DNA from: an uncultured delta proteobacterium | Lineage (GTDB): Bacteria; Myxococcota_A; Polyangia; Polyangiales; Polyangiaceae | Direction of reading: 5' to 3' | DNA length: 64,000 nt | Assembly (NCBI GenBank): GCA_963841435.1 | Contig: CAWJCS010000002.1 | Span: forward strand, 992,001 to 1,056,000 | In this document: piece after piece, positions 1 to 64,000 of the stretch | How positions within the stretch are numbered: position 1 is the first letter of the stretch | Layout: each line of letters begins with the position of its first letter | Translations under genes and position numbers: made by a program | Notes under the pieces: model-generated | The model's input: the letters and a program-made list of their open reading frames with translations, nothing else | The model's database searches: none | Told to the model about the DNA's origin: nothing

Positions 1-470
1 ACGCCCGGCGAAATCGTCGCGTGATCGCCCACCGCGACGTCGTGGGCGAGGTGACAACCGTTGTTCACGTGGGCATTGCGACCGAGGCGCACCAGGCTCG
101 TGAGCGTCACGCCCGCGCCGACGACAGCGCCCGCCCCGAGCTCGAGGCGACGCGTCCGCACGACGCTCGGGTGCACGACCGCCTCCGCCAGTCGAGCGCC
201 CGCGGCGAGCGCGCGCCCGAGAAGAGCAAGGCGTAGATCGGTGTCCCCGACCGCGGCGACCACCTCGAACTTTCTGGACTGGGCGGCAAGCCAGGTGAAG
301 TCACCCAGGATGGGTAGGCCGTTGACGAAGGTGCCTGGCGCGCCAGCGTTCTCGTCGACGACGAAACCCGCCGGCTCGTAGCGGCCGTCGTCGGCGTGAC
401 AGGCCTCCAGCACGTCGAGCACGTCGCGCGCATGCCCACCCGCCCCGAGGATGATGATCGGCCGAGCCAT
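1..470 (-). CDS. Sugar O/N-acetyltransferase, NeuD/PglD family (hexapeptide repeat); runs off the window edge
   Basis: Manual translation from ATG at 470: MARPIIILGAGGHARDVLD...VVHPSVV...LGAGAVVGAGVTLTSLVRLGRNAHVNNGCHLAHDVAVGDHATISPG. It has the GAGGH motif and left-handed beta-helix repeats. Not listed in the ORF track. Confidence 0.88.
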   Translation of the reverse strand, partial: MARPIIILGAGGHARDVLDVLEACHADDGRYEPAGFVVDENAGAPGTFVNGLPILGDFTWLAAQSRKFEVVAAVGDTDLRLALLGRALAAGARLAEAVVHPSVVRTRRLELGAGAVVGAGVTLTSLVRLGRNAHVNNGCHLAHDVAVGDHATISPG

Positions 471-534
471 GAACGGAAAAGCGACGCTGGTTGGGGTTCC
501 TTGACCTTGGAGGGCCGGGAGTATATCTCGTACT

Positions 535-1734
535 TTGAGAGGAGGCAGAGGCGTCGTGAAGGGCACCCAGTTCTTGTCGAGCGCGGACCGATTGGTCAAA
601 AGGCACGCGTTCTCCGAGCCGGTCATGGTCACTCGCCCGACCATGCCGCCCCTCGCGGACTACGTCCGTCAGCTCGAAGGCATCTGGAAGCGACGCTGGC
701 TCACCAACAACGGGCAGATCTGCCAGGAGCTCGAAGCCTCGCTAGCTCGCTATCTCGGTGTCGAGCACCTGAGCCTTTTCAACACGGGCGCGACCGCGTT
801 GCTCGTGATGCTGCAAGCACTGCGAATCAATGCTGGAGAGGTGATCACGACGCCTTTTACCTTCCCCGCGACCGTGCACGTGCTGCATTGGAACCGCATT
901 CGCCCCGTCTTCTGTGACATCGACCCCGTCACGTTCAACATCGATCCGCGCCGCATCGAGCGCCTGATCGGGGCGGACACGCGCGCCATCCTCGGTGTCC
1001 ACGTGTACGGCACCCCGTGCAACGTCGAGGCCATTCAGACGATCGCCGAACGGCACGGCTTGCTCGTGGTCTACGACGCCGCGCACGCATTCGGCGTCAA
1101 GCTCCGAGGCCGTTCCATCCTCGACTACGGGGACATGTCGATGTTGAGCTTCCACGCGACCAAGGTCTTCTCGACCATCGAAGGGGGAGCGCTCATCTGT
1201 CGTTCGGCCGCCCAGCGCGCGCGCGTCGACTCCTTGAAGAATTTCGGGATCGCCGACGAGGAAACGATCATCGGTCCCGGCATCAACGGAAAGATGAACG
1301 AGTTTCAGGCCGCGTTCGGGCTCCTGTCGCTCGAGACCGCCGACGCCGAGTACGCCAAGCGCGCGCTACTCGCGGCGTCGTACCGAAAGCAGCTGGCGGG
1401 CCTTTCGGGGCTCGTTCCGCTCGCCGACTGCCCTGGCGTCGAGCACAACTACGGCTACTTTCCCGTGCTCGTCAACCGCGAGCGCTTCGGCCTCGATCGA
1501 GACGAGCTCTACACGCTCCTCAAACGCTTCAACGTCTTCAGTCGCAAGTACTTTTACCCCCTCGTGTCACAGGCGCCCTGCTACGCCGCGCTGCCTTCGG
1601 CCGACCCGAGCAATCTGCCGGTCGCCGGGCGCGTCGCGAGCCAGGTCCTTTGCTTGCCGATGTACGGTGGTCTGGATCCCGAGGCGCCCGCAAGAATCGC
1701 CTGCATTCTGCGCGAGATTCAGGCATCGATCTGA
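535..1734 (+). CDS. DegT/DnrJ/EryC1/StrS family PLP-dependent NDP-sugar aminotransferase (VioA-like)
   Basis: Motifs VITTPFTFPAT, VYDAAHAFG, SFHATKVFSTIEGG (catalytic Lys), NGKMNEFQAA, LCLPMY. The true start may be slightly downstream. Confidence 0.93.
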   Translation: MRGGRGVVKGTQFLSSADRLVKRHAFSEPVMVTRPTMPPLADYVRQLEGIWKRRWLTNNGQICQELEASLARYLGVEHLSLFNTGATALLVMLQALRINAGEVITTPFTFPATVHVLHWNRIRPVFCDIDPVTFNIDPRRIERLIGADTRAILGVHVYGTPCNVEAIQTIAERHGLLVVYDAAHAFGVKLRGRSILDYGDMSMLSFHATKVFSTIEGGALICRSAAQRARVDSLKNFGIADEETIIGPGINGKMNEFQAAFGLLSLETADAEYAKRALLAASYRKQLAGLSGLVPLADCPGVEHNYGYFPVLVNRERFGLDRDELYTLLKRFNVFSRKYFYPLVSQAPCYAALPSADPSNLPVAGRVASQVLCLPMYGGLDPEAPARIACILREIQASI

Positions 1735-1744
1735 AGGAGCCGCG

Positions 1745-2692
1745 GTGGGAGACAGTCGCTCCGGAGAGCGGACATCGAAGCTGTCTGCGATCATCACTTG
1801 CTACTTCGAGGAGCGCAGCATCGACGAGTTTCACGCGAAGCTCTCGGCGGCACTCGCCGGGCTAGGCCGCCCGTACGAGATCGTGTTCGTCAACGACGGA
1901 AGCACGGACGGCACCTGGGCACGGCTGAAGGCCATCTTCGAGCGGGACCCGACCGTTCACGCTGTACTCGATTTATTCAGAAACTCGGGGCAGCGAGCCG
2001 CCATGGCGGCGGGGCTCTGCGAGACGACCGGTGACGGTCTCTTGTTCATGGACAGCGACTTGCAGCTCGATCCGGCGGAAATTCCGAGGCTCGTAGCCGA
2101 GTGGGACGCGGGCGCCAACGTCGTGAGTGGACGCCGCGCCCAGCGTCGCGACTCTTTCCTGCGTGTCGTGCCGTCGAAGGTGGCGAACGCGATCATGCGG
2201 CGTGCATCGCGTAGCGATTTCCGTGATTTCGGCTGCACGTTCAAGATCTTCGACGCGCGCTTGGTCGGGGTCTTCGACTTCGGCCCGCACCGCATCTTCT
2301 CGCCGGTGGACGTGATTGCTGCGGCCGGGCGCACGGTGGAAGTCAACGTCAGCCACTTTCCCCGGAAGTACGGCAAGTCTGGTTGGACCCTCCGGAAGCT
2401 CGTGGGTTACAACACCGACAACATCGTCCAGCTGTCGGATCGCCCGTTCCAGTTCGCGGTTCTCGTCTGCCTGGTCCTCGCCGGACTGTTCGCGATCAGG
2501 ACGGTGCTGGCGTTCGCGTTCCCCTTCCGGCTACTCGGTGGCGTCTCCAACGGGCTCATCCTCAACGTGCTCGTCGTGGTGGGCCTCGCCGTGGCCGGCC
2601 TCGTCGCGATGGTCGGCGAATTTACCATCCGCGTGTTCTCGGCCACGCGGCGTGTCCCTCGGTACGCCGTGCGTGAGGCGCTCAGGCGCTGA
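1745..2692 (+). CDS. GT2 polyprenyl-phosphate glycosyltransferase (ArnC/GtrB-like)
   Basis: Motifs FVNDGSTDGT, RNSGQRAAMAAGL, MDSDLQLDP, DFGCTFK and two C-terminal TM helices. GTG start at 1745 follows AAGGAG. Confidence 0.88.
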   Translation: MGDSRSGERTSKLSAIITCYFEERSIDEFHAKLSAALAGLGRPYEIVFVNDGSTDGTWARLKAIFERDPTVHAVLDLFRNSGQRAAMAAGLCETTGDGLLFMDSDLQLDPAEIPRLVAEWDAGANVVSGRRAQRRDSFLRVVPSKVANAIMRRASRSDFRDFGCTFKIFDARLVGVFDFGPHRIFSPVDVIAAAGRTVEVNVSHFPRKYGKSGWTLRKLVGYNTDNIVQLSDRPFQFAVLVCLVLAGLFAIRTVLAFAFPFRLLGGVSNGLILNVLVVVGLAVAGLVAMVGEFTIRVFSATRRVPRYAVREALRR

Positions 2693-3518
2693 CCGCGCCG
2701 GCGCTTTGGCTCTCCGAAAGGACGGCGAGCCAAAGCCCGAACGGGAGCCGCAAGCGCTGCGCGAGCAGTGCTTCGAGGCGGAGCACCCCCGTGAGCGCCG
2801 CGTTGATGGGCTTCGGGACCAAACCGAGCGATACTCGTTTGGGGCGGAAGCCGAGCCGTGCCTTGAGCTTGTCCGCGAAGCGAGCTGCCACGGCCGCAGG
2901 AAACAGCAGAAAAACGAAGTGATTCTCCGCCACAGGCTGGTAGCCCGCAGCGCGGAGCACGTCCTTCAAGTGGGCCATCGAGTACCGACGGTAGTGGTGC
3001 AGGAGCTCGTCGTGCGGGCCATAGAGGAACTGACACGCGGGGACGGTCAACAGCAAGCGATGTCCCGGCGCTCCGTGTGCGATGAGACGCTTCAAAAAAC
3101 CGCGGTCGTCCTCGATGTGCTCGAGAACGTCGAACATGCAATAAAGGTCCACGTCCGGGAGCTGTCGGTCGAAGAGGTCGTCCGTGTAGACCTCGTCGGC
3201 GACGCCGCGCAAGCGTGCTCGCCTCGCGAGCGCCGGGGACCGCTCGAAAGCCACGACGCGACCGTAGCGCCGCAAGAGCCCGAGATCGCCGCCCGAGCCG
3301 CAGCCCACCTCCGCGATGGTGCGGAGACCGACGCGTGCCGCTCGGCGCAGGAACTGTTCGAGAATAGCTCGGCGCCCGACCGCCCACCAGATGCCGTCCT
3401 CGATGGCCATCGCCTGCTCGTCGGGCAAATGCTCGAGGGCGTTGTCGCCTATCTCTGCGGCTTCCGTCATCGATTCCGAGTCGAGCACTAGCACGAAGAG
3501 CCCCCGCGGCGTTGACAC
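2682..3518 (-). CDS. Class I SAM-dependent methyltransferase (glycan-cluster type)
   Basis: Motifs EVGCGSGG, FDVLEHIEDD, LTVPA...HDELLHHYRRY, LPFGL. The start may be the Met of MTEAAE. Confidence 0.85.
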   Translation of the reverse strand: MSTPRGLFVLVLDSESMTEAAEIGDNALEHLPDEQAMAIEDGIWWAVGRRAILEQFLRRAARVGLRTIAEVGCGSGGDLGLLRRYGRVVAFERSPALARRARLRGVADEVYTDDLFDRQLPDVDLYCMFDVLEHIEDDRGFLKRLIAHGAPGHRLLLTVPACQFLYGPHDELLHHYRRYSMAHLKDVLRAAGYQPVAENHFVFLLFPAAVAARFADKLKARLGFRPKRVSLGLVPKPINAALTGVLRLEALLAQRLRLPFGLWLAVLSESQSAGAVSA

Positions 3519-3546
3519 TTCGGGGGGGTCCTAGCAGAGTGGCGCC

Positions 3547-5319
3547 GTGGTCGCAGAGTCGAGGGAGGCGCGGCGTTTGCCTGCGGCGGCTGCTTGGTTC
3601 CGAGGCGCGCGGCTCGTGCGAGTGGCGGTCGCCGCGGCAGTGTTCGTCTGCGCGCTCGTCACGATCGGAGAGTGTCTCGGTCAACCAGTCGGAGTCTTCG
3701 ACGAGCCGCTCCACTACGTCGGCTCCATGTTGGTTGCGCGCGGAGAGCGGGTGCACGTGGACTTTCACTCCTCGTATCCCCCGCCGAACTACGCGCTCTT
3801 GAGTCTCACCTTTCGCCTGCTCGGAGAGACTGCCTTCGCTGCGCGTCTGCTCCACGTCGTCTTGTACCTAATCTTGCTCGGCGGGCTTGCGTCGTTCTAT
3901 CGTCGCGTCGGGAGCGATCCTCGTCGGGTTTGGGGGAGCCTGCTCGGCGCCGTGGTGCTTACCGCCAGTCTCCCCTGGTTCCCCTCGTTTTCCGCGGTGG
4001 CCTTCGCGCTGCTCGCCGTGCTCGCTTATTTGCATGCGCTCATCGCTGCCTCGCCGGGTGCCCGGCGGGGGGCGCTGCTCGTCGCGGGGGCTCTGGGGGC
4101 CTTCGCGGTGCTGACGCGCCTCAACTGGGGCGCGTACGTCCTGCTCGTCTTCGCGTTCGACGCAGTCGTCGAGCTCGCGAGGCTTCGTCACGACCACTAC
4201 AGGGGTTGGCGTCGCTTGTTCGGCGACTGTGCCGCGCTCGCGTCGGGCGCCGGCCTTTCGATCGCGGTCTTCGCGTTGACGCTCGGACGCGAGCTTCGCA
4301 CCGTCTGGCACGAGGTCGTCACCGTGCCCTCGCAGGCACTCGGTTCGTATTCGATTCCAGCGTATGCGCACGGTACGAGCCGCGTCGGGGTACTCGGTCT
4401 CCTGGTGCCGCTCTTTCCGACGCTCTGGCTCTCGCTCCGCTCGCCTTTGCCCCGCGCTCGCCGAGTCTGTGCCGCGACGACGGCACTACTCGTGCCGTTG
4501 GTCCTGTGGCTCGGCTACACGGGCGATCACGGCTTCGCCCTGCTCGCGTTTCCGATTCTCCTCGCGCCCCTGCTGCATCAGGTGTTTGCGCGGCGGATCG
4601 AGCGCCCTGAATTCGTCGGCCTTTCGACGGTCGCCGTTTTCGCCCACTACTATCTGAACCGCCCGGATTTCGAGCACCAGGTTCCGAGCGTGGCGCCCGT
4701 GGCCCTCGTGCTGCCCTTTGCCCTCGCGTCGGCGTTCGCGACTCCTGCCGCGCGTCGCTCGTGGGCGGCGTTGCTGGTTGCATTCGTCCTTGCCGTGCCG
4801 GCACTGCTCAAAGAAGTCGGGCAGATGCGGACGCTGAAGACTGCCGCAGCCATGCTCCTCAGAACGACGCCGAACGGAAGCGACGCGGCCGCCCTGGCTG
4901 AAGCACCCTCGCCGATGCCGCCGTATGCCGCGCTTTATCCGGACGCCGACGAGGTTGCAGCCGCCAGATTCGTGCGCGCTCGGACGCTCCCCGGTCAGGC
5001 CGTCTACGTTGGCATGGCCGACCACACGCGCCCCTTCGTGAACGACGTTCGCCTGTATTGGGAAATCGGGCGCCGACCAGGCGCGCGCCACTACATGCTC
5101 GCTGCCGGCGTCACGAACACGCCCGAGGCCGAGCAGGAGATCGTCCACGATCTCATCGAACGGCGGGTTCGCTGGGTCGTCTTGTGGAAGGGGATGTCTC
5201 CTCCTCCCGGCTTCGTCCAGCGCAACCGCAGCGGCTCGTCGTTGCTCGACGACTACCTGGCCCGAGCGTTCCGTCCTGCAGCGACCTTCGGGGCCTTCGA
5301 GGTCAGGACCGCGAGCTGA
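3547..5319 (+). CDS. Polytopic membrane protein, probable GT-C fold glycosyltransferase
   Basis: More than 10 TM segments, an N-terminal loop 'FDEPLHY...VHVDFHSSYPP' typical of lipid-linked sugar transferases, a soluble C-terminal domain, and glycan-cluster context. Confidence 0.6.
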   Translation: MVAESREARRLPAAAAWFRGARLVRVAVAAAVFVCALVTIGECLGQPVGVFDEPLHYVGSMLVARGERVHVDFHSSYPPPNYALLSLTFRLLGETAFAARLLHVVLYLILLGGLASFYRRVGSDPRRVWGSLLGAVVLTASLPWFPSFSAVAFALLAVLAYLHALIAASPGARRGALLVAGALGAFAVLTRLNWGAYVLLVFAFDAVVELARLRHDHYRGWRRLFGDCAALASGAGLSIAVFALTLGRELRTVWHEVVTVPSQALGSYSIPAYAHGTSRVGVLGLLVPLFPTLWLSLRSPLPRARRVCAATTALLVPLVLWLGYTGDHGFALLAFPILLAPLLHQVFARRIERPEFVGLSTVAVFAHYYLNRPDFEHQVPSVAPVALVLPFALASAFATPAARRSWAALLVAFVLAVPALLKEVGQMRTLKTAAAMLLRTTPNGSDAAALAEAPSPMPPYAALYPDADEVAAARFVRARTLPGQAVYVGMADHTRPFVNDVRLYWEIGRRPGARHYMLAAGVTNTPEAEQEIVHDLIERRVRWVVLWKGMSPPPGFVQRNRSGSSLLDDYLARAFRPAATFGAFEVRTAS

Positions 5320-5321
5320 GC

Positions 5322-5477
5322 TTGACCGAAGCTATTTCAGACCGTGCGCTTTGCCCCCGTTGCCGAGCTCGGCTGGGCACCGACTTCGATTGCACGTCTT
5401 GCGGAATATCGTACCCGCTCGTCGGCAGTGCGCGGGTCCTGCTGCCCGACCCCGCCGCGCCCGGCCCGCAAGCGTGA
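5322..5477 (+). pseudogene. Trm112-like zinc-ribbon fragment (probable truncated methyltransferase N-terminus)
   Basis: TTG start 2 nt after the upstream stop. Translation LTEAISDRALCPRCRARLGTDFDCTSCGISYPLVGSARVLLPD has CxxC..CxxC..YP, then stops after 51 aa. Confidence 0.45.
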
Positions 5478-5506
5478 ATATCTCGCCGCTCTCCAATCTC
5501 TCACTC

Positions 5507-5536
5507 GAGTTTCCCCCGAGTACGCAGGGAAACCTC
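5507..5536 (-). terminator. Hairpin next to the duplicated tRNA 3' end (possible original tRNA terminator)
   Basis: Inverted repeat GTTTCCC (5509-5515) / GGGAAAC (5527-5533). Confidence 0.35.
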
Positions 5537-5540
5537 TCGC

Positions 5541-5558
5541 TGGAGCCGAGCGCGGTCG
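5541..5558 (-). repeat. Putative att site: partial direct repeat of the tRNA-Ala 3' end
   Basis: TGGAGCCGAG at 5541-5550 is identical to 6771-6780 in the same orientation; 15/18 identity when extended. Confidence 0.5.
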
Positions 5559-6034
5559 TCAATGCGGACCCGGGCAACTCACCCATCGTGCCTGTCAGGC
5601 GGCGGGGTTCTTCCTCGTGCCGCCCGTTGCCGGACGGGTGCGAAGGCGTGTGCCAAGCCGCCGATCCGGGCGCCTTGCTCCCGACGCTCACATGGACGGC
5701 GCGCGAGGCGCTTTGCGGTGGCTGCTCGGTGCTCGAGACGCCGTGGGCCTCCGATCCGGCGGACGCGGTTGACGGAGTCTTGCGCGCTGCGGGAGCGGAG
5801 CCGACGTGGTTCCGTGTCGGCTTCACGCGCGAGAACGGCGGCCTCATCGGCGTGTACGGGCGAGAAGGCACCGCCCACGCAGGCTACAGGCATTTACCTG
5901 ATCGCTCCACCCGTGTATCGCGCGGGTGCGTTGATCGTGCGCGACGACGGCACCGCCGCGCATCGATCGGAAGACCGCTTACACGGCCATTGCCTGCGGG
6001 GCGGTGCCAGGCGTCCGCCGCATCGGCGCTCAGC

Positions 6035-6520
6035 GCGAAGGCTGGATGATCGACGTTCAGGTGGTCGGAAAGGACGGACGGCTGCGGCGCATGCGCAAGA
6101 TTGCGCCGATGCAGACGCGGCGAGCCGCCGAGAAGCTCGAGCACGATACGCGCGCTGAGCTCATGCTGGCAGACGACCGTGCAGGTACGACCTTGCCGGA
6201 AGCCCCTCGGTTCTCTGCCTTCGCCGAGCAGTTCGTTTCAAGGTACGCGGTCACGAACAACAAGCGCGCCGAAGTCATCTCGAAGCGAAAGATCCTGCGG
6301 GTGCACCTCGTGCCGGCGTTCGGCGAGCTCCGGCTCCATCAAGTCGGACTGGCCGAGATCGAGAAGTACAAGGCCGAGAAGGGTGCCGAGCAAAAGCGTC
6401 CAGGAGCTCTTGGGCCACAGCTCGATCGAAATGACCATGCGGTACGCGCACCTGAGCCCGGATGTTCGCCGCGATGCTGTCAAGCTCCTGGACGCGAGGG
6501 ACTCCATCCGCCTCACCTGG
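6035..6520 (+). pseudogene. Tyrosine recombinase/phage integrase with internal deletion and frameshift
   Basis: The N-terminal part WMIDVQVV...[10 protein letters not shown]...FSAFAEQF...[29 protein letters not shown] joins at ~6380, in another frame, to the C-terminal [27 protein letters not shown] (LGH...Y nucleophile). The catalytic R and HxxR segments are missing. Confidence 0.88.
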
Positions 6521-6770
6521 ACGACGTCCCGGGGCGTGGTCCTCAGGATTGTGCTGACACAACCCGGAGGCCGGCACGACCGGGTCCACGTCACCCGACT
6601 TGGCCAAGGGGATCCTTCGAAATCCCCTGCTGCAAGTCGCGTGCGGTGGGCCCGAGGGCGGGAGCCGACAGCCGGCAGGGCCCGGCCGCTAGCCGCAAGC
6701 TTGCGGCACATCGGCGGCACATGGGGACGTGCCGATCAGAAATCCCGGGTGTTTTCTGGTTGCTGCTAAG

Positions 6771-6843
<73 letters not shown>

Positions 6844-6861
6844 TGGGTTCAGGGCCCGCGG

Positions 6862-6932
6862 AGGGTAGCGGGAACGCCCCGCCTGTCAACCCTCGAAATG
6901 GCCATTGACCAGGGGATCCCCGTGGTTATGTT
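6862..6932. promoter_or_regulatory. Candidate divergent sigma70-like promoters for tRNA-Ala (-) and dnaK (+)
   Basis: Minus strand: TTGACA(6889-6884)-16-TACCCT. Plus strand: TTGACC(6905-6910)-16-TATGTT. Confidence 0.35.
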
Positions 6933-7010
6933 GCGCGAGCGTTCAGGTTTTCGCCGTCGCAACTGGGCGGCTCGAAACCGGCAAGAACTGGAGCGTTTAG
7001 GAGACAAGCC

Positions 7011-8912
<1,902 letters not shown>

Positions 8913-8937
8913 GCCTCAGCGTGTAAAGTCCCGGCCC

Positions 8938-10794
8938 ATGCTGGGACGAACGAGGGTCACGTGGCTCGGGCTCGTGTGGGTGGTGGCCTGCGGGTCTCCC
9001 CCGGGCCGGCCGCGCCCGCGGCGAGCGCGAGCGCGCCCTCCGCGGGGGTGCTCGCCACGGCGCCGGAAACACCGGATTCTTTCGCCCGTGGCGGCGCCGC
9101 CCGGGCTGTTCGCCACGGGACGACTCGGGCACCCCCTCACGACGCTCAGCCGGCTCGGCGCGTGGGCCGGCTTGCCGATCCCCCCGAGCGCGCTCCTGCC
9201 GCCGGTCGCCGCCGATTTCGAGAAAGTGATCGAGGCACAGTCGCCGCTCGAGGCGGCGCTCGTCGTCGGTGGCGAGCATTCACCCCGTGAGATCGGTGCC
9301 GTGGTCTCGCTCGGGCTAACCTCGTTCGCTGGTGCCGTCGAAGAGGCGCGTGCTCACGGGCTCGTGCTTCACAAGCTCGCGCCCGGCGTCATGAAGCTCG
9401 AGGGGACGGAAGACGAGCCGTGCGCCGTCGCGGTGGCGCTCGGCAAGGCTCCGGCGCGGCTCGTGTGCGCGCCGACCGACGGGGATCTCGAACGCCTGCT
9501 GCCTTTTGCGACACGCGGGCTGCCGATGCTCGACCTCGGCGCGCGCGACCTCGAGATCGCGGTGAAAGCCGCGCCCCTGCGCGACGCTTACCGCTCGCGT
9601 CTCGCAGGTCTGCGCATGCTCTCCGGGTTCCTCGTGCGGCGCTGGGCGCTCGATGCGCCCCGCTTCGATCGGGCTCTCGCCGACGCGCTCGACAGCCTCG
9701 CCGACGAGCTCGTTCTGCTCGTGGACGACCTCGATTCGGTCACGCTCGGCGGCGTGGTCGACGAGGGCAAGGGCCAGCTCCGGCTCGAGCTCGCGGTCGC
9801 ACTCGCGGATCAGCGCTCCTTTTCGGCCCGGCTCGTCGGCGACTTCGCCAAGCACCGAGGCACGGCCCCCGACGTTTTCTTCGGGCTGCCCGGCGACGCG
9901 CAGGGAGCCCGCTACTCGCGGGGGCTCGACGTTCAGGCGTGGGCTGCCGTGCGCACGTCGCTCGCCGACGTCGTCGACGCCTACCTCGAGCAGAAGGGCA
10001 TCGACCGCGCAGCGCGAACGCGCGTGGGGCGGCTCATCGGGCTTTACTTCGACTTAGGCGGTGGCGTGCAGGCGAGCGCCCACGGGCCGGTCCCGGGCAA
10101 TGACGAGGGCTATTCGCTGGGGGTCGTCGATCTTCCCGCAAAACGGCTCAGTGATGCTCTGTCCGATCTTTCGGCCCTGCTCTCCGACCGCAAGGTTCGC
10201 GCGTTTGCCGCCACGCTACTCGGCGTCGACGAGAAGGCGCTGCCGACCGCGAAGCTCGTCCCCCTCGCAGGAGCCGGCATTCCTCGAGGCACACGCGGGC
10301 TCACCTTCAACGTTCCGAAGGAGCTCGCGAAGCAGCTCGGGTCCGGCCTGACGTTCGCGCAGTCGAGCGCGGGCCTAGCCAGCGGCGGGAGCCACACCGT
10401 CGCGGTCGCCCCCCGCGGCGACGGCGCGGTTTTTTGTTCCGCCGCCACGCCGGACGCCGTCGCCGAACGCCTGTCGGCCTTTTTGGCTGGTCGTGGTCCC
10501 ACGCTCGCCGACCGGCCCGAGCTCGCGTCCTTTCGCGACCTCATGGCGCAGTCCGCCATGTTCGAGACTCCCGAGGGGTTGATCGCTTCGGTTGCCCAGA
10601 GCCTGGGCAAGCACAAGCGGGGGCCCGCGGTGGGCCCGGCCGGGACCCTTCCGATCGTGCTGCGCTTTGATGCCACTCCCTCGCCCCTGGCTGGGACGTT
10701 CATCCTCACGGTGCCGCGTGACGCGTTCCACGCCATCCCTGCTCTGGTCGCCGTCCTGCTGCAGGGGCACCCGGGTCTGCTCGGGATGCCCTGA
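8938..10794 (+). CDS. Hypothetical lipoprotein (probable compensating frameshifts at ~9000 and ~9078)
   Basis: Lipobox WVVAC and a long ORF with typical codon usage. A short Arg-rich stretch reads as an Ala/Pro linker in the adjacent frame. Confidence 0.65.
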   Translation: MLGRTRVTWLGLVWVVACGSPPGRPRPRRARARPPRGCSPRRRKHRILSPVAAPPGLFATGRLGHPLTTLSRLGAWAGLPIPPSALLPPVAADFEKVIEAQSPLEAALVVGGEHSPREIGAVVSLGLTSFAGAVEEARAHGLVLHKLAPGVMKLEGTEDEPCAVAVALGKAPARLVCAPTDGDLERLLPFATRGLPMLDLGARDLEIAVKAAPLRDAYRSRLAGLRMLSGFLVRRWALDAPRFDRALADALDSLADELVLLVDDLDSVTLGGVVDEGKGQLRLELAVALADQRSFSARLVGDFAKHRGTAPDVFFGLPGDAQGARYSRGLDVQAWAAVRTSLADVVDAYLEQKGIDRAARTRVGRLIGLYFDLGGGVQASAHGPVPGNDEGYSLGVVDLPAKRLSDALSDLSALLSDRKVRAFAATLLGVDEKALPTAKLVPLAGAGIPRGTRGLTFNVPKELAKQLGSGLTFAQSSAGLASGGSHTVAVAPRGDGAVFCSAATPDAVAERLSAFLAGRGPTLADRPELASFRDLMAQSAMFETPEGLIASVAQSLGKHKRGPAVGPAGTLPIVLRFDATPSPLAGTFILTVPRDAFHAIPALVAVLLQGHPGLLGMP

Positions 10795-10869
10795 GCCCCC
10801 CTGGGCCGGGAGGGGCCACGCCGGGATTTTGCCTCGAGCGCGCGGGGCAGTGTAAGCGTCACACCTACA

Positions 10870-12633
10870 TTGTATCCCCATGTGAGATACCTCCTGGCGG
10901 GCGCGGTGCTCTTGGGCGCGGGCGCTTTTTCGCTCCCGGCGGCGGCCTGGGTCGAGATGAACCCGAAGGCCCTCGTGTCCACCGTCGAGGTCGAGCCGGA
11001 CGGGCACGCGACCGTCACCGAGGCTCTGACCCTCGACTTGCGCGGAGGCCCCCTTCGCAGGATCGAGCTATTCGTCGCCGACACCGATGCGGAGCCGGTC
11101 GGCGACGCGACCGTGCGCAAGCTCCCCTCGGGAGCCCCGCTCGAGCTCCTCGTCGAACGGCGCGCCGACGGCGCTCTCGTGCTCGAGGTGAACGGGGACA
11201 AGGGGTTGCGCACCGGCAGCTACTTCTTCTCGCTCCGCTACCGTACCGATCTCGCCGCGGCACGCGTGCTCCGGCCCGAGGGTGAGGGGTTCGACCTCGC
11301 GTGGGTCGGGCCCCGCCTCGAAGGCGGCATGGACGGCGTGCGAACCATCTTCCGTGTGCCGTCGGCGGACCTGCCGCCGCGCCTTCCCGACGCCACGCCC
11401 GACAATCCGGCGAGCGCCTTCGGCGTCCTCGTCGCCGCCGTTCGCAACACGCCGGGCGGCGACGAGATCGAGCTCGTGCGCTCGCACGTCGCGAGCGGCG
11501 AGCCGCCGCTCTGGCGCGTGCGGCTGAGTGGACGAGCGTTCCCGGCGCTCGTCGCCAAGGCCGCGCCCGTGGCGGCGCCGGAGCTTGCGCCGCGCAGGGT
11601 GTCGCCCGTGGTGCGCTCGCCGCGCTGGCTCCTTGCCTCGCTCGCCGTCGGGCTCGTCTACGCCCTCTTCGTGCTCTTCAAAGCGCGTGAGCAGCGTCGG
11701 GCGTCGGAGCGCTCGGGCGCCACGTTGCCGCCGCTCGTGCGCTGGCCGCTCTGGTTGCGCTCGCCGCTCGCGGGTCTCGCCGGCGGCCTTGCGTTGTTCG
11801 CGGGCGCAGAGCTCGAGCTTCCCGCCGCCGTCGGCGTCGCGCTCGCGGTGGCGCTCGCGCTCGGGGCGAGCGGTGCTCCGGTGCGGCCCGTCCGCCCGCG
11901 CGGTCCCGGTCGTTGGCTTCTTTTCCAAGACGACGACGCCTTCGCGCGTCCCGAGAACATGGTGCCTCCGCCGTGGCTCGACTCCGGCTCCGCGCGTGGC
12001 TTCCTGCTGTTCGCGACGCTCATGGTCGTTGTGCTCGTCTTTTCCCAGCGCGAGCTCGCGAGCGCGCCGTATCGAGCGCTCCTGTTCGCGCTGCTCGGCG
12101 CCTTGCCGTTCCCCATCTTCTTCACGGGACGCGCGAGCGAGCTCTCGATCGACCGCGTCGCGTTCGCCCGTCGCTTCCTTCGGAAGCTCGCCTTCGGCCT
12201 CCGCCGACGGGGGCTCAAAGCCGTCCCGTGGGCGCGCGTGCCGGAAGGTCGCGCAGCCCCCGACGAGCTTCGCGTCCTCGTGAAGCCGCGTGACGCCATC
12301 GAAGGGCTCGTCGCTCTCGAAGTGGCGCTCGAGGGGCAGCCGGGCATGGGTGGGCTCGGCCGGGCCCCGTACGTCATCGTGCGCGTGCGAGAGGGCTCCC
12401 GCGCCGAGCGGGCGCTGCCGCCCGGTATGACCTTCGGTCGCGGGAGAAAGCCCGAGGAGCGCATCGCGATCCTGAGCCCGCCGCTGCCGACGCTCGGTCT
12501 CACGCTCGAGCTCGTCGAGGGCCTGGTGGACCGTCTCGCCGCTCAGCCGCCCAAGAGCTCGCTGAGGTCGTCGGGCAGGTCCGCCGCGACCGCGAAGCTT
12601 CGCACGGTGGCGTCGCCCGCCCACGCGACGTAG
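10870..12633 (+). CDS. Hypothetical membrane protein (signal peptide, DUF2207-like N-terminal domain, several TMs)
   Basis: Signal peptide ending AAA-W, 'VEVEPDGHATVTE' motif and about 5 hydrophobic segments. The 3' end overlaps the convergent RluA-family gene. Confidence 0.6.
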   Translation: MYPHVRYLLAGAVLLGAGAFSLPAAAWVEMNPKALVSTVEVEPDGHATVTEALTLDLRGGPLRRIELFVADTDAEPVGDATVRKLPSGAPLELLVERRADGALVLEVNGDKGLRTGSYFFSLRYRTDLAAARVLRPEGEGFDLAWVGPRLEGGMDGVRTIFRVPSADLPPRLPDATPDNPASAFGVLVAAVRNTPGGDEIELVRSHVASGEPPLWRVRLSGRAFPALVAKAAPVAAPELAPRRVSPVVRSPRWLLASLAVGLVYALFVLFKAREQRRASERSGATLPPLVRWPLWLRSPLAGLAGGLALFAGAELELPAAVGVALAVALALGASGAPVRPVRPRGPGRWLLFQDDDAFARPENMVPPPWLDSGSARGFLLFATLMVVVLVFSQRELASAPYRALLFALLGALPFPIFFTGRASELSIDRVAFARRFLRKLAFGLRRRGLKAVPWARVPEGRAAPDELRVLVKPRDAIEGLVALEVALEGQPGMGGLGRAPYVIVRVREGSRAERALPPGMTFGRGRKPEERIAILSPPLPTLGLTLELVEGLVDRLAAQPPKSSLRSSGRSAATAKLRTVASPAHAT

Positions 12634-13457
12634 CTCGCGTGCAGCGCGTGGCGCGGCCCGCCTCCGGGAAACGGCGTGCCCCCGTAGAGCGTGTCGCCGA
12701 CGAGCGGTGCCCCGAGCGCGGCGAGATGCGCGCGGACCTGGTGGCGGAAGGCTCGTCCGACCTCGAGCTCGACGAGGCTCTTTTCCCCGTGGCGCTCGAG
12801 AACGCGGTAGCGCGTGAGCGCCTCGTGAAAGTAGCCGCGGGGCGGCGTGGGGTAGGCCGCGACGCGGCCGCGCTTCTTGGGATCGGGCGCGAGCGGCCAG
12901 TCGATCGTCCCTTCGTCGGGCAGCGCGCCGGCGACCACGGCGAGATAACGCTTCACGAGGCGCTCCGCGTCGAGCGCCCGGGAGAGTGCCGCGAAGGCCG
13001 GTGCCGTGCGGGCCGCGACGAGGAGCCCCGAGGTGTGGGTGTCGAGGCGGTGCAACAGGCCCGGCTCGCGCTCGCGGTGACCGATGCCGAGCATGCTCGG
13101 GTAGCGGGCGACGAGCGCATTCGCGAGCGTGCCGCGCTCGCCGGGTCCGAGCGGCGCGCTCGCCTGGCCGGGCGGCTTGTGCACCACGACCACTTGATCG
13201 AGCTCGAGGCGCACGTCGAGTGGCAAGTCGGGCTCGGGCACGACGGCCTCGGCCTCGCGTTCGACCGACACCTCGGTTCCGGCCACCGCGGGCGCGCCCG
13301 GCCGGACGGGCCGCCCGGCGACGGTGACCTGGCCTTCGGCGAACAGCTCGCGGGCGCGCTTGCGGCCGAGCCCGGGCACGCGTTTGACGACGAGACGGTC
13401 GAGGCGCTCTCCGGCCTCGCCCGCGGCGACGACGAAAGCGAGCCGTGCGGCCGTCAA
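12543..13457 (-). CDS. RluA/RluD family RNA pseudouridine synthase
   Basis: S4-like ERLDRLV...GRKRARELF, then VVHKPPG, GLLHRLDTHTSGLL, KRYLAVV, GRAFRHQVRAHLAALGAPLVGDTLYG, HALHA. TTG start overlaps the upstream TGA. Confidence 0.93.
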   Translation of the reverse strand: MTAARLAFVVAAGEAGERLDRLVVKRVPGLGRKRARELFAEGQVTVAGRPVRPGAPAVAGTEVSVEREAEAVVPEPDLPLDVRLELDQVVVVHKPPGQASAPLGPGERGTLANALVARYPSMLGIGHREREPGLLHRLDTHTSGLLVAARTAPAFAALSRALDAERLVKRYLAVVAGALPDEGTIDWPLAPDPKKRGRVAAYPTPPRGYFHEALTRYRVLERHGEKSLVELEVGRAFRHQVRAHLAALGAPLVGDTLYGGTPFPGGGPRHALHASYVAWAGDATVRSFAVAADLPDDLSELLGG

Positions 13458-14741
13458 AAGCGCCCGACCACCCCGAGGTCCACCGACGTGTGCGAGCCGC
13501 CGGGCGCGACCGTGACGTACGGCAAGATGTCGAGGCTGCCCGTAGGATTCGGTGGATCGTCGCTCGTCGCAAGCCATCCGATCACCCCGCCCGCGACCGC
13601 ACCCGCCCCGGCGCTCGCGAGCCAGAGCCGCGTGCGCGTCGCGTTCGATTCGTCGACGAGCAAGAGCGGGCTCGCGAGCGCTGCACCCGACAGGCCGCCC
13701 AGGCTCGTTGCCAGGTCGAGCAGCATCACGCGCGACGCCGAAAGGTTCGACGGCCGTGGCGGTCGCGCCGAGCGTGAGCACGCCCGCGAGCGACCCCCAG
13801 CCGAGCCCGCGCACGACAGAGCCGCCCGTGTCGCCGTGGTAGGCCATCTCCGTCATGGCCCCGAACAGCGCACCGAACGCGCCGCCCGAGTGCGTGAGCA
13901 CGGCGTCGCCCTCGGTGATGGGCTGGGTGGCAACGGAGACCGTCGCGAGCCCGACGCCGCCCAGCGCCGCGAGGAAGCTGTACGCGTAGCGGTTTTGCGA
14001 CGAGACGCCGTAACCGTCGGTGAGCGCGAGGCCCGCGACGCCTGGCCAGAGCGCGCCTGCCGCGAGGTACCAGGCGTCGCCGTAGCCGACGTTCCACTCG
14101 TCGGCGACGAGCAGCGACGCGCCGAGGCCGAGCCCGGCCCCGAGCGCCACGAGCGGGTACACGATCCGCGTGTCCTTCGAGCCGCTCGTGCGCTGGATCG
14201 AGAAGCCGAAGTAGCCACCGAGCACGACCGAGGTGAGCGCCAGCACGGGCCGGCCCGAGGAGGGTGGGGCGGTCGGCGCCGGGGGCACCCCCGCCGCTTG
14301 CTCGCGCACTGGCTCGCGCCGCGCGGCGCGTCCCGCGTCGACCACGTCACGCAACATCACGGCGGCGCGCACTTCGAGCGCCGAGTCGTCGGAGAGCGGC
14401 ACGCGCTCGTCCCGCACGAGCTTGACGCGCGATCCTGGGGCGACCGCGGTCACCCAAACGTGCAGCGCCGTCGCCTCGACGGACAACCGCGCCGAGAGGC
14501 GCCATTCGCCCCCGAGCAGCTCGCGGGCTCCGCCCAGCTCGGGCGTCTCGCGGTAGAGCGAGAGACCGAGGTCGGTGATGGTCTCGCGGAGCGTCGAGTC
14601 GACGATCGCCGCGGCGTGCCGCGCACGCTCGTCGGTCGCCGTCGCCGCGGCCACTACGCGGCCCGGTGACGTCTCGACTTCGGTGGGGGAAAGGCTGGCG
14701 TCGTCGCCGGCGGCGAGCGCAGGACCGGAGACGAGCGTCAT
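13454..14741 (-). CDS. Hypothetical exported/membrane protein with a 1-bp frameshift at ~13746
   Basis: Gly/Ala-rich TM-like segments continue in ORF 13454..13729 after removing one base, ending GVVGRF. The start is uncertain. Confidence 0.6.
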
Positions 14742-14860
14742 GCCGGCGAGGAGCCCGGCGAAAATCAGCGCGCGGGCGAGCCGACGCGCGGTGTCGCTCC
14801 GACACCCGCCGACCCGGGGAGCGTGACGTTTTCGTCCGGCGCGTCGGGGGGAAAGCCCGC

Positions 14861-16426
14861 TCAGAACATCACGGTCGCGCTGATCCAAGCGTCGAACCCG
14901 TTCGAGTCGTCGACCTTGAAGCGGCGTCCAGGGTCATTGATGGTCTTCCGGAAGTTCGGGTTCGGAATGCCCGTGGCGACGAAGGTGTTCTCTGCCGGAT
15001 TGGTGCGGCAGGGGCCCGAGGCCGCGAGGTTGTTGTTGAAGTCCGGGTTGCAGGCCTGATCGAAGCTGAGAAAGTGCCCCTGGACCAGCATGTACGAGCC
15101 ACCGACGTTGAACTTCACGAACTCTCCGGCCTGATACGTGGCCTGAACGCCGAACGTGTAGATGCCGTGCTGCTGGGTATCGGTGAGGCCCGTGTAGTAG
15201 ACCTTCTGCGACGCCGGATCGACGACGGACGGATGGTTCCCAACGTCGCTCGTCACGGGATTCGCGTGGTAGTCGGAAAACTGCGGGAACCTGATGCTCG
15301 GTGCGTCACTCGAGCCGAGCGCGTCGAAGAGCTCGTTGTAGTCGCGCCCCTCGGAGACGTATTCGCCCGTGAAGCGCCCGTCGATCGTGAGCCGCTGGAA
15401 CGCGTCGCGAATTTCCCAAGGGATGACGGCGATCCCGACCGTCATCTTGCCGCGTAGCGGCGGGTGGTTCACGAGCGAGCCCTGAAGATCGGTCGCCTGA
15501 AAATCGCTCGAGCTCGTCGGGAACTCGAACAGCACGTCGAACCCGCCGTACGGCTCGATGTACTTCACGCGCCGGGAAAGGAAGGTGTGAAAGGCGAGGC
15601 CCGTCGTGCCGCGGCTCACGCCCGGCTTGCGCTGGCCGCTCGGCCCCTCGTCGAGCTGCAGGCCCGTGTCGTTGTCGCGGTAGTCGGCCTCGCTGCCGTT
15701 GCCGTCGCGATCGATGTCGTGCGGGTAGGCGCACTGGACCTGGCTCGACTGGACGTTGAGCGCCGCCGGGCTCTTGTTACAGGCGTGCATCGGCTCGGAA
15801 ACGTCGATTCGCACCTCCCCTCCGAGCATCCAGGTCGGCTTCGTGGGGTTGCGGGCTTGGTTCATGGGACCGAAGTCCATGCCGAGCGCGAGATATTCGA
15901 TGCCGCTACGGGTCGGTGATTTGAAGGGCAGCGCGAACAGCTGCTCCCCCGGGTTTCCGACGAGTGTCGTTGACGGCAGGGTGCCGCCGTTCTGCTCGAG
16001 CTGGCGGTCGTCGGAGAGAATCACGGGAAGCCTGACGACGATGGCGATGTCCTTGTACACGCCGATGTCCGCGCGCGTGAGCAGACGCGAGGTCTTCTGC
16101 GAGTAGTTGGCGACGTTGAGGTTCGAGCTCGTGAAGCCACCGCGCGTGAGGCCCGGCTGCAAGATCGAGCTCTCGCGGTAGATCTTCGAGTTGCGCCACG
16201 AGTGTTCGTACCCGAGCGACAGGTGCAGGTCGAACACGTCGTCGTCGTCGAACGCGTCGGCAACCTGAACGATCTCGGTTGGCTCGCGAAGGACGTTCGG
16301 CTCGCTCGCCTTTTTGGGCTCGTCGGCCGAGGCCTTGGAGCTCACCAGACCCTGCGCCAAGCAGAAAAGAACGAGCACAGGGGCGGCGAGGCCCAGCCTT
16401 CGGGGTGTCGATGAAGTGGTACCCAT
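14861..16426 (-). CDS. Putative outer-membrane beta-barrel protein
   Basis: Signal peptide, alternating amphipathic strands, Cys pairs in loops, C-terminal ...AWISATVMF (terminal Phe), strong codon bias. Confidence 0.65.
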   Translation of the reverse strand: MGTTSSTPRRLGLAAPVLVLFCLAQGLVSSKASADEPKKASEPNVLREPTEIVQVADAFDDDDVFDLHLSLGYEHSWRNSKIYRESSILQPGLTRGGFTSSNLNVANYSQKTSRLLTRADIGVYKDIAIVVRLPVILSDDRQLEQNGGTLPSTTLVGNPGEQLFALPFKSPTRSGIEYLALGMDFGPMNQARNPTKPTWMLGGEVRIDVSEPMHACNKSPAALNVQSSQVQCAYPHDIDRDGNGSEADYRDNDTGLQLDEGPSGQRKPGVSRGTTGLAFHTFLSRRVKYIEPYGGFDVLFEFPTSSSDFQATDLQGSLVNHPPLRGKMTVGIAVIPWEIRDAFQRLTIDGRFTGEYVSEGRDYNELFDALGSSDAPSIRFPQFSDYHANPVTSDVGNHPSVVDPASQKVYYTGLTDTQQHGIYTFGVQATYQAGEFVKFNVGGSYMLVQGHFLSFDQACNPDFNNNLAASGPCRTNPAENTFVATGIPNPNFRKTINDPGRRFKVDDSNGFDAWISATVMF

Positions 16427-16445
16427 GCAGCGGCCCGTCGTGCGG

Positions 16446-16475
16446 ACGCTACTTTCGCCCGGCTGAAACTGTCAA
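16446..16475 (-). promoter_or_regulatory. Candidate sigma70-like promoter for the OM barrel gene
   Basis: TTGACA-18-TAGCGT, ending ~20 nt before the ATG at 16426. Confidence 0.3.
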
Positions 16476-16482
16476 CGGAACA

Positions 16483-17406
16483 TCACTTTTCCGCATGCGG
16501 CGGCGCGCTCCCTCGCGGGTCCGCGCCGTCGATCCGGGCTTCGAGCTCGGCCCAGAGGCGGGATTGTGGAGGCCCCTCGAGGCGCCCGGTCGCGGCTTCC
16601 GCACGGGCGCACGCGAGCCGTGCCGCCTTTCGCGCCCGCAGGCGCTCGACGGCCCACGCGCCGAGTGGCGCCCGGCCGGCGTCGGCCGGGCCTGCGGCCC
16701 GCCCGCCGTCCGGGGCGGCTGCCGCGAGCGCCGCGAAGCAGCGCTCGGCCAGGGCCCGGGGGTCGACCTCGCCCTCGACCTTCAGGCGGCCGGACGGACC
16801 GCCGAGCTCTTCCTTCGTCTTGGGCTCGCCGTCCGCGCGACCGCCGAAGGCGACCGTGCCGTGCGAGACGGCGAGCGTGAGCCCCCTGTCGGTCACGTCG
16901 AGCTTGAGTGCGGCGTCGCCGTAGTGCGCGACGCCGAACGGCGTTGCGAGCGTCACCTCGGCTCCTGCTCGCGCGCCGGGGCCCGCAACGGTGACGACGG
17001 TGCCGCTCGTGACGAGCACCGCTTCCTCGCCGTTCGGACAGGGACGAAAACGCCCGGGGCCCGACAGCGTGAGCTCGCGCAGCGTGGCGCTGTGCTTGAC
17101 CTTGAGTGAGGTGCCGGCGGAAAGGTCGACGAAGCGCGAGCCGTCGAGCAGGTCTCCCTTGCGAGGTGACGCCGCGTCGCCTCCCGTGGCTTCGAGCACC
17201 CGGCAACCAACCGGTTGCGGGCGCGGACGGCCCGACGCCGACGCGAGCCGCGGCAGCGCGGAAGTGGCGCTCGGCGCGGCGCTCTTCGCGTCGGTCGGCT
17301 GCGGCGCGCGGGAGCGGCATCCGAGGGCGGACACGAGCACGAGCGACACGGCGCCGAGCGGCGATCGAGCCCGTTTCCGGGCTCGTTTTGGAACGGAGCG
17401 CTGCAT
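16483..17406 (-). CDS. Hypothetical lipoprotein with FecR-like beta domain
   Basis: Lipobox SALGC; 'VTLATPFG...LTLAVSHGTVAF' resembles FecR-domain strands. Confidence 0.5.
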   Translation of the reverse strand: MQRSVPKRARKRARSPLGAVSLVLVSALGCRSRAPQPTDAKSAAPSATSALPRLASASGRPRPQPVGCRVLEATGGDAASPRKGDLLDGSRFVDLSAGTSLKVKHSATLRELTLSGPGRFRPCPNGEEAVLVTSGTVVTVAGPGARAGAEVTLATPFGVAHYGDAALKLDVTDRGLTLAVSHGTVAFGGRADGEPKTKEELGGPSGRLKVEGEVDPRALAERCFAALAAAAPDGGRAAGPADAGRAPLGAWAVERLRARKAARLACARAEAATGRLEGPPQSRLWAELEARIDGADPRGSAPPHAEK

Positions 17407-17454
17407 TGCCGGCCGACGGGTCGGATGCCGGTCGCCTCGATCAACCAAAACCCT

Positions 17455-18795
17455 TCATTCTCCGTCAACCGGCATGATGAGGGTCTTCCGATCGCTCTCG
17501 TCCTCGTCCTCGAAAATCTCGGCGGTGATGTCCTCGGCGGCGAGCTCTTCCTTGGCGTTGCCGAGCTCGCGGCTCGTGTCGGCGAGCCGGTCGGCGAGAA
17601 CACCCAAGAACTGCCAGAGCAGCTTCACGGCAAGCTGGTGCTCCTTGCGCAGGATCTCGAAAAATTCGGTCCGCCGGATCACCATGAGCTCGCTCGCGCC
17701 GTCGCTCACGACCGTCGCCGAGCGTGGCTGGCTGCGGACCAGGGCCATCTCACCGACGTGATCGCCCGGCTTGAGCGTCGCGAGATCGGCGCCGCCGCGG
17801 GTCACCTTCACCACGCCGCTTAGCACGATGAAAAGCTCCTCGCCGGTTTCGCCTTCGTTGATGACGCGCTCGCCATTCTTGAAGGACACGACGTCGGTCA
17901 CTTGCAACACGCGCAGGATCTCGCGGTCGTTGAGCGGACGGAAGAGCGGCATGCGCGCGAGCGTCTCGCGTTTGAGGGCGAGCTGCTTGGCGCGCGTGGC
18001 GTCACGGGCGGTGACGTCGCCGACCGTGACGAGGACGGCGGTGATGTTGTCCTTGCCGCCCTGTTCGTTGGCGGCGTTGATCAGGCTTTTTGCCGCCTGA
18101 TCGGCGTCCGGCGTCTGCAGGTGGCGGCCGAGCGATTCGAGGTCTTCCTCGAAATAGCCGCAGAGACCGTCGGAGCAGAGCAGGAAGCGGTCGCCGGCGA
18201 CGAGATCGAGGACGAGCGTATCCGGCTCGACGTGCTCGTAGACGCCCACGGCACGCGTGATGGCGTTCTTCTGAGCGATCTGCTCGACCTGCTCTTTGGA
18301 CATCTTGCGCTTCTTGATGAGCTCGTTCCTCACCGTGTGGTCTTCGGTGAGTTGCTCGAGCACGCCGTCGCGCAGGAGGTAGATGCGGCTGTCGCCGACG
18401 TAGATCATGAACGCCTGGGTGCCGACCACGAGCAGAGCGACCAGCGTGGTTCCCATGCCGCGCTTGTCGGTGTCCTTCGCGGCTTCGGCGTGGACGCGGC
18501 TCGACGCGCGGTTCACCGCGAACTCGAGCATGTTCAGGACGTCGCGCTTGCTGACGCGCGCGCCGCCCGTGCCGCCGGTCAGGTAGTCGCGGACGAGCTC
18601 GGCCTCGCGCTTGATCTCTTCGTGCAGGGTGCGCACCGCGAGCGCGCTCGCCACCTCACCCGCGGCGTGGCCCCCCATGCCGTCGCACACGACGAACAGC
18701 CCGAGCTTCTTGTCGACGAGGAAGTTGTCCTCGTTGTGCTCGCGCTGGCGGCCCACGTCGGTCAGCGCGGCAAACTGGATTTCGGGGGTGTTCAT
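17455..18795 (-). CDS. PP2C-family Ser/Thr phosphatase fused to a C-terminal cyclic-nucleotide-binding domain
   Basis: PP2C motifs TDVGRQREHNED, VCDGMGGHAAGEVAS, GMGTT, VGDSRIY, LLCSDGL, GGKDNIT; cNMP motifs INEGETGEELFIVLSG, GEMALVRSQPRSATV. Confidence 0.93.
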   Translation of the reverse strand: MNTPEIQFAALTDVGRQREHNEDNFLVDKKLGLFVVCDGMGGHAAGEVASALAVRTLHEEIKREAELVRDYLTGGTGGARVSKRDVLNMLEFAVNRASSRVHAEAAKDTDKRGMGTTLVALLVVGTQAFMIYVGDSRIYLLRDGVLEQLTEDHTVRNELIKKRKMSKEQVEQIAQKNAITRAVGVYEHVEPDTLVLDLVAGDRFLLCSDGLCGYFEEDLESLGRHLQTPDADQAAKSLINAANEQGGKDNITAVLVTVGDVTARDATRAKQLALKRETLARMPLFRPLNDREILRVLQVTDVVSFKNGERVINEGETGEELFIVLSGVVKVTRGGADLATLKPGDHVGEMALVRSQPRSATVVSDGASELMVIRRTEFFEILRKEHQLAVKLLWQFLGVLADRLADTSRELGNAKEELAAEDITAEIFEDEDESDRKTLIMPVDGE

Positions 18796-18965
18796 CCAGC
18801 GACCCAGGATAGCCAGGATGCGGCGCGCCTCCAAGCCGGGCGACGGGGCACAAATCATGCGGGTCACGGCCCGGCATCGGTCGCTCCGCCCTCCCAGTTT
18901 CGCCGTTCCCGCCGTGTGCCGCGGCCCGTAGGGACGCCCGGCGTGGTGGGCCCCTCGGGGGCGGG

Positions 18966-19620
18966 TCACCCGAGGGCGCCCTCCTGGTAGAGCGAGCTTG
19001 CGCCCCCGCGGGCGACGATCACGTGGTCGAGCAGGGTGAGGCCCACGACCTGACACGCCGCGGCGAGCGCGCGCGTCATGCTCACGTCCTCGGCGCTCGG
19101 GCGCGGGTCACCGCTCGGGTGGTTGTGCAGCATGAGGATGGCGCTCGCCGCATCGCGCAGGGCAGGGCCGAGCACGTCGCGCGTCGCCAGAGCGCAACCA
19201 TGCTGCCCGCCCTGCGCGATGCGCCGCGCCGCCTTCAGGCCGTTCTGCCCGTCGAGCGAGAAGAGCCACACTTCCTCGTGGTCGAGGCCGGCGAGCCGCG
19301 GGCGCGCCCAGTTCGACGACGTCCTCGAAGGACGTGAGCGCGAGCCTTCGCACGAGCCCGCCGAGCGTCGCGCGGCGACCGAGCTCGAGCGCCGCTCCGA
19401 GGCGGGTTGCCTTGGCGGGACCGAGCCCGCGTCGCGCCGCGAGGCCGTGCATGCCCGTGCGCGCCAGGCCTTCCAGACCGCCCACCGCCTCGAGCAGCGC
19501 GCTCGCCACGCGCGAGGCTGGCTCGCCCGCGGTGCCCGTGCCGAGCACGAGCTCGACGAGCTCCGCGTCGCTCAGCGAGGCGAGATCGAAGCGCAGCGCG
19601 CGTTCTCGGAGGTCGAGCAT
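18966..19620 (-). CDS. radC: RadC/JAB-domain protein with a 1-bp frameshift at ~19312
   Basis: N-terminal LRERAL...LSDAELVELVLGTG...GLGPAKATRLGAALELGRR; after frame correction DHEEVW...HNHPSGDPRPSAED...LLDHVIV. Confidence 0.9.
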
Positions 19621-19633
19621 GCGCCGGGCGTCT

Positions 19634-19649
19634 TGCAGCGCGTGTGCCA
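19634..19649 (-). promoter_or_regulatory. Sigma54 (-24/-12) promoter candidate for radC
   Basis: TGGCAC-ACGCG-CTGCA matches TGGCAC-N5-TTGCW with exact GG/GC spacing. Confidence 0.65.
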
Positions 19650-19722
19650 GGCGCTCGGGCGCCGCGACCCCGTGGGTGGCGGCCCCGGTGGCCACCGTTC
19701 GGCGCCCCGGCGGCCGGGCGCG

Positions 19723-20466
19723 TCACTCGCGGCGCACGAGCGTGCCCGGGGGCAGGGCTTGGGCGAAGGTGTCGGCCGCGAGCGCCACGCGAGCCGCGTC
19801 GCGGCCGTCGAAGGTGACCTTCGTGCGGTAGCTCGGCTCGAACCAACGCGGATACGAGCCCACGTCGACGTCCGCGAACTCGGCGACGACGCGATCGATG
19901 AGTGGCTTGAGCTCCGCCTCGTCGACCCTCGTGTAGACGGCGTGAGCCTCGAAGGCGCTCGGCCCCGCGACCCAGTGGCGCACGGTCGCGAGCTTTTCCC
20001 GGAACACTTCCGGCACGCCCGGCAACATCCAGACGTTGCCCATCACGGGCGTCGGCCAGGCCCCGTCGGGTGACGGCGCGAGCGTCGCGCCCTTCGGGAC
20101 GAGCGCCATCCTGAGGTGCGCGTCGGTCGTGCGCGGCCCGTAGGCGCGGTGGATGAGCCCGGCGATCGTCGGGTCCTCGACGGGCTGGCTGTCGAAGGCG
20201 CGTGCCACGGCCTCGATGGTGAGGTCGTCGTGCGTGGGGCCGACCCCGCCGCTCGTGAAGACGACGTCGTGGCAGGCTTTGAGCGCTCTGATCTCGGCTT
20301 CCAGCACGTCCAGCGAGTCCGGGAGCATGACGGCGCGTACGAGTCGCACGCCGAGCGCCCGCAGCGTGCGCGCGAGCTCGCAGAGGTTCTCCTCCTTGAC
20401 CTTGCCGCTCAGGAGCTCGGCCCCGACGAGCACGACCGCGGCGGTCTCGCAGACGACACGCTCCAT
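19723..20466 (-). CDS. CinA-like molybdopterin-binding (MoCF) domain protein
   Basis: Motifs VLVGAELLSGKVKEEN, TSGGVGPTHDDLT, MLPGVP, VGSYP. No C-terminal PncC domain. Confidence 0.88.
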   Translation of the reverse strand: MERVVCETAAVVLVGAELLSGKVKEENLCELARTLRALGVRLVRAVMLPDSLDVLEAEIRALKACHDVVFTSGGVGPTHDDLTIEAVARAFDSQPVEDPTIAGLIHRAYGPRTTDAHLRMALVPKGATLAPSPDGAWPTPVMGNVWMLPGVPEVFREKLATVRHWVAGPSAFEAHAVYTRVDEAELKPLIDRVVAEFADVDVGSYPRWFEPSYRTKVTFDGRDAARVALAADTFAQALPPGTLVRRE

Positions 20467-20467
20467 C

Positions 20468-20752
20468 TCAGTCGGACTCGAGCTCGCGAGTGACCGGCTC
20501 GCCGTTTTCGTCGATACGGATCAGCTCTTCGACGCGCTTCTCGGCGGCGTCGAGACGCTCCTGGGCCCGCCGCGCGAGGCGGATGCCCTCCTCGAACAAC
20601 GACAGCGACTCCTCGAGCCCGAGGTTGCCGTTTTCGAGGCGCTCGACCACCTCGGAGAGGCGCACGAGCTCGGTCTCGAACGAGGCCTCCGAGCCCTCCG
20701 GCAGAGCTTTGGTCCCCGCTTCGGGGCTCGTGCGTCGGGGTTTCGCGGGCAC
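20468..20752 (-). CDS. xseB: Exodeoxyribonuclease VII small subunit
   Basis: SFETELVRLSEVVERLENGNLGLEESLSLFEEGIRLARRAQERLDAAEKRVEEL. Confidence 0.93.
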   Translation of the reverse strand: MPAKPRRTSPEAGTKALPEGSEASFETELVRLSEVVERLENGNLGLEESLSLFEEGIRLARRAQERLDAAEKRVEELIRIDENGEPVTRELESD

Positions 20753-20843
20753 GGCGCGAGCGTCCCCGTGCTTTCATCGCGACGCAAGCCCGACGCTCGC
20801 CCGGGCGGCGACTCGGCGGGCTGCGCGCCTTCAAAAGGCCGGC

Positions 20844-22889
20844 TCAGGGGGCGGTTGCCGCGGCCGGCGCGGGCAGGCCGGGCGCGGCCGCGCTCGGCCA
20901 TACCTCGACCGCGCCTTTCGGCAGGTCTACCGCGAGAACGGCGCCGTCGGGGTCGGCGGCGAAAGGCAGCCCGAGGCCGTCAGCCGTGATGACGAGCAAG
21001 ACCCGCGTGCCCTCGGCTTTCGTCTCTTCGGGGAGCATGAGCCACGCGGTATCGCGGTTCAGGGCGCTTGCCGCGCTCGGTTCACGGCGGCCCGCGAGGG
21101 CGCGGCGCGCCGTGTTGCGTGCGTCGCGGTCCGGGTCGAGCGCGGCCGCGAGGCCGAGCGTCGCCCGGCGAGCGCGCTCGCAGCGCCGGGCGAGCGCGCT
21201 CACGATGGCTCGCCGCACCCGCGGGTCAACCTCGAAACGATAGGCATCGGCGAGCAATCCCGCGGCGCTCGCAAGGTCGCTTTGCGCGAGCCCGAGGGCG
21301 ACGTGCGCGCGAAGCAGCGGGTCGCCGCTCGCGAGAAGCTCGCGCAGGCGCGGCCTGAGCCTGTCCGAATCCCGCGCCGCGAGGGCTGCGGCAGCAAGAT
21401 ACGCCGCCGCACCCCGGCTCTCGACGAGCGCCGTCAACACGCCTGTGGGAACGCGATCGGCCGCGGCGGGAAGCGCGAGGCACGGCGAGAGCGCCGCGGC
21501 GACGACGGGGTCCGCTTCCACGGCGAGGCGCTCGCAGCTCGCGGGCGCAAGCTCGGGCGAAAGGCTCGCGCGTGCGACGGCGATACGCGCGACGCGGTCG
21601 CCGTGGGCGAGGAGCTCAGCCCCCCGCTCCGGCGCCGTCACGGCCACGGCGAACGCAAAGGCCGCACGATCGGCGGCGGAGCGCGACGCGCGGAGCGACG
21701 CGAGGGCGCGGTCGAGGTGCGGCGTCGTACGGCCGCTCGCAGCGAGGCGCAGCGCTGCCGCGCGCACGGCATTTCGGCGTTGCGCCGGGATCTCGAGCGC
21801 CCGCGCGAGGGTGGCGCCCGCGTCGTCGTCGGCCGAGAGCGCGAGGGCGTAGGCCGCAGCCCAGCCGGACCGCTCGCCTCCCAGCGCCGTCTCGAGCCGG
21901 CGCAGCGCGGGCTCCCCGCCCGAGCGTCCGAGCGCGCCGAGGTAGCGTTCTTCGGCGCCCGGCGGAGGTGCGCCCGCGGCGAGCACGGCGCCGAGGTCGG
22001 AGCGGTGTGCGTCGAGCGCAATCTCGACGGCGCTCTCGGCCGTGGCCGGATCGGCAAAAAGGGTGCGCACGAGCGCCGGCGCCTCCGGTGCGCCCGCGAG
22101 CGCGACGACCCGCGCGCAAGCGACGCGCACGGCCGTGTCGCGGTCGCGCGCGAGCGCGCGAGCGACTCCGAGCGCGCGTTCCGGCTCGACGTTGGCGAGC
22201 GCGGCGAGCGCCTTTGGGCGCAGCGCCGGAGAGCCCCCCCGCGCGACGCTCTCGAGCAGCTCCGCGGCGCCGCGATCGCCGAGCTCACCGAAGAGCTCTA
22301 CGAGCGCTTCGCTCGGCGCGCCGCGCGCATCGAGCAGCGGCGCGATGCTCGACGGCGGGTGCGCGGCGAGCGACAGCCGCGCGGTTTGCGCGGTGCGGCC
22401 CGCCTGGCGCAGCGCCTGGGCGAGAAGCTCGAGGCCGCGCGCGTCGTGCGCGCGGGCGAGCGCGAGCCCCGCCGTGTCGCGCACCAGGGCGTCTTTCGGC
22501 TCATCGCGCGACTGCGCCCCGGCCATCGCGCGGATGAGGGCGCTCTTCGCCAGCTCTTCGCCGGCGCGTGGTGCAAGCGCGCGCACGGCGGCGAGCCGTT
22601 CGCGCGCGTTGCGTGCCTCGCCATCGGGGCCGAGCGCGTGGGCGAGCAAACCGACCGCCGCGCTGCGGTTCGTGGTGCCGAGCCGCTCGAAGGCGCGGAC
22701 CCTGAGCTCGCTCGCCTCGGCCCGCAAGAGCGGCCGCGCCGCGTCAACACCGACGCGCGCTCGGAGGGAGCGACCCCCCGTGCCGCCGTCGCCCCACGCC
22801 CGTAAGGCGACGAGCACGGGCGCGAGCATGACGAGCGATGTTGTCGCACGCCGCGCGAGGCGGTTCCGTCGCGCCGATTTCTCCGTCAC
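20844..22889 (-). CDS. Exported HEAT-repeat protein
   Basis: GTG overlaps the upstream TGA; N-terminal hydrophobic segment; repeats such as DTAVRVACARVV, DPLLRAHVALGL, DPRVRRAIVSAL, DRDARNTARRAL. Confidence 0.75.
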   Translation of the reverse strand: MTEKSARRNRLARRATTSLVMLAPVLVALRAWGDGGTGGRSLRARVGVDAARPLLRAEASELRVRAFERLGTTNRSAAVGLLAHALGPDGEARNARERLAAVRALAPRAGEELAKSALIRAMAGAQSRDEPKDALVRDTAGLALARAHDARGLELLAQALRQAGRTAQTARLSLAAHPPSSIAPLLDARGAPSEALVELFGELGDRGAAELLESVARGGSPALRPKALAALANVEPERALGVARALARDRDTAVRVACARVVALAGAPEAPALVRTLFADPATAESAVEIALDAHRSDLGAVLAAGAPPPGAEERYLGALGRSGGEPALRRLETALGGERSGWAAAYALALSADDDAGATLARALEIPAQRRNAVRAAALRLAASGRTTPHLDRALASLRASRSAADRAAFAFAVAVTAPERGAELLAHGDRVARIAVARASLSPELAPASCERLAVEADPVVAAALSPCLALPAAADRVPTGVLTALVESRGAAAYLAAAALAARDSDRLRPRLRELLASGDPLLRAHVALGLAQSDLASAAGLLADAYRFEVDPRVRRAIVSALARRCERARRATLGLAAALDPDRDARNTARRALAGRREPSAASALNRDTAWLMLPEETKAEGTRVLLVITADGLGLPFAADPDGAVLAVDLPKGAVEVWPSAAAPGLPAPAAATAP

Positions 22890-25027
22890 GGCGCCTTTTT
22901 CCCCGCGCGCTTCGGTTTGCCCGTCGTGGCGTTCGTCGGCGTGGCGCTCGTCGGCGTGGCGCTCGTCGGCGTGGCGTTCGTCGGCGTGGCGTTCGTCGGC
23001 GTGGCGCTCGTCGGCGTGGCGCTCGTCGGCGTGGCGCTCGTCGGCGTGGCGCTCGTCGGCGTGGCGCTCGTCGGCGTGGCGTTCGGCACGGCTCGCGCTT
23101 CGGGCGGGACGAGGACGAGAAAGCCGATGCCGCCCGCGTCGTGGGCGAGGTGCGCGCGCACGATCGCCGACCAGCCAATCGTCTCGGCGGCGTCGTCGCG
23201 ATGCGTGAGGCTTCGCAGCGCATCCACGATCGCGAACGAGCGCGTCAGCGCTTCCTGCTGCCGAGCCGCGCTGGTCCCCAGCGGGCGCACGCCGACCATC
23301 AGCACCATGCCGGGGTTTTGATTCGAAAGCTCGGCGAGCGCACGCAGCAGCGCCTGGGAGCCAGCCGCCACGCTCACGCCGCCCTGATCGGGCTCGAAAC
23401 CGAGGCGACCGTGGAGCGTGAGCTCGAAATGGCTCGCCTCGCCGCTGCCCACCCGCTCGAGCCTCACGAGCGGGGTCCCCGCCGGCGCGCCCATCCCCGC
23501 GTCCGGGTCGGGGCACCCGTCGTCGTCGTCGACGCCGTCGTAGTCCTCGGCGTCCTCGGGGCAGCGGTCTTGGTCGCCCTCGAGCGCGTCGCCGTCGAGG
23601 TCGGGGCTCGGGCAGCCGTCGAGCGCCGGGTCGGAGCGCCGGGGGCCGGCCGCGCGAGGGCAGGGGTCCACCGTGTCGCGCAGGCCGTCGTGGTCGTCGT
23701 CGAGATCGGGGCAACCGTCGTCATCCTGAAAGCCGTCGCGATCCTCCGCGCGGGTGGGACAGCGGTCGCGCGGGTCGGGGATCCCGTCCATGTCGCGGTC
23801 GCGGGCCGGGCACCCGTTGCGTTTCGGATCGGGATCGCTCGGGCCGGGCTCGCGCGGGCATGCGTCGCGCACGTCGGGTGTGCCGTCGCCGTCGTCGTCG
23901 GGATCGGCGCAACCGTCGTCGTCTTCGAAGCCATCGAGGTCCTCGACGCTGTCGGGGCAGCGGTCCGTCGCGTCCGGGATGCCGTCAGCGTCGTTGTCGA
24001 TTTCGGGGCACCCGTCCTGGTCCTCGAAGCCATCGCGATCCTCGGGCCGGTCGATGCAGGCATCGTGGTCGTCGTCCAATCCGTCGCCGTCGGTGTCGCG
24101 CGTCCGCGGCGCGTAGCCGAACAGAACGAACGTGCGCAGGCTAGGAAGCCCCTGAGCGCCGTCGAGCGGCAGCTCCGCGCCCAGGACGCCGTACGCGTTG
24201 CCGAACGTGCGCCGGGCGGCGAGTGCGAGCGCGGCGGGCGACCCTGAAAGCGCGGCGAACTTCGGCGTGAGAGCGACGGCGCCGTGCGCTTCGAGCGCGA
24301 CGAGGTAGCGCCCCGACCGATCCAGCCCGAACGTTTGCGGCTTGAGCAAGAGACCGAGCCCCCACGGCAGGTCGTGTCCGAACGTGTCGCGCGACAGCGT
24401 GTGCTCCTCGCCGCGCAGGCGCGCGCCCGCCGTGCCGCGCACGATCGAGCCGAGCACGCCGAGCTCGCCGAGCAGCCGCACCTCGCTCCGGAGCGCGTTT
24501 TCGGCTGCGTAGGAGCGCGGGTTGCCCGTCGGCAGCGTCAGGCGACCGAGCACCGCGAGCCCGAAGCTCGTGCCGGGCTCGCGTGCGACCAGCGTTGCGC
24601 GGGCATCGACGGCGACGTCGCCGAGCGCGGCCGGGGGCGCGTCGTCGAGCGCGAGCGCTTCTGGGGGTGAGTCACCGTGCTGGTAGACCACGGTCGGCAC
24701 GTCGAGGCCGAGGGCGAGGCGATCACCGAGGCCGATCGAGCCCGTGAGGTCGAGCGAGAGCTGGTGGCGGACGGGGACCGTCTCGCGGCCGGTCAACGGG
24801 TCGGCGATCACCACGGGGCGATACCCGTAGGAGACCTCCAAGCCGAGGTTCCATTCGCCGTCGCTCGGCGACGTTGTGGGCTCCAGGTACACGAGCGCCT
24901 CGGGGTGTGTCGGCGGCTGGAATCCCCGCAGATCGAGCGCGGGCACCGGCTCGGCCCCCAGGTCCGGGCAGAGCGCCGTCAGCACGGCGAACGCGCCCAG
25001 CGAAACGCCACGGGTCAGCCTGCGCAC
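22886..25027 (-). CDS. TraB-like OM protein: beta-barrel + thrombospondin type-3 repeats + degenerate OmpA-like domain + Thr/Pro repeat tail
   Basis: Signal peptide, barrel-like strands, about 8 D-x-D-x-D-G-I-P-D..C / EDxDGFxDxDGCPD repeats. The start is uncertain (25027 or 25078). Confidence 0.8.
22926..23087. repeat. 15-bp coding tandem repeat, ~10.7 copies, encoding (ATPT[S/N])n
   Basis: Unit GTGGCG(C/T)TCGTCGGC read directly from the sequence. Confidence 0.97.
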
Positions 25028-25087
25028 TCTTCGGAGCCTAACACCCTCTTGCCGGCTCGCCCGGGTCGTGCGCTTCATTCGGGGTCC

Positions 25088-26362
25088 ATGGATGCCATTC
25101 GCGTGCGCGGCGCCCGCCGACTCGAGGGGACGATCCGCGTCGGCGGCGCCAAGAACGCCGCGCTGCCGATCCTGTGCGCCACGTTGCTCTCCGACGGCGA
25201 GAGCCTGCTGCGCAACGTGCCGGGTCTGCGCGACATCGACACGACCGCGGCACTGCTCGCGGTGCTCGGCCGCGATGTCACGACTGCCATTCCCGAGGTG
25301 CGCGTGCACGCGGCATCGCGGCCCGTCGTGCCCGAGGCCCCGTACGAGCTCGTCCGTCAGATGCGCGCGAGCGTGCTCGTGCTAGGCCCGCTCGTCGCGC
25401 GCTACGGACGCGCCAAAGTGTCGCTGCCCGGCGGTTGCGCCATCGGCGCGCGGCCCGTGGATCAGCATCTGCTCGGGCTCGAAGCGCTCGGCGCGCGCAT
25501 CGAGGTGGCGCACGGTTTCGTCGTCGCGCAGGCGCCGTCGCGGCTCAAGGGCGCCGAGATCGTGTTCGACATTCCCACCGTGACGGGCACGGAAAACCTG
25601 ATGATGGCGGCCGCGCTCGCCAAGGGCCGGTCCACGCTCGTGAACTGCGCCCGTGAGCCGGAGGTGGAGGAGCTCGGCCGCGTACTCAACAAGATGGGCG
25701 CCAAGGTGGAGGGTGCGGGCACCTCGATCATCCACATCCAGGGCGCCGACGAGCTCGAGCCGTTCGACCACGCCATCATCGCCGATCGCATCGAGGCCGG
25801 CACGTTCATGGCCGCGGTCGGCGCCGCCGGGGGCAACGTGCTGCTCGAGCACGCGCCGCTCGACGATCTCGAGCCCGTGATCGTCAAGCTGCGCCGCGTC
25901 GGCCTCACCATCGAGCGCGAGGGCGACCACGCGCGCGTCGCTCGCCTCGGCCCGCTCCACGCGAGCGACGTCACGACGGCGCCGCACCCCGGTTTCCCGA
26001 CGGACATGCAGGCACAATTCATGGCGCTCATGTGCGTTGCGTCGGGGCGCAGCGTGATCACGGAGACCGTGTTCGAGAATCGCTTCATGCACGTCCCGGA
26101 GCTCGGTCGGATGGGCGCTCACATCGAGACCCGCAACAACACCGCCATCATCGAAGGCGTGCCGCGCCTTTCGGGCGCGTCGGTCATGGCCACGGACCTC
26201 AGGGCGAGCGCCTCGCTCGTCGTCGCCGGGCTCGTCGCCGAGGGCGAAACCATCGTGCGCCGCGTGTATCACCTCGATCGCGGCTACGAAGCCATCGAGA
26301 AAAAGCTCGCCGGCGTCGGCGCCGACGTGACGCGCGTGCAGCTCGAGGGCGAGCCTCCCTGA
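25088..26362 (+). CDS. murA: UDP-N-acetylglucosamine 1-carboxyvinyltransferase
   Basis: Motifs [34 protein letters not shown] (Cys-type active site), [26 protein letters not shown]. Confidence 0.98.
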
Positions 26363-26375
26363 GGATCGACTCGCG

Positions 26376-27215
26376 CTATCTCGGGCCGGCGTCGATGCAG
26401 CGGCCGCCGTTGCTGCCCATCGGGTTGCACGCGCCCATGCCGGGGTTGACGCAGAGGATCGCGGGGCAGACGAACGAGCACATCGCCGCTTGCCCCTCCT
26501 TTTCGAGGCGAGCGAGCGTCGCGAGGGCTTCTTCGTTCAGGACGTTCGCGAACGTCGGGCAGCCGCAGAAGAGCGAGCTCGAGACCAGCTCGGTACACTG
26601 GGCCGCGTCGAGCTTGGGATCGCAGAGGCTCGCCGCGTCGAGCGCCTTCGCATAGTCCTGGCTCAAGGTGGAGCAGTCCGCACCGCTCGAACCCCCGCGC
26701 CCGCCGTTCGACGTGCCTGCGGTGCCGCCCTGAGCGCCGCCCGCGCCGCCGCCGCCCGTGGCGCCCGCGCTGCCGCCCATGCCCCCGGCGCTGCCACCCG
26801 AACCGCCCGCGCTGCCACCCGTGCCCCCGGCGCTGCCACCCGAACCGCCCGCGCCGCCGCCGCCGGTCGCGCCGTCGCCGCCGGTCGCGCCATCGCCGCC
26901 GGTCGCGCCATCGCCGCCGGTTGCACCATCGCCACCCGTTGCACCGTCGCCGCCGGTTGTGCCGCCCGCGGCCGAGTTGCCACCCGTGCCGCTGCCAGCC
27001 GAACCGCCCGCTGCCGATCCGCCGCCCGTGCTCGAGCCGCCGGTCGCTGCGCCAGAGCTGCCGCCTTTCGACCCGCCGGATCCGCCGGACGAGCCGCCCA
27101 TCGCGCCCGAGCCGCCCGTGCCGGGCGCTTCGAACAGGTCGGCGCCGCCGCCGCTCCCGCACCCGACGACGATCAGCGCGACGGTGAAGGCAAGCGAGTG
27201 GCTTTGTCCCGCCAT
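26376..27215 (-). CDS. Gly-rich lipoprotein with C-terminal Cys-rich domain
   Basis: Lipobox IVVGC, long G/S/T/A linker, 10-Cys C-terminal domain. Confidence 0.75.
   Translation of the reverse strand: MAGQSHSLAFTVALIVVGCGSGGGADLFEAPGTGGSGAMGGSSGGSGGSKGGSSGAATGGSSTGGGSAAGGSAGSGTGGNSAAGGTTGGDGATGGDGATGGDGATGGDGATGGDGATGGGGAGGSGGSAGGTGGSAGGSGGSAGGMGGSAGATGGGGAGGAQGGTAGTSNGGRGGSSGADCSTLSQDYAKALDAASLCDPKLDAAQCTELVSSSLFCGCPTFANVLNEEALATLARLEKEGQAAMCSFVCPAILCVNPGMGACNPMGSNGGRCIDAGPR
26860..26958. repeat. 18-bp coding repeat (GGDGAT x5)
   Basis: Degenerate ccggtcgcgccatcgccg units. Confidence 0.85.
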
Positions 27216-27282
27216 GACCCCTAATTCTACCCCGGGGCTCGCCAAGCGGCTAGGCTCCGCGCCCCAAGCCCCGGAATCATTG

Positions 27283-27912
27283 GTGGTAACTCGACCCCTC
27301 ACCATCGCCATCCCCAAGGGTCGCGTCACGCGCGCCCTCTCGCCGCTCTTCGTTCGCGCCGGAATCGATCCCGCGCCGCTGCTGCTCGACGACCGGCGCC
27401 TCGTGCGACAGAGCGAGGACGGGAGCCTCCGCTTTCTCCTGCTAAAGCCCGACGACGTCCCGACGTACGTCGAGTACGGCGCCGCGGAGCTCGGCATCAG
27501 CGGTCGCGACGTGCTCGGCGAACGCGGCTACGATCTCTTCCAACCCGTTGACCTCGGCATCGGGCGCTGCCGCATGGTCGTTGCCGGTCAGCCCGATCAC
27601 GTCGTGCCGGCGTTGCCACGCGTCGCCACGAAGTACCCGCGCACCGCGGCGGCGCACTTCGCCGCGCGTGGCGTGCAGGCCGAGGTCATCTACGTGCAGG
27701 GCTCCGTCGAGCTCGCGCCGCTCGTGGGGCTCGCCGACCTGATCGTCGATCTGGTGGAATCCGGCGCCACGCTACGCGACAACGGGCTCGTCGAGCACGA
27801 GACGATCTCGGAGATCTCGAGCGTGCTCGTGGTAAATCCGTCGCTTTACAAGCTCTATCACGAGACAATCGCGCCGCTCGTCACGCGCCTTCGCGACGCC
27901 GCGCGCGGCTGA
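27283..27912 (+). CDS. hisG: ATP phosphoribosyltransferase, short form
   Basis: Motifs LTIAIPKGRV, KPDDVPTYVEYGAAELGISGRDVL, RVATKYP, GSVELAPLVGLADLIVDLVESGATLRDNGL. About 210 aa with no C-terminal regulatory domain. Confidence 0.95.
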   Translation: MVTRPLTIAIPKGRVTRALSPLFVRAGIDPAPLLLDDRRLVRQSEDGSLRFLLLKPDDVPTYVEYGAAELGISGRDVLGERGYDLFQPVDLGIGRCRMVVAGQPDHVVPALPRVATKYPRTAAAHFAARGVQAEVIYVQGSVELAPLVGLADLIVDLVESGATLRDNGLVEHETISEISSVLVVNPSLYKLYHETIAPLVTRLRDAARG

Positions 27913-27981
27913 CCCTCGGAGGATCGCGCGCGGCGTCTTCGCCCCGCACGCCGGGGCACGGGCACGCGCGTGCGGGACGGC

Positions 27982-28617
27982 TCAGGGCGCGTCGAGCACG
28001 GCGCGCGCCTGGATCTTGCGGAGCCCCTTCGGCCCGATGCCTTTGAGTCGCAAGAGGTCGCTCGTGCGCTTGAAGCGCCCGCCGAGCCGCGTGCGGAGCT
28101 CGACGATGGCGAGCGCGCGCTTCTTGCCGATGCCGGGCAGGGTTCGAAGCTCGTCGGCGTTGGCCCGATTGAGGATGACCTTGCCGTCGGCCGTGATGCC
28201 CGACGGCGCGTCGGGGGCGCCCGCGTCCGGGGTGGCTTGTTCCGGCGTGCCGCCCGTCTGCGCGCCTTTTGCACGCGAGGGCGGCTCGTTTCCTGCGCCC
28301 AGCGCGGCGCCCGCTGCGAGCCCAGCCGTCGAAATCGGTGCCGCGGGCGCGGAGGCCTTCGGCGCGGCGACCCCCGAGCCCCGCGCGATCGAAGAGGCGC
28401 CGATCGCCGCGAGCGCGAGCATCCCGGCGCCGATGCCGAGCGCCTTGAGCAGCACGGGCGCCCACACGCCGTCGCCAACGGCGCCGCGCCGCTTCGGCGC
28501 GCCGGGCGCGACGGGAGTCGTGGTTCGACCCCCGCCGCGCGACGCGCGCGAGAACGCTCGTTTCGATCCGTCTAGAGGGCGCTCGAGAGCGCCGTAGGTT
28601 CGTTCGATCGAGGACAT
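27982..28617 (-). CDS. comEA: ComEA family DNA-binding protein (TM anchor + helix-hairpin-helix)
   Basis: KVILNRANADELRTLPGIGKKRALAIVELR...F...DLLRLKGIGPKGLRKI, preceded by a TM segment and an Ala/Pro linker. Confidence 0.85.
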   Translation of the reverse strand: MSSIERTYGALERPLDGSKRAFSRASRGGGRTTTPVAPGAPKRRGAVGDGVWAPVLLKALGIGAGMLALAAIGASSIARGSGVAAPKASAPAAPISTAGLAAGAALGAGNEPPSRAKGAQTGGTPEQATPDAGAPDAPSGITADGKVILNRANADELRTLPGIGKKRALAIVELRTRLGGRFKRTSDLLRLKGIGPKGLRKIQARAVLDAP

Positions 28618-28635
28618 CCTCGCTCCCGCTTCCGC

Positions 28636-28884
28636 TCACGCGGTCTCCGCGAAATCTTCTTCCACTTGCGGGTTGCCGTTCTTCTTGCCGAGCAGCGTCG
28701 GGCCCTGGCCCTCCTCGCGCGGCACGTAGTCGCGCACGTGAATCTCGCCGCTCACGGGCACCGCCTCGAGCTTGACGTTGATCGAGCCGTCGCGGTTGAC
28801 GAACGCGACGCCGATTCGCGTCCAGTACTTGTGGGTGCCACGCTGCGTGACCACGTAGGCAATCTTCATCTTCGCTTGATCCAT
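28636..28884 (-). CDS. Small hypothetical protein (82 aa), possible ssDNA-binding
   Basis: AAGGAG RBS and strong codon bias; YWTRIGVAFVNRDGSINVKLEAVPVSGEIHVR with an acidic tail EEDFAETA. Confidence 0.8.
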   Translation of the reverse strand: MDQAKMKIAYVVTQRGTHKYWTRIGVAFVNRDGSINVKLEAVPVSGEIHVRDYVPREEGQGPTLLGKKNGNPQVEEDFAETA

Positions 28885-28936
28885 GTCGGTTCTCCTTGTC
28901 GTTTGCCCGCGAGCTGCGGGCGCGAAGAGCCGGCAA

Positions 28937-28952
28937 TGCGAGACGCGTGCCA
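28937..28952 (-). promoter_or_regulatory. Sigma54 promoter candidate for the small-protein/comEA operon
   Basis: TGGCAC-GCGTC-TCGCA with exact -24/-12 spacing. Confidence 0.6.
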
Positions 28953-29118
28953 GGGCCTGCTCGGGCGTCGCAGCGGGGAGAAAGCGGTCGCGCCGAGCGG
29001 GAATGGTGCCGCGCCGCGCCTGGCGGGCGCCACGGCGGCCGCCGCTTTCAACCGTTCTGGAAGTGCGCCGCGCGGGGGGTCAAACTGTGACGTCGCCCGT
29101 ACCATCTGTGGAGCCCCG

Positions 29119-29889
29119 GTGCGCCGCCTGACTGCCTTCTCGTCCACGAGCCTCCGATGGCTCGCCAGCTTGTCGCTCGCGGCGTGCGCTAGCGGGCCGC
29201 CCCCCGCGCCGTCGGCGCCGCCACCTCCCGAGACGCCGCCGTCTCCCGAGAGCGTCACGCAGAAGGAGCCGGGCGGAGACGCGAAGAACCCGCACCGCGC
29301 CGCGCTCGAGCGGTTGCTCGCTTCGCCCTGGGGCGCGAGAAGCGACAAGGGCGAGCAGATCCTCGCGCCGTTGCCGGACTGGGAGAACTGGAAGCGCGTG
29401 CGCTTCTGGGGCTTCGAGCACGTGGCCGGCTTCCGCTACGGTCAGGACTATCACGCGGTCGGCGTGGCGCGCGTGCAGGAGCTGCCCGCGGGAGTGCCGG
29501 CGCGCAGCAGCACCTGCCTGAACGCGGCCGAAGCGTGGGTGCGCCCGCAGCTCCAGGGCTTCGACGTGAAGCTCGGCGCGATTGAGCCGAAGCTCATGCG
29601 CTGGCACGACCAGGTGCTCGAGGTGCACACGATGGACGGCTGGGTCGGCTGGGGCGTCGGCAGCGCGGACTTCTCGGCTGCCTGGACCGCGTACCCTGCG
29701 TACCCCGGCGCGTGCCTCGTCTATGGCATCGCGGTTCCCTGGCGCGGTCAGAAGGACGTCGCGATGCACGTCCGGGATCGCTTCGTGAGCGAGGGCTTCT
29801 TGCTGCTCCAAGCGCTCACCGAGGACAAGCCCAAGCCTTGGCAACCGCCCGGCGAGGCGCCCTCGGCGGCAGCGCCACCACCTCGCTGA
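29119..29889 (+). CDS. Hypothetical lipoprotein
   Basis: Lipobox LAAC, Pro-rich linker, Trp-rich globular domain. Confidence 0.7.
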   Translation: MRRLTAFSSTSLRWLASLSLAACASGPPPAPSAPPPPETPPSPESVTQKEPGGDAKNPHRAALERLLASPWGARSDKGEQILAPLPDWENWKRVRFWGFEHVAGFRYGQDYHAVGVARVQELPAGVPARSSTCLNAAEAWVRPQLQGFDVKLGAIEPKLMRWHDQVLEVHTMDGWVGWGVGSADFSAAWTAYPAYPGACLVYGIAVPWRGQKDVAMHVRDRFVSEGFLLLQALTEDKPKPWQPPGEAPSAAAPPPR

Positions 29890-29920
29890 ACGAGCGAGGT
29901 GCCGCGCGTCGTTGCGCGGC

Positions 29921-30166
29921 TCAGCTCCGGGCCGACACGGCGAGCGCCAGGATGTAGACGAAAAGCGCGCCGAGCCAAGCAGCCGACAGGACGCGCCGCT
30001 TGCCCACGAACCCCCAGTACGGTGCGAGCGGCGGGACGAAGAGGGCGATGAGCGCGCGGTAGCGCGGGCGCTTGGCGCCGATCGCCAAGCAGAGCAGGAA
30101 GTGGGTCGTGACGAGCAGCCCGAAGGCCAAGCTCGACAGCGCGACGAGCGCGACATCCTTCGCCAC
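29921..30166 (-). CDS. Small membrane protein (2-3 TM)
   Basis: Hydrophobic 81-aa ORF with a VPPLAPYWG motif. Confidence 0.6.
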   Translation of the reverse strand: MAKDVALVALSSLAFGLLVTTHFLLCLAIGAKRPRYRALIALFVPPLAPYWGFVGKRRVLSAAWLGALFVYILALAVSARS

Positions 30167-30278
30167 GGAGGTTTCGAATAGCAGAAAGCCCGGGGCGACG
30201 CGGTTTCGTCGAACAAGGGCCGGACGGCCGGGCCCCGGTGGACGGCCTACCGGGATCGCGTAGACTCCTTGCCTTGCC

Positions 30279-32141
30279 ATGAAATATGGCTGGTTCCTTG
30301 CTGCTGCGGCCGTGCTCGGGCTTGCCCTGAGCCTGCCTGAACGCCTCGCGCGCGCCGACGGGCGGGCCCAGCGTCGTGACGTCATGGGCATCGCCGACGT
30401 GCGGCGCGGCATGAAGGGCTACGGGCTCACCGTCTTCGAGGGCACTCGTCCGGAGCGCTTCGACGTCGAGGTCATCGACGTGCTGAAGAACTTCCGGCCC
30501 AAGCAAGAGGTCGTCCTCATCAAGACGAAGCATCCTCGTCTCGACATCGCGAAGGTCGTTGCGGGGATGAGCGGAAGCCCCATCTACATCGGCGGCAAGA
30601 TGATCGGCGCCTACGCCTACGGCTGGACGTTCGGCTCCGAGCCCGTTGCGGGCGTTACGCCCATCCGCACGATGCTCGACGAGCTCGAGCTGCCGCTCCC
30701 CGACACGATCAACGGCTGGCCCCTCAAAGTCCTGCCCGGCAAAGGCAAGCGCGTGGCCTCGGCGGCGCGCGGCGGCGCAGGGCGTTTCCAGGGCGAGCTC
30801 GGGCGCTACGACGTGAAGGAGCATGCAATGGAGCTCGCGCGCGCCACGGCGTTCACGGGTCCCTCGGCCGTTCGCCCCGTCGCGACGCCGCTGCTCGTCG
30901 GGGGGCTCACGCCGGGAGCGATCAAGCTCGCGTCGGAGCTCGTTGCGCCGCTCGGCCTCGAGCCGCTTCAGGCCGGCGGTGGCAGCACCCAGCCCGAGCC
31001 GGATGCACCGAAGCGCTTCGAGGACGGTGGCGCCATCGGCGTGGAGCTCATCCGCGGCGACATGAGCGCCATGGGACTTGGCACCGTGACGCGCGTCGAC
31101 GGCGATCGGCTGGTCGCGTTCGGGCATCCGATGATGGAAGCGGGCGTGACGGCCTTGCCCACGGCCATCGGGCGCGTGCTCTGGGTGCTCGCGAGCGAGC
31201 AACGCTCGTTCAAAATCGGCATGCCGGTGCGCTCCATGGGCGCCCTCGTCAACGACCGCGTGGCCTCGATCGTCGTCTCGCAGTCGACCAAGGCGCCCGT
31301 CGTGCCGGTCAAGATGCAGATCCACGGTGTGCCAGGCATGCCGCTTTCGAGCTGGAGCTTCGAGATCGCCCACGAGCGCTTCCTCACGCCGTCGTTCCTC
31401 GCGGTGGCGCTCGGCAGCGGGCTGCAGTCCGTCGCCAACGAGCAGCAGGACGTGAGCTGGGCGGTGCACAGCCGCCTCAGGCTGCGCGGCTTCGGCGAAA
31501 TCCAGCTCGAGGACTTCGGTGTCGCCATCGGCGGCACGCCCGACGCCGGTGAATTCGCGCGCTCGAACCTCGTGCGCGCCGTCGGCGCGCTGCTCAACAA
31601 TCCCTGGCAGTCCGTGCTGGTCGACGGCATCGACGTGAGCGTCGACCTTCACTACGCGCGCGACCTCTACCGGCTACGCGGTGCGGAGCTGCTCGCGACC
31701 GAGCTCGACGCCGGGCAGCCGGCGCGCATCCGCCTCACGCTCGTGCCGTTCGCGGGCCCCGTGATCCAGAAGACGCTGAGCGTGCCCCTGCCGGCGTATC
31801 TGGCGGGCCGGACGGTCACGCTCGAGATCGCGCCGGGCTACACCGAGGAGAAGGACAAGGCCGCGCCCGATTCGCTCGCCGAGCTGATCGAGAACCTGCA
31901 GGATCCGGTGTACCCGCCGCGCTCGGTGGTGGTGAGCTACGCCTCCCAGCAGGCCACGGTCACGCACCGGGGCCGCATCGCCCGGGATCTTCCGGTCGGC
32001 GCCGCCGACTCGCTGCGTCCGACTTCGAGCACCGTCGCCCCCGACGCCTACGCCACCAACGTGCGTGAGGCTTTCCCGCTCGGGCAATTCCTCGTCGGTC
32101 GCGATCGCGTCACGGTCTCGATCCGCGAAATCATGCGTTAG
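30279..32141 (+). CDS. Secreted SpoIVB/peptidase S55 domain protein (circularly permuted)
   Basis: Signal peptide; GMKGYGLTVFEG, VVAGMSGSPIYIGGKMIGAYAYG, and later GLGTVT...LVAFGHPM. Confidence 0.85.
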   Translation: MKYGWFLAAAAVLGLALSLPERLARADGRAQRRDVMGIADVRRGMKGYGLTVFEGTRPERFDVEVIDVLKNFRPKQEVVLIKTKHPRLDIAKVVAGMSGSPIYIGGKMIGAYAYGWTFGSEPVAGVTPIRTMLDELELPLPDTINGWPLKVLPGKGKRVASAARGGAGRFQGELGRYDVKEHAMELARATAFTGPSAVRPVATPLLVGGLTPGAIKLASELVAPLGLEPLQAGGGSTQPEPDAPKRFEDGGAIGVELIRGDMSAMGLGTVTRVDGDRLVAFGHPMMEAGVTALPTAIGRVLWVLASEQRSFKIGMPVRSMGALVNDRVASIVVSQSTKAPVVPVKMQIHGVPGMPLSSWSFEIAHERFLTPSFLAVALGSGLQSVANEQQDVSWAVHSRLRLRGFGEIQLEDFGVAIGGTPDAGEFARSNLVRAVGALLNNPWQSVLVDGIDVSVDLHYARDLYRLRGAELLATELDAGQPARIRLTLVPFAGPVIQKTLSVPLPAYLAGRTVTLEIAPGYTEEKDKAAPDSLAELIENLQDPVYPPRSVVVSYASQQATVTHRGRIARDLPVGAADSLRPTSSTVAPDAYATNVREAFPLGQFLVGRDRVTVSIREIMR

Positions 32142-32148
32142 GCACTTC

Positions 32149-34182
32149 ATGCAGGCATCGTTTCGATTTTCCCTGGTCGTTTTGAGCGCGCTCGTTTGGT
32201 CCGCCACCGCGGGCGCCGTGGGTACCCGTCGGTTCGTGCTCGAGAAGGAAGCCGACTTCAAGGGCGGCGACCTCAAGGGCGTCGCCGTCGACTCGCGCGG
32301 CGCCGTGCGCGCCGGGCTCAATCTCGGCTCGGTCCCCGTGACGGAGGCGTCGTCGATCTGGGCGGCGCTGCCGCAGAAGGACGGCTCGGTGCTCCTCGGC
32401 ACCGGCAACGAGGGTAAGCTCGTCGAGGTGCGTGGCGGGGTGACGCGCGTGCTCGCGGAGACGGGCGCTCTGGCCGTCACGTCGCTCACCAGCGCTTGGG
32501 GCGGCAGCGTCGTGCTCGGCACGTTGCCCGACGGCAAGGTCATGAAGTGGGACCGTGGCAAGCTCAGCGAGCTGGTGAAGCTCAAAGGGGCCGACCACGT
32601 GTTCGGCGTCGCCTTCGACCCGAGGACGAACGCGGTGTTCGCCGCCACGGGCCCTGAGGGCAAGCTGTTTCGCATCACGGCCACGGGGCAGGCGCAGGTC
32701 TACTTCGACGCGGAGGAGCAGCACCTCGTGAGCGTCGCCGTGGGGCCCGACGGAACCGTCTACGCGGGGTCGAGCGACAAGGCGAAGCTCTACAAGCTCA
32801 CCGGTCCCGGGCGCGCGAGCGTGCTCTACGATTTTTCGCGCACGGAGCTGCGCGCCATCGCGGTCGACGCGAAGGGCACCGTGTACGCCATCGCCAACGA
32901 GCTCAAGAACGGCTTCACCGTCCCCGCGCGGCCGCCCAAGGACCAGGAGTCGGCCCCCGCGGGCCCCACGCAGACCACCGCGAAAGGCAAGGGCAAGGGC
33001 ACGCTCTATCGCTTCCTGCCGGACGGTCGCCCCGAGCGTCTCTACGACCTCGACGACGAGCACTTCACGAGCCTCGCGCTCGGCGACGACGGTCGGCCGT
33101 ACGTCGGCACGGGCGCCGAGGGGCGCGTCTACTCCGTCGACGAGTCGCGGCGCGTCACGCTCGTGGCTGACGTCGACGAGCGCCAGGTGGGCGCGCTCGT
33201 GCTCGCGGGAGCGACACGTCTCGTCGCGGGCAGCGACCCCGCCGTGCTCCACCCGGTGCGCGGCGTGGGCGGCGCCGACGCCGTGTGGACGAGCAAGGTG
33301 CTCGACGCGGGGCTGCGCGCACGCTTCGGCCGGCTCGACATCGAGGCGTCGGGTTCGCTCGAGCTATCCACGCGCAGCGGCAACACCAAGGAGCCCGACG
33401 ACACCTGGAGCGCCTGGACGCGCGATCAGGCGACGCCCTTCGTCGTGTCGAGCCCGCCCGCGCGCTTTCTGCAGGTCCGCGCGCGCTTTGCCAAGGATCC
33501 GAATGCCGAGCTTTCGGTGCTCGAGGTGGCCTTCGTCACCGACAACCTGCGCGCAACCGTCGCCGAGGTGAACGCGCGCCCGCGGCGCGACACGGGCGAC
33601 GAGCTTCGCACCTCGGGTGGCCCCGTGACGAAGAAGGCCGAAACCAAGCTCAGCATCTCCTGGAAGACGGACAATCCCGACAAGGACGAGCTGCGTTACC
33701 GGCTCAAGTACCGGCTGCTCGGCACGGCCACCTGGTACGACCTCACCAAAAAGGACGAGGTGCTCACCAAGGAGACCTACGACTGGGACACCTCGAGCCT
33801 CCCGGAGGGCCGCTACCGCGTGCGCGTGGTGGCGACGGACGAGCTCGCGAACCCGCCCGATCTCGTGACGCGCGACGATGCCGAAAGCGGCATCGTGCTC
33901 GTCAACAACACGCCGCCGCGTATCGAGGGGCTGCGCGCCGCGAACCGCCGCGTGCAGGGCATCGCCGTCGACGGCGTCGGGCCGATTCAACGTATCGAGG
34001 TCGCTCAGGCGGGCACCGACGACTGGGTGCCGTTCTTTCCGAGCGACGGCATTTTCGACGAAGCGCGCGAGGAGTTCGACATCGACGTAGGCTCGATCGC
34101 GCCGCCCGGTCCGTCGCTGCTCGCGATCCGCGTGTTCGACGACGCGAACAACGTCGTCATCCAGAACGTGGCGTTGAGGTAG
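32149..34182 (+). CDS. Secreted beta-propeller protein with C-terminal Fn3/Ig-like domains
   Basis: Signal peptide; repeated blades (LLGTGNEGKLV, AATGPEGKLF, YAGSSDKAKLY, YVGTGAEGRVY); WDTSSLPEGRYRVRVVATD. Confidence 0.8.
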   Translation: MQASFRFSLVVLSALVWSATAGAVGTRRFVLEKEADFKGGDLKGVAVDSRGAVRAGLNLGSVPVTEASSIWAALPQKDGSVLLGTGNEGKLVEVRGGVTRVLAETGALAVTSLTSAWGGSVVLGTLPDGKVMKWDRGKLSELVKLKGADHVFGVAFDPRTNAVFAATGPEGKLFRITATGQAQVYFDAEEQHLVSVAVGPDGTVYAGSSDKAKLYKLTGPGRASVLYDFSRTELRAIAVDAKGTVYAIANELKNGFTVPARPPKDQESAPAGPTQTTAKGKGKGTLYRFLPDGRPERLYDLDDEHFTSLALGDDGRPYVGTGAEGRVYSVDESRRVTLVADVDERQVGALVLAGATRLVAGSDPAVLHPVRGVGGADAVWTSKVLDAGLRARFGRLDIEASGSLELSTRSGNTKEPDDTWSAWTRDQATPFVVSSPPARFLQVRARFAKDPNAELSVLEVAFVTDNLRATVAEVNARPRRDTGDELRTSGGPVTKKAETKLSISWKTDNPDKDELRYRLKYRLLGTATWYDLTKKDEVLTKETYDWDTSSLPEGRYRVRVVATDELANPPDLVTRDDAESGIVLVNNTPPRIEGLRAANRRVQGIAVDGVGPIQRIEVAQAGTDDWVPFFPSDGIFDEAREEFDIDVGSIAPPGPSLLAIRVFDDANNVVIQNVALR

Positions 34183-34189
34183 GCGGCAG

Positions 34190-35374
34190 ATGCGTAGGAC
34201 CTCGCGGCCGCTCGGGTGGGTCCTCCTCGGCCTCGCCCTCTGCGCCGTCTTCGAGGCCTGCTCCAACTCGACCTCCACGCGCAACGACGGACCCTCGAAC
34301 GGGTTCGGCGGCACGAGCGGCAGCGGCATGATGGACGCGACGACCGTCGACACGCCCGCCGAGGGCGGCGCCGGCGGGCTCGCATCCGACTACGACCCGG
34401 CCTGCGGCGTTACGGCGCCGAGCGCCTGCGTGCCCGACGACCCGCGCGCCTGCGAGAGCTTCCACCCAGGCGCGGGCAGCGGCGGCGGTGCTGGCCGCGG
34501 CGGCGCCTCCGGCTCCGCTGGCTCCGCGGGCACCGGCACGGGCGGCGCGAGCGCGGCTGGTTTCGCGGGCGAATTCGCCGGCGGCGAAGCGGGTGAGGCC
34601 GGCGCGGGAGGCGAGGGCGGACAGTCGAACGGGGGCGAGGGGCCGACGGCCGAGGGCGGCCAGTCGTCGAGCGGAACGGGGGGCACGGCGGGTCTCAGCA
34701 GCTCGGGCGGCTCGAGTGGCTCGAGTGGCTCGAGCGGCTCCGGTGGGACATCGGGCACCGCGGCCCCACCCGACGCGGGGCCGACCGTGTATTCGTGTCA
34801 GGTCAACGTGAGCGGGAACGAGCCGCGCTCCGTGTGCGCCCTGGCCGGGATCGGCGACGCCGACGCGCCGTGCCTCGACGGGACCGACTGCAAGCCGGGT
34901 CTCGCGTGCGTCGGCAAGGTGGCGGGTCGCTGCCGGCCCGCGTGCTGCGACCACGACCGCTGTGGCAGCGTCTCGGGGACGCACTGCTCGCTCGAGCCGC
35001 TCGCGCGGTCGAACGCCCCGTCGGGCGACGAGCCTGTGCTCGTGCCGGTCTGTGTCGTCGCCATCGAATGTAGCCTCGCGGAGGACTACCCCTGTACGGG
35101 CAGCGTGTGCACCTGCCCCGAGAGCACCGCGTGCATGGTCGTCGGCACGGACGGCAACACGAGCTGCGTGCCGCCGGGCATCGGCGCCGAAGGTGAGGCG
35201 TGTCCCTGCGCCTGGGGCCACGTCTGCTCCCAGGTGACGGGCCGGTGCGTCAAGCTCTGCCAGACGGCCGCGCCCGCCGACGACTGCGGCAGCGGACGCT
35301 GCGAGGCGTCGCCGGCCCTGCCGCTCGGCTGGGGGCTCTGCGTGGGTCGCGGCGCGGCGGACGCGGGACAATAG
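34190..35374 (+). CDS. Gly-rich, Cys-rich lipoprotein
   Basis: Lipobox FEAC, G/S-rich linker, more than 20 Cys in the C-terminal region. Confidence 0.75.
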   Translation: MRRTSRPLGWVLLGLALCAVFEACSNSTSTRNDGPSNGFGGTSGSGMMDATTVDTPAEGGAGGLASDYDPACGVTAPSACVPDDPRACESFHPGAGSGGGAGRGGASGSAGSAGTGTGGASAAGFAGEFAGGEAGEAGAGGEGGQSNGGEGPTAEGGQSSSGTGGTAGLSSSGGSSGSSGSSGSGGTSGTAAPPDAGPTVYSCQVNVSGNEPRSVCALAGIGDADAPCLDGTDCKPGLACVGKVAGRCRPACCDHDRCGSVSGTHCSLEPLARSNAPSGDEPVLVPVCVVAIECSLAEDYPCTGSVCTCPESTACMVVGTDGNTSCVPPGIGAEGEACPCAWGHVCSQVTGRCVKLCQTAAPADDCGSGRCEASPALPLGWGLCVGRGAADAGQ

Positions 35375-35380
35375 CTCGGC

Positions 35381-35797
35381 ATGCGCGTGCACCAGGCCAC
35401 CCTCGACGTCCCCACGAGCGGGCGCAGCTTTTCGAACGTCACCCGGGCCATCGAGGGGATCGTGCGCGAGAGCGGCATCACCACGGGCCTTGCCACCGTG
35501 TTCCTGCAGCACACCTCCGCGAGCCTTTTGATCCAGGAAAACGCCGACCCCGCCGTGCTGCGCGATCTTGCGCGGTTCCTCGCCGACCTCGCGCCCGAAT
35601 CGCGCGCGTGGGAGCACGACGACGAAGGCGCGGACGACATGCCCGCCCACGTGAAGACGGCGCTCACGAGGAGCTCGGAGTCGATCCCGATCGTCGGGGG
35701 CCGTCTCGCGCTCGGCACCTGGCAGGCCGTGTACGTCGTCGAGCACCGGGCTCGCGCCCACGTCCGAACGCTCGTCGTTCACCTCGCGGGACAGTGA
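35381..35797 (+). CDS. yjbQ: YjbQ/UPF0047 family protein
   Basis: Motifs QHTSASLLIQENADP, HDDEGADDMPAHVK, LGTWQAVYVVEHR. Confidence 0.92.
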   Translation: MRVHQATLDVPTSGRSFSNVTRAIEGIVRESGITTGLATVFLQHTSASLLIQENADPAVLRDLARFLADLAPESRAWEHDDEGADDMPAHVKTALTRSSESIPIVGGRLALGTWQAVYVVEHRARAHVRTLVVHLAGQ

Positions 35798-36375
35798 TGC
35801 TCGAGCTGCGCGTGCCCACGCCCGAGGCCTGGCTGCCCACCGTGCTCGCGGACTTCGACGCTTTTCTCGTCGATCATGCAGCCTGCGAAAAGAAGGCATT
35901 TTCCACCGGCGTTTCGCTGATCTCGTCGTACCCGCGCGAGACGCGTCTCGTCGAGGCCATGCTCGAGTTCGCGCGCGAGGAGCTCGAGCATTTCCAGCGC
36001 TTGCATCGCGTGCTCGTCGCGCGTGGTCTCACGCTCGGTCCGGACGAGCCCGACGCGTACGCTCGCGCGCTCGGCAGCCGGATCCGCCCGCATGGCCCGA
36101 GCAAGCTCTGCGATCGCCTGCTCGTCGCGGGCATCATCGAAGCACGGAGCTGCGAGCGGTTGCGCCTGCTGGCCGACGCGCTCACGCCGAAGGAGCCGGA
36201 GCTCGCCGAGACCTACGCGGATCTCGGTCGTGCCGAGGCTCGCCACCACGGGCTCTTCTTCCGGCTCTGTCGCGAGCACGTTGGGCATGCCGTCGCGATC
36301 TCACGTGCCGGCGAGCTGCTCGATTTCGAAGCCGCGCTGATGGCCGAGCTGCCCATCAGCGCGCGCGTGCACTGA
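35797..36375 (+). CDS. miaE: tRNA-(ms2io6A37) hydroxylase (ferritin-like diiron)
   Basis: Motifs DHAACEKKA, AREELEHF, IIEARSCER, EARHH. ATG overlaps the yjbQ TGA. Confidence 0.9.
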   Translation: MLELRVPTPEAWLPTVLADFDAFLVDHAACEKKAFSTGVSLISSYPRETRLVEAMLEFAREELEHFQRLHRVLVARGLTLGPDEPDAYARALGSRIRPHGPSKLCDRLLVAGIIEARSCERLRLLADALTPKEPELAETYADLGRAEARHHGLFFRLCREHVGHAVAISRAGELLDFEAALMAELPISARVH

Positions 36376-36384
36376 GGCGGCGGC

Positions 36385-36806
36385 GTGCGCTTCGACGAGC
36401 TCGCCCGCGTCGTCCTTCTCGCGCCGTGCCGGCACCCGGTGCGGCTCGTCGCGATCGACGGCGCGGGCGCCGCCGGAAAAAGCACGTTTTGCTCCGCCCT
36501 CGCGCACTGCCTCGCTGACGCCTCCGTCGTTCCGATGGACGACTTCGCCGCCTGGGACGACCTCGAAGTCTCCTGGCCTCGCTTCGAACGCGAGGTGCTC
36601 GCTCCGGCTTTCCAGCGCCGTGCCATTCGCTACCAGCGGCGTGATTGGGAGCGCGATTTCCGCGGGCGTGGCCTCGGAGACGTGCGAGAGCTCCCGTTCT
36701 CCGAAGTCCTGATCCTCGAAGGTATTGGCGCCGCGCGGCGGGCCGTCGCGGATCGGCTCACCTACGCGATCTTCGTTACGCGCCGGCCCCACGGCGTCTG
36801 GACTGA
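36385..36806 (+). pseudogene. Uridine-kinase-like P-loop protein, apparently C-terminally truncated
   Basis: VAIDGAGAAGKST, MDDF, RYQRRDW, LILEGIGA...AIFV. Similarity ends at ~36790 and the ORF-track extension is shadow sequence. Confidence 0.6.
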
Positions 36807-36831
36807 CGGGTCGCGCGCCCTCACCGGGGCG

Positions 36832-37188
36832 TCACGAAAGACCTTCGTCGACCAGCAGCCGCGCCCACGGCTCCGACCAGATCGACGCCGGCGCGCTCGC
36901 GACGAGCAGCCGCTCGAGCGATCGCCCCGGATCCTCGCGCGCATCGCGGTGCCCGCCGAGCTCGCGCACGATCGAGCCGCGAAAGGCGACGTAGGTCGCG
37001 CCCTGCCCGTCGCGCGCGAACGCGCCGCGGTAGCCGGGCCCCGGCGTCACGCCGTGCTCGGTGAGCGCCGGGGAGGTCGCGAAGCCCTGATCGAGGCGCG
37101 CGCCGAGCTCCGGCGGTGCGCGCCAGGTTGGATTGGGGCGGCCCGAAAGCACGAGCAAGCCGACCTCCCAGTCTCCCGGCGACGTCAT
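36832..37188 (-). CDS. Hypothetical protein (SGRPNPTW...GYRG motif)
   Basis: 118-aa ORF whose ATG overlaps the stop of the upstream sORF. Confidence 0.55.
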   Translation of the reverse strand: MTSPGDWEVGLLVLSGRPNPTWRAPPELGARLDQGFATSPALTEHGVTPGPGYRGAFARDGQGATYVAFRGSIVRELGGHRDAREDPGRSLERLLVASAPASIWSEPWARLLVDEGLS

Positions 37189-37256
37189 CGGATCTCGAGG
37201 TGGCCGTGCACGACCACACTGAAAGAAGTGAGCTCCACGCTGAGCTTGATGGACAT
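37185..37256 (-). CDS. 23-aa sORF MSIKLSVELTSFSVVVHGHLEIR (possible deletion remnant)
   Basis: Perfect AAGGAGG (37268-37262) 5 nt before the ATG; ATGA coupling with the downstream gene. Confidence 0.45.
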   Translation of the reverse strand: MSIKLSVELTSFSVVVHGHLEIR

Positions 37257-37486
37257 CGACGCCTCCTTCTCGAGCGAGCGCGCCCGACCCCCGGCCGGTC
37301 GCCCTCGCGGGCGCGCGCTCGTCCGTCGAGGTCAGCACGATCTGGCGCGCCCGGAAATGGCGGAGCTCGTCCGGCTTCGGGCCGGGCCTTCCGTGCCTCG
37401 GCCCCCCGTCCGAGGCTCCTTTGCCGCGCCCGCCGACGACCGGCCAAGGTCGCGATCCGGGCCGCCGTCTGATAAGAGTGCGCTCG

Positions 37487-39049
37487 ATGAGAGTGCGCTC
37501 GGCGAGCTTTCGGCGCCGCTGGCTCGTGCCGATGGTGCTCCTCACCGCGGTCGCCTTGGCCGTGTTCTGGACGCTGTACGCGCTCGATCTCGTGCAGTCG
37601 GTCGGCAGCGCGCACGACGGTCTGAGCGTCTACCTCGCCTTCGACCCGAGCAGCATCACCGACGCCGTGAGCGCCCTGGCCGGCATGAACGCCGCGGTGT
37701 TCGGTATCGTCGTCACGGTCGTCAGCATCATCGTGCAGTTGTCCGCCGATCGATACACCGGTGTAGCGCGCATGTTCTTGCGCGACCGGGTCAATCTCGG
37801 CGTCATGGCGTACTACGTCGTCGCCTGCGTCGCGGGTGTGTGGCTCAGCGTGTCGCTCAAGCACGACTACGTTCCGAGGCTCACGCTGTTCGGCACGATC
37901 TGGATCACGACGGGCAGCCTGGTTTTGATGGGCCCGTACTTCAGCTACGTGTTCTGGTTCCTCGAGCCGATGAACATCATCGCGCGCATCCGCAGCGAGG
38001 CGGTGAACGTGGCGCGCATCGGCTCGCGTCGAGAGCGCCCGGGGGCCTGCGCCGAGGCGCAAGTGGCCACCCTTTCGGCCATGGAAGAGCTCACCGACAT
38101 CACGAGCAACTCCATCTCCGGCAAGGACAAGATCATCGCGAGCGGCGCCGTCGATGCGCTCAAGGATTTCGCCGTGGAGTACGTGCGCGGGAAGAACCGG
38201 GCGAGCGACGCGTGGTTCCGCATCGGCACCGAGCTCCGTGAAAACCCGGATTTCGTCGCGATGGATCCCGAGTCACTCTCGGATCTCGAGCGCCGGCGCA
38301 CCTGGGTGGAATGGCAGGTCCTGCGCCAGTACCTCGGCATCTACAACGAAGCGCTCACCAACATGCGCGACATCAACTATCTCGTCGCGATCGATACGCG
38401 CTACATCGGCGAGGCGGCGAACGAACTCGAGGACCAAGAGCTCGTCGAGCTCACGTTCCGTTTCATGAATTCGTACCTGCGCGCGACGCTCAACGCGCGC
38501 GACGTGCGCACCGCCTACAACGTCTTGAACCAGTACCGCTTGCTCGTCGAGGCCATGCTGCGGCACGGCGACTCGGATACTGCGCTCGAGGGTGTCAAGC
38601 ACATGGCGTACTACGGCCACGTGAGCTTCGACATGAAGCTCACGTTCGTCACCGAGACCGTGGCCTACGACGTGTCCTCGCTCTGCCAGTATGCGAACGA
38701 GCTCGGTTCTGCGCAGGAAGATGCGATGCTATCGCAGTTCTTGCAGCTCGATCGACCGCTCCGCGTTAGCGCGCAGGAGAGCGCGCTGCTCGGCGTGCGA
38801 AAGGCCCAGGTCAAGCTTGCCGCGTACTACCTCATGCGCGGCCTCGAAGACAAAGCCAGGCTGATCTCGCGTGACATGGAGCACGAGCCGCCGGAGCGCC
38901 TCGCCTCGATCCGCCGCGCGCTCGAGAGCGTCACCAGCAAGGATTTCTGGGAAATCATCGACCGCGGGCGCAACTTCGAATACATGCCGCCGGCACAGCG
39001 CGCCTGCCTCGAGACGTTCTTCTCCTGGCTCGACGTGGCGCCGAGCTAG
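37487..39049 (+). CDS. DUF2254-like membrane protein
   Basis: Four N-terminal TMs with SIIVQLSADRYT, then a helical cytoplasmic domain. Confidence 0.7.
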   Translation: MRVRSASFRRRWLVPMVLLTAVALAVFWTLYALDLVQSVGSAHDGLSVYLAFDPSSITDAVSALAGMNAAVFGIVVTVVSIIVQLSADRYTGVARMFLRDRVNLGVMAYYVVACVAGVWLSVSLKHDYVPRLTLFGTIWITTGSLVLMGPYFSYVFWFLEPMNIIARIRSEAVNVARIGSRRERPGACAEAQVATLSAMEELTDITSNSISGKDKIIASGAVDALKDFAVEYVRGKNRASDAWFRIGTELRENPDFVAMDPESLSDLERRRTWVEWQVLRQYLGIYNEALTNMRDINYLVAIDTRYIGEAANELEDQELVELTFRFMNSYLRATLNARDVRTAYNVLNQYRLLVEAMLRHGDSDTALEGVKHMAYYGHVSFDMKLTFVTETVAYDVSSLCQYANELGSAQEDAMLSQFLQLDRPLRVSAQESALLGVRKAQVKLAAYYLMRGLEDKARLISRDMEHEPPERLASIRRALESVTSKDFWEIIDRGRNFEYMPPAQRACLETFFSWLDVAPS

Positions 39050-39074
39050 GCTCAGCCCCGGCCCCCGCGAGGTG

Positions 39075-39383
39075 TCAGCGCCCGGGGCGAAGCGAGTCGT
39101 AGCGCACCCCGAGCGCGCCGAGGACGCCGTCGAGCAGCGCTTCGTCGCGCCGCACGATCGCGAGGTGGAGCAGGCGGGTGCGGTCGTCGGTGGCGGGTAG
39201 CGTCCCGAGCAGGGCCCGGCCCGTCGCGATCTTCGCCTCGAGGCGCTCGCGCGTGGCGCCGGCCGACAGCGACGGGGTCGCCTGCGGCTTCGAGGCGGGA
39301 GGGGCCGACGCTGAACGCTCCCGAACGGCAGACTCGTCGCTGCTGCTCGGTAGAGGGGGGCGGCTCTTTGCGGGGACGCTCAT
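39075..39383 (-). CDS. Small hypothetical protein
   Basis: 102 aa, disordered N-terminus plus a helical C-terminus (RLLHLAIVRRDEALLDGVL); promoter motifs lie upstream. Confidence 0.6.
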   Translation of the reverse strand: MSVPAKSRPPLPSSSDESAVRERSASAPPASKPQATPSLSAGATRERLEAKIATGRALLGTLPATDDRTRLLHLAIVRRDEALLDGVLGALGVRYDSLRPGR

Positions 39384-39426
39384 GATTGCCTTCTGCGGAA
39401 CGCTCTAACTGCTTCAACGCTTACGT

Positions 39427-39442
39427 TGCAGTTTTCGTTCCG
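39427..39442 (-). promoter_or_regulatory. Sigma54-like promoter candidate
   Basis: CGGAAC-GAAAA-CTGCA with correct GG/GC spacing; degenerate -24 element. Confidence 0.4.
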
Positions 39443-39479
39443 ATCTATTCAAACCCGGAGGTCGCGAAGGGCTTTGGTC

Positions 39480-39496
39480 GGTAAGTTGCCGAAATG
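39480..39496. promoter_or_regulatory. IHF-like site (copy 1)
   Basis: GGTAAGTTGCCGAAATG, 16/17 identical to 42429-42445; the reverse complement resembles WATCAR-N4-TTR. Confidence 0.5.
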
Positions 39497-39647
39497 ACCA
39501 GGTGAATTACCGGCCTGCGGGCCGGATGCCCCTCGGGCTCGCCCTTCCATTCCGCCTCGGACGGAGTGCGCGGTGTGCACCCCGTGACGCAAAAGTCACG
39601 CTCCGGCGCCACTTGCCAACGATTGCTCCGGTTTCTATGGTCCGGGC

Positions 39648-40265
39648 GTGCGAGCTTGGCTTTTCATTTCTGAAAGCGCGGATTCGCCGCGGATGTTCCG
39701 CAGCGACTTCCTCGACCTATTCTCGCGCACCCATCCAGTCATCGTTCCGGTCCTCTTCGTTCCGGGCGCCGCTGTGGGCGTCTACGAGAGCATGACGGTG
39801 GGCGGTCGCGGAATCCTCACGACGCTGTTGCTCGTCATGGGCGGCTTCGTGGCGTGGACGCTCGCCGAGTATTGGCTCCACCGCCTGTTCTTCCACTGGA
39901 AGGCGCCCGGCCGCTGGGGTGAACGATTGCACTTTCTCGTGCATGGCGTTCATCACACCTGGCCGCGCGACAAATACCGTCTCGTGATGCCGCCAGCGGT
40001 GAGCATCAGCCTCTACTTCATCTTCCTCACGGTCTTCTTGCTGACGCTCGGCCCGCGCTGGGGCTGGGGCTTCCACGCGGGTTTCGTGGTCGGGTACATG
40101 TTCTACGACCTTACCCACTACTACCTACATCACTACAGTCCGCGGACGGAGTACGGCGTGCGACTCAAGAAGAATCACATGCTGCACCATTTCAAGGACC
40201 CGACGCGCCGCTTCGGCGTGTCGAACATGCTGTGGGATCGCGTGTTCGGAACGGGCCCCCGCTGA
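39648..40265 (+). CDS. Fatty acid hydroxylase/sterol desaturase family (FA2H-like)
   Basis: His boxes EYWLHRLFFH, HGVHH, YDLTHYYLHH, HMLHHF; RLVMPP; FGVS..WDRVFGT. Confidence 0.92.
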   Translation: MRAWLFISESADSPRMFRSDFLDLFSRTHPVIVPVLFVPGAAVGVYESMTVGGRGILTTLLLVMGGFVAWTLAEYWLHRLFFHWKAPGRWGERLHFLVHGVHHTWPRDKYRLVMPPAVSISLYFIFLTVFLLTLGPRWGWGFHAGFVVGYMFYDLTHYYLHHYSPRTEYGVRLKKNHMLHHFKDPTRRFGVSNMLWDRVFGTGPR

Positions 40266-41458
40266 ACAAGAGCTGGACGATCGAGAAGCTCGTCCCCGGC
40301 GGATCCGGGTTCTGCCGACTGCCCGACGGCCGCTCCGCCTTCGTTGACGGTGCCTTTCCCGGCGACCGTGTGCGCGTGCAGGCCGTTGCCGAGAAGCGCG
40401 GCTACGTGCGCGCCACTCGCTTCGAGCTCGAGGAGGCCGGGCCGGAACGCGTCGAGCCGGCTTGCAGCGTCGCCGACGCGTGCGGCGGCTGCGACTGGAT
40501 GCGGCTCTCGCTCTCCGCGCAGCGCGCGAGCAAGGTAAGGCTCGTCGTCGAGGCCCTCGAGCGCACCGGAGGCATCCGTTTGCCGGCGCCCCCCGAGCTC
40601 GTGACCGCCGGGCCTGCGCTTGCCTATCGGTCGCGTGTCCGCTTGCACATCGACGATCAGGGGCGCGTGGGGTTCTACGGGCGGCAGTCGCACCGCGTCG
40701 TGCCCGTGCGAAAGTGCCCCGTCGCCGCCCCGGAGCTCGACCGCGTGATCCCGGTTTTGGCGGAGCTCGACGCGCCTCGCACCCGTCTGCTCGCGCGCTT
40801 CGAATCGGTCGAGCTTCGCTCGGGCGCCGACGAGGTCGAAATTGCGCTCACACCCCGCGCGGACACCGACGCTCGCGCTCCGGCGCTCGCACCGCTTTAC
40901 CAAGCGCTCGCGTCTCACGGGCAGGTTCGAGACGCGCGGGGGGCTTTCTCCCAAGTGAACCGGGAGGTCAACGCGGTGCTCGTCGCCCGCGTCGTTGCCG
41001 AGGCGGCCGAGCGCGCGGCCGAGACCTTTCTCGACCTCTACGCGGGGGCCGGCAATTTCGGCTTGCCGCTCGCACGCGCGGGGCGTGCGGGCGTCGCCGT
41101 CGAGCTGTCGCGAAAGGCGGCGCGCGCCGCAGAGGCCGTGGCACGTGCCGAAGGGTTGCCCCTCGAGGTTCGGGTGTCCGACGTGCCGAGCGCGCTCCGC
41201 GCGCTCTCCACCGAGCAGCGGGGCTTCGATTTCGTCGTCCTCGATCCACCGAGGGCCGGCGCCAAGGACGCGCTCGCGCCGCTCTCCGCGCTGCGGCCGA
41301 GCGCGGTTGCCTACGTCTCGTGCGACCCCGTGACGCTGGCGCGTGACCTCGCAACCCTCGTCGGCGATGGGCTGCGTCTCGAACGCGTCACGTGCTTCGA
41401 TATGTTCCCGCAGACCCACCACGTGGAGACGCTCGCGGTGCTCGGTCGCGCCCTCTAG
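40232..41458 (+). CDS. 23S rRNA m5U methyltransferase, RlmD/TrmA family
   Basis: TRAM-like N-terminus, C..CGGC Fe-S motif, FSQVN, LDLYAGAGNF, LDPPRAG, YVSCDPVTLARD, DMFPQTHHVE. Confidence 0.92.
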   Translation: MGSRVRNGPPLNKSWTIEKLVPGGSGFCRLPDGRSAFVDGAFPGDRVRVQAVAEKRGYVRATRFELEEAGPERVEPACSVADACGGCDWMRLSLSAQRASKVRLVVEALERTGGIRLPAPPELVTAGPALAYRSRVRLHIDDQGRVGFYGRQSHRVVPVRKCPVAAPELDRVIPVLAELDAPRTRLLARFESVELRSGADEVEIALTPRADTDARAPALAPLYQALASHGQVRDARGAFSQVNREVNAVLVARVVAEAAERAAETFLDLYAGAGNFGLPLARAGRAGVAVELSRKAARAAEAVARAEGLPLEVRVSDVPSALRALSTEQRGFDFVVLDPPRAGAKDALAPLSALRPSAVAYVSCDPVTLARDLATLVGDGLRLERVTCFDMFPQTHHVETLAVLGRAL

Positions 41459-41585
41459 GAAGCATTCAGCGCACCAGAGGGGCAATGGCGCGCTGCGCCA
41501 TCGGCGCGCTCCCGACGGGACGGTCCTCGCTTTGTTGGCCCTTGCAGGCCCGGCCGGGAACACTGGGTAAAAGGAGCAAAAGCCC

Positions 41586-42272
41586 ATGCAACTGGTCGTC
41601 AACGGCAGAGCGAGCGCGGTGCCCCTGTGGGTCGTGTCCAACGGGGAGGTCACCATCGGGCCGGTGCGCACGGAGCTACTCCTGCGCGGCATCCGGCATG
41701 GCCGTGTCCCGGCGGACTGTCAGGTGCGAGCCGCCGGATCGGACCAGTGGCGCCCGCTGAGCCAGCTGCGCGAGGTCGCCGCGCTCAACGGTTTGCCTGG
41801 CTCCATCCAGGCCTTCCAACTTGCCGCCGCCGAGATCGCAGAGGCGCCCGACGAGCAGGAGGTGCTGATGAGCCTGCTCCACGGCGCCGCGACCGCGACG
41901 TGCGCCGCGCGTGGTCTCATTCACCGTGTGCGCGCTCCCATCGGTCTGCCCGTGACCTCGTACGCGCTAGGCGGGCTCGACGAAGAGCTCGGCACCGTAA
42001 TCCCCTCGCATGATCCGTCGTACTCGCTGGCGCGTGCCGGTCAGACGCTCATCGGCTCGCCCGACGGCGGCCCTGCCGAGCGCGTCGTCGGTGGGCGCCT
42101 GGGGTGCGGTGCGCTCAAGGGGATCCTCATGGTCCCGGTGAGCTACGGCACCGAGGTCGCCGCCCTGCTCGAGCTCGGCCGCGAGGGCCGCCCCTTCAGG
42201 CTCGACGACGTCGATCAACTGTCGCGCCTGTGCACGCTCGCCATCGCGCGCCTGGAAGACCTCGTCGGCTGA
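41586..42272 (+). CDS. Hypothetical protein: GYF_2/DUF4339-like N-terminus + GAF-like domain
   Basis: WVVSNGEVTIGPV...WRPLSQLREV; C-terminal ILMVPVSYG...ALLELGR..PF...D; AAGGAG RBS. Confidence 0.6.
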   Translation: MQLVVNGRASAVPLWVVSNGEVTIGPVRTELLLRGIRHGRVPADCQVRAAGSDQWRPLSQLREVAALNGLPGSIQAFQLAAAEIAEAPDEQEVLMSLLHGAATATCAARGLIHRVRAPIGLPVTSYALGGLDEELGTVIPSHDPSYSLARAGQTLIGSPDGGPAERVVGGRLGCGALKGILMVPVSYGTEVAALLELGREGRPFRLDDVDQLSRLCTLAIARLEDLVG

Positions 42273-42393
42273 GTGGCCCGCTCGGGGGGCGCCGCCCCCG
42301 CCGGCGCCTCGACCACCAGTGACCCTGCGCCCTTGCCCGGGCCGGTCCGCGGACCTGTCGTCGCACCGTCACGTTTCGTCCACGTCGGATGTT

Positions 42394-42445
42394 TTTCAAA
42401 AGTGAAACCAAATGGCACCCAGACCACGGGTAAGTTGCTGAAATG
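42394..42445 (+). promoter_or_regulatory. Palindromic enhancer candidate plus IHF-like site (copy 2)
   Basis: TTTCA-AAAG-TGAAA (42394-42407) and GGTAAGTTGCTGAAATG (42429-42445) in an AT-rich intergenic patch. Confidence 0.5.
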
Positions 42446-42460
42446 TCGCCCTCTGAGGAC

Positions 42461-42476
42461 TGGCACGCGGTGTGCT
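42461..42476 (+). promoter_or_regulatory. Sigma54 promoter candidate
   Basis: TGGCAC-GCGGT-GTGCT with exact -24/-12 spacing. Confidence 0.7.
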
Positions 42477-42486
42477 GTATAGCTGC

Positions 42487-42587
42487 CTGAAGGCGGCGCC
42501 CTTGGTGCCCCCCCCTCCGCCTCGGTCGCCGCCTCCTTAATCCACTCAACGGCTCGGAGCCACCCCGCTCCGGGCTGTTGCACTTTT
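42487..42587 (+). ncRNA. Candidate sigma54-dependent small RNA (~100 nt) with two C-rich-loop hairpins
   Basis: SL1: AGGCGGCG(42491-98)/CGCCGCCT(42527-34) enclosing a C8 run. SL2: 14-bp stem with a CACCCC loop, followed by CACTTTT. No + strand ORF downstream. Confidence 0.65.
42547..42587 (+). terminator. Intrinsic terminator-like hairpin
   Basis: CAACGGCTCGGAGC/GCTCCGGGCTGTTG with two G-U pairs (valid only on +), followed by a short T tract. Confidence 0.7.
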
Positions 42588-42613
42588 GTGGATCCGAGAA
42601 CGCCGGGCGCCGT

Positions 42614-44572
42614 TCACTCGGGCTCGTCGTCGTGCATCCAGCGCGTCAGCATGGGTGCGAGGACGAAGCAGAACGCCGCCGCAACCGCGGAAGCGATGGC
42701 GATCTTGCCGAAGACTCCACCGTAAATGCCGACGGTGGCGATTGGCAGGACGAGTCCCGCGCCGCCTTCCTCGACCCCGGTGAACTGGGAAATGATGGCG
42801 GCGAGATATTGCGAGAATGCCGTGGCCAGAAACCACGTGCCCATCACGGTGCTGACGAGCAGCCGGGGTGAGAGGCGCGTCACCATGGCAAGCCCCACGG
42901 GCGAAAGGCAAAGCTCACCCGTCGTGTGCAAGAGGTAGCCGAGCACGAGCCACCAGACGCCGACCATGCCCCGGGCGTCCGCAGTCTTCGCGCCGTACCA
43001 GAGCGCGGCGAAGCCGAGCGACAGCTGGAACAAGCCGAGGGAAAACTTCACGGGCGCGCTCGGGTCGCGCCCGCGACGGCCGAGGTTCGTCCAGAGGGCG
43101 CTCAAAACGAGACCGAAGCACAAAATGAAAACGGGATTGGTGGCCTGAAACAGGCTTGCGGGGGTCTCGTCGGCTCGGCTCGCGATCCCCATGCCGACGT
43201 TGTCCGCCGCGACGTGCCACGGAACCGTCGCTTCCGGTGCCTCGTGCGTCGCGCGGAAACGGTCGAGATCCTCGAGCGAGAAGAGCCGCTTGCCGTCGTG
43301 GTAGCCGACCTGCTCCTGGGTGGGCGTGAGCTCGATGACCTTTCCCACGTCGGCGTGGTCGAGGCGGCGTGTCTCACCGACGCGATCGACGTTGCGATCG
43401 GTAAAGTTGTTGATCGAGCTGCCGGCCTGCTCGAAAAACGACCAGAACAGGAGCGAAAAGAAAGTCAGCACGAACACCACGCCGAGCCGCTGGCGTTCGA
43501 CCTTCGATAGACCGGTCATGCGTTTGAGCAAGTAGCCGACGGCGAACAGCCCCGTGAGCGTGAGCACGAGACCGGCTGGCTTGCTGACCTCGGCGGCAAC
43601 CGTCGAAAGCAGCGGATTTTTCAGACTCTCGCGCACGCCGTCGGACAGGAGCACGAGCGGCTCGCCGTCGGCACGCAGCGGCGAGAAGCCGGAGACGAGC
43701 AGCGCGAGCAGCGGCACGGCCAGGAGCGTGGCGACGTAGACGACGCGCTCGGCCGAGAGAGGGCCGACGAGCGGCGTCGTGAGCCGCGTCGAGTCCGGTG
43801 GCGCCCCCGCGCTTTTCGGTACGCCGCCCCGAGCGAGCGCGATGGTGGCGATCACGGCGGCGATGACGAGCGCGACGGCGGCGAGCACGTTCACGGCGAC
43901 GGCCCAGCCGTTGTTCGGACGGAGCACGAGCAGCGCACCGGAAGTGGCGAGTGCGCCGCCGAGAATCATGGTCTGGGCGACGCGCGGGGGCGCGACGAAG
44001 ACGCTGAGCCCGACGAGCATGCCGATCGTCGCCAGGCCGAAACCGTAGTGCCATCCGTACGTCTCGCCGATGTAGCCGCAGAGCAGCGGCGAGAGCGTCG
44101 CGCCGAGGTTGATGCCCATGTAAAAGAGCGTGAAACCGCCGTCGCGCCGCGGGCTCCCAGCCTCGTACAAGGAGCCGACGATCGTGGAGATGTTGGGCTT
44201 GAAGAAGCCGTTGCCGGCGATGAGCAGCGCGAGCGCACCGAAGAAGGCCACGTCCTTTTCGACGGTCATCAAGAGATGTCCCGCCGCCATGAGTGCGCCG
44301 CCCAGCACCACGGCGCGCCGCGCGCCGAGCAGCCGGTCGGCGAGCATGCCGCCGAAGAACGGCGTCATGTACACGAGCGCCGTGTAGGAGCCGTACACGC
44401 CGTACGCGCGGTGGTCGTCGTAGTGTAAGAACCCCTTCAGCATGTAAAAGAGGAGCAGCGCCCGCATCCCGTAGTACGAGAAGCGCTCCCACATCTCGGC
44501 GAAGAAGAGCGTGAACAGTGCGGCGGGGTGACCGAAGAGCGTCGCCGTCTTGTCGTCTTCGGCCGCCTGCAT
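42614..44572 (-). CDS. Proton-dependent oligopeptide transporter (POT/PTR, MFS)
   Basis: Motifs GHP..LF..EMWERFSYYGMRALL, GNGFFKPNIS, FYMGINLG, FEQAGSS, GELCLSPVGL. Confidence 0.95.
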   Translation of the reverse strand: MQAAEDDKTATLFGHPAALFTLFFAEMWERFSYYGMRALLLFYMLKGFLHYDDHRAYGVYGSYTALVYMTPFFGGMLADRLLGARRAVVLGGALMAAGHLLMTVEKDVAFFGALALLIAGNGFFKPNISTIVGSLYEAGSPRRDGGFTLFYMGINLGATLSPLLCGYIGETYGWHYGFGLATIGMLVGLSVFVAPPRVAQTMILGGALATSGALLVLRPNNGWAVAVNVLAAVALVIAAVIATIALARGGVPKSAGAPPDSTRLTTPLVGPLSAERVVYVATLLAVPLLALLVSGFSPLRADGEPLVLLSDGVRESLKNPLLSTVAAEVSKPAGLVLTLTGLFAVGYLLKRMTGLSKVERQRLGVVFVLTFFSLLFWSFFEQAGSSINNFTDRNVDRVGETRRLDHADVGKVIELTPTQEQVGYHDGKRLFSLEDLDRFRATHEAPEATVPWHVAADNVGMGIASRADETPASLFQATNPVFILCFGLVLSALWTNLGRRGRDPSAPVKFSLGLFQLSLGFAALWYGAKTADARGMVGVWWLVLGYLLHTTGELCLSPVGLAMVTRLSPRLLVSTVMGTWFLATAFSQYLAAIISQFTGVEEGGAGLVLPIATVGIYGGVFGKIAIASAVAAAFCFVLAPMLTRWMHDDEPE

Positions 44573-44624
44573 CGAGGGGCCGAGCCTATCATCAAGCTCA
44601 CGGGGCGGGACCCCGATGCGCGTG

Positions 44625-45584
44625 TCAGACGAGGAAGCCGGTCGTTGCCTCGAGCCGGACCGCGGCGTGCGGCAGCCGATCCAGCCGGAAGCTCGCCACG
44701 AGATCGCGCGCGGAGACGGGCTCTTTGGTCTCGATGCCCACGCTCCTGGCTGCCCAGGCGACGATGCGGCGCGCGTCGACGCCGCGGCCCCTGAGCTCTC
44801 GCAGCGCGAGGTCGTGCTCGTGCTTGGCGAGGCGGCGGCCCGTCGCGTCGAGGACGAGTGGGACGTGGACCCAGCTCGGGTGGGGGAGCGAAAGGGCATT
44901 TTGCACGTGCCACTGACGCACCGCGCTCGGCAAGAGGTCTCGCCCGCGCACCACCTCGCTCACGCCTTCCGCAGCGTCGTCGACGGCGACCGCGAGCTGA
45001 TACGCCGGCGCGCCGCCGCGCCTCTGGACGAGAAAATCGCCGACCTCGCTCGCCACGTCGGTCGTGAACGGGCCGTACGAACCGTCCTCGATGGTGACGG
45101 GCCCGGGCGGAACGCGCAGGCGCACGGCGACCGGCCTGCCCGCCTGACGCTCCGCTTCCTCGATGCTCGCGAAGCGATCGCGACACGTTCCCGGGTAGCG
45201 CGGCTCGACCTCGCCTTCGTGAGGCGCTTGCGCGAGGGTCCTGAGGTCCGCTCGCGTGCAGATGCAAGGGTAGGCCATGCCGCTTTCGAGCAGCTTTTGC
45301 ACGGCATCGTCGAAGCGCTCGAGGTGCGCCGACTGCACGCTGGGCTCGCCGTCCCAATCGAGCCCGAGCCACGCGAGGTCCTCGCGCAGAGCGTCGGCGA
45401 GCTCCGGGCGGCTGCGGTCGGCGTCGAGATCCTCGATGCGCAACAGGACTCGGCCCCCCCTCGAACGCGCGTGCCACCAGGCGACGAGGAAGGTGCGAGC
45501 GTGGCCGAGGTGCAGGTAGCCGGTCGGGCTCGGCGCGAGCCGGCCGAGCAGCGCCGGTGCGTCCGCCTCGGCCTTTCGCGTCAT
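44625..45584 (-). CDS. gluQ: tRNA glutamyl-Q(34) synthetase
   Basis: Motifs GRLAPSPTGYLHLGH, LRIEDLD, YPCICTR, YPGTCR, YQLAVAVDD, VVRGRDLL, RLAK. No anticodon-binding domain. Confidence 0.92.
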   Translation of the reverse strand: MTRKAEADAPALLGRLAPSPTGYLHLGHARTFLVAWWHARSRGGRVLLRIEDLDADRSRPELADALREDLAWLGLDWDGEPSVQSAHLERFDDAVQKLLESGMAYPCICTRADLRTLAQAPHEGEVEPRYPGTCRDRFASIEEAERQAGRPVAVRLRVPPGPVTIEDGSYGPFTTDVASEVGDFLVQRRGGAPAYQLAVAVDDAAEGVSEVVRGRDLLPSAVRQWHVQNALSLPHPSWVHVPLVLDATGRRLAKHEHDLALRELRGRGVDARRIVAWAARSVGIETKEPVSARDLVASFRLDRLPHAAVRLEATTGFLV

Positions 45585-46147
45585 TCGCTCGGACAGCCGC
45601 ACACGGTGACGCGACGGCCAGCCTGGGCGACGATGCCGCGCGCGCGCGTGCAGCGGGCGTCGTCGTCGCCGGCGATGCGGCAGATCGAGCCCGCGGCGCG
45701 GCCGAGCGAGGCGAACGCCCGGCAGGCCGTCTGGCAGCTCGACTCCCGCGACTTCTTGTCGGCCTTGCTCTCCGGCGCTTCGTCCGCCTCGCGCTCCGAA
45801 GCGCGCGGGCGGGCGCGGGCGGGCGCCGCCGCGGGTGGTGCCGCAGCGCCGGTCGCCGACGAGGCCTTCGAGGGCGGTGGTCCGAGCGCGAGCTCGAGCT
45901 CGGCTCGGGCCCGTTCGAGCTCGGCCTGGGCCTCCGACAGGTCGTCGACGCCAGCGCGCCCCTCCTCGAGCGCGTCGGTGGGGACGCTCTCTTCGCCCGC
46001 AGGCGGGGGTGCGGGTGCCGCGGCGGGCTCCTGGGCCGGTGCGACGGAACCGGGCTCGGCCGGGGCGGCCGGGGCGGGCGCCTGCTGGGCGCTGCAGCCG
46101 GAAACCAGGCCGAGGCTCAGCGTGAGGAGCAGCCGTCGCAGGGGCAC
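45581..46147 (-). CDS. Hypothetical lipoprotein
   Basis: Lipobox VSGC; C-terminal CxxAC...IC...C...CxC; TGA overlaps the gluQ ATG. Confidence 0.7.
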   Translation of the reverse strand: MPLRRLLLTLSLGLVSGCSAQQAPAPAAPAEPGSVAPAQEPAAAPAPPPAGEESVPTDALEEGRAGVDDLSEAQAELERARAELELALGPPPSKASSATGAAAPPAAAPARARPRASEREADEAPESKADKKSRESSCQTACRAFASLGRAAGSICRIAGDDDARCTRARGIVAQAGRRVTVCGCPSE

Positions 46148-46178
46148 CCAGGTTAGACGCACGACGGCTCGGTTCGGC

Positions 46179-47405
46179 TCAACGGCACTTGAGGCTCCGG
46201 GCCCAGGTGCGCCCGTCGGCGACGTACGCAATGAGCCCACCATTCGGCAGAGGCGCGAGGGAGACGCTCGCGAAGCCTGCGGCGTTGGCGACCGTCACGG
46301 TGCGGCCGCTCTGGGGCTCGGCGAGGACCAGCTCCTGGGGGGAATGGGGCGCGCTCGCCGAAGGTCGCACGAACGCGAGATGAAGCCTCTCGCACAGCGT
46401 GCTCGCGGCGGCCGGCGCGAGATCGATGCCGTTCGGGTAGTCGAAGAACGAGGCCTCGGTGTCCATGCGCGGTCTCGCGCCGAGCGCGAGCGTCGCGAGG
46501 CCGAAGTGCGTCGCGTCGCGCTCGAGCGGCACGGCCGCCCAGGCGTCGTCGCCCGCGGCGCCCGCGACCACCTCGGTGAAGGAATGGGCGGGTCCCCCGA
46601 CCCAAGCCACGACGTCCTCACCGAGCTTCGGCGAGCCGCCCTCCGTCGAAAGCGTGCGCGCGTGGAGCGGCGTCATCCCGCTCCGGCCATCGATCGAAAC
46701 GGCGAGGGCGGTGTGCTCGGAGGTCTTCGTCAGCGAGACGCTGCTCGCCCCCGCGCCCTCGGGCGTGATCTCGAAGCTCGCCCCGCGTGACGTCCAGAGC
46801 CTCGCGCGCGACGTGCCCTCGTCGTCCGGTCTGCCGAGATAGGCGACCACGGCGACGCCGTCGAGCTCGACGGCCGAGGTTCGACACGAAACACGCGCGT
46901 CGTCGGCGATCACCTCGAGCGTGCCGCCCGAAAGGGAGCGGCGCACGAGCCGCCCGTGCGACACCCAGTACGCCTGCCCGAGCGCGATGCTCGGTCCTCG
47001 CCCGACCGGCGCGAGCTCCTCGGGCCCGGCCTCGACGCTCGGGAAATGGAGCGCGGGTGGGCGGCCGCTCGTCGTCGGCGCCGCGACGAGCACGCGGTCG
47101 TCGCGCGTGACGAGCACCACGCCGGCGGGGGATGCGGTCGCGGGGCCCGCGGGGCCCACGTCGTCGAGCTCGCCGAGCGCGATTTTTGGCAGCCCACCGT
47201 CCCCGCTGAGCTCGACCTTGACGCTCGTCGGCGCGGGCTTCGGCGCCGTGACGCTGGGCGCGGGCTTCGGCGCGCCGCTCGATGGCGTCGCCCGGGCGCT
47301 TTCGCGCGGCGCCGCGCCGGCGGCCGAGGCAGCCGCGGGCGGCGCGTCCTTGCGGCTGCACGCGACGAGCGCGAAAAAAAGCGCCAGAACCGCCGGTCGG
47401 AGCAT
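46179..47405 (-). CDS. Hypothetical lipoprotein (beta-rich)
   Basis: Lipobox LVAC, AAGGAG RBS, Pro/Ala linker. Confidence 0.7.
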   Translation of the reverse strand: MLRPAVLALFFALVACSRKDAPPAAASAAGAAPRESARATPSSGAPKPAPSVTAPKPAPTSVKVELSGDGGLPKIALGELDDVGPAGPATASPAGVVLVTRDDRVLVAAPTTSGRPPALHFPSVEAGPEELAPVGRGPSIALGQAYWVSHGRLVRRSLSGGTLEVIADDARVSCRTSAVELDGVAVVAYLGRPDDEGTSRARLWTSRGASFEITPEGAGASSVSLTKTSEHTALAVSIDGRSGMTPLHARTLSTEGGSPKLGEDVVAWVGGPAHSFTEVVAGAAGDDAWAAVPLERDATHFGLATLALGARPRMDTEASFFDYPNGIDLAPAAASTLCERLHLAFVRPSASAPHSPQELVLAEPQSGRTVTVANAAGFASVSLAPLPNGGLIAYVADGRTWARSLKCR

Positions 47406-47487
47406 GCTCCTTTCGGGTTACTCGCGGCTCGACCGAAAACCAAGAGAAGGCTTCAGCCGATGGCACGAACGCGCTAGGGACGGTGCC

Positions 47488-48114
47488 ATGCGGTCGGGTT
47501 TCGGTCCCGTGGTCCTCCTCGTCGGGCTCGCGCTCGCGGCGTGCAAGAGCGCCACGAGGGAGCCACGCAGCCCCGAGCCAATCGGCGCGAGCACGGGACC
47601 CGAGCCCGCGCTCGACGAGACTCAGGAGTCACCCGACGAGGCCCCCGGGCCGTCGTTGCCTCCGACGCCACCCGAGCCCGGCACGAGCGCTTCCGCTCGC
47701 CCGGCACCCGCCGGCAGCGCGGCCGTGCGCCCGCCCGCCCCCACCGTCCCCGAGCGCCACGGGCCGCCGCTGCCCGAGCTTCGCGTCAAGAGCTTCGGCC
47801 TCCACATCGGCGGCACCGCGCGCGACGCGGCGGAGCGTGACAAGATCTTGGCCACGCTCGAGCAAAAATCGTGGCGCTATCTCGAGTGCTACCAGCTCGT
47901 CGAGCAACCCGGCACGGAGGGAACCTTCGGCGCGGACCTCAAGGTGAGCGGTCGTGGCGGCAGGCCGAGCGTCGGCCACGTGCGCACCAGGCTCAAGGGA
48001 GATCGCTTCCGGAGCTGTCTCGAGGAAGCGTTCGGTAGCGTGACGTTCGACGAGACGCCGTCGGGGCGCGCCATCGTCGTGAGTTACTCGGTGAAGTTTT
48101 CGTTCGCCTGGTAA
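47488..48114 (+). CDS. Lipoprotein with AgmX/PglI (TonB-C-like) C-terminal domain
   Basis: Lipobox LAAC; ECY...G....L.V...G...SCL..AF..VTF...VSYSVKF pattern. Confidence 0.6.
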   Translation: MRSGFGPVVLLVGLALAACKSATREPRSPEPIGASTGPEPALDETQESPDEAPGPSLPPTPPEPGTSASARPAPAGSAAVRPPAPTVPERHGPPLPELRVKSFGLHIGGTARDAAERDKILATLEQKSWRYLECYQLVEQPGTEGTFGADLKVSGRGGRPSVGHVRTRLKGDRFRSCLEEAFGSVTFDETPSGRAIVVSYSVKFSFAW

Positions 48115-48173
48115 GGTCGTGGCGTTGCGCGGCGCGGCGATGGCGCGGCGCCGGGGGCGGTGGGCGGCTTGCC

Positions 48174-49901
48174 TCACTTGCTTTTCGTCGTCGCGGAGGT
48201 CTTCGGTGCCGCCGTGGTCTTCGGTGCCGCGGAGGTCTTCGGTGCCGCGGAGGTCTTCGGTGCCGCCGTGGTCTTCGGTGCCGCCGTGGTCTTCGGTGCC
48301 GCGGAGGTCTTCGGTGCCGCGGGGGTCTTCGGTGCCGCGGAGGTCTTCGGTGCCGCGGAGGTCTTCGGTGCCGCCGCGCCCTTCGTGGCGGTGGTCGGTG
48401 CTCCGTCGGGGGAGGGGACCTGCGCGCTCTTCGATGCGCTGGAGCTCGGGGCGAGCGGCGCCGACAAGGACGTGCCGCCCGGCAGGGTCGGCAGCGCCGA
48501 CGGCAGCCCACGGAGCGCAGGCAGGCCGGACGGGAGAGGAGGTAGGGCCAGCGCGGGAAGACCGGAGGCTCCCGGTAGCGCCGCGTTGCCGAGCTTCTCG
48601 AGCTCGTCGGGCAGGCTAGAGAGCTCGCTCGGCAAGAGCGTTTCGCCGAGTCGCTTGAGGTCGTCGAGCGTGAGCGGTTTGAGCCCACAGCCGACGCCGA
48701 TGCTGCGACCCACCTTCGCGCCCGGCAGATCGCTGGTCGTCGCGTTAACGGTGACGCGCACCGACACGGAGCCGCCCACGACCTGACGCGCCACCTTGCC
48801 GCCTTTTTGACCCACGGGGCGGCCGAGCAGGCGCCCGAGGCGCGACTCGGTGGCGGCCTGGGCGAGGGCGTCGCAAGGAAGGCTGCCCGTGAGGTCGAGC
48901 AGCACGCGCGCGTCGGCCGCGTCGCGCGTCAAGGTGCCGCCGCCGGTGAGCGAGAACTTGCCGGCGGTGACGCGCGTCTCGTGGAGCGTGATGGTGTTGC
49001 CGTCGGGGGCGAACGTGAGCGCGGTGTCGAGCGTCGTCACGTCGCCGAAGACGAAGCCGTCGATCTCCACCGGGTGCGGCGGCACATAGCCGACGAGCTC
49101 GAGATGCGCTTGCCCTCGCTCCGGCAACGCCGCCTCGCGCGAAGCAAACTCGACGACGATCGTGCCGCGGCCGCTCACGCCCTTCACGGGCAGCGGGATC
49201 GCGAAGGGCCCCGCGAGCCGTTCGAGCGGAACCGTGAGAAGCTCGAGCGTGACCTTGGGGCGCGGGACCGCGAGGTTGACCGTGACGCGCAAGGGAGCGC
49301 GCGCGAGCTCCGGATCACCGAGGCCGAGCGCGACGCTGGTCGCCGTGGCCGCCCAAGCAGCTCCGACGCGGCCGACCTCCGCCCCCGCCACGCGTGCATG
49401 CTCGGCGACGAGCGTCGTGCCCGCCGGCGAGAGCGTGACGGTCGCGTCGGCGAGCTCGAGCCAGGGAGGTTGCCCCGGGTCCGGCCGCCACGCGACGGAG
49501 ACGCGCGTCGCGCTCACGGGGAGCTGATAGGCGCTCGGGAACCGCTTCGACCAGGCGCCGATCTCGAGGTAGAGCTTCGGGAGGGAGCCGTCCGCTTCCA
49601 CGGCGAGGCCGTCGAAGTCGAGGCGCTCGAGCTCCCAGTCGGTGAGCTTCACGGCGAGCGATTCGATGCGCAGCGTGAGCCCGCTCACGCCGACGAGCCG
49701 CGCCTTGGAGTTGGCGAGCGACGCCTTCTGCCAGCCCCAACCGAGCGACCCGATCTCGAGCTCGACGCCCTGCTCGCGCGCGCGCCGGACGACCTCACGC
49801 GCGACGTAGCGGGGCACGAGCGCGAAGGCGACCGCCACGGCGAGCACGAGCACGACGAGCAGCGCCGCGCCGATCACGAGGAGCGCGCGCGTTGACTTCA
49901 C
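48174..49901 (-). CDS. Membrane-anchored beta-rich (AsmA-like) protein with AAPKT[S/T] repeat tail
   Basis: N-terminal TM anchor, extended beta-strand pattern, C-terminal repeats. Confidence 0.6.
   Translation of the reverse strand: MKSTRALLVIGAALLVVLVLAVAVAFALVPRYVAREVVRRAREQGVELEIGSLGWGWQKASLANSKARLVGVSGLTLRIESLAVKLTDWELERLDFDGLAVEADGSLPKLYLEIGAWSKRFPSAYQLPVSATRVSVAWRPDPGQPPWLELADATVTLSPAGTTLVAEHARVAGAEVGRVGAAWAATATSVALGLGDPELARAPLRVTVNLAVPRPKVTLELLTVPLERLAGPFAIPLPVKGVSGRGTIVVEFASREAALPERGQAHLELVGYVPPHPVEIDGFVFGDVTTLDTALTFAPDGNTITLHETRVTAGKFSLTGGGTLTRDAADARVLLDLTGSLPCDALAQAATESRLGRLLGRPVGQKGGKVARQVVGGSVSVRVTVNATTSDLPGAKVGRSIGVGCGLKPLTLDDLKRLGETLLPSELSSLPDELEKLGNAALPGASGLPALALPPLPSGLPALRGLPSALPTLPGGTSLSAPLAPSSSASKSAQVPSPDGAPTTATKGAAAPKTSAAPKTSAAPKTPAAPKTSAAPKTTAAPKTTAAPKTSAAPKTSAAPKTTAAPKTSATTKSK
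48193..48372. repeat. 18-bp coding tandem repeat, 10 copies
   Basis: Unit GC(G/C)G(A/T/G)GGTCTTCGGTGCC. Confidence 0.97.
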
Positions 49902-50036
49902 GCGTGAAGCCTCGCGGAAGGACGCCCGCCGCCGGGCTTTCGGGCGGGCTCATGGTCGAGCGCGCGAGCGGGGAGCACGTCGGGTTTCCGGTGCATGTGG
50001 GCTCGGCTACGCTACGCTGCTCCTGTCGCGGTCGCC

Positions 50037-50504
<468 letters not shown>

Positions 50505-50539
50505 ACGGGCACGACGCCCGCCTCCTCGTCGGCTCCTGT

Positions 50540-51040
50540 TCAGAAGTTTGCGCGCACTCCGAAAAGTGGCCGACTTCCCAGCGTATCGAGCGCGACTGCC
50601 GGTGTCAGCGTGACCTGGTTGTGCCAGAGCTCTGCCGTGACGCCGCCGCCGATCGCCAGGAGGCCACTGACCCCGAAGAGCGCGATGCCGATCGCCTGAG
50701 TGCTGCGCGCGTCGGCGACGCGCTCGTGATAGGCGGCGCAGTCCGCGGACGCGAGATCGCTGCAGAAGCCCGGCGGTCGCGCGAGCTTGAAGTCCTCGGC
50801 CTCCGCCCGCTGCGACTTCGCCTGGAACAGGCTGGCGACCCCGACTCCGAGGCTCGCGAGCGAGAGCGTGTAGAAGCCGCCGACGACGAAGAGCTTCGGC
50901 GTGGAGGGCTCACCCGGGGAAGTGCCGTAAAAGAATCGATCCGCGAACGACGACTCGGCGCGCGCGGTCGCCGAGAGCGACAGCGCGAGAAGCAACGTCA
51001 GGGCCGTCAGCGAGCGGTGCATCGCGATGCCTCGTAGCAT
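50540..51040 (-). CDS. Hypothetical exported/membrane protein
   Basis: Signal peptide, two hydrophobic segments, Cys pair, C-terminal Phe. Confidence 0.55.
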   Translation of the reverse strand: MLRGIAMHRSLTALTLLLALSLSATARAESSFADRFFYGTSPGEPSTPKLFVVGGFYTLSLASLGVGVASLFQAKSQRAEAEDFKLARPPGFCSDLASADCAAYHERVADARSTQAIGIALFGVSGLLAIGGGVTAELWHNQVTLTPAVALDTLGSRPLFGVRANF

Positions 51041-51043
51041 GGA

Positions 51044-51862
51044 TCAGAGGAAGAAATCTGGCGCGAGCTCGCCGCCCAGCGTCACGGAGTAGCCATCGAG
51101 GTCGGTGACGCCTGCTTCACGGAGCGCGTCCTCGTCGATGAAGAAGCGGCCCGTCGTCGTGCGGCTCGGCCGCGTCAGGATGGCGTAAGCAGCGTCGGCG
51201 ACGATCTCGGGGCGGCGCGAACGGGCCACGAGCGCCGCGCCACCGAGCAGGTTCTCGATGGCCGCCGTGGCGATGGCCGTGCGCGGCCAGAGTCCGTTGA
51301 CGGCGATGCCCTGCGTGCCGAGCTCCGCGGCAAGCCCCAGCACGCAGAGGCTCATGCCCACCTTCGACAGCGTGTAGGCGAGGTGCGGCGCGTACCAGCG
51401 CGGGTCGAGCGTCGGCGGCGGGCACAGCACGAGAATGTGGGGGTTCACGGCGCGCGCGAGGTGCGGGATGCAAGCGCGCGAGCAGAGGAAGGTGCCGCGC
51501 GTGTTGACGGAGTGCATCAGGTCGAAGCGCTTCATCTCCGTGGCGAGGGTGCCGGTGAGCTGGATGGCGCTCGCGTTGTTCACCAGGATGTCGATACCGC
51601 CGAAGCGCGACACCGCGGCCTCGACGGCGGCAGCGACTTGCTCCTCGGAGCGCACGTCGGCCACGCAGGCGAGCGCCTGGCCGCCGGCCGCCTCGATCTC
51701 CCGGGCCGCGTCGTGCACGGTGCCGGCGAGCTTGGGGTGGGGCGTGTCGGTCTTGCCGAGCACCACGACGTTGGCGCCGTCGCGCGCCGCACAGAGGGCG
51801 ATCGCCTTGCCGATACCCCGCGTCGCGCCCGTGACGAGTAGCGTCTTGCCAGCCAGGCTCAT
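51044..51862 (-). CDS. SDR family NAD(P)-dependent oxidoreductase (HSDL2-like)
   Basis: Motifs TGATRGIG, NNASAI, YTLSK, NGLWPRTAIATAA. Confidence 0.92.
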   Translation of the reverse strand: MSLAGKTLLVTGATRGIGKAIALCAARDGANVVVLGKTDTPHPKLAGTVHDAAREIEAAGGQALACVADVRSEEQVAAAVEAAVSRFGGIDILVNNASAIQLTGTLATEMKRFDLMHSVNTRGTFLCSRACIPHLARAVNPHILVLCPPPTLDPRWYAPHLAYTLSKVGMSLCVLGLAAELGTQGIAVNGLWPRTAIATAAIENLLGGAALVARSRRPEIVADAAYAILTRPSRTTTGRFFIDEDALREAGVTDLDGYSVTLGGELAPDFFL

Positions 51863-51882
51863 GCCGGGGCGATAATAGGACC

Positions 51883-52377
51883 GTGACCCGCCCGCGTGAA
51901 GTCAGCGTCTGCTTCGTTTGTCTGGGAAACATCTGTCGGTCGCCGACCGCGGAGGGGGTGATGCGGCACCTTTTGCGGCAGGCAGGGCTCGACGAGGCGG
52001 TCCACGTCGAGAGCGCCGGCACGGCGGGCTACCACGCGGGTGAGCCGCCCGACCGGCGCGCTCGAGCCGCCGGCGCCCGTCGCGGCATCGTCATCGACGG
52101 CGCCGCGCGGCGCTTCGAGCCTGCCGACTGGGAGCGTTTCGACTACGTGCTCGCGCTGGACCGCGCGAACTACGAGGATCTCGCTGCGACGGCTCCGCGG
52201 GGCGCCACGACCGAAAAGCTCTTCCTGCTGCGGTCGTTCGACCCGCAGTCGCCCTCGGGAGCAAACGTTCCGGACCCCTACTACGGGGGCGACGAAGGCT
52301 TCGACGAGGTCATCGATCTCTGCCTCGCGGCGTGCACCGGGCTCCTCGAGCGCATTCGACGCGAGCGCGAGCCGTGA
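51883..52377 (+). CDS. Low-molecular-weight protein-tyrosine phosphatase
   Basis: FVCLGNICRSPTAE (CX5R), SAGT, VPDPYYG. Confidence 0.95.
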   Translation: MTRPREVSVCFVCLGNICRSPTAEGVMRHLLRQAGLDEAVHVESAGTAGYHAGEPPDRRARAAGARRGIVIDGAARRFEPADWERFDYVLALDRANYEDLAATAPRGATTEKLFLLRSFDPQSPSGANVPDPYYGGDEGFDEVIDLCLAACTGLLERIRREREP

Positions 52378-53246
52378 CGGAGCTCGGCGCGCCCCTCGCC
52401 GCCGCGCTCGCGGCCGTGCTCGGTGCGCCCGTCCGTTCGGCCGAGCGCCTGGGCGGCGGGGACATCAACGACGCTTTCGGGGTACGGCTCGCCGATGGCC
52501 GCGCCATTTTCGTGAAGACGAACGCGCGGAGCCCCACGGGAATGTTCGCCGCCGAGGCGCGGGGCCTCGCGTTCCTCGCCGAGGCGGGGGCCCTGCGGGT
52601 GCCCGCGGTGCTCGCCGTGGGCGGTGCCGGAGGGCCGGATTTTTTGGCGCTCGAGCTCATCACTCCCGCGAGCCGGCGCCAGAGCTTCGACGAGGAGCTC
52701 GGCCGGGGCCTCGCGGCCCTGCACCGGACGCACGCTTCGTCGTTCGGCCTCGACCACGACAACTTCATCGGTAGCCTGCCGCAATCGAACCGTGCACATG
52801 CGCGCTGGGGCGACTTTTATCGTGACGAGCGACTCGAGCCACAGCTCGCTCGGGCCGTGGCGTCGGGGCGCGCCACGAGCGCGCTCAGACGTGGCTTCGA
52901 GCGGCTCTTCGCGAGGCTCGACGAGCTCGTGGGTCCCCCCGAGCCGCCGGCGCGCCTGCACGGCGATCTCTGGTCGGGTAATCTCCACGTTGACGACGAG
53001 GGCGCGCCGTGCCTGATCGATCCAGCGGTCTACGGCGGGCATCGCGAGGTGGATCTGGCGATGATGCGCCTGTTCGGCGGCTTCTCGGAGCGGGTCCACG
53101 CCGCCTACGCCGAGGCGTTTCCGCTCGCGCCCGGCTCGGACGAGCGCGTCGCGCTCTACCAGCTCTACCCGCTCATGGTGCACGTCAATCTGTTCGGCGG
53201 TGGCTATGCAGCCTCCGTCGAGGGCGTGCTGACGCGTTACGTTTGA
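52374..53246 (+). CDS. Fructosamine/ketosamine-3-kinase family protein
   Basis: Motifs GGGDIN, FVK, F.AEARGL, LHGDLWSGN, IDPAVYGGHREVDLAM. GTGA overlap with the PTP gene. Confidence 0.93.
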   Translation: MTELGAPLAAALAAVLGAPVRSAERLGGGDINDAFGVRLADGRAIFVKTNARSPTGMFAAEARGLAFLAEAGALRVPAVLAVGGAGGPDFLALELITPASRRQSFDEELGRGLAALHRTHASSFGLDHDNFIGSLPQSNRAHARWGDFYRDERLEPQLARAVASGRATSALRRGFERLFARLDELVGPPEPPARLHGDLWSGNLHVDDEGAPCLIDPAVYGGHREVDLAMMRLFGGFSERVHAAYAEAFPLAPGSDERVALYQLYPLMVHVNLFGGGYAASVEGVLTRYV

Positions 53247-53258
53247 GCTCGAGCGCCG

Positions 53259-53720
53259 TCAGTCGCGGCAGGCTTTGGCGGCTGCTTCGTACTTGGCGTT
53301 GGCCGTCTTCAGCGCCGCCGAGAGGATCTTGTAGTTGTCCTTGCCGAAGTAACCGTTGAACGCCTGGTCGGCCGCGTCGCGCGCGGGATCCGACGTTTTC
53401 CACGTGATCTTTTCGTAGGCGAACGAGGTGAACACCATCTCGGCTTGCTTCTCGATCTGGGAGAACGTTTTAACGTGCTCCGCCTTTTTCGCGTCGGATA
53501 GATCCTCGTACTCGAGCGACCCGTTGAGGCGGGCCGCACCGGCCTGGGACATGACGGTCTTCCAGGCGTCGGAGGCGGCGAGGCGCGCGCGCGTGCACTC
53601 TTCGCCCTTCGCGCAGCCGAGCGTACCCACGAGCGCGAGCAGCGGGACGAGCAAGTGAGCGCGCGAACGTTGCCGCGAGGGGCCCTCGGCCGATTGGACC
53701 ACGGCTGTGTGTTTTTTCAC
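53259..53720 (-). CDS. Hypothetical helical lipoprotein
   Basis: AGGAGG RBS + GTG; lipobox TLGC. Confidence 0.65.
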   Translation of the reverse strand: MKKHTAVVQSAEGPSRQRSRAHLLVPLLALVGTLGCAKGEECTRARLAASDAWKTVMSQAGAARLNGSLEYEDLSDAKKAEHVKTFSQIEKQAEMVFTSFAYEKITWKTSDPARDAADQAFNGYFGKDNYKILSAALKTANAKYEAAAKACRD

Positions 53721-53862
53721 GGGACCTCCTTCCCGCCCGGATTTCGGGGCGGCAGGCGGGATTGATTGTACCACCCGCGCGGCGCCTCGGCGCGCCCGAC
53801 AAGTCCGTATTTTTGGCGCCTCGGGGCGGCCGGTGCTCGGGCGGCGGCCGGGTCGCGGTCCG

Positions 53863-55623
53863 GTGGAGACGATTGCAGGGGCGCGCCAAATCGACGACGC
53901 TACCCCAACCCGCGGTCGCCTCTCCTCCATGCCCCCTCCCCCAAGAAATCCGCCCCCGCTCGGTCCGGGCACGGTGGTCAACGATCGCTACGAGATCCGC
54001 CAGAGTCTCGGCAAGGGAGGCATGGGTGAGGTGTTCCTGGCGTACGACCGAACCACGCAGCAGCCCGTCGCGCTCAAGGTCGTGCGTGAGGAATCGCGCA
54101 TGCCCGGCGACGACGAGGCGCTCCGTCAGGAGCTCTTGCTAGCCCGCTCGGTGAGCCACCCGAACGTCTGTCGCGTGCACGACCTCAGCCAGAGCCCCTG
54201 GGGACCCATCCTCGTGATGGAGCACATCGCGGGCCAGACGTTGCACACGCACATCCGGCGTCGCAAGGCGCAAGGGGGCTATACCGCCGACGAGTTCCGC
54301 AAGATTGCGAGCGAGTCGGCGGCGGGGCTCGCCGCGATCCACGCTCAGGGTCTCGTCCACGGTGACCTCAAGCCGGGCAACGTGATGGTGACGAGCGATC
54401 GAGCCATCATCCTGGACTTCGGCTTCGCTCAGGAGCGCGCGCGCTTGAGCGCTCGCAGGCCTGGCGCGCCGCCCGACGGCGGGACGCCCAATTACATGGC
54501 TCCGGAGCGGCTCCGCTCGGGCGGGGCGAGCCCCGAGGACGACATGTACGCGCTCGGGCTCACGCTCTGGGAAATGTGGACGTGCCGGGTCCCCGAGCCT
54601 GGCTACCGGCCGCGGGCGAAGCCCATGCGCTCGCAGATCATGTTCGACGTGCCGTCGTCGCTCTCGGTGGACGAGATCAAGCAGATTTTTCGCTGCCTCA
54701 CGGATGATCCGATCTTGCGCCCGTCGGCACGGCACCTCAGGTTCTTCAACCCCACCTCGCTCACGACCAGCCAGGTGCAGATCCCCCGCGAGCGCATCGG
54801 CCCCGGTCCCCCGCCTGGGCGTGGCGCGAGCGAGCTGTTCGTGCCCGGAGCGCAGTCGCTGCTCGTCACCTATTCGGCCAACGCGCCCGACGCGGCCGGC
54901 ACGATGTTCTCGCTCGGCAAGGCGGTGATCACGATCGGCCGCCGCGCGGGCCAGGACATCGTCATGCCCGAGCCGACCGTCTCCGGCTCGCACGCCGCGC
55001 TGCGCTGGCAAGCCGGATCCTGGTCGATCGAGGACACGGGCAGCACCAACGGCACGTTTGCCGACTACGGCTTCGACCGCAAGCAGACCATCACGCTGCT
55101 CCACGGCTCGGAGGTCCAGCTCGGCGAGTCGCGCGTGAAGCTCGTGAGCTTCGCCGAGGGGTCGCCCCAGCACGAGCGCGCGAAGGCGTACCTCTCGCGC
55201 CGCGACGGCCTCACGGGGCTGCTCTCGCGCGATCAGCTCGTCCGCTCGCTCGAGGACGATCGCGCGTTTGCCGAGTGGTCGGCGGCGCCGCTCTCGATCG
55301 CGCGCTACCAGGTGCGCGGCCCCAATCGCCACGTCAGCGATCGACCGGCAATCCTCGAGATGCTGGCGCTTCGGCGCGCGGCGCAGCGCGTCGTGGAGCT
55401 AACGGAGATGCTCCTGCTCAGCCTGGTGCCGGTCACGGGCGGGCGCACCGGGCCGCTCAAGTTCGCGATCGCGATGACGGGTCCGAGCCTCGACGAGGCG
55501 CGCAACGTCGTCGAGCAGGTCGTGTCGCAGGTCCAGGGTCTGATGCCAGAAACGCTCGATTTGGCTGCGACCATCGTGAGAGCCGAACCGGGCCAGAACG
55601 TCGCGACCCTGCTCGACGACTAG
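53863..55623 (+). CDS. Hanks-type Ser/Thr kinase + FHA domain + degenerate GGDEF-like domain
   Basis: Kinase: LGKGGMGEV, VALK, HGDLKPGN, DFG, GTPNYMAPE. FHA: IGR...VSGSHA...DTGSTNGT. Then RRDGLTGLLSR. Start at 53863 or 53929. Confidence 0.9.
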   Translation: METIAGARQIDDATPTRGRLSSMPPPPRNPPPLGPGTVVNDRYEIRQSLGKGGMGEVFLAYDRTTQQPVALKVVREESRMPGDDEALRQELLLARSVSHPNVCRVHDLSQSPWGPILVMEHIAGQTLHTHIRRRKAQGGYTADEFRKIASESAAGLAAIHAQGLVHGDLKPGNVMVTSDRAIILDFGFAQERARLSARRPGAPPDGGTPNYMAPERLRSGGASPEDDMYALGLTLWEMWTCRVPEPGYRPRAKPMRSQIMFDVPSSLSVDEIKQIFRCLTDDPILRPSARHLRFFNPTSLTTSQVQIPRERIGPGPPPGRGASELFVPGAQSLLVTYSANAPDAAGTMFSLGKAVITIGRRAGQDIVMPEPTVSGSHAALRWQAGSWSIEDTGSTNGTFADYGFDRKQTITLLHGSEVQLGESRVKLVSFAEGSPQHERAKAYLSRRDGLTGLLSRDQLVRSLEDDRAFAEWSAAPLSIARYQVRGPNRHVSDRPAILEMLALRRAAQRVVELTEMLLLSLVPVTGGRTGPLKFAIAMTGPSLDEARNVVEQVVSQVQGLMPETLDLAATIVRAEPGQNVATLLDD

Positions 55624-55680
55624 TCCTCCCCGTCGTTCTAGGCCTTGCTCGGCGACTGGTCGTCGCGCATGGTTGCCGTC

Positions 55681-56370
55681 ATGGCGCGCCCTCCGCGCTC
55701 GTCCATCCCATCGCTTTCCGGCGAGCCGCGTCTCAGGCGGCTCGGCCAGGGTTCGAGTGCCAGCCTCGATCGGCCGCTCAGGGCGCAGCTCGTCGTGGCG
55801 GGTGTCGCCGGTGTGATTCTCATGGCGGTGCCGCTCTATCTGATGCGCCGTCCGTCGGTCGCGCCCGCCGCCGGTGCCGAGCCGAGCGTGCCACCGAGCG
55901 CCCAGAAACCGGCGGTGGCACCGGTCGCGATCGACGCGGGGCCGGCGCCGCAAAAGGCGGTCGAGCGCGTGAAGCTCGCGCCGGCGCAGCGCGTGAAGTG
56001 CGGCTCCTCGCCCGCGAACTCGCGGCTCGCCGGCGGCATGTGCGACGCGCTGCCTGCCGTGGAGAAGGCGCTCGCGACGGCAGTTCAGGCCGCGGTCAAC
56101 TGCGCGCCCAAGCAGAAGGACGAGGGCACCATCAACTACGTCCTCTCCCTCGACTTCACGAAGAAGCAGTACCACGTGTTTCCCGGCGCGAGCGGCAGCT
56201 GGCGCGGGCCGCAGGCGCGGCGCAGCGCGGATTGCGTGAACCGCGTGTTTTCCGCGCCGGACTGGGCGGCGCTGCCGCACCAGTACCGCTACTATTGGCT
56301 GGCCGTGCTCGCGACCTATCCGTCGCCGTCGGCGCTCGCCTTGCCCTCGGGCACGCCGACGTTCGAGTGA
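55681..56370 (+). CDS. Hypothetical single-TM protein
   Basis: TM segment, Pro/Ala linker, 4-Cys periplasmic domain. Confidence 0.6.
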   Translation: MARPPRSSIPSLSGEPRLRRLGQGSSASLDRPLRAQLVVAGVAGVILMAVPLYLMRRPSVAPAAGAEPSVPPSAQKPAVAPVAIDAGPAPQKAVERVKLAPAQRVKCGSSPANSRLAGGMCDALPAVEKALATAVQAAVNCAPKQKDEGTINYVLSLDFTKKQYHVFPGASGSWRGPQARRSADCVNRVFSAPDWAALPHQYRYYWLAVLATYPSPSALALPSGTPTFE

Positions 56371-56975
56371 GGCGCGGGGCGCTCGTCGGGCAACTCTCCG
56401 GGCAGCACGAGCTCGCCTTCGAGCGCGACGCCCGCGACGGCGGCGCCGAGCACCGCGCGCCGTTCGGCCGCGGGTGTCCGCCGGCGTAGCTCGGCGAGGC
56501 GCTCGGAGAACCCCGCGAGATCGGCGCGGGCGAAGGCGGACTCGAAGAGCTCCCGCAAGCGGCGAGCGAGCGCCGGCGCTTCTCCCTGGCTGCCGAAGGC
56601 GGCGAACACCTTGCCAGCGCGTGCGATGGCAAGATGCGAAAAGCTGCCGACGCGCGGATCGTCCACGGCGCAGAAGAAGACGCGCTCGGCCTCGCAGGCC
56701 AGAGCGAGGCGATCGGCGAGCGCCTCGTCGCGCGTCGCCTGAACGACGAGCCAGTTGCCCGCGACGTCCTCGGCACGGGCCTCGCGAGCGGAGAGCTCGA
56801 TGACCCCGCGTTCCGAAAGCTCGCGCAGGCTTTCGTCGGGGCTCGGCGCGACGACGTGCACGCGGGCGCCGGCAGCGGCGAGCGCCTGGGCGCGCGCGGC
56901 CGCTTCCCCACCGCCTGCGACCAGAACGCGCCGCCCTGCGAGGCGGAGCGCGATGGGGAAGGCGGCGCTCGTCAC
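56316..56975 (-). CDS. Precorrin-2 dehydrogenase/sirohydrochlorin ferrochelatase (CysG N-terminal/SirC-like)
   Basis: FPIALRLAGRRVLVAGGG.AA, VHVVAP, CAVDDP, G.APALARRLRE. Confidence 0.85.
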   Translation of the reverse strand: MTSAAFPIALRLAGRRVLVAGGGEAAARAQALAAAGARVHVVAPSPDESLRELSERGVIELSAREARAEDVAGNWLVVQATRDEALADRLALACEAERVFFCAVDDPRVGSFSHLAIARAGKVFAAFGSQGEAPALARRLRELFESAFARADLAGFSERLAELRRRTPAAERRAVLGAAVAGVALEGELVLPGELPDERPAPHSNVGVPEGKASADGDG

Positions 56976-57027
56976 CCGCTTTTCGTAGCACGAAGGCGCT
57001 CGCGACGGCGGCAGGGGCGCCGGCACC

Positions 57028-57726
57028 TCAGCGCGCGCGCGCTTCCTCCTGCCGGCTGCTGAACGGCGCCGGCACCTGCGGTCGCGTTTGGAAGCGCACG
57101 TCGCGCTCGGCGTCGCCGATGCGCTGCAAAAAGAGCCCGGCAAAAGTGCTGAACAGCGCATCCCCGGGCGCCACGGTGCCCGTGCTGCTCGGACGCATCA
57201 CCCAGCGCTTGAGCTTCTGGAGCACCTCGGGGCTCACGGGGTTGATCTGGATGCTGCCCTTTACCGTGAGCGCTGCTCCGCGCGGCACCTGCGTTGCGTC
57301 GCCCGCGAGCAGCCGATGGGCCTCCGCGCAGCGCCGCAGCACGCCCTCGAGCGTCGTGGTCCAGCGCACCTGGCTCGAGCCGGGGCGCACGATCTCGACG
57401 TGGTACGCCTCCTCCCAGACGTGCCAGGTGACGCGGCAGGTCTGGGTGGTGCTCGAGAGCGGCTCGCTCGCTCCAGCGCGCTGCACCGTCGCCGCCAGCA
57501 CGATCGTCGTGGGCAACCCGCGGCTCAGCTTGGTCTTGATGCTGCTGTCGAGCACGTCGCGAAAGCCCAAATCGAGATAGAGGAGGTTGTGATCGGTGTC
57601 CCACTCGAGCTTCGCGTCGCGCTGCACGATGGGCGGCGCCTCCTGCGCCGAAGCAGCGCTCGACACCAAAAAGGGTGCCGCGACGGCGAGCGCGAACCAC
57701 AGCCAGGCGGCAAGCCGCCTATTCAC
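57028..57726 (-). CDS. DUF4390-like exported protein
   Basis: Signal peptide; KLSRGLPTTIV, CRVTWHVWEEAYHV. Confidence 0.6.
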   Translation of the reverse strand: MNRRLAAWLWFALAVAAPFLVSSAASAQEAPPIVQRDAKLEWDTDHNLLYLDLGFRDVLDSSIKTKLSRGLPTTIVLAATVQRAGASEPLSSTTQTCRVTWHVWEEAYHVEIVRPGSSQVRWTTTLEGVLRRCAEAHRLLAGDATQVPRGAALTVKGSIQINPVSPEVLQKLKRWVMRPSSTGTVAPGDALFSTFAGLFLQRIGDAERDVRFQTRPQVPAPFSSRQEEARAR

Positions 57727-59324
57727 CGGCCGGCCCCTCGCCGCGCACCGGGACGAAGCTCAGCACGTTGGCAAAGGCAAACGTGAAGCCTCCCGCGCTC
57801 GTATCCGCGCGAAAGCCGAGGTTCGCCGTGAGATCGACCGGGATGCGCGCGGCGCCGGAATAGCCCGTCGGCGGTCTGGAGACGGTGCGGTCGTCCGCGA
57901 GCCCGTAGATGCCGAAGGCGCCGAAGAAGTCGATGCCGTAGATCGAGCGGCGCCCGCGGTAGAGCGGAACGCGATATTCGCCCTCGAGCTTGAGCGCGTA
58001 CGTGCCGTAGCGCTCCTCGACGATCTCGGTGCCCAGGAAGTTCGGCGGCGGCCGCCGGTCGAAGTTCATGCCGAGCAGGCGGTCGGGCAGGAAATCCGTC
58101 AGATCACCGACGTAGAACTGCTCGAAGAACGGCGCGTTGCCCGCGATGGCGCCGCCGTACGCCTCGAGCTCGACGACGTGACGTCCCCACGGCAGGGGCC
58201 ACCAGTGCGACGCCCTGAGCTCGATCTTCTGGAAGTCGTAGTCGAGCGCCGTGGGCAATACGGAGAACTCGCCGTCGAGCACGATGAGCCAGCCACGCGT
58301 CGGCAGAAACGGGTGGTCGCGTGTGTCGTGCTGCAAGCTGCCGCGCACGGTGGCGAGGAAGCTCTGCCCGCGGATGATGTCGAAGTTGATCGGTTCGCGA
58401 TCGAAGCCGCGCAGGTGCGACGCCTCGAGCGGGTAGCGTGCATCGATGGTCTCGAGGCGCAGGTGCAGCCAGCCCTGCGTCGAGACCGAGAGGTCGCGCC
58501 CGAGGCCGAGCGAGCCGCCGAAGCGTTTGTAGGCGACGACGGCGTAATCCGAGAGCGGCAGCGTGCTGCCCGGATCGGCGGGCCTTACCACGGAGTTGCC
58601 GAAATAATCGTGGGCGTCGTTGTAGAGCAGCGTGCCGGCGACCATCCACGACGTGCCGAAGAACGTCGGGTCGAGGAAGCGCGCCCGGAGCGCGAGCTGG
58701 TTCTGCGCTCCGGCAACCGCGCCGCCGAGCGTGATGCCCGTGCCTGCGAGGTTCGTCTCCGCGGCGCTGATGCCGGCGTAGGCCGTGAGGGGCCGGGCCT
58801 TGCCGTTCACGTCGGCGTCGGCGGTCAGTCCCATCGCCACCTCGTTGAGCACGATGGTGTTGCGCTCGACGACCTCGACGACGAGCACGACGCGCCCGCG
58901 CGAGGACCCCTTCTCGAGCGAGAGCTCGAACGTCGCGGAAGAACCCCGTGCCGAGCAGGCGGTAGCGGGCCAGCACGAAGGCCGAATCGTTGACGTCGAT
59001 CAGGTCGCCGCGCCGGAACGGGACGTAGCGAAGCACGACGCGAGCGGCCGTGCGCGTGTTGCCGCGCACGACGACGTCCTCGAGTGTGTAGCGGACGGGC
59101 GCGAAGTCGTCCCTCGCGCTCTCCCCGGGCGGAGGCGTCGCCGCACGGGGCCGCGGGGGTGTCGGCACGCCTTTTGGCGTGGCGGGCCCGGGCTCGCCCG
59201 TGCCCCACGTGTCGAGCGGCGCTGTCGCCTGCGGGGTCTCGGCGAGCGCCGTGCTCGAGAGCAGGAAGAAGAGCAGATGGAGCGGCCGTGCTCGCACGCT
59301 CGACGGCCGGTGCCCCACTCCCAT
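57719..59324 (-). CDS. Omp85 (BamA/TamA) family protein with a single POTRA; 1-bp frameshift at ~58930
   Basis: POTRA VRGNTRT...LLGTGFFRDV(ELSLEKG..VVLVVEVVER); barrel ETNLAGTG, DTRDHPFLPTRG, PFFEQFYVG, EYRVPL. Confidence 0.85.
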
Positions 59325-59327
59325 TCG

Positions 59328-60881
59328 CTACCCGTGCACCCTGAGGCCGGGTGGGACGCGCTCGAAGGCGTCCGCGAGCGTGACGAGGCGCTCCGCGAGA
59401 GGCCCGGTGAATGCGCCGCGTGGAGCTCGGAAGCGCCAGTTGCCGGTCGCCGTCCCCGGCACGTTCATACGCGCTTCGCTGCCGAGACCGAGGACGTCCT
59501 GCAGAGGGACGATCGTCGTGTTGGCCGGCGAGGCGAGCAGTGTGCGGAACAAATCCCAGTGCGGGGAGTCGCCGCTGCCGCCGGCGTAAATCAGGGCGCG
59601 GTCACGTTCGGCGCGTAGCACCTGAGCTCGCAAGGGATCGGGCTCACGCTCCGCGGACGACAGCCAGCCGACGAGTGTGTCGTTGTCGTGCGTACCGGTG
59701 TAGGCCACCACGCGTCGAGGATAGCGGTGCGGCTGGTAGTCGCGGAAGTTCTCGGCGAAGGCGAAGGCAAGAATCCGCATTCCGGGCAGATCGAACTGCT
59801 CCCTGAGGCGCACCACGCCCTCGGTGACCACGCCGAGGTCCTCCGCCACGAACGGCAGGCGACCGAGACGCTGCAAAAGCAGCTGGAACAACTCGTGGCC
59901 AGGCCCCTCGACGAAGCAGCCCTCCTTGGCCGATTGCGCATCTTCCGGCACTTCCCAGTAGCGGTGAAAGCCGATGAAATGGTCGAGCCTGACGGCATCG
60001 AAGCGCTCGAGCGTCCGGGCGAGTCGAGCGACCCACCACGCGTACCCCGACTCGCGCATCACGGGCCAGTCGTAGACCGGGTTGCCCCAGAGCTGACCGT
60101 CGGCACTGAAGTAGTCGGGGGGCACGCCGGCGAGGGCGGCGCGCTCGCCGTCCTCGCGCAGCCGGAACAGCTTCTGGTGGGTCCACACGTCGACGGAGTC
60201 GTGGGCGACGAACATCGGCACGTCGCCGAGCAGTCGCACGCCGAGCGCCGCGGCATGCCCGCGCAGGTCGGTCCACTGGCGAGCGAACTCGCGCTGGACG
60301 AAGATCTCGAACGCGATTTCGTCCGTCAGCTCCTGCTTGGCGCGCTCGAGCGCCAAGGGCTTGCGATGCACGAGCGCCGAGTCCCAGCGTGTCCACGGTA
60401 CGAGGCCGTGCGCTCGGCGCAGCGCCTGGTAGAGCGCGTAATCCGGCAGCCAATCCGCCTGTTCCTGGCGGAACTCGTCGAGCGCTCTCGCGGCGTCCGG
60501 CCTCGTGCGGTAGCGCGCGAACGCCTGGCGCAATCGTCGCGCGCGAAAGCGGCCGCTTGCGTTCGGCAACATGGTGCGCGCCGCGCGGAGCCTGCCCGGT
60601 ACGACGAGGTCCTCGGGGTCGAGCAGCCCATCCCGTGCGAGCGTCTCCAGGCTCACGAGCCAGGGGCTGCCGGCGAAGGCGGACGCGCTGTCGTAGGGCG
60701 AGTCGCCGCCACCCGGCGGGGAGACCGGCAGCATTTGCCACCAGCGCTGCCCGGCACGCGCCAAGAATTCCAGAAAACGGTGTGCCGCCGGGCCGAGGTC
60801 TCCGCTCCCGAAGGGGCCGGGCAGGGACGTGACGTGGAGGAGCAGCCCGGTCGAGCGCTCCGCGAAGGCGTCGAGCTCCAT
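59328..60881 (-). CDS. malQ: 4-alpha-glucanotransferase (amylomaltase, GH77)
   Basis: Motifs GLLLHVTSLPG, WQMLP, GDVPMFV, GVPPDYFSADGQLWGNP, RLDHFIGF, AEDLG, YTGTHDNDT, MNVPG..GNW. Confidence 0.97.
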   Translation of the reverse strand: MELDAFAERSTGLLLHVTSLPGPFGSGDLGPAAHRFLEFLARAGQRWWQMLPVSPPGGGDSPYDSASAFAGSPWLVSLETLARDGLLDPEDLVVPGRLRAARTMLPNASGRFRARRLRQAFARYRTRPDAARALDEFRQEQADWLPDYALYQALRRAHGLVPWTRWDSALVHRKPLALERAKQELTDEIAFEIFVQREFARQWTDLRGHAAALGVRLLGDVPMFVAHDSVDVWTHQKLFRLREDGERAALAGVPPDYFSADGQLWGNPVYDWPVMRESGYAWWVARLARTLERFDAVRLDHFIGFHRYWEVPEDAQSAKEGCFVEGPGHELFQLLLQRLGRLPFVAEDLGVVTEGVVRLREQFDLPGMRILAFAFAENFRDYQPHRYPRRVVAYTGTHDNDTLVGWLSSAEREPDPLRAQVLRAERDRALIYAGGSGDSPHWDLFRTLLASPANTTIVPLQDVLGLGSEARMNVPGTATGNWRFRAPRGAFTGPLAERLVTLADAFERVPPGLRVHG

Positions 60882-61813
60882 CAGGGCTCTCCTTGAACCT
60901 TCTTTTCTCGCAGGAGCGAGAGCGTGATCGCGGCGGCGAGGACGCCGCCGATCACCGCCAAAGAAAGCGTCAACGTGAGCGTCACCCAGGGTGAGGCCAC
61001 CATCTTGGCACCGATGAAGATCAAGATCAGGGCGAGACCCGTTCCGAGGTAGTGGAATCGGCTCATCATCCCCGACAGCACGAAGTAGAGGGCTCTGAGA
61101 CCCAGAATGGCCATGACGTTCGATGTGTAGATCACGAACACGTCGTTCGAAATCGCGAGCACGGCCGGAACCGAGTCTACCGCGAACAAGAGATCCGTGA
61201 ATTCGACCACGATCAGGACCAGAAACAGCGGTGTCGCGTAACGGACACCGTCCTTTTTCACGAAGAAGCTGTTGCCGTGCATCTCCTTCGTGGTGCGGAG
61301 GTAGCGGCGCGAGAGTCGGAGCGCGAGGTTGCCTTCGGGGTCAACCTCCTCTTCCTTGCGGAAGAGCAGGCGTGCGCCCGTGAACAAGAGGAACGCGCCG
61401 AACACGAAACCCATCCAGTGGAAGCGGTTCAAAAGGGCCGCGCCGAGCACGATGAAGAGGCCCCGCATCACGATCGCCCCCAGGATGCCCCAAACGAGCA
61501 CGCGCTGTTGCTGCACCTCCGTGACGCGGAAATAGGTGAACAGCACGAGGAACACGAACAGGTTGTCGACGGAGAGCGACTCCTCGACGACGTAGGCGAG
61601 CAGGTAGGTGACCGCCGCGTCGAGGCTCTCGCGGGCGTAGACGTAGACGCTGAAGGAAAGCCCCACGAACACGAAGAAGACGCTGCGAATCGACGCCTCG
61701 CGGAAGGACACGTGCGCCTTGGGCCGTCCGAAGACCAGCCGATCGAAGGTCAGGGAGAGCAGCACGATGGCGCCGAACACGGCCCAGTCGATGGGGCTCA
61801 CCTTGCCTGTCAT
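60881..61813 (-). CDS. TerC/Alx family membrane protein
   Basis: Motifs EESLSVDNLFVF, WGILGAIVMRG, TDLLFAVDSVPA, SNVMAILGLRALYF. Confidence 0.95.
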   Translation of the reverse strand: MTGKVSPIDWAVFGAIVLLSLTFDRLVFGRPKAHVSFREASIRSVFFVFVGLSFSVYVYARESLDAAVTYLLAYVVEESLSVDNLFVFLVLFTYFRVTEVQQQRVLVWGILGAIVMRGLFIVLGAALLNRFHWMGFVFGAFLLFTGARLLFRKEEEVDPEGNLALRLSRRYLRTTKEMHGNSFFVKKDGVRYATPLFLVLIVVEFTDLLFAVDSVPAVLAISNDVFVIYTSNVMAILGLRALYFVLSGMMSRFHYLGTGLALILIFIGAKMVASPWVTLTLTLSLAVIGGVLAAAITLSLLREKKVQGEP

Positions 61814-61862
61814 CGCACGCCTCGTATCATGGCGTGTTGGCGCGTGCTATACGGCGAGAACC

Positions 61863-62477
61863 GTGAAGCGGGTCATCGTATTCATCGTCCTAACCTGTGC
61901 GGCATGCAAGAAGACGCCGGAGCCTGCCGGGTCCGGCTCACCGCTCTTGCCTTCGCCCGCGCCCGTCTCGAGCGCTGCGACACCTGCGCCGACACCAACC
62001 GCGACCAAGGCCTTGCCCGAGGTCGAAATCACCTGGGTCGATCCTCCGACCTGGAAGCGCGCGAAGAACGCGAGCCCGATGCGCAAGGCCACCTACCTCG
62101 TGCCGCGCGTCGCCGGCGACAGCGAGGACGCCGAGCTCGGCGTGTTCTACTTCGGCCCGGGACAAGGCGGCGGCATCGACGCGAACGTCGAGCGCTGGGT
62201 CAAGCAGTTTACCGACGTGCCGCCCGATCGCGTCAAACGCGAGGATCGCAAGGCGAACGATCTGCTCGCGCACCTGGTCGAGATCGACTCGGGCACCTTC
62301 AATGCGAACGTGATGGCGCAGGGTCCCAAGAAGCTCAAGAAGGACCATGCGCTGCTCGGGGCCATCGTGGAGGCGCCGAGCGGCGCCTACTTCTTCAAGC
62401 TCACGGGCCCGAAGGCGACGGTGAAGGCGGCAAAGAAGCCTTTCCTCGCGCTGCTCGACAGCGTGAAGGCAAGCTAG
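61863..62477 (+). CDS. Hypothetical lipoprotein
   Basis: Lipobox CAAC; SPMRKATY, GGGIDANVERWVKQF, FFKLTGP. Confidence 0.75.
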   Translation: MKRVIVFIVLTCAACKKTPEPAGSGSPLLPSPAPVSSAATPAPTPTATKALPEVEITWVDPPTWKRAKNASPMRKATYLVPRVAGDSEDAELGVFYFGPGQGGGIDANVERWVKQFTDVPPDRVKREDRKANDLLAHLVEIDSGTFNANVMAQGPKKLKKDHALLGAIVEAPSGAYFFKLTGPKATVKAAKKPFLALLDSVKAS

Positions 62478-62507
62478 CGTCCAGGTAGGGCCAGCAGGCT
62501 CGGCCCG

Positions 62508-64000
62508 CTAGAGCGGAACGAGCACCGAGCGGACGCCGATCGTGGCGATGGCGACGCCGACGCGCGGCCCGTCGAGCGTGAACGGCAGCCGCCGCGTCGT
62601 GCCGGCGACCGTGATCGTGAGCTCACCGCTCGCTCGTCCACCCGCGCCGCCCCGCACGACCTCGACCACGTACTGTCCTGGCTTTCCGCCCGAAAGCGCG
62701 AGGCCCTCGCTCGACATGCTCGTCACGTCCCGGGCGCTGATGAGCCCCCGCGTCGGCGCGCCCAACCACGAAACGCGCCGGCCGTCGGGATCGATGAGTG
62801 CGAGGTCGACGTCGGCGCCGCCGCTCCAACTCGCCTCGACGCGCAGATCGCCCTTGAGGGCGCGTTCGTCGGGCGCCGGTTGCTCGAGCAGCTTGCTCGC
62901 GGCGTCCGCCGTCTTCGCGTCGGCGTTGCCCATGAGCTCGCCGGCGGCGGCGCCGTCGCCCGTTTCGCGTGCGCAGCGTACGGCCTCGGCGAGCAACCGG
63001 GCGTCGCTCGGGCGCAGCTCGGCGATGGCGATGCTGTGGCGGCAGCCGAGCGCCGGGCGTCCGCGCCAGCGCTCGAGCCGCGCAAGCCGCTTCTGCGCGG
63101 CGACGTCGTCAGGTCGCACGTCGATGACGCTGCCGAGCACCCGGAGAGCGCGCGCGCGGTCGCCACCCGCGGCGAGCGCATCGGCGCGGGCCGTGATCGC
63201 TTCGGGGTCGAGCGGCTCCTTTTCCGACCAGCGCTCGGCGAGCGACAGCGCCCGCTCGGCGCCACCGCCCTGGAGCGTCAGAATGAACAGCCGCTTGAGC
63301 GCCTCGCGCCGGTTCGGGTCGCGGTCGAGCGCTTGCTCGGCTTCTGCGATGGCGCTCGGGCTGGCCGCCTTGGGTGTGCTCGCGTTCGCGTCGACGGTGC
63401 CGAAGCGACGCCAGACCTTGCGCATCGGCACGAGGCGGCGCCGTGGCGGCGGTGGATCGTCGGGCACGAGCAGCGCGTCGCGATCGACGGGCCTTGCTTC
63501 CTTCTTGTCAGCGGCCTTCTCCGCGGCCGGTGCGGGTGCGGGTCCCGCCGTGGCAGCCGCCCTCGGGGCCGACGCGGGCGCGGACCGGAGGGGCTCCGCG
63601 GCGCGGCCGCTGCTCGCCTTGCTCGCGGCACCGCTCGGACCGAAGCTGCCGACACCGCTGGCGCCGAGCGAGGCGAGCCCAGACGAAGCCTCGGAGGCGT
63701 CGTCGTCGGCGCCCACGTCCAAAAGCCCGTCGGCGCTCCCTTCCTCGGCTTCTTCCTCGCCCGTGAACCTGGCTGCGGGTCCTGCGTTATCGAGCCCGAA
63801 GGCGCGGAACATCGCCTCGCTCTCGAGCACGAGCAACGACGTGTAGCGGCTTGCCACGGCGAAGCGGCTCGATAGCGCGACCGCTTCCTTCTTCGCGGCG
63901 TCGCTGCCGTCGCGCTCGAGGTCGGCGATGCGCGCGGCGGCGTAGAGCCGCGGCACGAAGGCGTTGCCGCGCGCGTCACTCGCGGAAAGCTCGAGCGGAT
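62508..64000 (-). CDS. C-terminal part of a large VIT/vWA-type protein with TPR and YfaP/DUF2135-like domain; starts beyond the window
   Basis: PRLYAAARI...ALSSRFAVASRYTSLLVLE (post-vWA motif), TPR-like helices, LRVEASWSGGADVDLALIDPDG. Confidence 0.7.
   Translation of the reverse strand, partial: PLELSASDARGNAFVPRLYAAARIADLERDGSDAAKKEAVALSSRFAVASRYTSLLVLESEAMFRAFGLDNAGPAARFTGEEEAEEGSADGLLDVGADDDASEASSGLASLGASGVGSFGPSGAASKASSGRAAEPLRSAPASAPRAAATAGPAPAPAAEKAADKKEARPVDRDALLVPDDPPPPRRRLVPMRKVWRRFGTVDANASTPKAASPSAIAEAEQALDRDPNRREALKRLFILTLQGGGAERALSLAERWSEKEPLDPEAITARADALAAGGDRARALRVLGSVIDVRPDDVAAQKRLARLERWRGRPALGCRHSIAIAELRPSDARLLAEAVRCARETGDGAAAGELMGNADAKTADAASKLLEQPAPDERALKGDLRVEASWSGGADVDLALIDPDGRRVSWLGAPTRGLISARDVTSMSSEGLALSGGKPGQYVVEVVRGGAGGRASGELTITVAGTTRRLPFTLDGPRVGVAIATIGVRSVLVPL

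Follow-up and report, generated by a model that had tools for sequence, protein, structure and literature searches.

A predicted sigma-54-dependent small RNA gene of the Polyangiaceae, probably a distant counterpart of Myxococcus Pxr

Analysis of a 64,000-nt stretch of Polyangiaceae DNA (the window), from an uncultured soil myxobacterium represented by MAGs alone, points to an independent gene encoding a trans-acting small RNA (sRNA). We put at roughly 60% the probability that this gene corresponds in the Polyangiaceae to Myxococcus Pxr, of which it would probably be a distant homologue. The predicted RNA would be a distant and undescribed relative or counterpart of Pxr and not a member of its Rfam family, RF01812. 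The comparison with Pxr is supported as better founded than a mere likeness of architecture, since an enhancer consensus is shared and a PxrR-like activator is encoded in the same genome. The -24/-12 promoter, the enhancer (UAS), rpoN, EBPs and a predicted short, terminated, non-coding RNA place the locus in the functional class of sigma-54/EBP-dependent sRNAs, and Pxr, too, has a sigma-54 promoter preceded by an enhancer region.

Structure of the predicted transcription unit

Two convergent genes flank the locus; one of them encodes a POT transporter, and its stop codon is 24 nt away. Reading of the sequence recovered the palindrome, the IHF-like site, the promoter and the two hairpins described in an earlier note on this DNA, all at the positions given in Table 1, and the orphan sigma-54 transcription unit proposed there is supported by its conservation across relatives. 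A pattern scan of the 7.78-Mb genome for a palindrome-like site located 30-130 nt 5' of a sigma-54-like site returned one place, this locus, while strict copies of the palindrome number three in the whole genome. A second palindrome, at position 39662, is inside the coding region of a fatty-acid hydroxylase, is absent from the two relatives that carry the gene and was taken as chance.

Table 1. Positions in the window of the elements of the predicted sRNA unit
Feature	Position	Strand	Basis
Possible distal enhancer site TTTCG-N4-CGTCG, left half alone fits, 20 bp 5' of the proximal palindrome	42374..42387	+	sequence
Proximal enhancer (UAS) palindrome TTTCA-AAAG-TGAAA (TTTCA-N4-TGAAA)	42394..42407	+	sequence
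IHF-like site TAAGTTGCTGAAA (TAA-N4-CTGAAA, reverse orientation)	42431..42443	+	sequence
Sigma-54 promoter TGGCACGCGGTGTGCT, TGGCAC-N5-GTGCT, GG-N10-GC	42461..42476	+	sequence
Predicted small RNA, ~100 nt	42487..42589	+	5' end from promoter geometry, 3' end from terminator
Hairpin 1, 14 pairs, apical loop C8UC CCCCCCCCUC (42508-42517)	42491..42534	+	predicted fold, covariation
Linker CCUUAAUCCACU, predicted single-stranded	42535..42546	+	predicted fold
Intrinsic terminator: 14-bp hairpin 42547-42580, loop CACCCC 42561-42566, T tract 42584-42587	42547..42587	+	terminator scan

Within the promoter, the -24 GG is at 42462-63 and the -12 GC at 42474-75. The proximal palindrome is presumed to be the binding site of a PxrR-type activator of the NtrC family. 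A distal palindrome is found approximately 20-22 bp 5' of the proximal one in several relatives, e.g. TTTCGCGACCGAAA and TTGCGTGCACGAAA, and is weak in the window itself. The IHF-like site matches, on the other strand, YAA-N4-TTGATW, which we take to be the IHF consensus.

The hairpin of the terminator is followed by CACTTTTG, with a short T tract of 4 T. The CCUCCUU stretch to which the earlier note had drawn attention (42532-42538) is present but not fully exposed, because 42532-42534 pair in stem 1, so that the single-stranded part is the linker alone. The stretch as a whole is identical to the anti-SD core at the 3' end of the genome's 16S rRNA, ...GGATCACCTCCTTTCT.

RNA fold, strand and coding potential

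Folding of the + strand gave an energy of -53.7 kcal/mol (z = -5.95), which was matched by none of 200 shuffles; the fold of the - strand had z = -2.6. Alignment of 23 homologues revealed that 99.7% of the cells at the 28 pairs are paired, as compared with 52.6% at most in slid-structure controls, and compensatory changes were identified at five pairs, four of which are among the 14 pairs of the terminator. The covariation score was reached by 0 of 500 shuffles. G-U pairs fit the + strand only, one pair for example being U-G in 20 of the 23 sequences. The + orientation that had been read earlier from such G-U pairs holds in the alignment, and covariation, suggested at the same time as a check, supports both the fold and the strand. 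The loop of hairpin 1 is nearly invariant across the 23 homologues.

A tiny proline-rich peptide gene of 11 codons (GTG CCC CCC CCT ... TAA) running across the C tract is scarcely conceivable as an explanation of the locus. This frame can be read through in the window and in the majority of homologues from the same genus, but it is broken by 1-2-nt indels in the C tract of 3 of the 23 homologues, has GCG in place of GTG in one homologue and is lost in other genera; moreover, its start codon is inside a stem and is preceded by no properly spaced Shine-Dalgarno sequence. The statement of the earlier note that no ORF is served by the unit thus stands.

Distribution in the Polyangiaceae and conservation of the promoter region

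A homologue (E <= 4e-16) was detected in 22 of the 24 genomes from the same genus (Polyangiaceae MAGs), and the similarity begins at the promoter or at +1 and stops past the T tract; a BLAST-type comparison proposed earlier agrees with a conserved unit. Covariance model R1, applied with strict filters, detected the sRNA in 29 of 151 Polyangiaceae genomes, representing 21 of 89 genera. Paralogous copies, which the earlier note had thought worth looking for, were not found by BLAST in the window's own genome. Other genomes harbor several copies and tandem arrays, e.g. six copies in one genome (G149). The neighbours of the sRNA across genera include genes for a POT transporter, M50/S41/M42 peptidases, an SspB-like protein and a GluRS-like protein; they hint at a peptide or amino-acid theme and are too variable to be used.

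The RNA model excludes the promoter and the palindrome, and both were scored at 57 distinct homologous loci and in 55 control windows. The -24/-12 element was at a fixed place in 46 of the 57 loci and in 1 of the 55 controls, the palindrome was 55-75 nt 5' of the -24 element in 36 loci and 3 controls, and a relaxed IHF-like motif was at -51 to -54 from the start of the RNA model in 20 loci and no control. The pattern of UAS and sigma-54 promoter, searched alone, was found at 81 places in 56 of the 151 family genomes, as compared with 4 matches in controls. A C-rich stretch was present within 100 nt downstream at 29 of 37 places examined (247 of 1320 random windows), and these stretches mostly consist of a poly-C-loop hairpin with a T tract. 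Units of UAS, sigma-54 promoter and poly-C hairpin are present in each of three complete genomes of 12-16 Mb (G110, G126 and G151). The same type of promoter also drives protein genes in some genomes.

These data bear on the reading in which no stable RNA is made, the hairpins doing no more than end transcription of the convergent neighbours, and whatever resembles a promoter being chance or a relic. The location between convergent genes, close to the end of the POT transporter gene, would agree with it, but four observations render it very improbable. The distances between promoter, IHF-like site and palindrome are kept from genus to genus, as are these elements themselves, whereas the surrounding sequence is not conserved; hairpin 1 is without a T tract, yet its sequence is conserved; on the - strand no T tract follows the terminator hairpin; and all parts of the unit are retained in non-syntenic contexts and after inversion, the unit of the window's genome being inverted relative to 20 of 20 syntenic relatives.

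A PxrR-like activator in the genome of the window

Pxr, which gates the development of fruiting bodies in Myxococcus, is reported to be sigma-54-dependent and regulated by PxrR (Nla19, MXAN_1078). A gene for a PxrR-like NtrC-type activator was identified on contig 4 of the window's genome (503133-504560), the window itself being on contig 2. All six PxrR-like proteins of pxr loci matched this one activator best (52% identity): the five long ORFs gave 389-437 bits, as compared with 308-345 for the next activator, and the truncated ORF of locus L217 gave 268 bits, as compared with 220. In a quick tree the contig-4 activator was sister to the PxrR clade with an SH-aLRT of 98. The recognition helix TLWRKM is found in all six PxrR-like proteins and in one of the 40 EBPs of the genome, the contig-4 activator alone. 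Orthology was judged in one direction, from the PxrR-like proteins of pxr loci to the EBPs of the window's genome, and is in this sense putative.

An orthologue of the activator is present in about 130 of the 151 family genomes, far more than those with a detectable sRNA. The UAS/sigma-54 pattern was found in 54 of 138 genomes with the orthologue and in 2 of 13 without it, which is a weak trend in the expected direction, both pattern-bearing genomes without the orthologue being 57-85% complete and related genomes not being independent. The genome of the window also carries rpoN and 44 matches to Sigma54_activat. A Ser/Thr kinase gene precedes the contig-4 activator gene. Searches of the genome found neither a pxrK orthologue nor Hfq, and no EBP gene was found in the flanks of any sRNA locus examined.

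Comparison with Pxr loci

For comparison, nine pxr loci were taken from metagenomes. One metagenomic pxr was confirmed as Rfam Pxr with 125.1 bits (gathering score 80) and served as positive control, and one of the nine loci shows the published gene order pxrK-pxrR-pxr-NADH dehydrogenase. A primer-derived pattern gave no pxr in 401 genomes of the phylum nor in two other families, Myxococcaceae-type genomes being absent from these genome sets. The weak matches in the loci that came from this search were not family members.

Pxr of Myxococcus xanthus and other Myxococcaceae (RF01812) and the window unit share a sigma-54 promoter and palindromes of the form TT(T/G)CA-N4-TG(A/C)AA, of which two strict copies (TT[TG]CA-N4-TG[AC]AA) are located 5' of the sigma-54 promoter at each of the nine pxr loci. 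An IHF-like AAGT..CTGA.A site is also common to both, and CAAGTGCCTGAGAAA is found between UAS and promoter in pxr loci. Both RNAs are approximately 100-110 nt in length; in each, a C7-C8 loop caps the 5' hairpin, and the hairpin of the terminator is GC-rich. The conserved 8-bp segment of the SL3 stem in the nine pxr loci is GCGGCCCG/CGGGCCGC, and the terminator stem starts with GCGGCC, as in Pxr SL3, in most relatives, which have (C)AGCGGCC(U/C)GG...CC(G/A)GGCCG(U/C)UG, the window having CAACGGCUCGG...CCGGGCUGUUG. The PxrR-like NtrC-family activator of the window's genome has the recognition helix of the pxr systems, and both hosts appear to be without Hfq, hfq being reported absent from M. 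xanthus.

The two also differ. Pxr has three stem-loops, whereas two are predicted for the window RNA, with covariation support and without an equivalent of SL2. The SL1 loop of Pxr is UUCCCCCCCA (UUC7A) and that of hairpin 1 is C8UC; in the window RNA, stem 1 is longer and the 5' leader of ~20 nt is lacking. The enhancer is closer to the promoter than at pxr, 67 nt as compared with 92-101 nt. While pxr adjoins pxrR/pxrK, the window sRNA and the activator are on different contigs. The host belongs to the Polyangiaceae (Sorangiineae), whereas pxr is described in published accounts as having originated in the Cystobacterineae, recently and in that one suborder only. Paralogues from Cystobacter are reported to have been expressed in an OC delta-pxr background of M. 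xanthus (PMC5568312).

The Rfam search that had been envisaged in the earlier note gave no match of RF01812 in the window region 41800-43200 at E <= 10, and the best match in the whole genome (18 bits, E 3.1, against a gathering score of 80) was away from this locus. At all four pxr loci on which it was tried, model R1 hit Pxr in its proper position and on the correct strand, with 25.2, 24.8, 18.7 and 13.6 bits, and the match runs end to end. With the Pxr-built model R2, the window RNA was not detected at E <= 1; this model coincided with family RNAs in 4 of the 12 R1-detected loci among the 16 loci searched (12.6-19.8 bits), and a fifth match fell on a second C-loop hairpin in locus L233. At the RNA level, homology is therefore no more than marginal, and a C-loop hairpin plus a GC-rich terminator may be most of what either model is scoring. 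Since RF01812 is without a match and the reciprocal models match weakly, "distant relative or analogue" is the appropriate strength for the claim. The earlier suggestion of an undescribed analogue or distant relative of Pxr is supported at that strength by the shared palindrome consensus and by the activator with the same recognition helix.

A genuine sigma-54-dependent sRNA that is an analogue of Pxr only, its C-rich loops and enhancer motif being convergent or due to an EBP family with broad targets, and its origin and role unrelated, would account for the results with RF01812 and R2, for two hairpins in place of three, for the lack of pxrR/pxrK linkage and for the shorter UAS-promoter spacing. 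C-rich-loop sRNAs are reported to have arisen in unrelated bacteria, e.g. 6C and sX13. Actinobacterial 6C, Xanthomonas sX13 and alphaproteobacterial ar7/ar14 are described as C-run hairpins that pair with G-rich mRNA sites independently of a chaperone, with anti-SD loops in ar14/ar15. They come from other phyla, and the literature looked at reports no sigma-54/EBP control for them and mentions nothing on sigma-54 for the ar7 promoter. The only Rfam family scoring at the locus was ar7 (RF02342), with a sub-threshold 21.8 bits (E 0.085, gathering score 60). We nevertheless consider a mere analogue rather unlikely, for the two have several independent features in common at the same time: the palindrome consensus, the activator with an otherwise unique recognition helix, the IHF-like site with the sigma-54 promoter, the 5' poly-C-loop hairpin, the GCGGCC terminator stem of most relatives and the end-to-end detection of Pxr by R1 at the right place.

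Proposed mechanism and origin

The mechanism that we propose starts from what the analysis shows: the sequence features and their conservation, the covariation of the fold, the enhancer motif in common with pxr and the presence of a PxrR-like activator. That the unit is transcribed and bound by the activator, where its RNA begins, what it targets and which physiological signal it answers are parts that we infer. The PxrR-orthologous NtrC-family response regulator, encoded elsewhere in the genome on contig 4, would bind the proximal palindrome, and possibly also the weaker distal site. IHF would bend the DNA at its putative site, and the activator would open the sigma-54 promoter. The RNA would start at about 42487 and end at the intrinsic terminator, displaying the C8UC apical loop, the CCUU-containing linker and the CACCCC loop. 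Without Hfq, these exposed C-rich parts would most likely pair with G-rich stretches of mRNAs, e.g. Shine-Dalgarno regions, and the pairing would alter translation or stability of the mRNA.

The poly-C loops might instead bind a protein, such as a KH-type poly(C) binder, or another RNA, so that the sRNA would act as a titrating or sponge RNA and not on mRNA ribosome-binding sites. The loops are near-invariant homopolymer tracts, and the genes occur in multiple copies and tandem arrays. In one genome (G116) a G-rich region lies downstream of one UAS/sigma-54 promoter. Furthermore, the complement of loop 1 (GGAGGGGG[G]) was not enriched before start codons, with 7 of 46 occurrences as compared with 10-16 of 46-49 for control words (reversed or complementary), a result that also counts against the pairing with ribosome-binding sites proposed above. 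We regard this alternative as improbable: no candidate partner was identified, and the precedents with C-rich loops are reported to be base-pairing sRNAs. The loop of Pxr SL1 is reported to be essential for function, and its dependence on single bases fits pairing as well as protein binding.

As regards the origin of the proposed Pxr counterpart, a tentative reading is that the Pxr module, consisting of a PxrR-type activator, TT(T/G)CA-N4-TG(A/C)AA sites, a sigma-54 promoter and a poly-C-loop sRNA, may predate the split between Myxococcia and Polyangia and survive in the Polyangiaceae as a fast-evolving, often multi-copy sRNA family. The window RNA would be one member of this family, which would number as many as six genes in tandem in a single genome, and the enhancer consensus would then be the PxrR binding site. 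If this were true, the account of pxr as a recent invention of one suborder would need revision, and a related module would provide a testable consensus for PxrR binding.

No sRNA of a multicellular bacterium has been studied more closely than Pxr, and to our knowledge none of its targets is known. Dozens of diverged natural variants would give much more power to comparative target prediction; all of them keep the poly-C loop, which would point to the loop as the functional core. The Sorangium/Polyangium group is important for natural products. By a limited literature search, the window RNA would be the first candidate riboregulator found for this group.

Relation to other sigma-54-dependent sRNAs

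Qrr1-5 (LuxO), GlmY (GlrR and IHF), CrcZ (CbrB) and NrsZ (NtrC) likewise combine a dedicated NtrC-type activator, a sigma-54 promoter and a short terminated sRNA. They have no sequence relation to the window RNA and depend on Hfq or on a protein, whereas Hfq was not found in the genome searched here. Sibling genes in multiple copies occur in some genomes. The LuxO site, TTGCA-N3-TGCAA, has half-sites similar to those of the window palindrome, with a spacing of N3 as compared with N4.

Organization and predicted structure of the sRNA locus

Analysis of the window confirmed that the 340-nt gap separating two convergent genes contains an enhancer palindrome, an IHF-like site, a sigma-54 promoter and two predicted hairpins, all of them placed as the earlier note had described.

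Features of the sRNA unit and of the flanking genes (window positions)
Feature	Position	Strand	Basis or remark
GYF_2+GAF protein gene, upstream flank	41586-42272	+	
Distal half-site only, upstream of proximal palindrome	42374-42387		
Proximal enhancer palindrome TTTCA-N4-TGAAA	42394-42407	+	sequence
IHF-like site TAAGTTGCTGAAA	42431-42443		sequence
Sigma-54 promoter TGGCACGCGGTGTGCT	42461-42476	+	sequence
Hairpin 1	42491-42534	+	predicted fold; apical loop CCCCCCCCUC at 42508-42517
CCUCCUU stretch	42532-42538	+	
Terminator hairpin, 14 bp, loop CACCCC	42547-42580	+	followed by short T tract
POT/PTR2 peptide transporter gene, downstream flank	42614-44899	-	

The fold of the plus strand reached -53.7 kcal/mol (z = -5.95) and none of 200 shuffles was as good, while the minus strand of the same region folded more weakly (z = -2.6). 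The CCUCCUU stretch is present as had been claimed, but stem 1 takes up its first three bases, which leaves only CCUUAAUCCACU unpaired in the predicted fold. A further TGGCAC occurs at 42413-42418, in the interval between palindrome and IHF-like site; it lacks a suitably spaced -12 GC and shows no conservation.

Conservation and covariation

The BLASTN and covariation comparison proposed earlier came out in favour of the element. With positions 42380-42600 as query, homologues at E <= 4e-16 were detected in 22 of 24 congeneric genomes, and the 16 genomes of the order that belong to other families gave short C-rich matches only. The window's own genome (G000) carries a single copy; the look for paralogous copies proposed earlier thus found none there by BLAST. 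Alignment of 23 sequences revealed that the palindrome, the TAAC..TGAA site, GG-N10-GC and the entire RNA body are kept between unalignable flanks, the similarity ending past the T tract. RNAalifold predicted two hairpins of 28 pairs with compensatory changes at 5 pairs. Standard pairs made up 99.7% of the cells on this structure and at most 52.6% when partners were displaced by 1-3 columns, and the covariation score was 0.227 against 0.150 +/- 0.010 in shuffles (0/500 reaching 0.227). The frequent G-U pairs in the homologues fix the RNA strand as plus, in agreement with the orientation first deduced from the window. An 11-codon GTG...TAA frame over the C tract was rejected because 1-2-nt indels break it in 3 of the 23 sequences, which bears out the view that no ORF is served.

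Inversion of the unit

Many relatives share the MTase - GYF/GAF - sRNA - POT neighbourhood. Their sRNA is encoded on the other strand from the GYF/GAF gene in 20/20 loci and from the MTase gene in 21/21; in the window it shares their strand. Comparison of the inverted stretch (42365-42590) with the relatives' loci L009, L010, L025 and others indicated that the flip is confined to a unit of about 220-250 bp, from enhancer through terminator, since the genes on either side are colinear; clear inverted repeats flanking the unit, which could account for the flip, were not found. In other clades the unit is kept in unrelated gene neighbourhoods. The hairpins could have been mere terminators of a particular neighbouring gene, the reading that the earlier note had set against its own; the inversion and the unrelated contexts exclude this, and the unit is autonomous.

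Recurrence of the promoter and enhancer

A covariance model (R1) was built from the RNA bodies of the window family only, leaving out promoter and enhancer. Upstream of its matches, 57 distinct regions were examined, with 55 windows 200 nt further upstream as controls. A -24/-12 element at a fixed place was present in 46/57 loci (1/55 controls), the palindrome TT[TG]C-N6-G[AC]AA 55-75 nt upstream of that element in 36/57 (3/55), and a relaxed IHF-like motif at -51 to -54 in 20/57 (0/55); in several loci another palindrome precedes the first by about 20 bp. This recurrence is evidence independent of the RNA model. Genome-wide, G000 contains 530 palindrome-like and 77 sigma-54-like sites, combined once, at the sRNA locus; strict palindromes number 3 against 3.4 expected by composition. 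Another of these three, a strict TTTCA-N4-TGAAA at 39662-39675, 2.7 kb off and within the coding region of a fatty-acid hydroxylase, is probably a chance occurrence, as two relatives lack it.

The pattern palindrome, 38-70-nt gap, TGGCAY-N6-TGC had 81 matches, spread over 56 of the 151 family genomes, and the reversed control pattern gave 4 matches. Five large complete genomes yielded four matches and no control match, each of the four preceding a C7-C10-loop hairpin and a T tract. Of 37 distinct pattern places, 29 had 7 or more C in 9 in the next 100 nt, versus 247/1320 random windows. The signature thus marks poly-C-loop RNAs, with exceptions among the 37 places at which it drives protein genes. 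At L243 (G116:C279, downstream of 1581) a promoter of the same type precedes several G6-G7 runs complementary to poly-C loops; this region might be transcribed as an antisense or sponge RNA, or merely be the opposite strand of C-loop genes.

Comparison with pxr loci

In published accounts, pxr lies downstream of pxrR (nla19), the gene for an NtrC-like regulator, and is transcribed from a sigma-54 promoter; Pxr folds into three stem-loops, needs the SL1 loop for function, and is inactivated by a C-to-A change in that loop. A primer from PMC5568312, made degenerate at T positions, retrieved 17 metagenome stretches, nine of which were identified as pxr loci by RF01812 (Rfam Pxr model) score (one; 125.1 bits, gathering score 80), by the gene order PAS/GAF kinase - NtrC regulator - pxr - NADH dehydrogenase (one) and by a common promoter and SL1 loop (all nine). 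pxr was readily found in metagenomes, unlike in a draw of 401 genomes of the phylum, where the primer had no match; Myxococcaceae-type genomes seem absent from the draws. All nine loci contained TGGCAC-N5-NTGCT and the SL1 loop UUCCCCCCCA, two strict TT[TG]CA-N4-TG[AC]AA palindromes 92-148 nt upstream of the -24 element, and a CAAGTGCCTGAGAAA site with the palindromes on one side and the promoter on the other. This upstream consensus matches that of the window family.

Run with filters off on four pxr loci, R1 matched Pxr end to end, in the right place and strand, in all four (25.2, 24.8, 18.7 and 13.6 bits; rough E-values 1.6e-4 to 0.064 over 30 kb); it also scores other C-loop hairpins at about 22 bits. 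The reciprocal model R2, built from the nine Pxr sequences and searched over 16 loci, coincided with family RNAs in four of the 12 R1-detected loci (12.6-19.8 bits); a fifth match was a second C-loop hairpin in locus L233, and the window RNA was not reported at E <= 1. The Rfam search suggested earlier gave no RF01812 match at the locus, the sole match there being ar7, far below its gathering score (21.8 versus 60 bits). Likenesses of the RNAs comprise the poly-C loop, GCGGCC-type terminator stems and a 5' CUGAAGGCGG that the window shares exactly with four pxr loci. Since the RNAs themselves are only marginally similar, the case for relatedness rests mainly on the common control region and activator; to that extent the proposal of an analogue or distant relative of Pxr holds, but not at the level of the Rfam family. 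We regard the element as a variant of the PxrR/sigma-54-dependent poly-C-loop kind of sRNA and not as an RF01812 member.

The PxrR-like activator and proposed mode of action

G000 carries rpoN and 44 matches to the domain of NtrC-family enhancer-binding activators (EBPs). Six PxrR-like ORFs from pxr contigs all had the same best match, a gene on contig 4 at 503133-504560 (L230:5134-6561), with 389-437 bits for the five long ORFs (runner-up 308-345) and 268 bits for the truncated one from L217 (runner-up 220). BLASTP gave 52% identity over 467 residues, and the domains are Response_reg, Sigma54_activat and HTH_8. A quick IQ-TREE phylogeny of 40 G000 EBPs and the six PxrR-like proteins placed it as sister to the PxrR clade (SH-aLRT 98), and it is the only one of the 40 to have the helix ...(S/P)xTLWRKM... 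found in all six. By these comparisons the protein is a predicted PxrR-like NtrC-family response regulator. Its gene is unlinked from the sRNA, preceded by a Ser/Thr protein kinase gene and followed by queA and tgt; no histidine kinase gene adjoins it and no pxrK orthologue was found. About 130 of the 151 family genomes have an orthologue, at 60-87% identity and clearly separated from paralogues (<= 48%). In two loci of one genus (L265, G147:C117; L266, G077:C36) the enhancer and sigma-54 promoter lie about 60 nt downstream of the activator orthologue and precede a response-regulator gene instead of an sRNA, so the activator would have protein-coding targets too.

A phosphorylated PxrR-like activator would bind the palindrome(s), IHF would loop the DNA at the IHF-like site, and the sigma-54 holoenzyme would start transcription near 42487. 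The RNA of about 100 nt may then act via its C-rich loop by pairing with G-rich mRNA sites, as suggested by other C-loop sRNAs and by the loop dependence reported for Pxr. A simple count of target sites gave no signal. The linker and last stem bases equal the anti-SD core of the G000 16S 3' end. Hfq was not found in G000 (95% complete); hfq is described as absent from M. xanthus in published work.

Distribution across taxa

A pattern scan of named genomes matched at least 119 stretches, of which 80 were tested with R1. Among these 80 listed matches R1 confirmed 21, titled Polyangiaceae, Polyangiales, Myxococcota, Myxococcales, 'uncultured Sorangium' or generic Pseudomonadota/Proteobacteria MAGs, and rejected the remaining 59 as chance matches in unrelated taxa. 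With strict filters R1 detected the RNA in 29/151 genomes and 21/89 genera of the family sample, the two weakest matches resembling chance. In the order sample it detected the RNA in 17/151 genomes, and the phylum sample (150 genomes) added no convincing match. A limited literature search, and thus a weak negative, found no report of such an sRNA in Sorangium or Polyangiaceae; a Polyangiaceae member contrasts with the origin of pxr within the Cystobacterineae, as placed in published work. The order sample includes a three-hairpin variant from another family (L070-L075) with C6-C7 loops and the promoter TGGCAC-N5-TCGCA; its upstream palindrome differs (GATCA-N4-TGATT) and it adjoins SspB-like and histidine-phosphatase genes.

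Some genomes carry multiple copies or tandem arrays. At G149:C1:9574194-9576202 (L241/L267) six units stand in tandem with a spacing of about 385 bp, each comprising the enhancer, the sigma-54 promoter and a poly-C-loop sRNA of two hairpins. The arrangement is reminiscent of the pxr paralogues reported to lie in tandem in Cystobacter.
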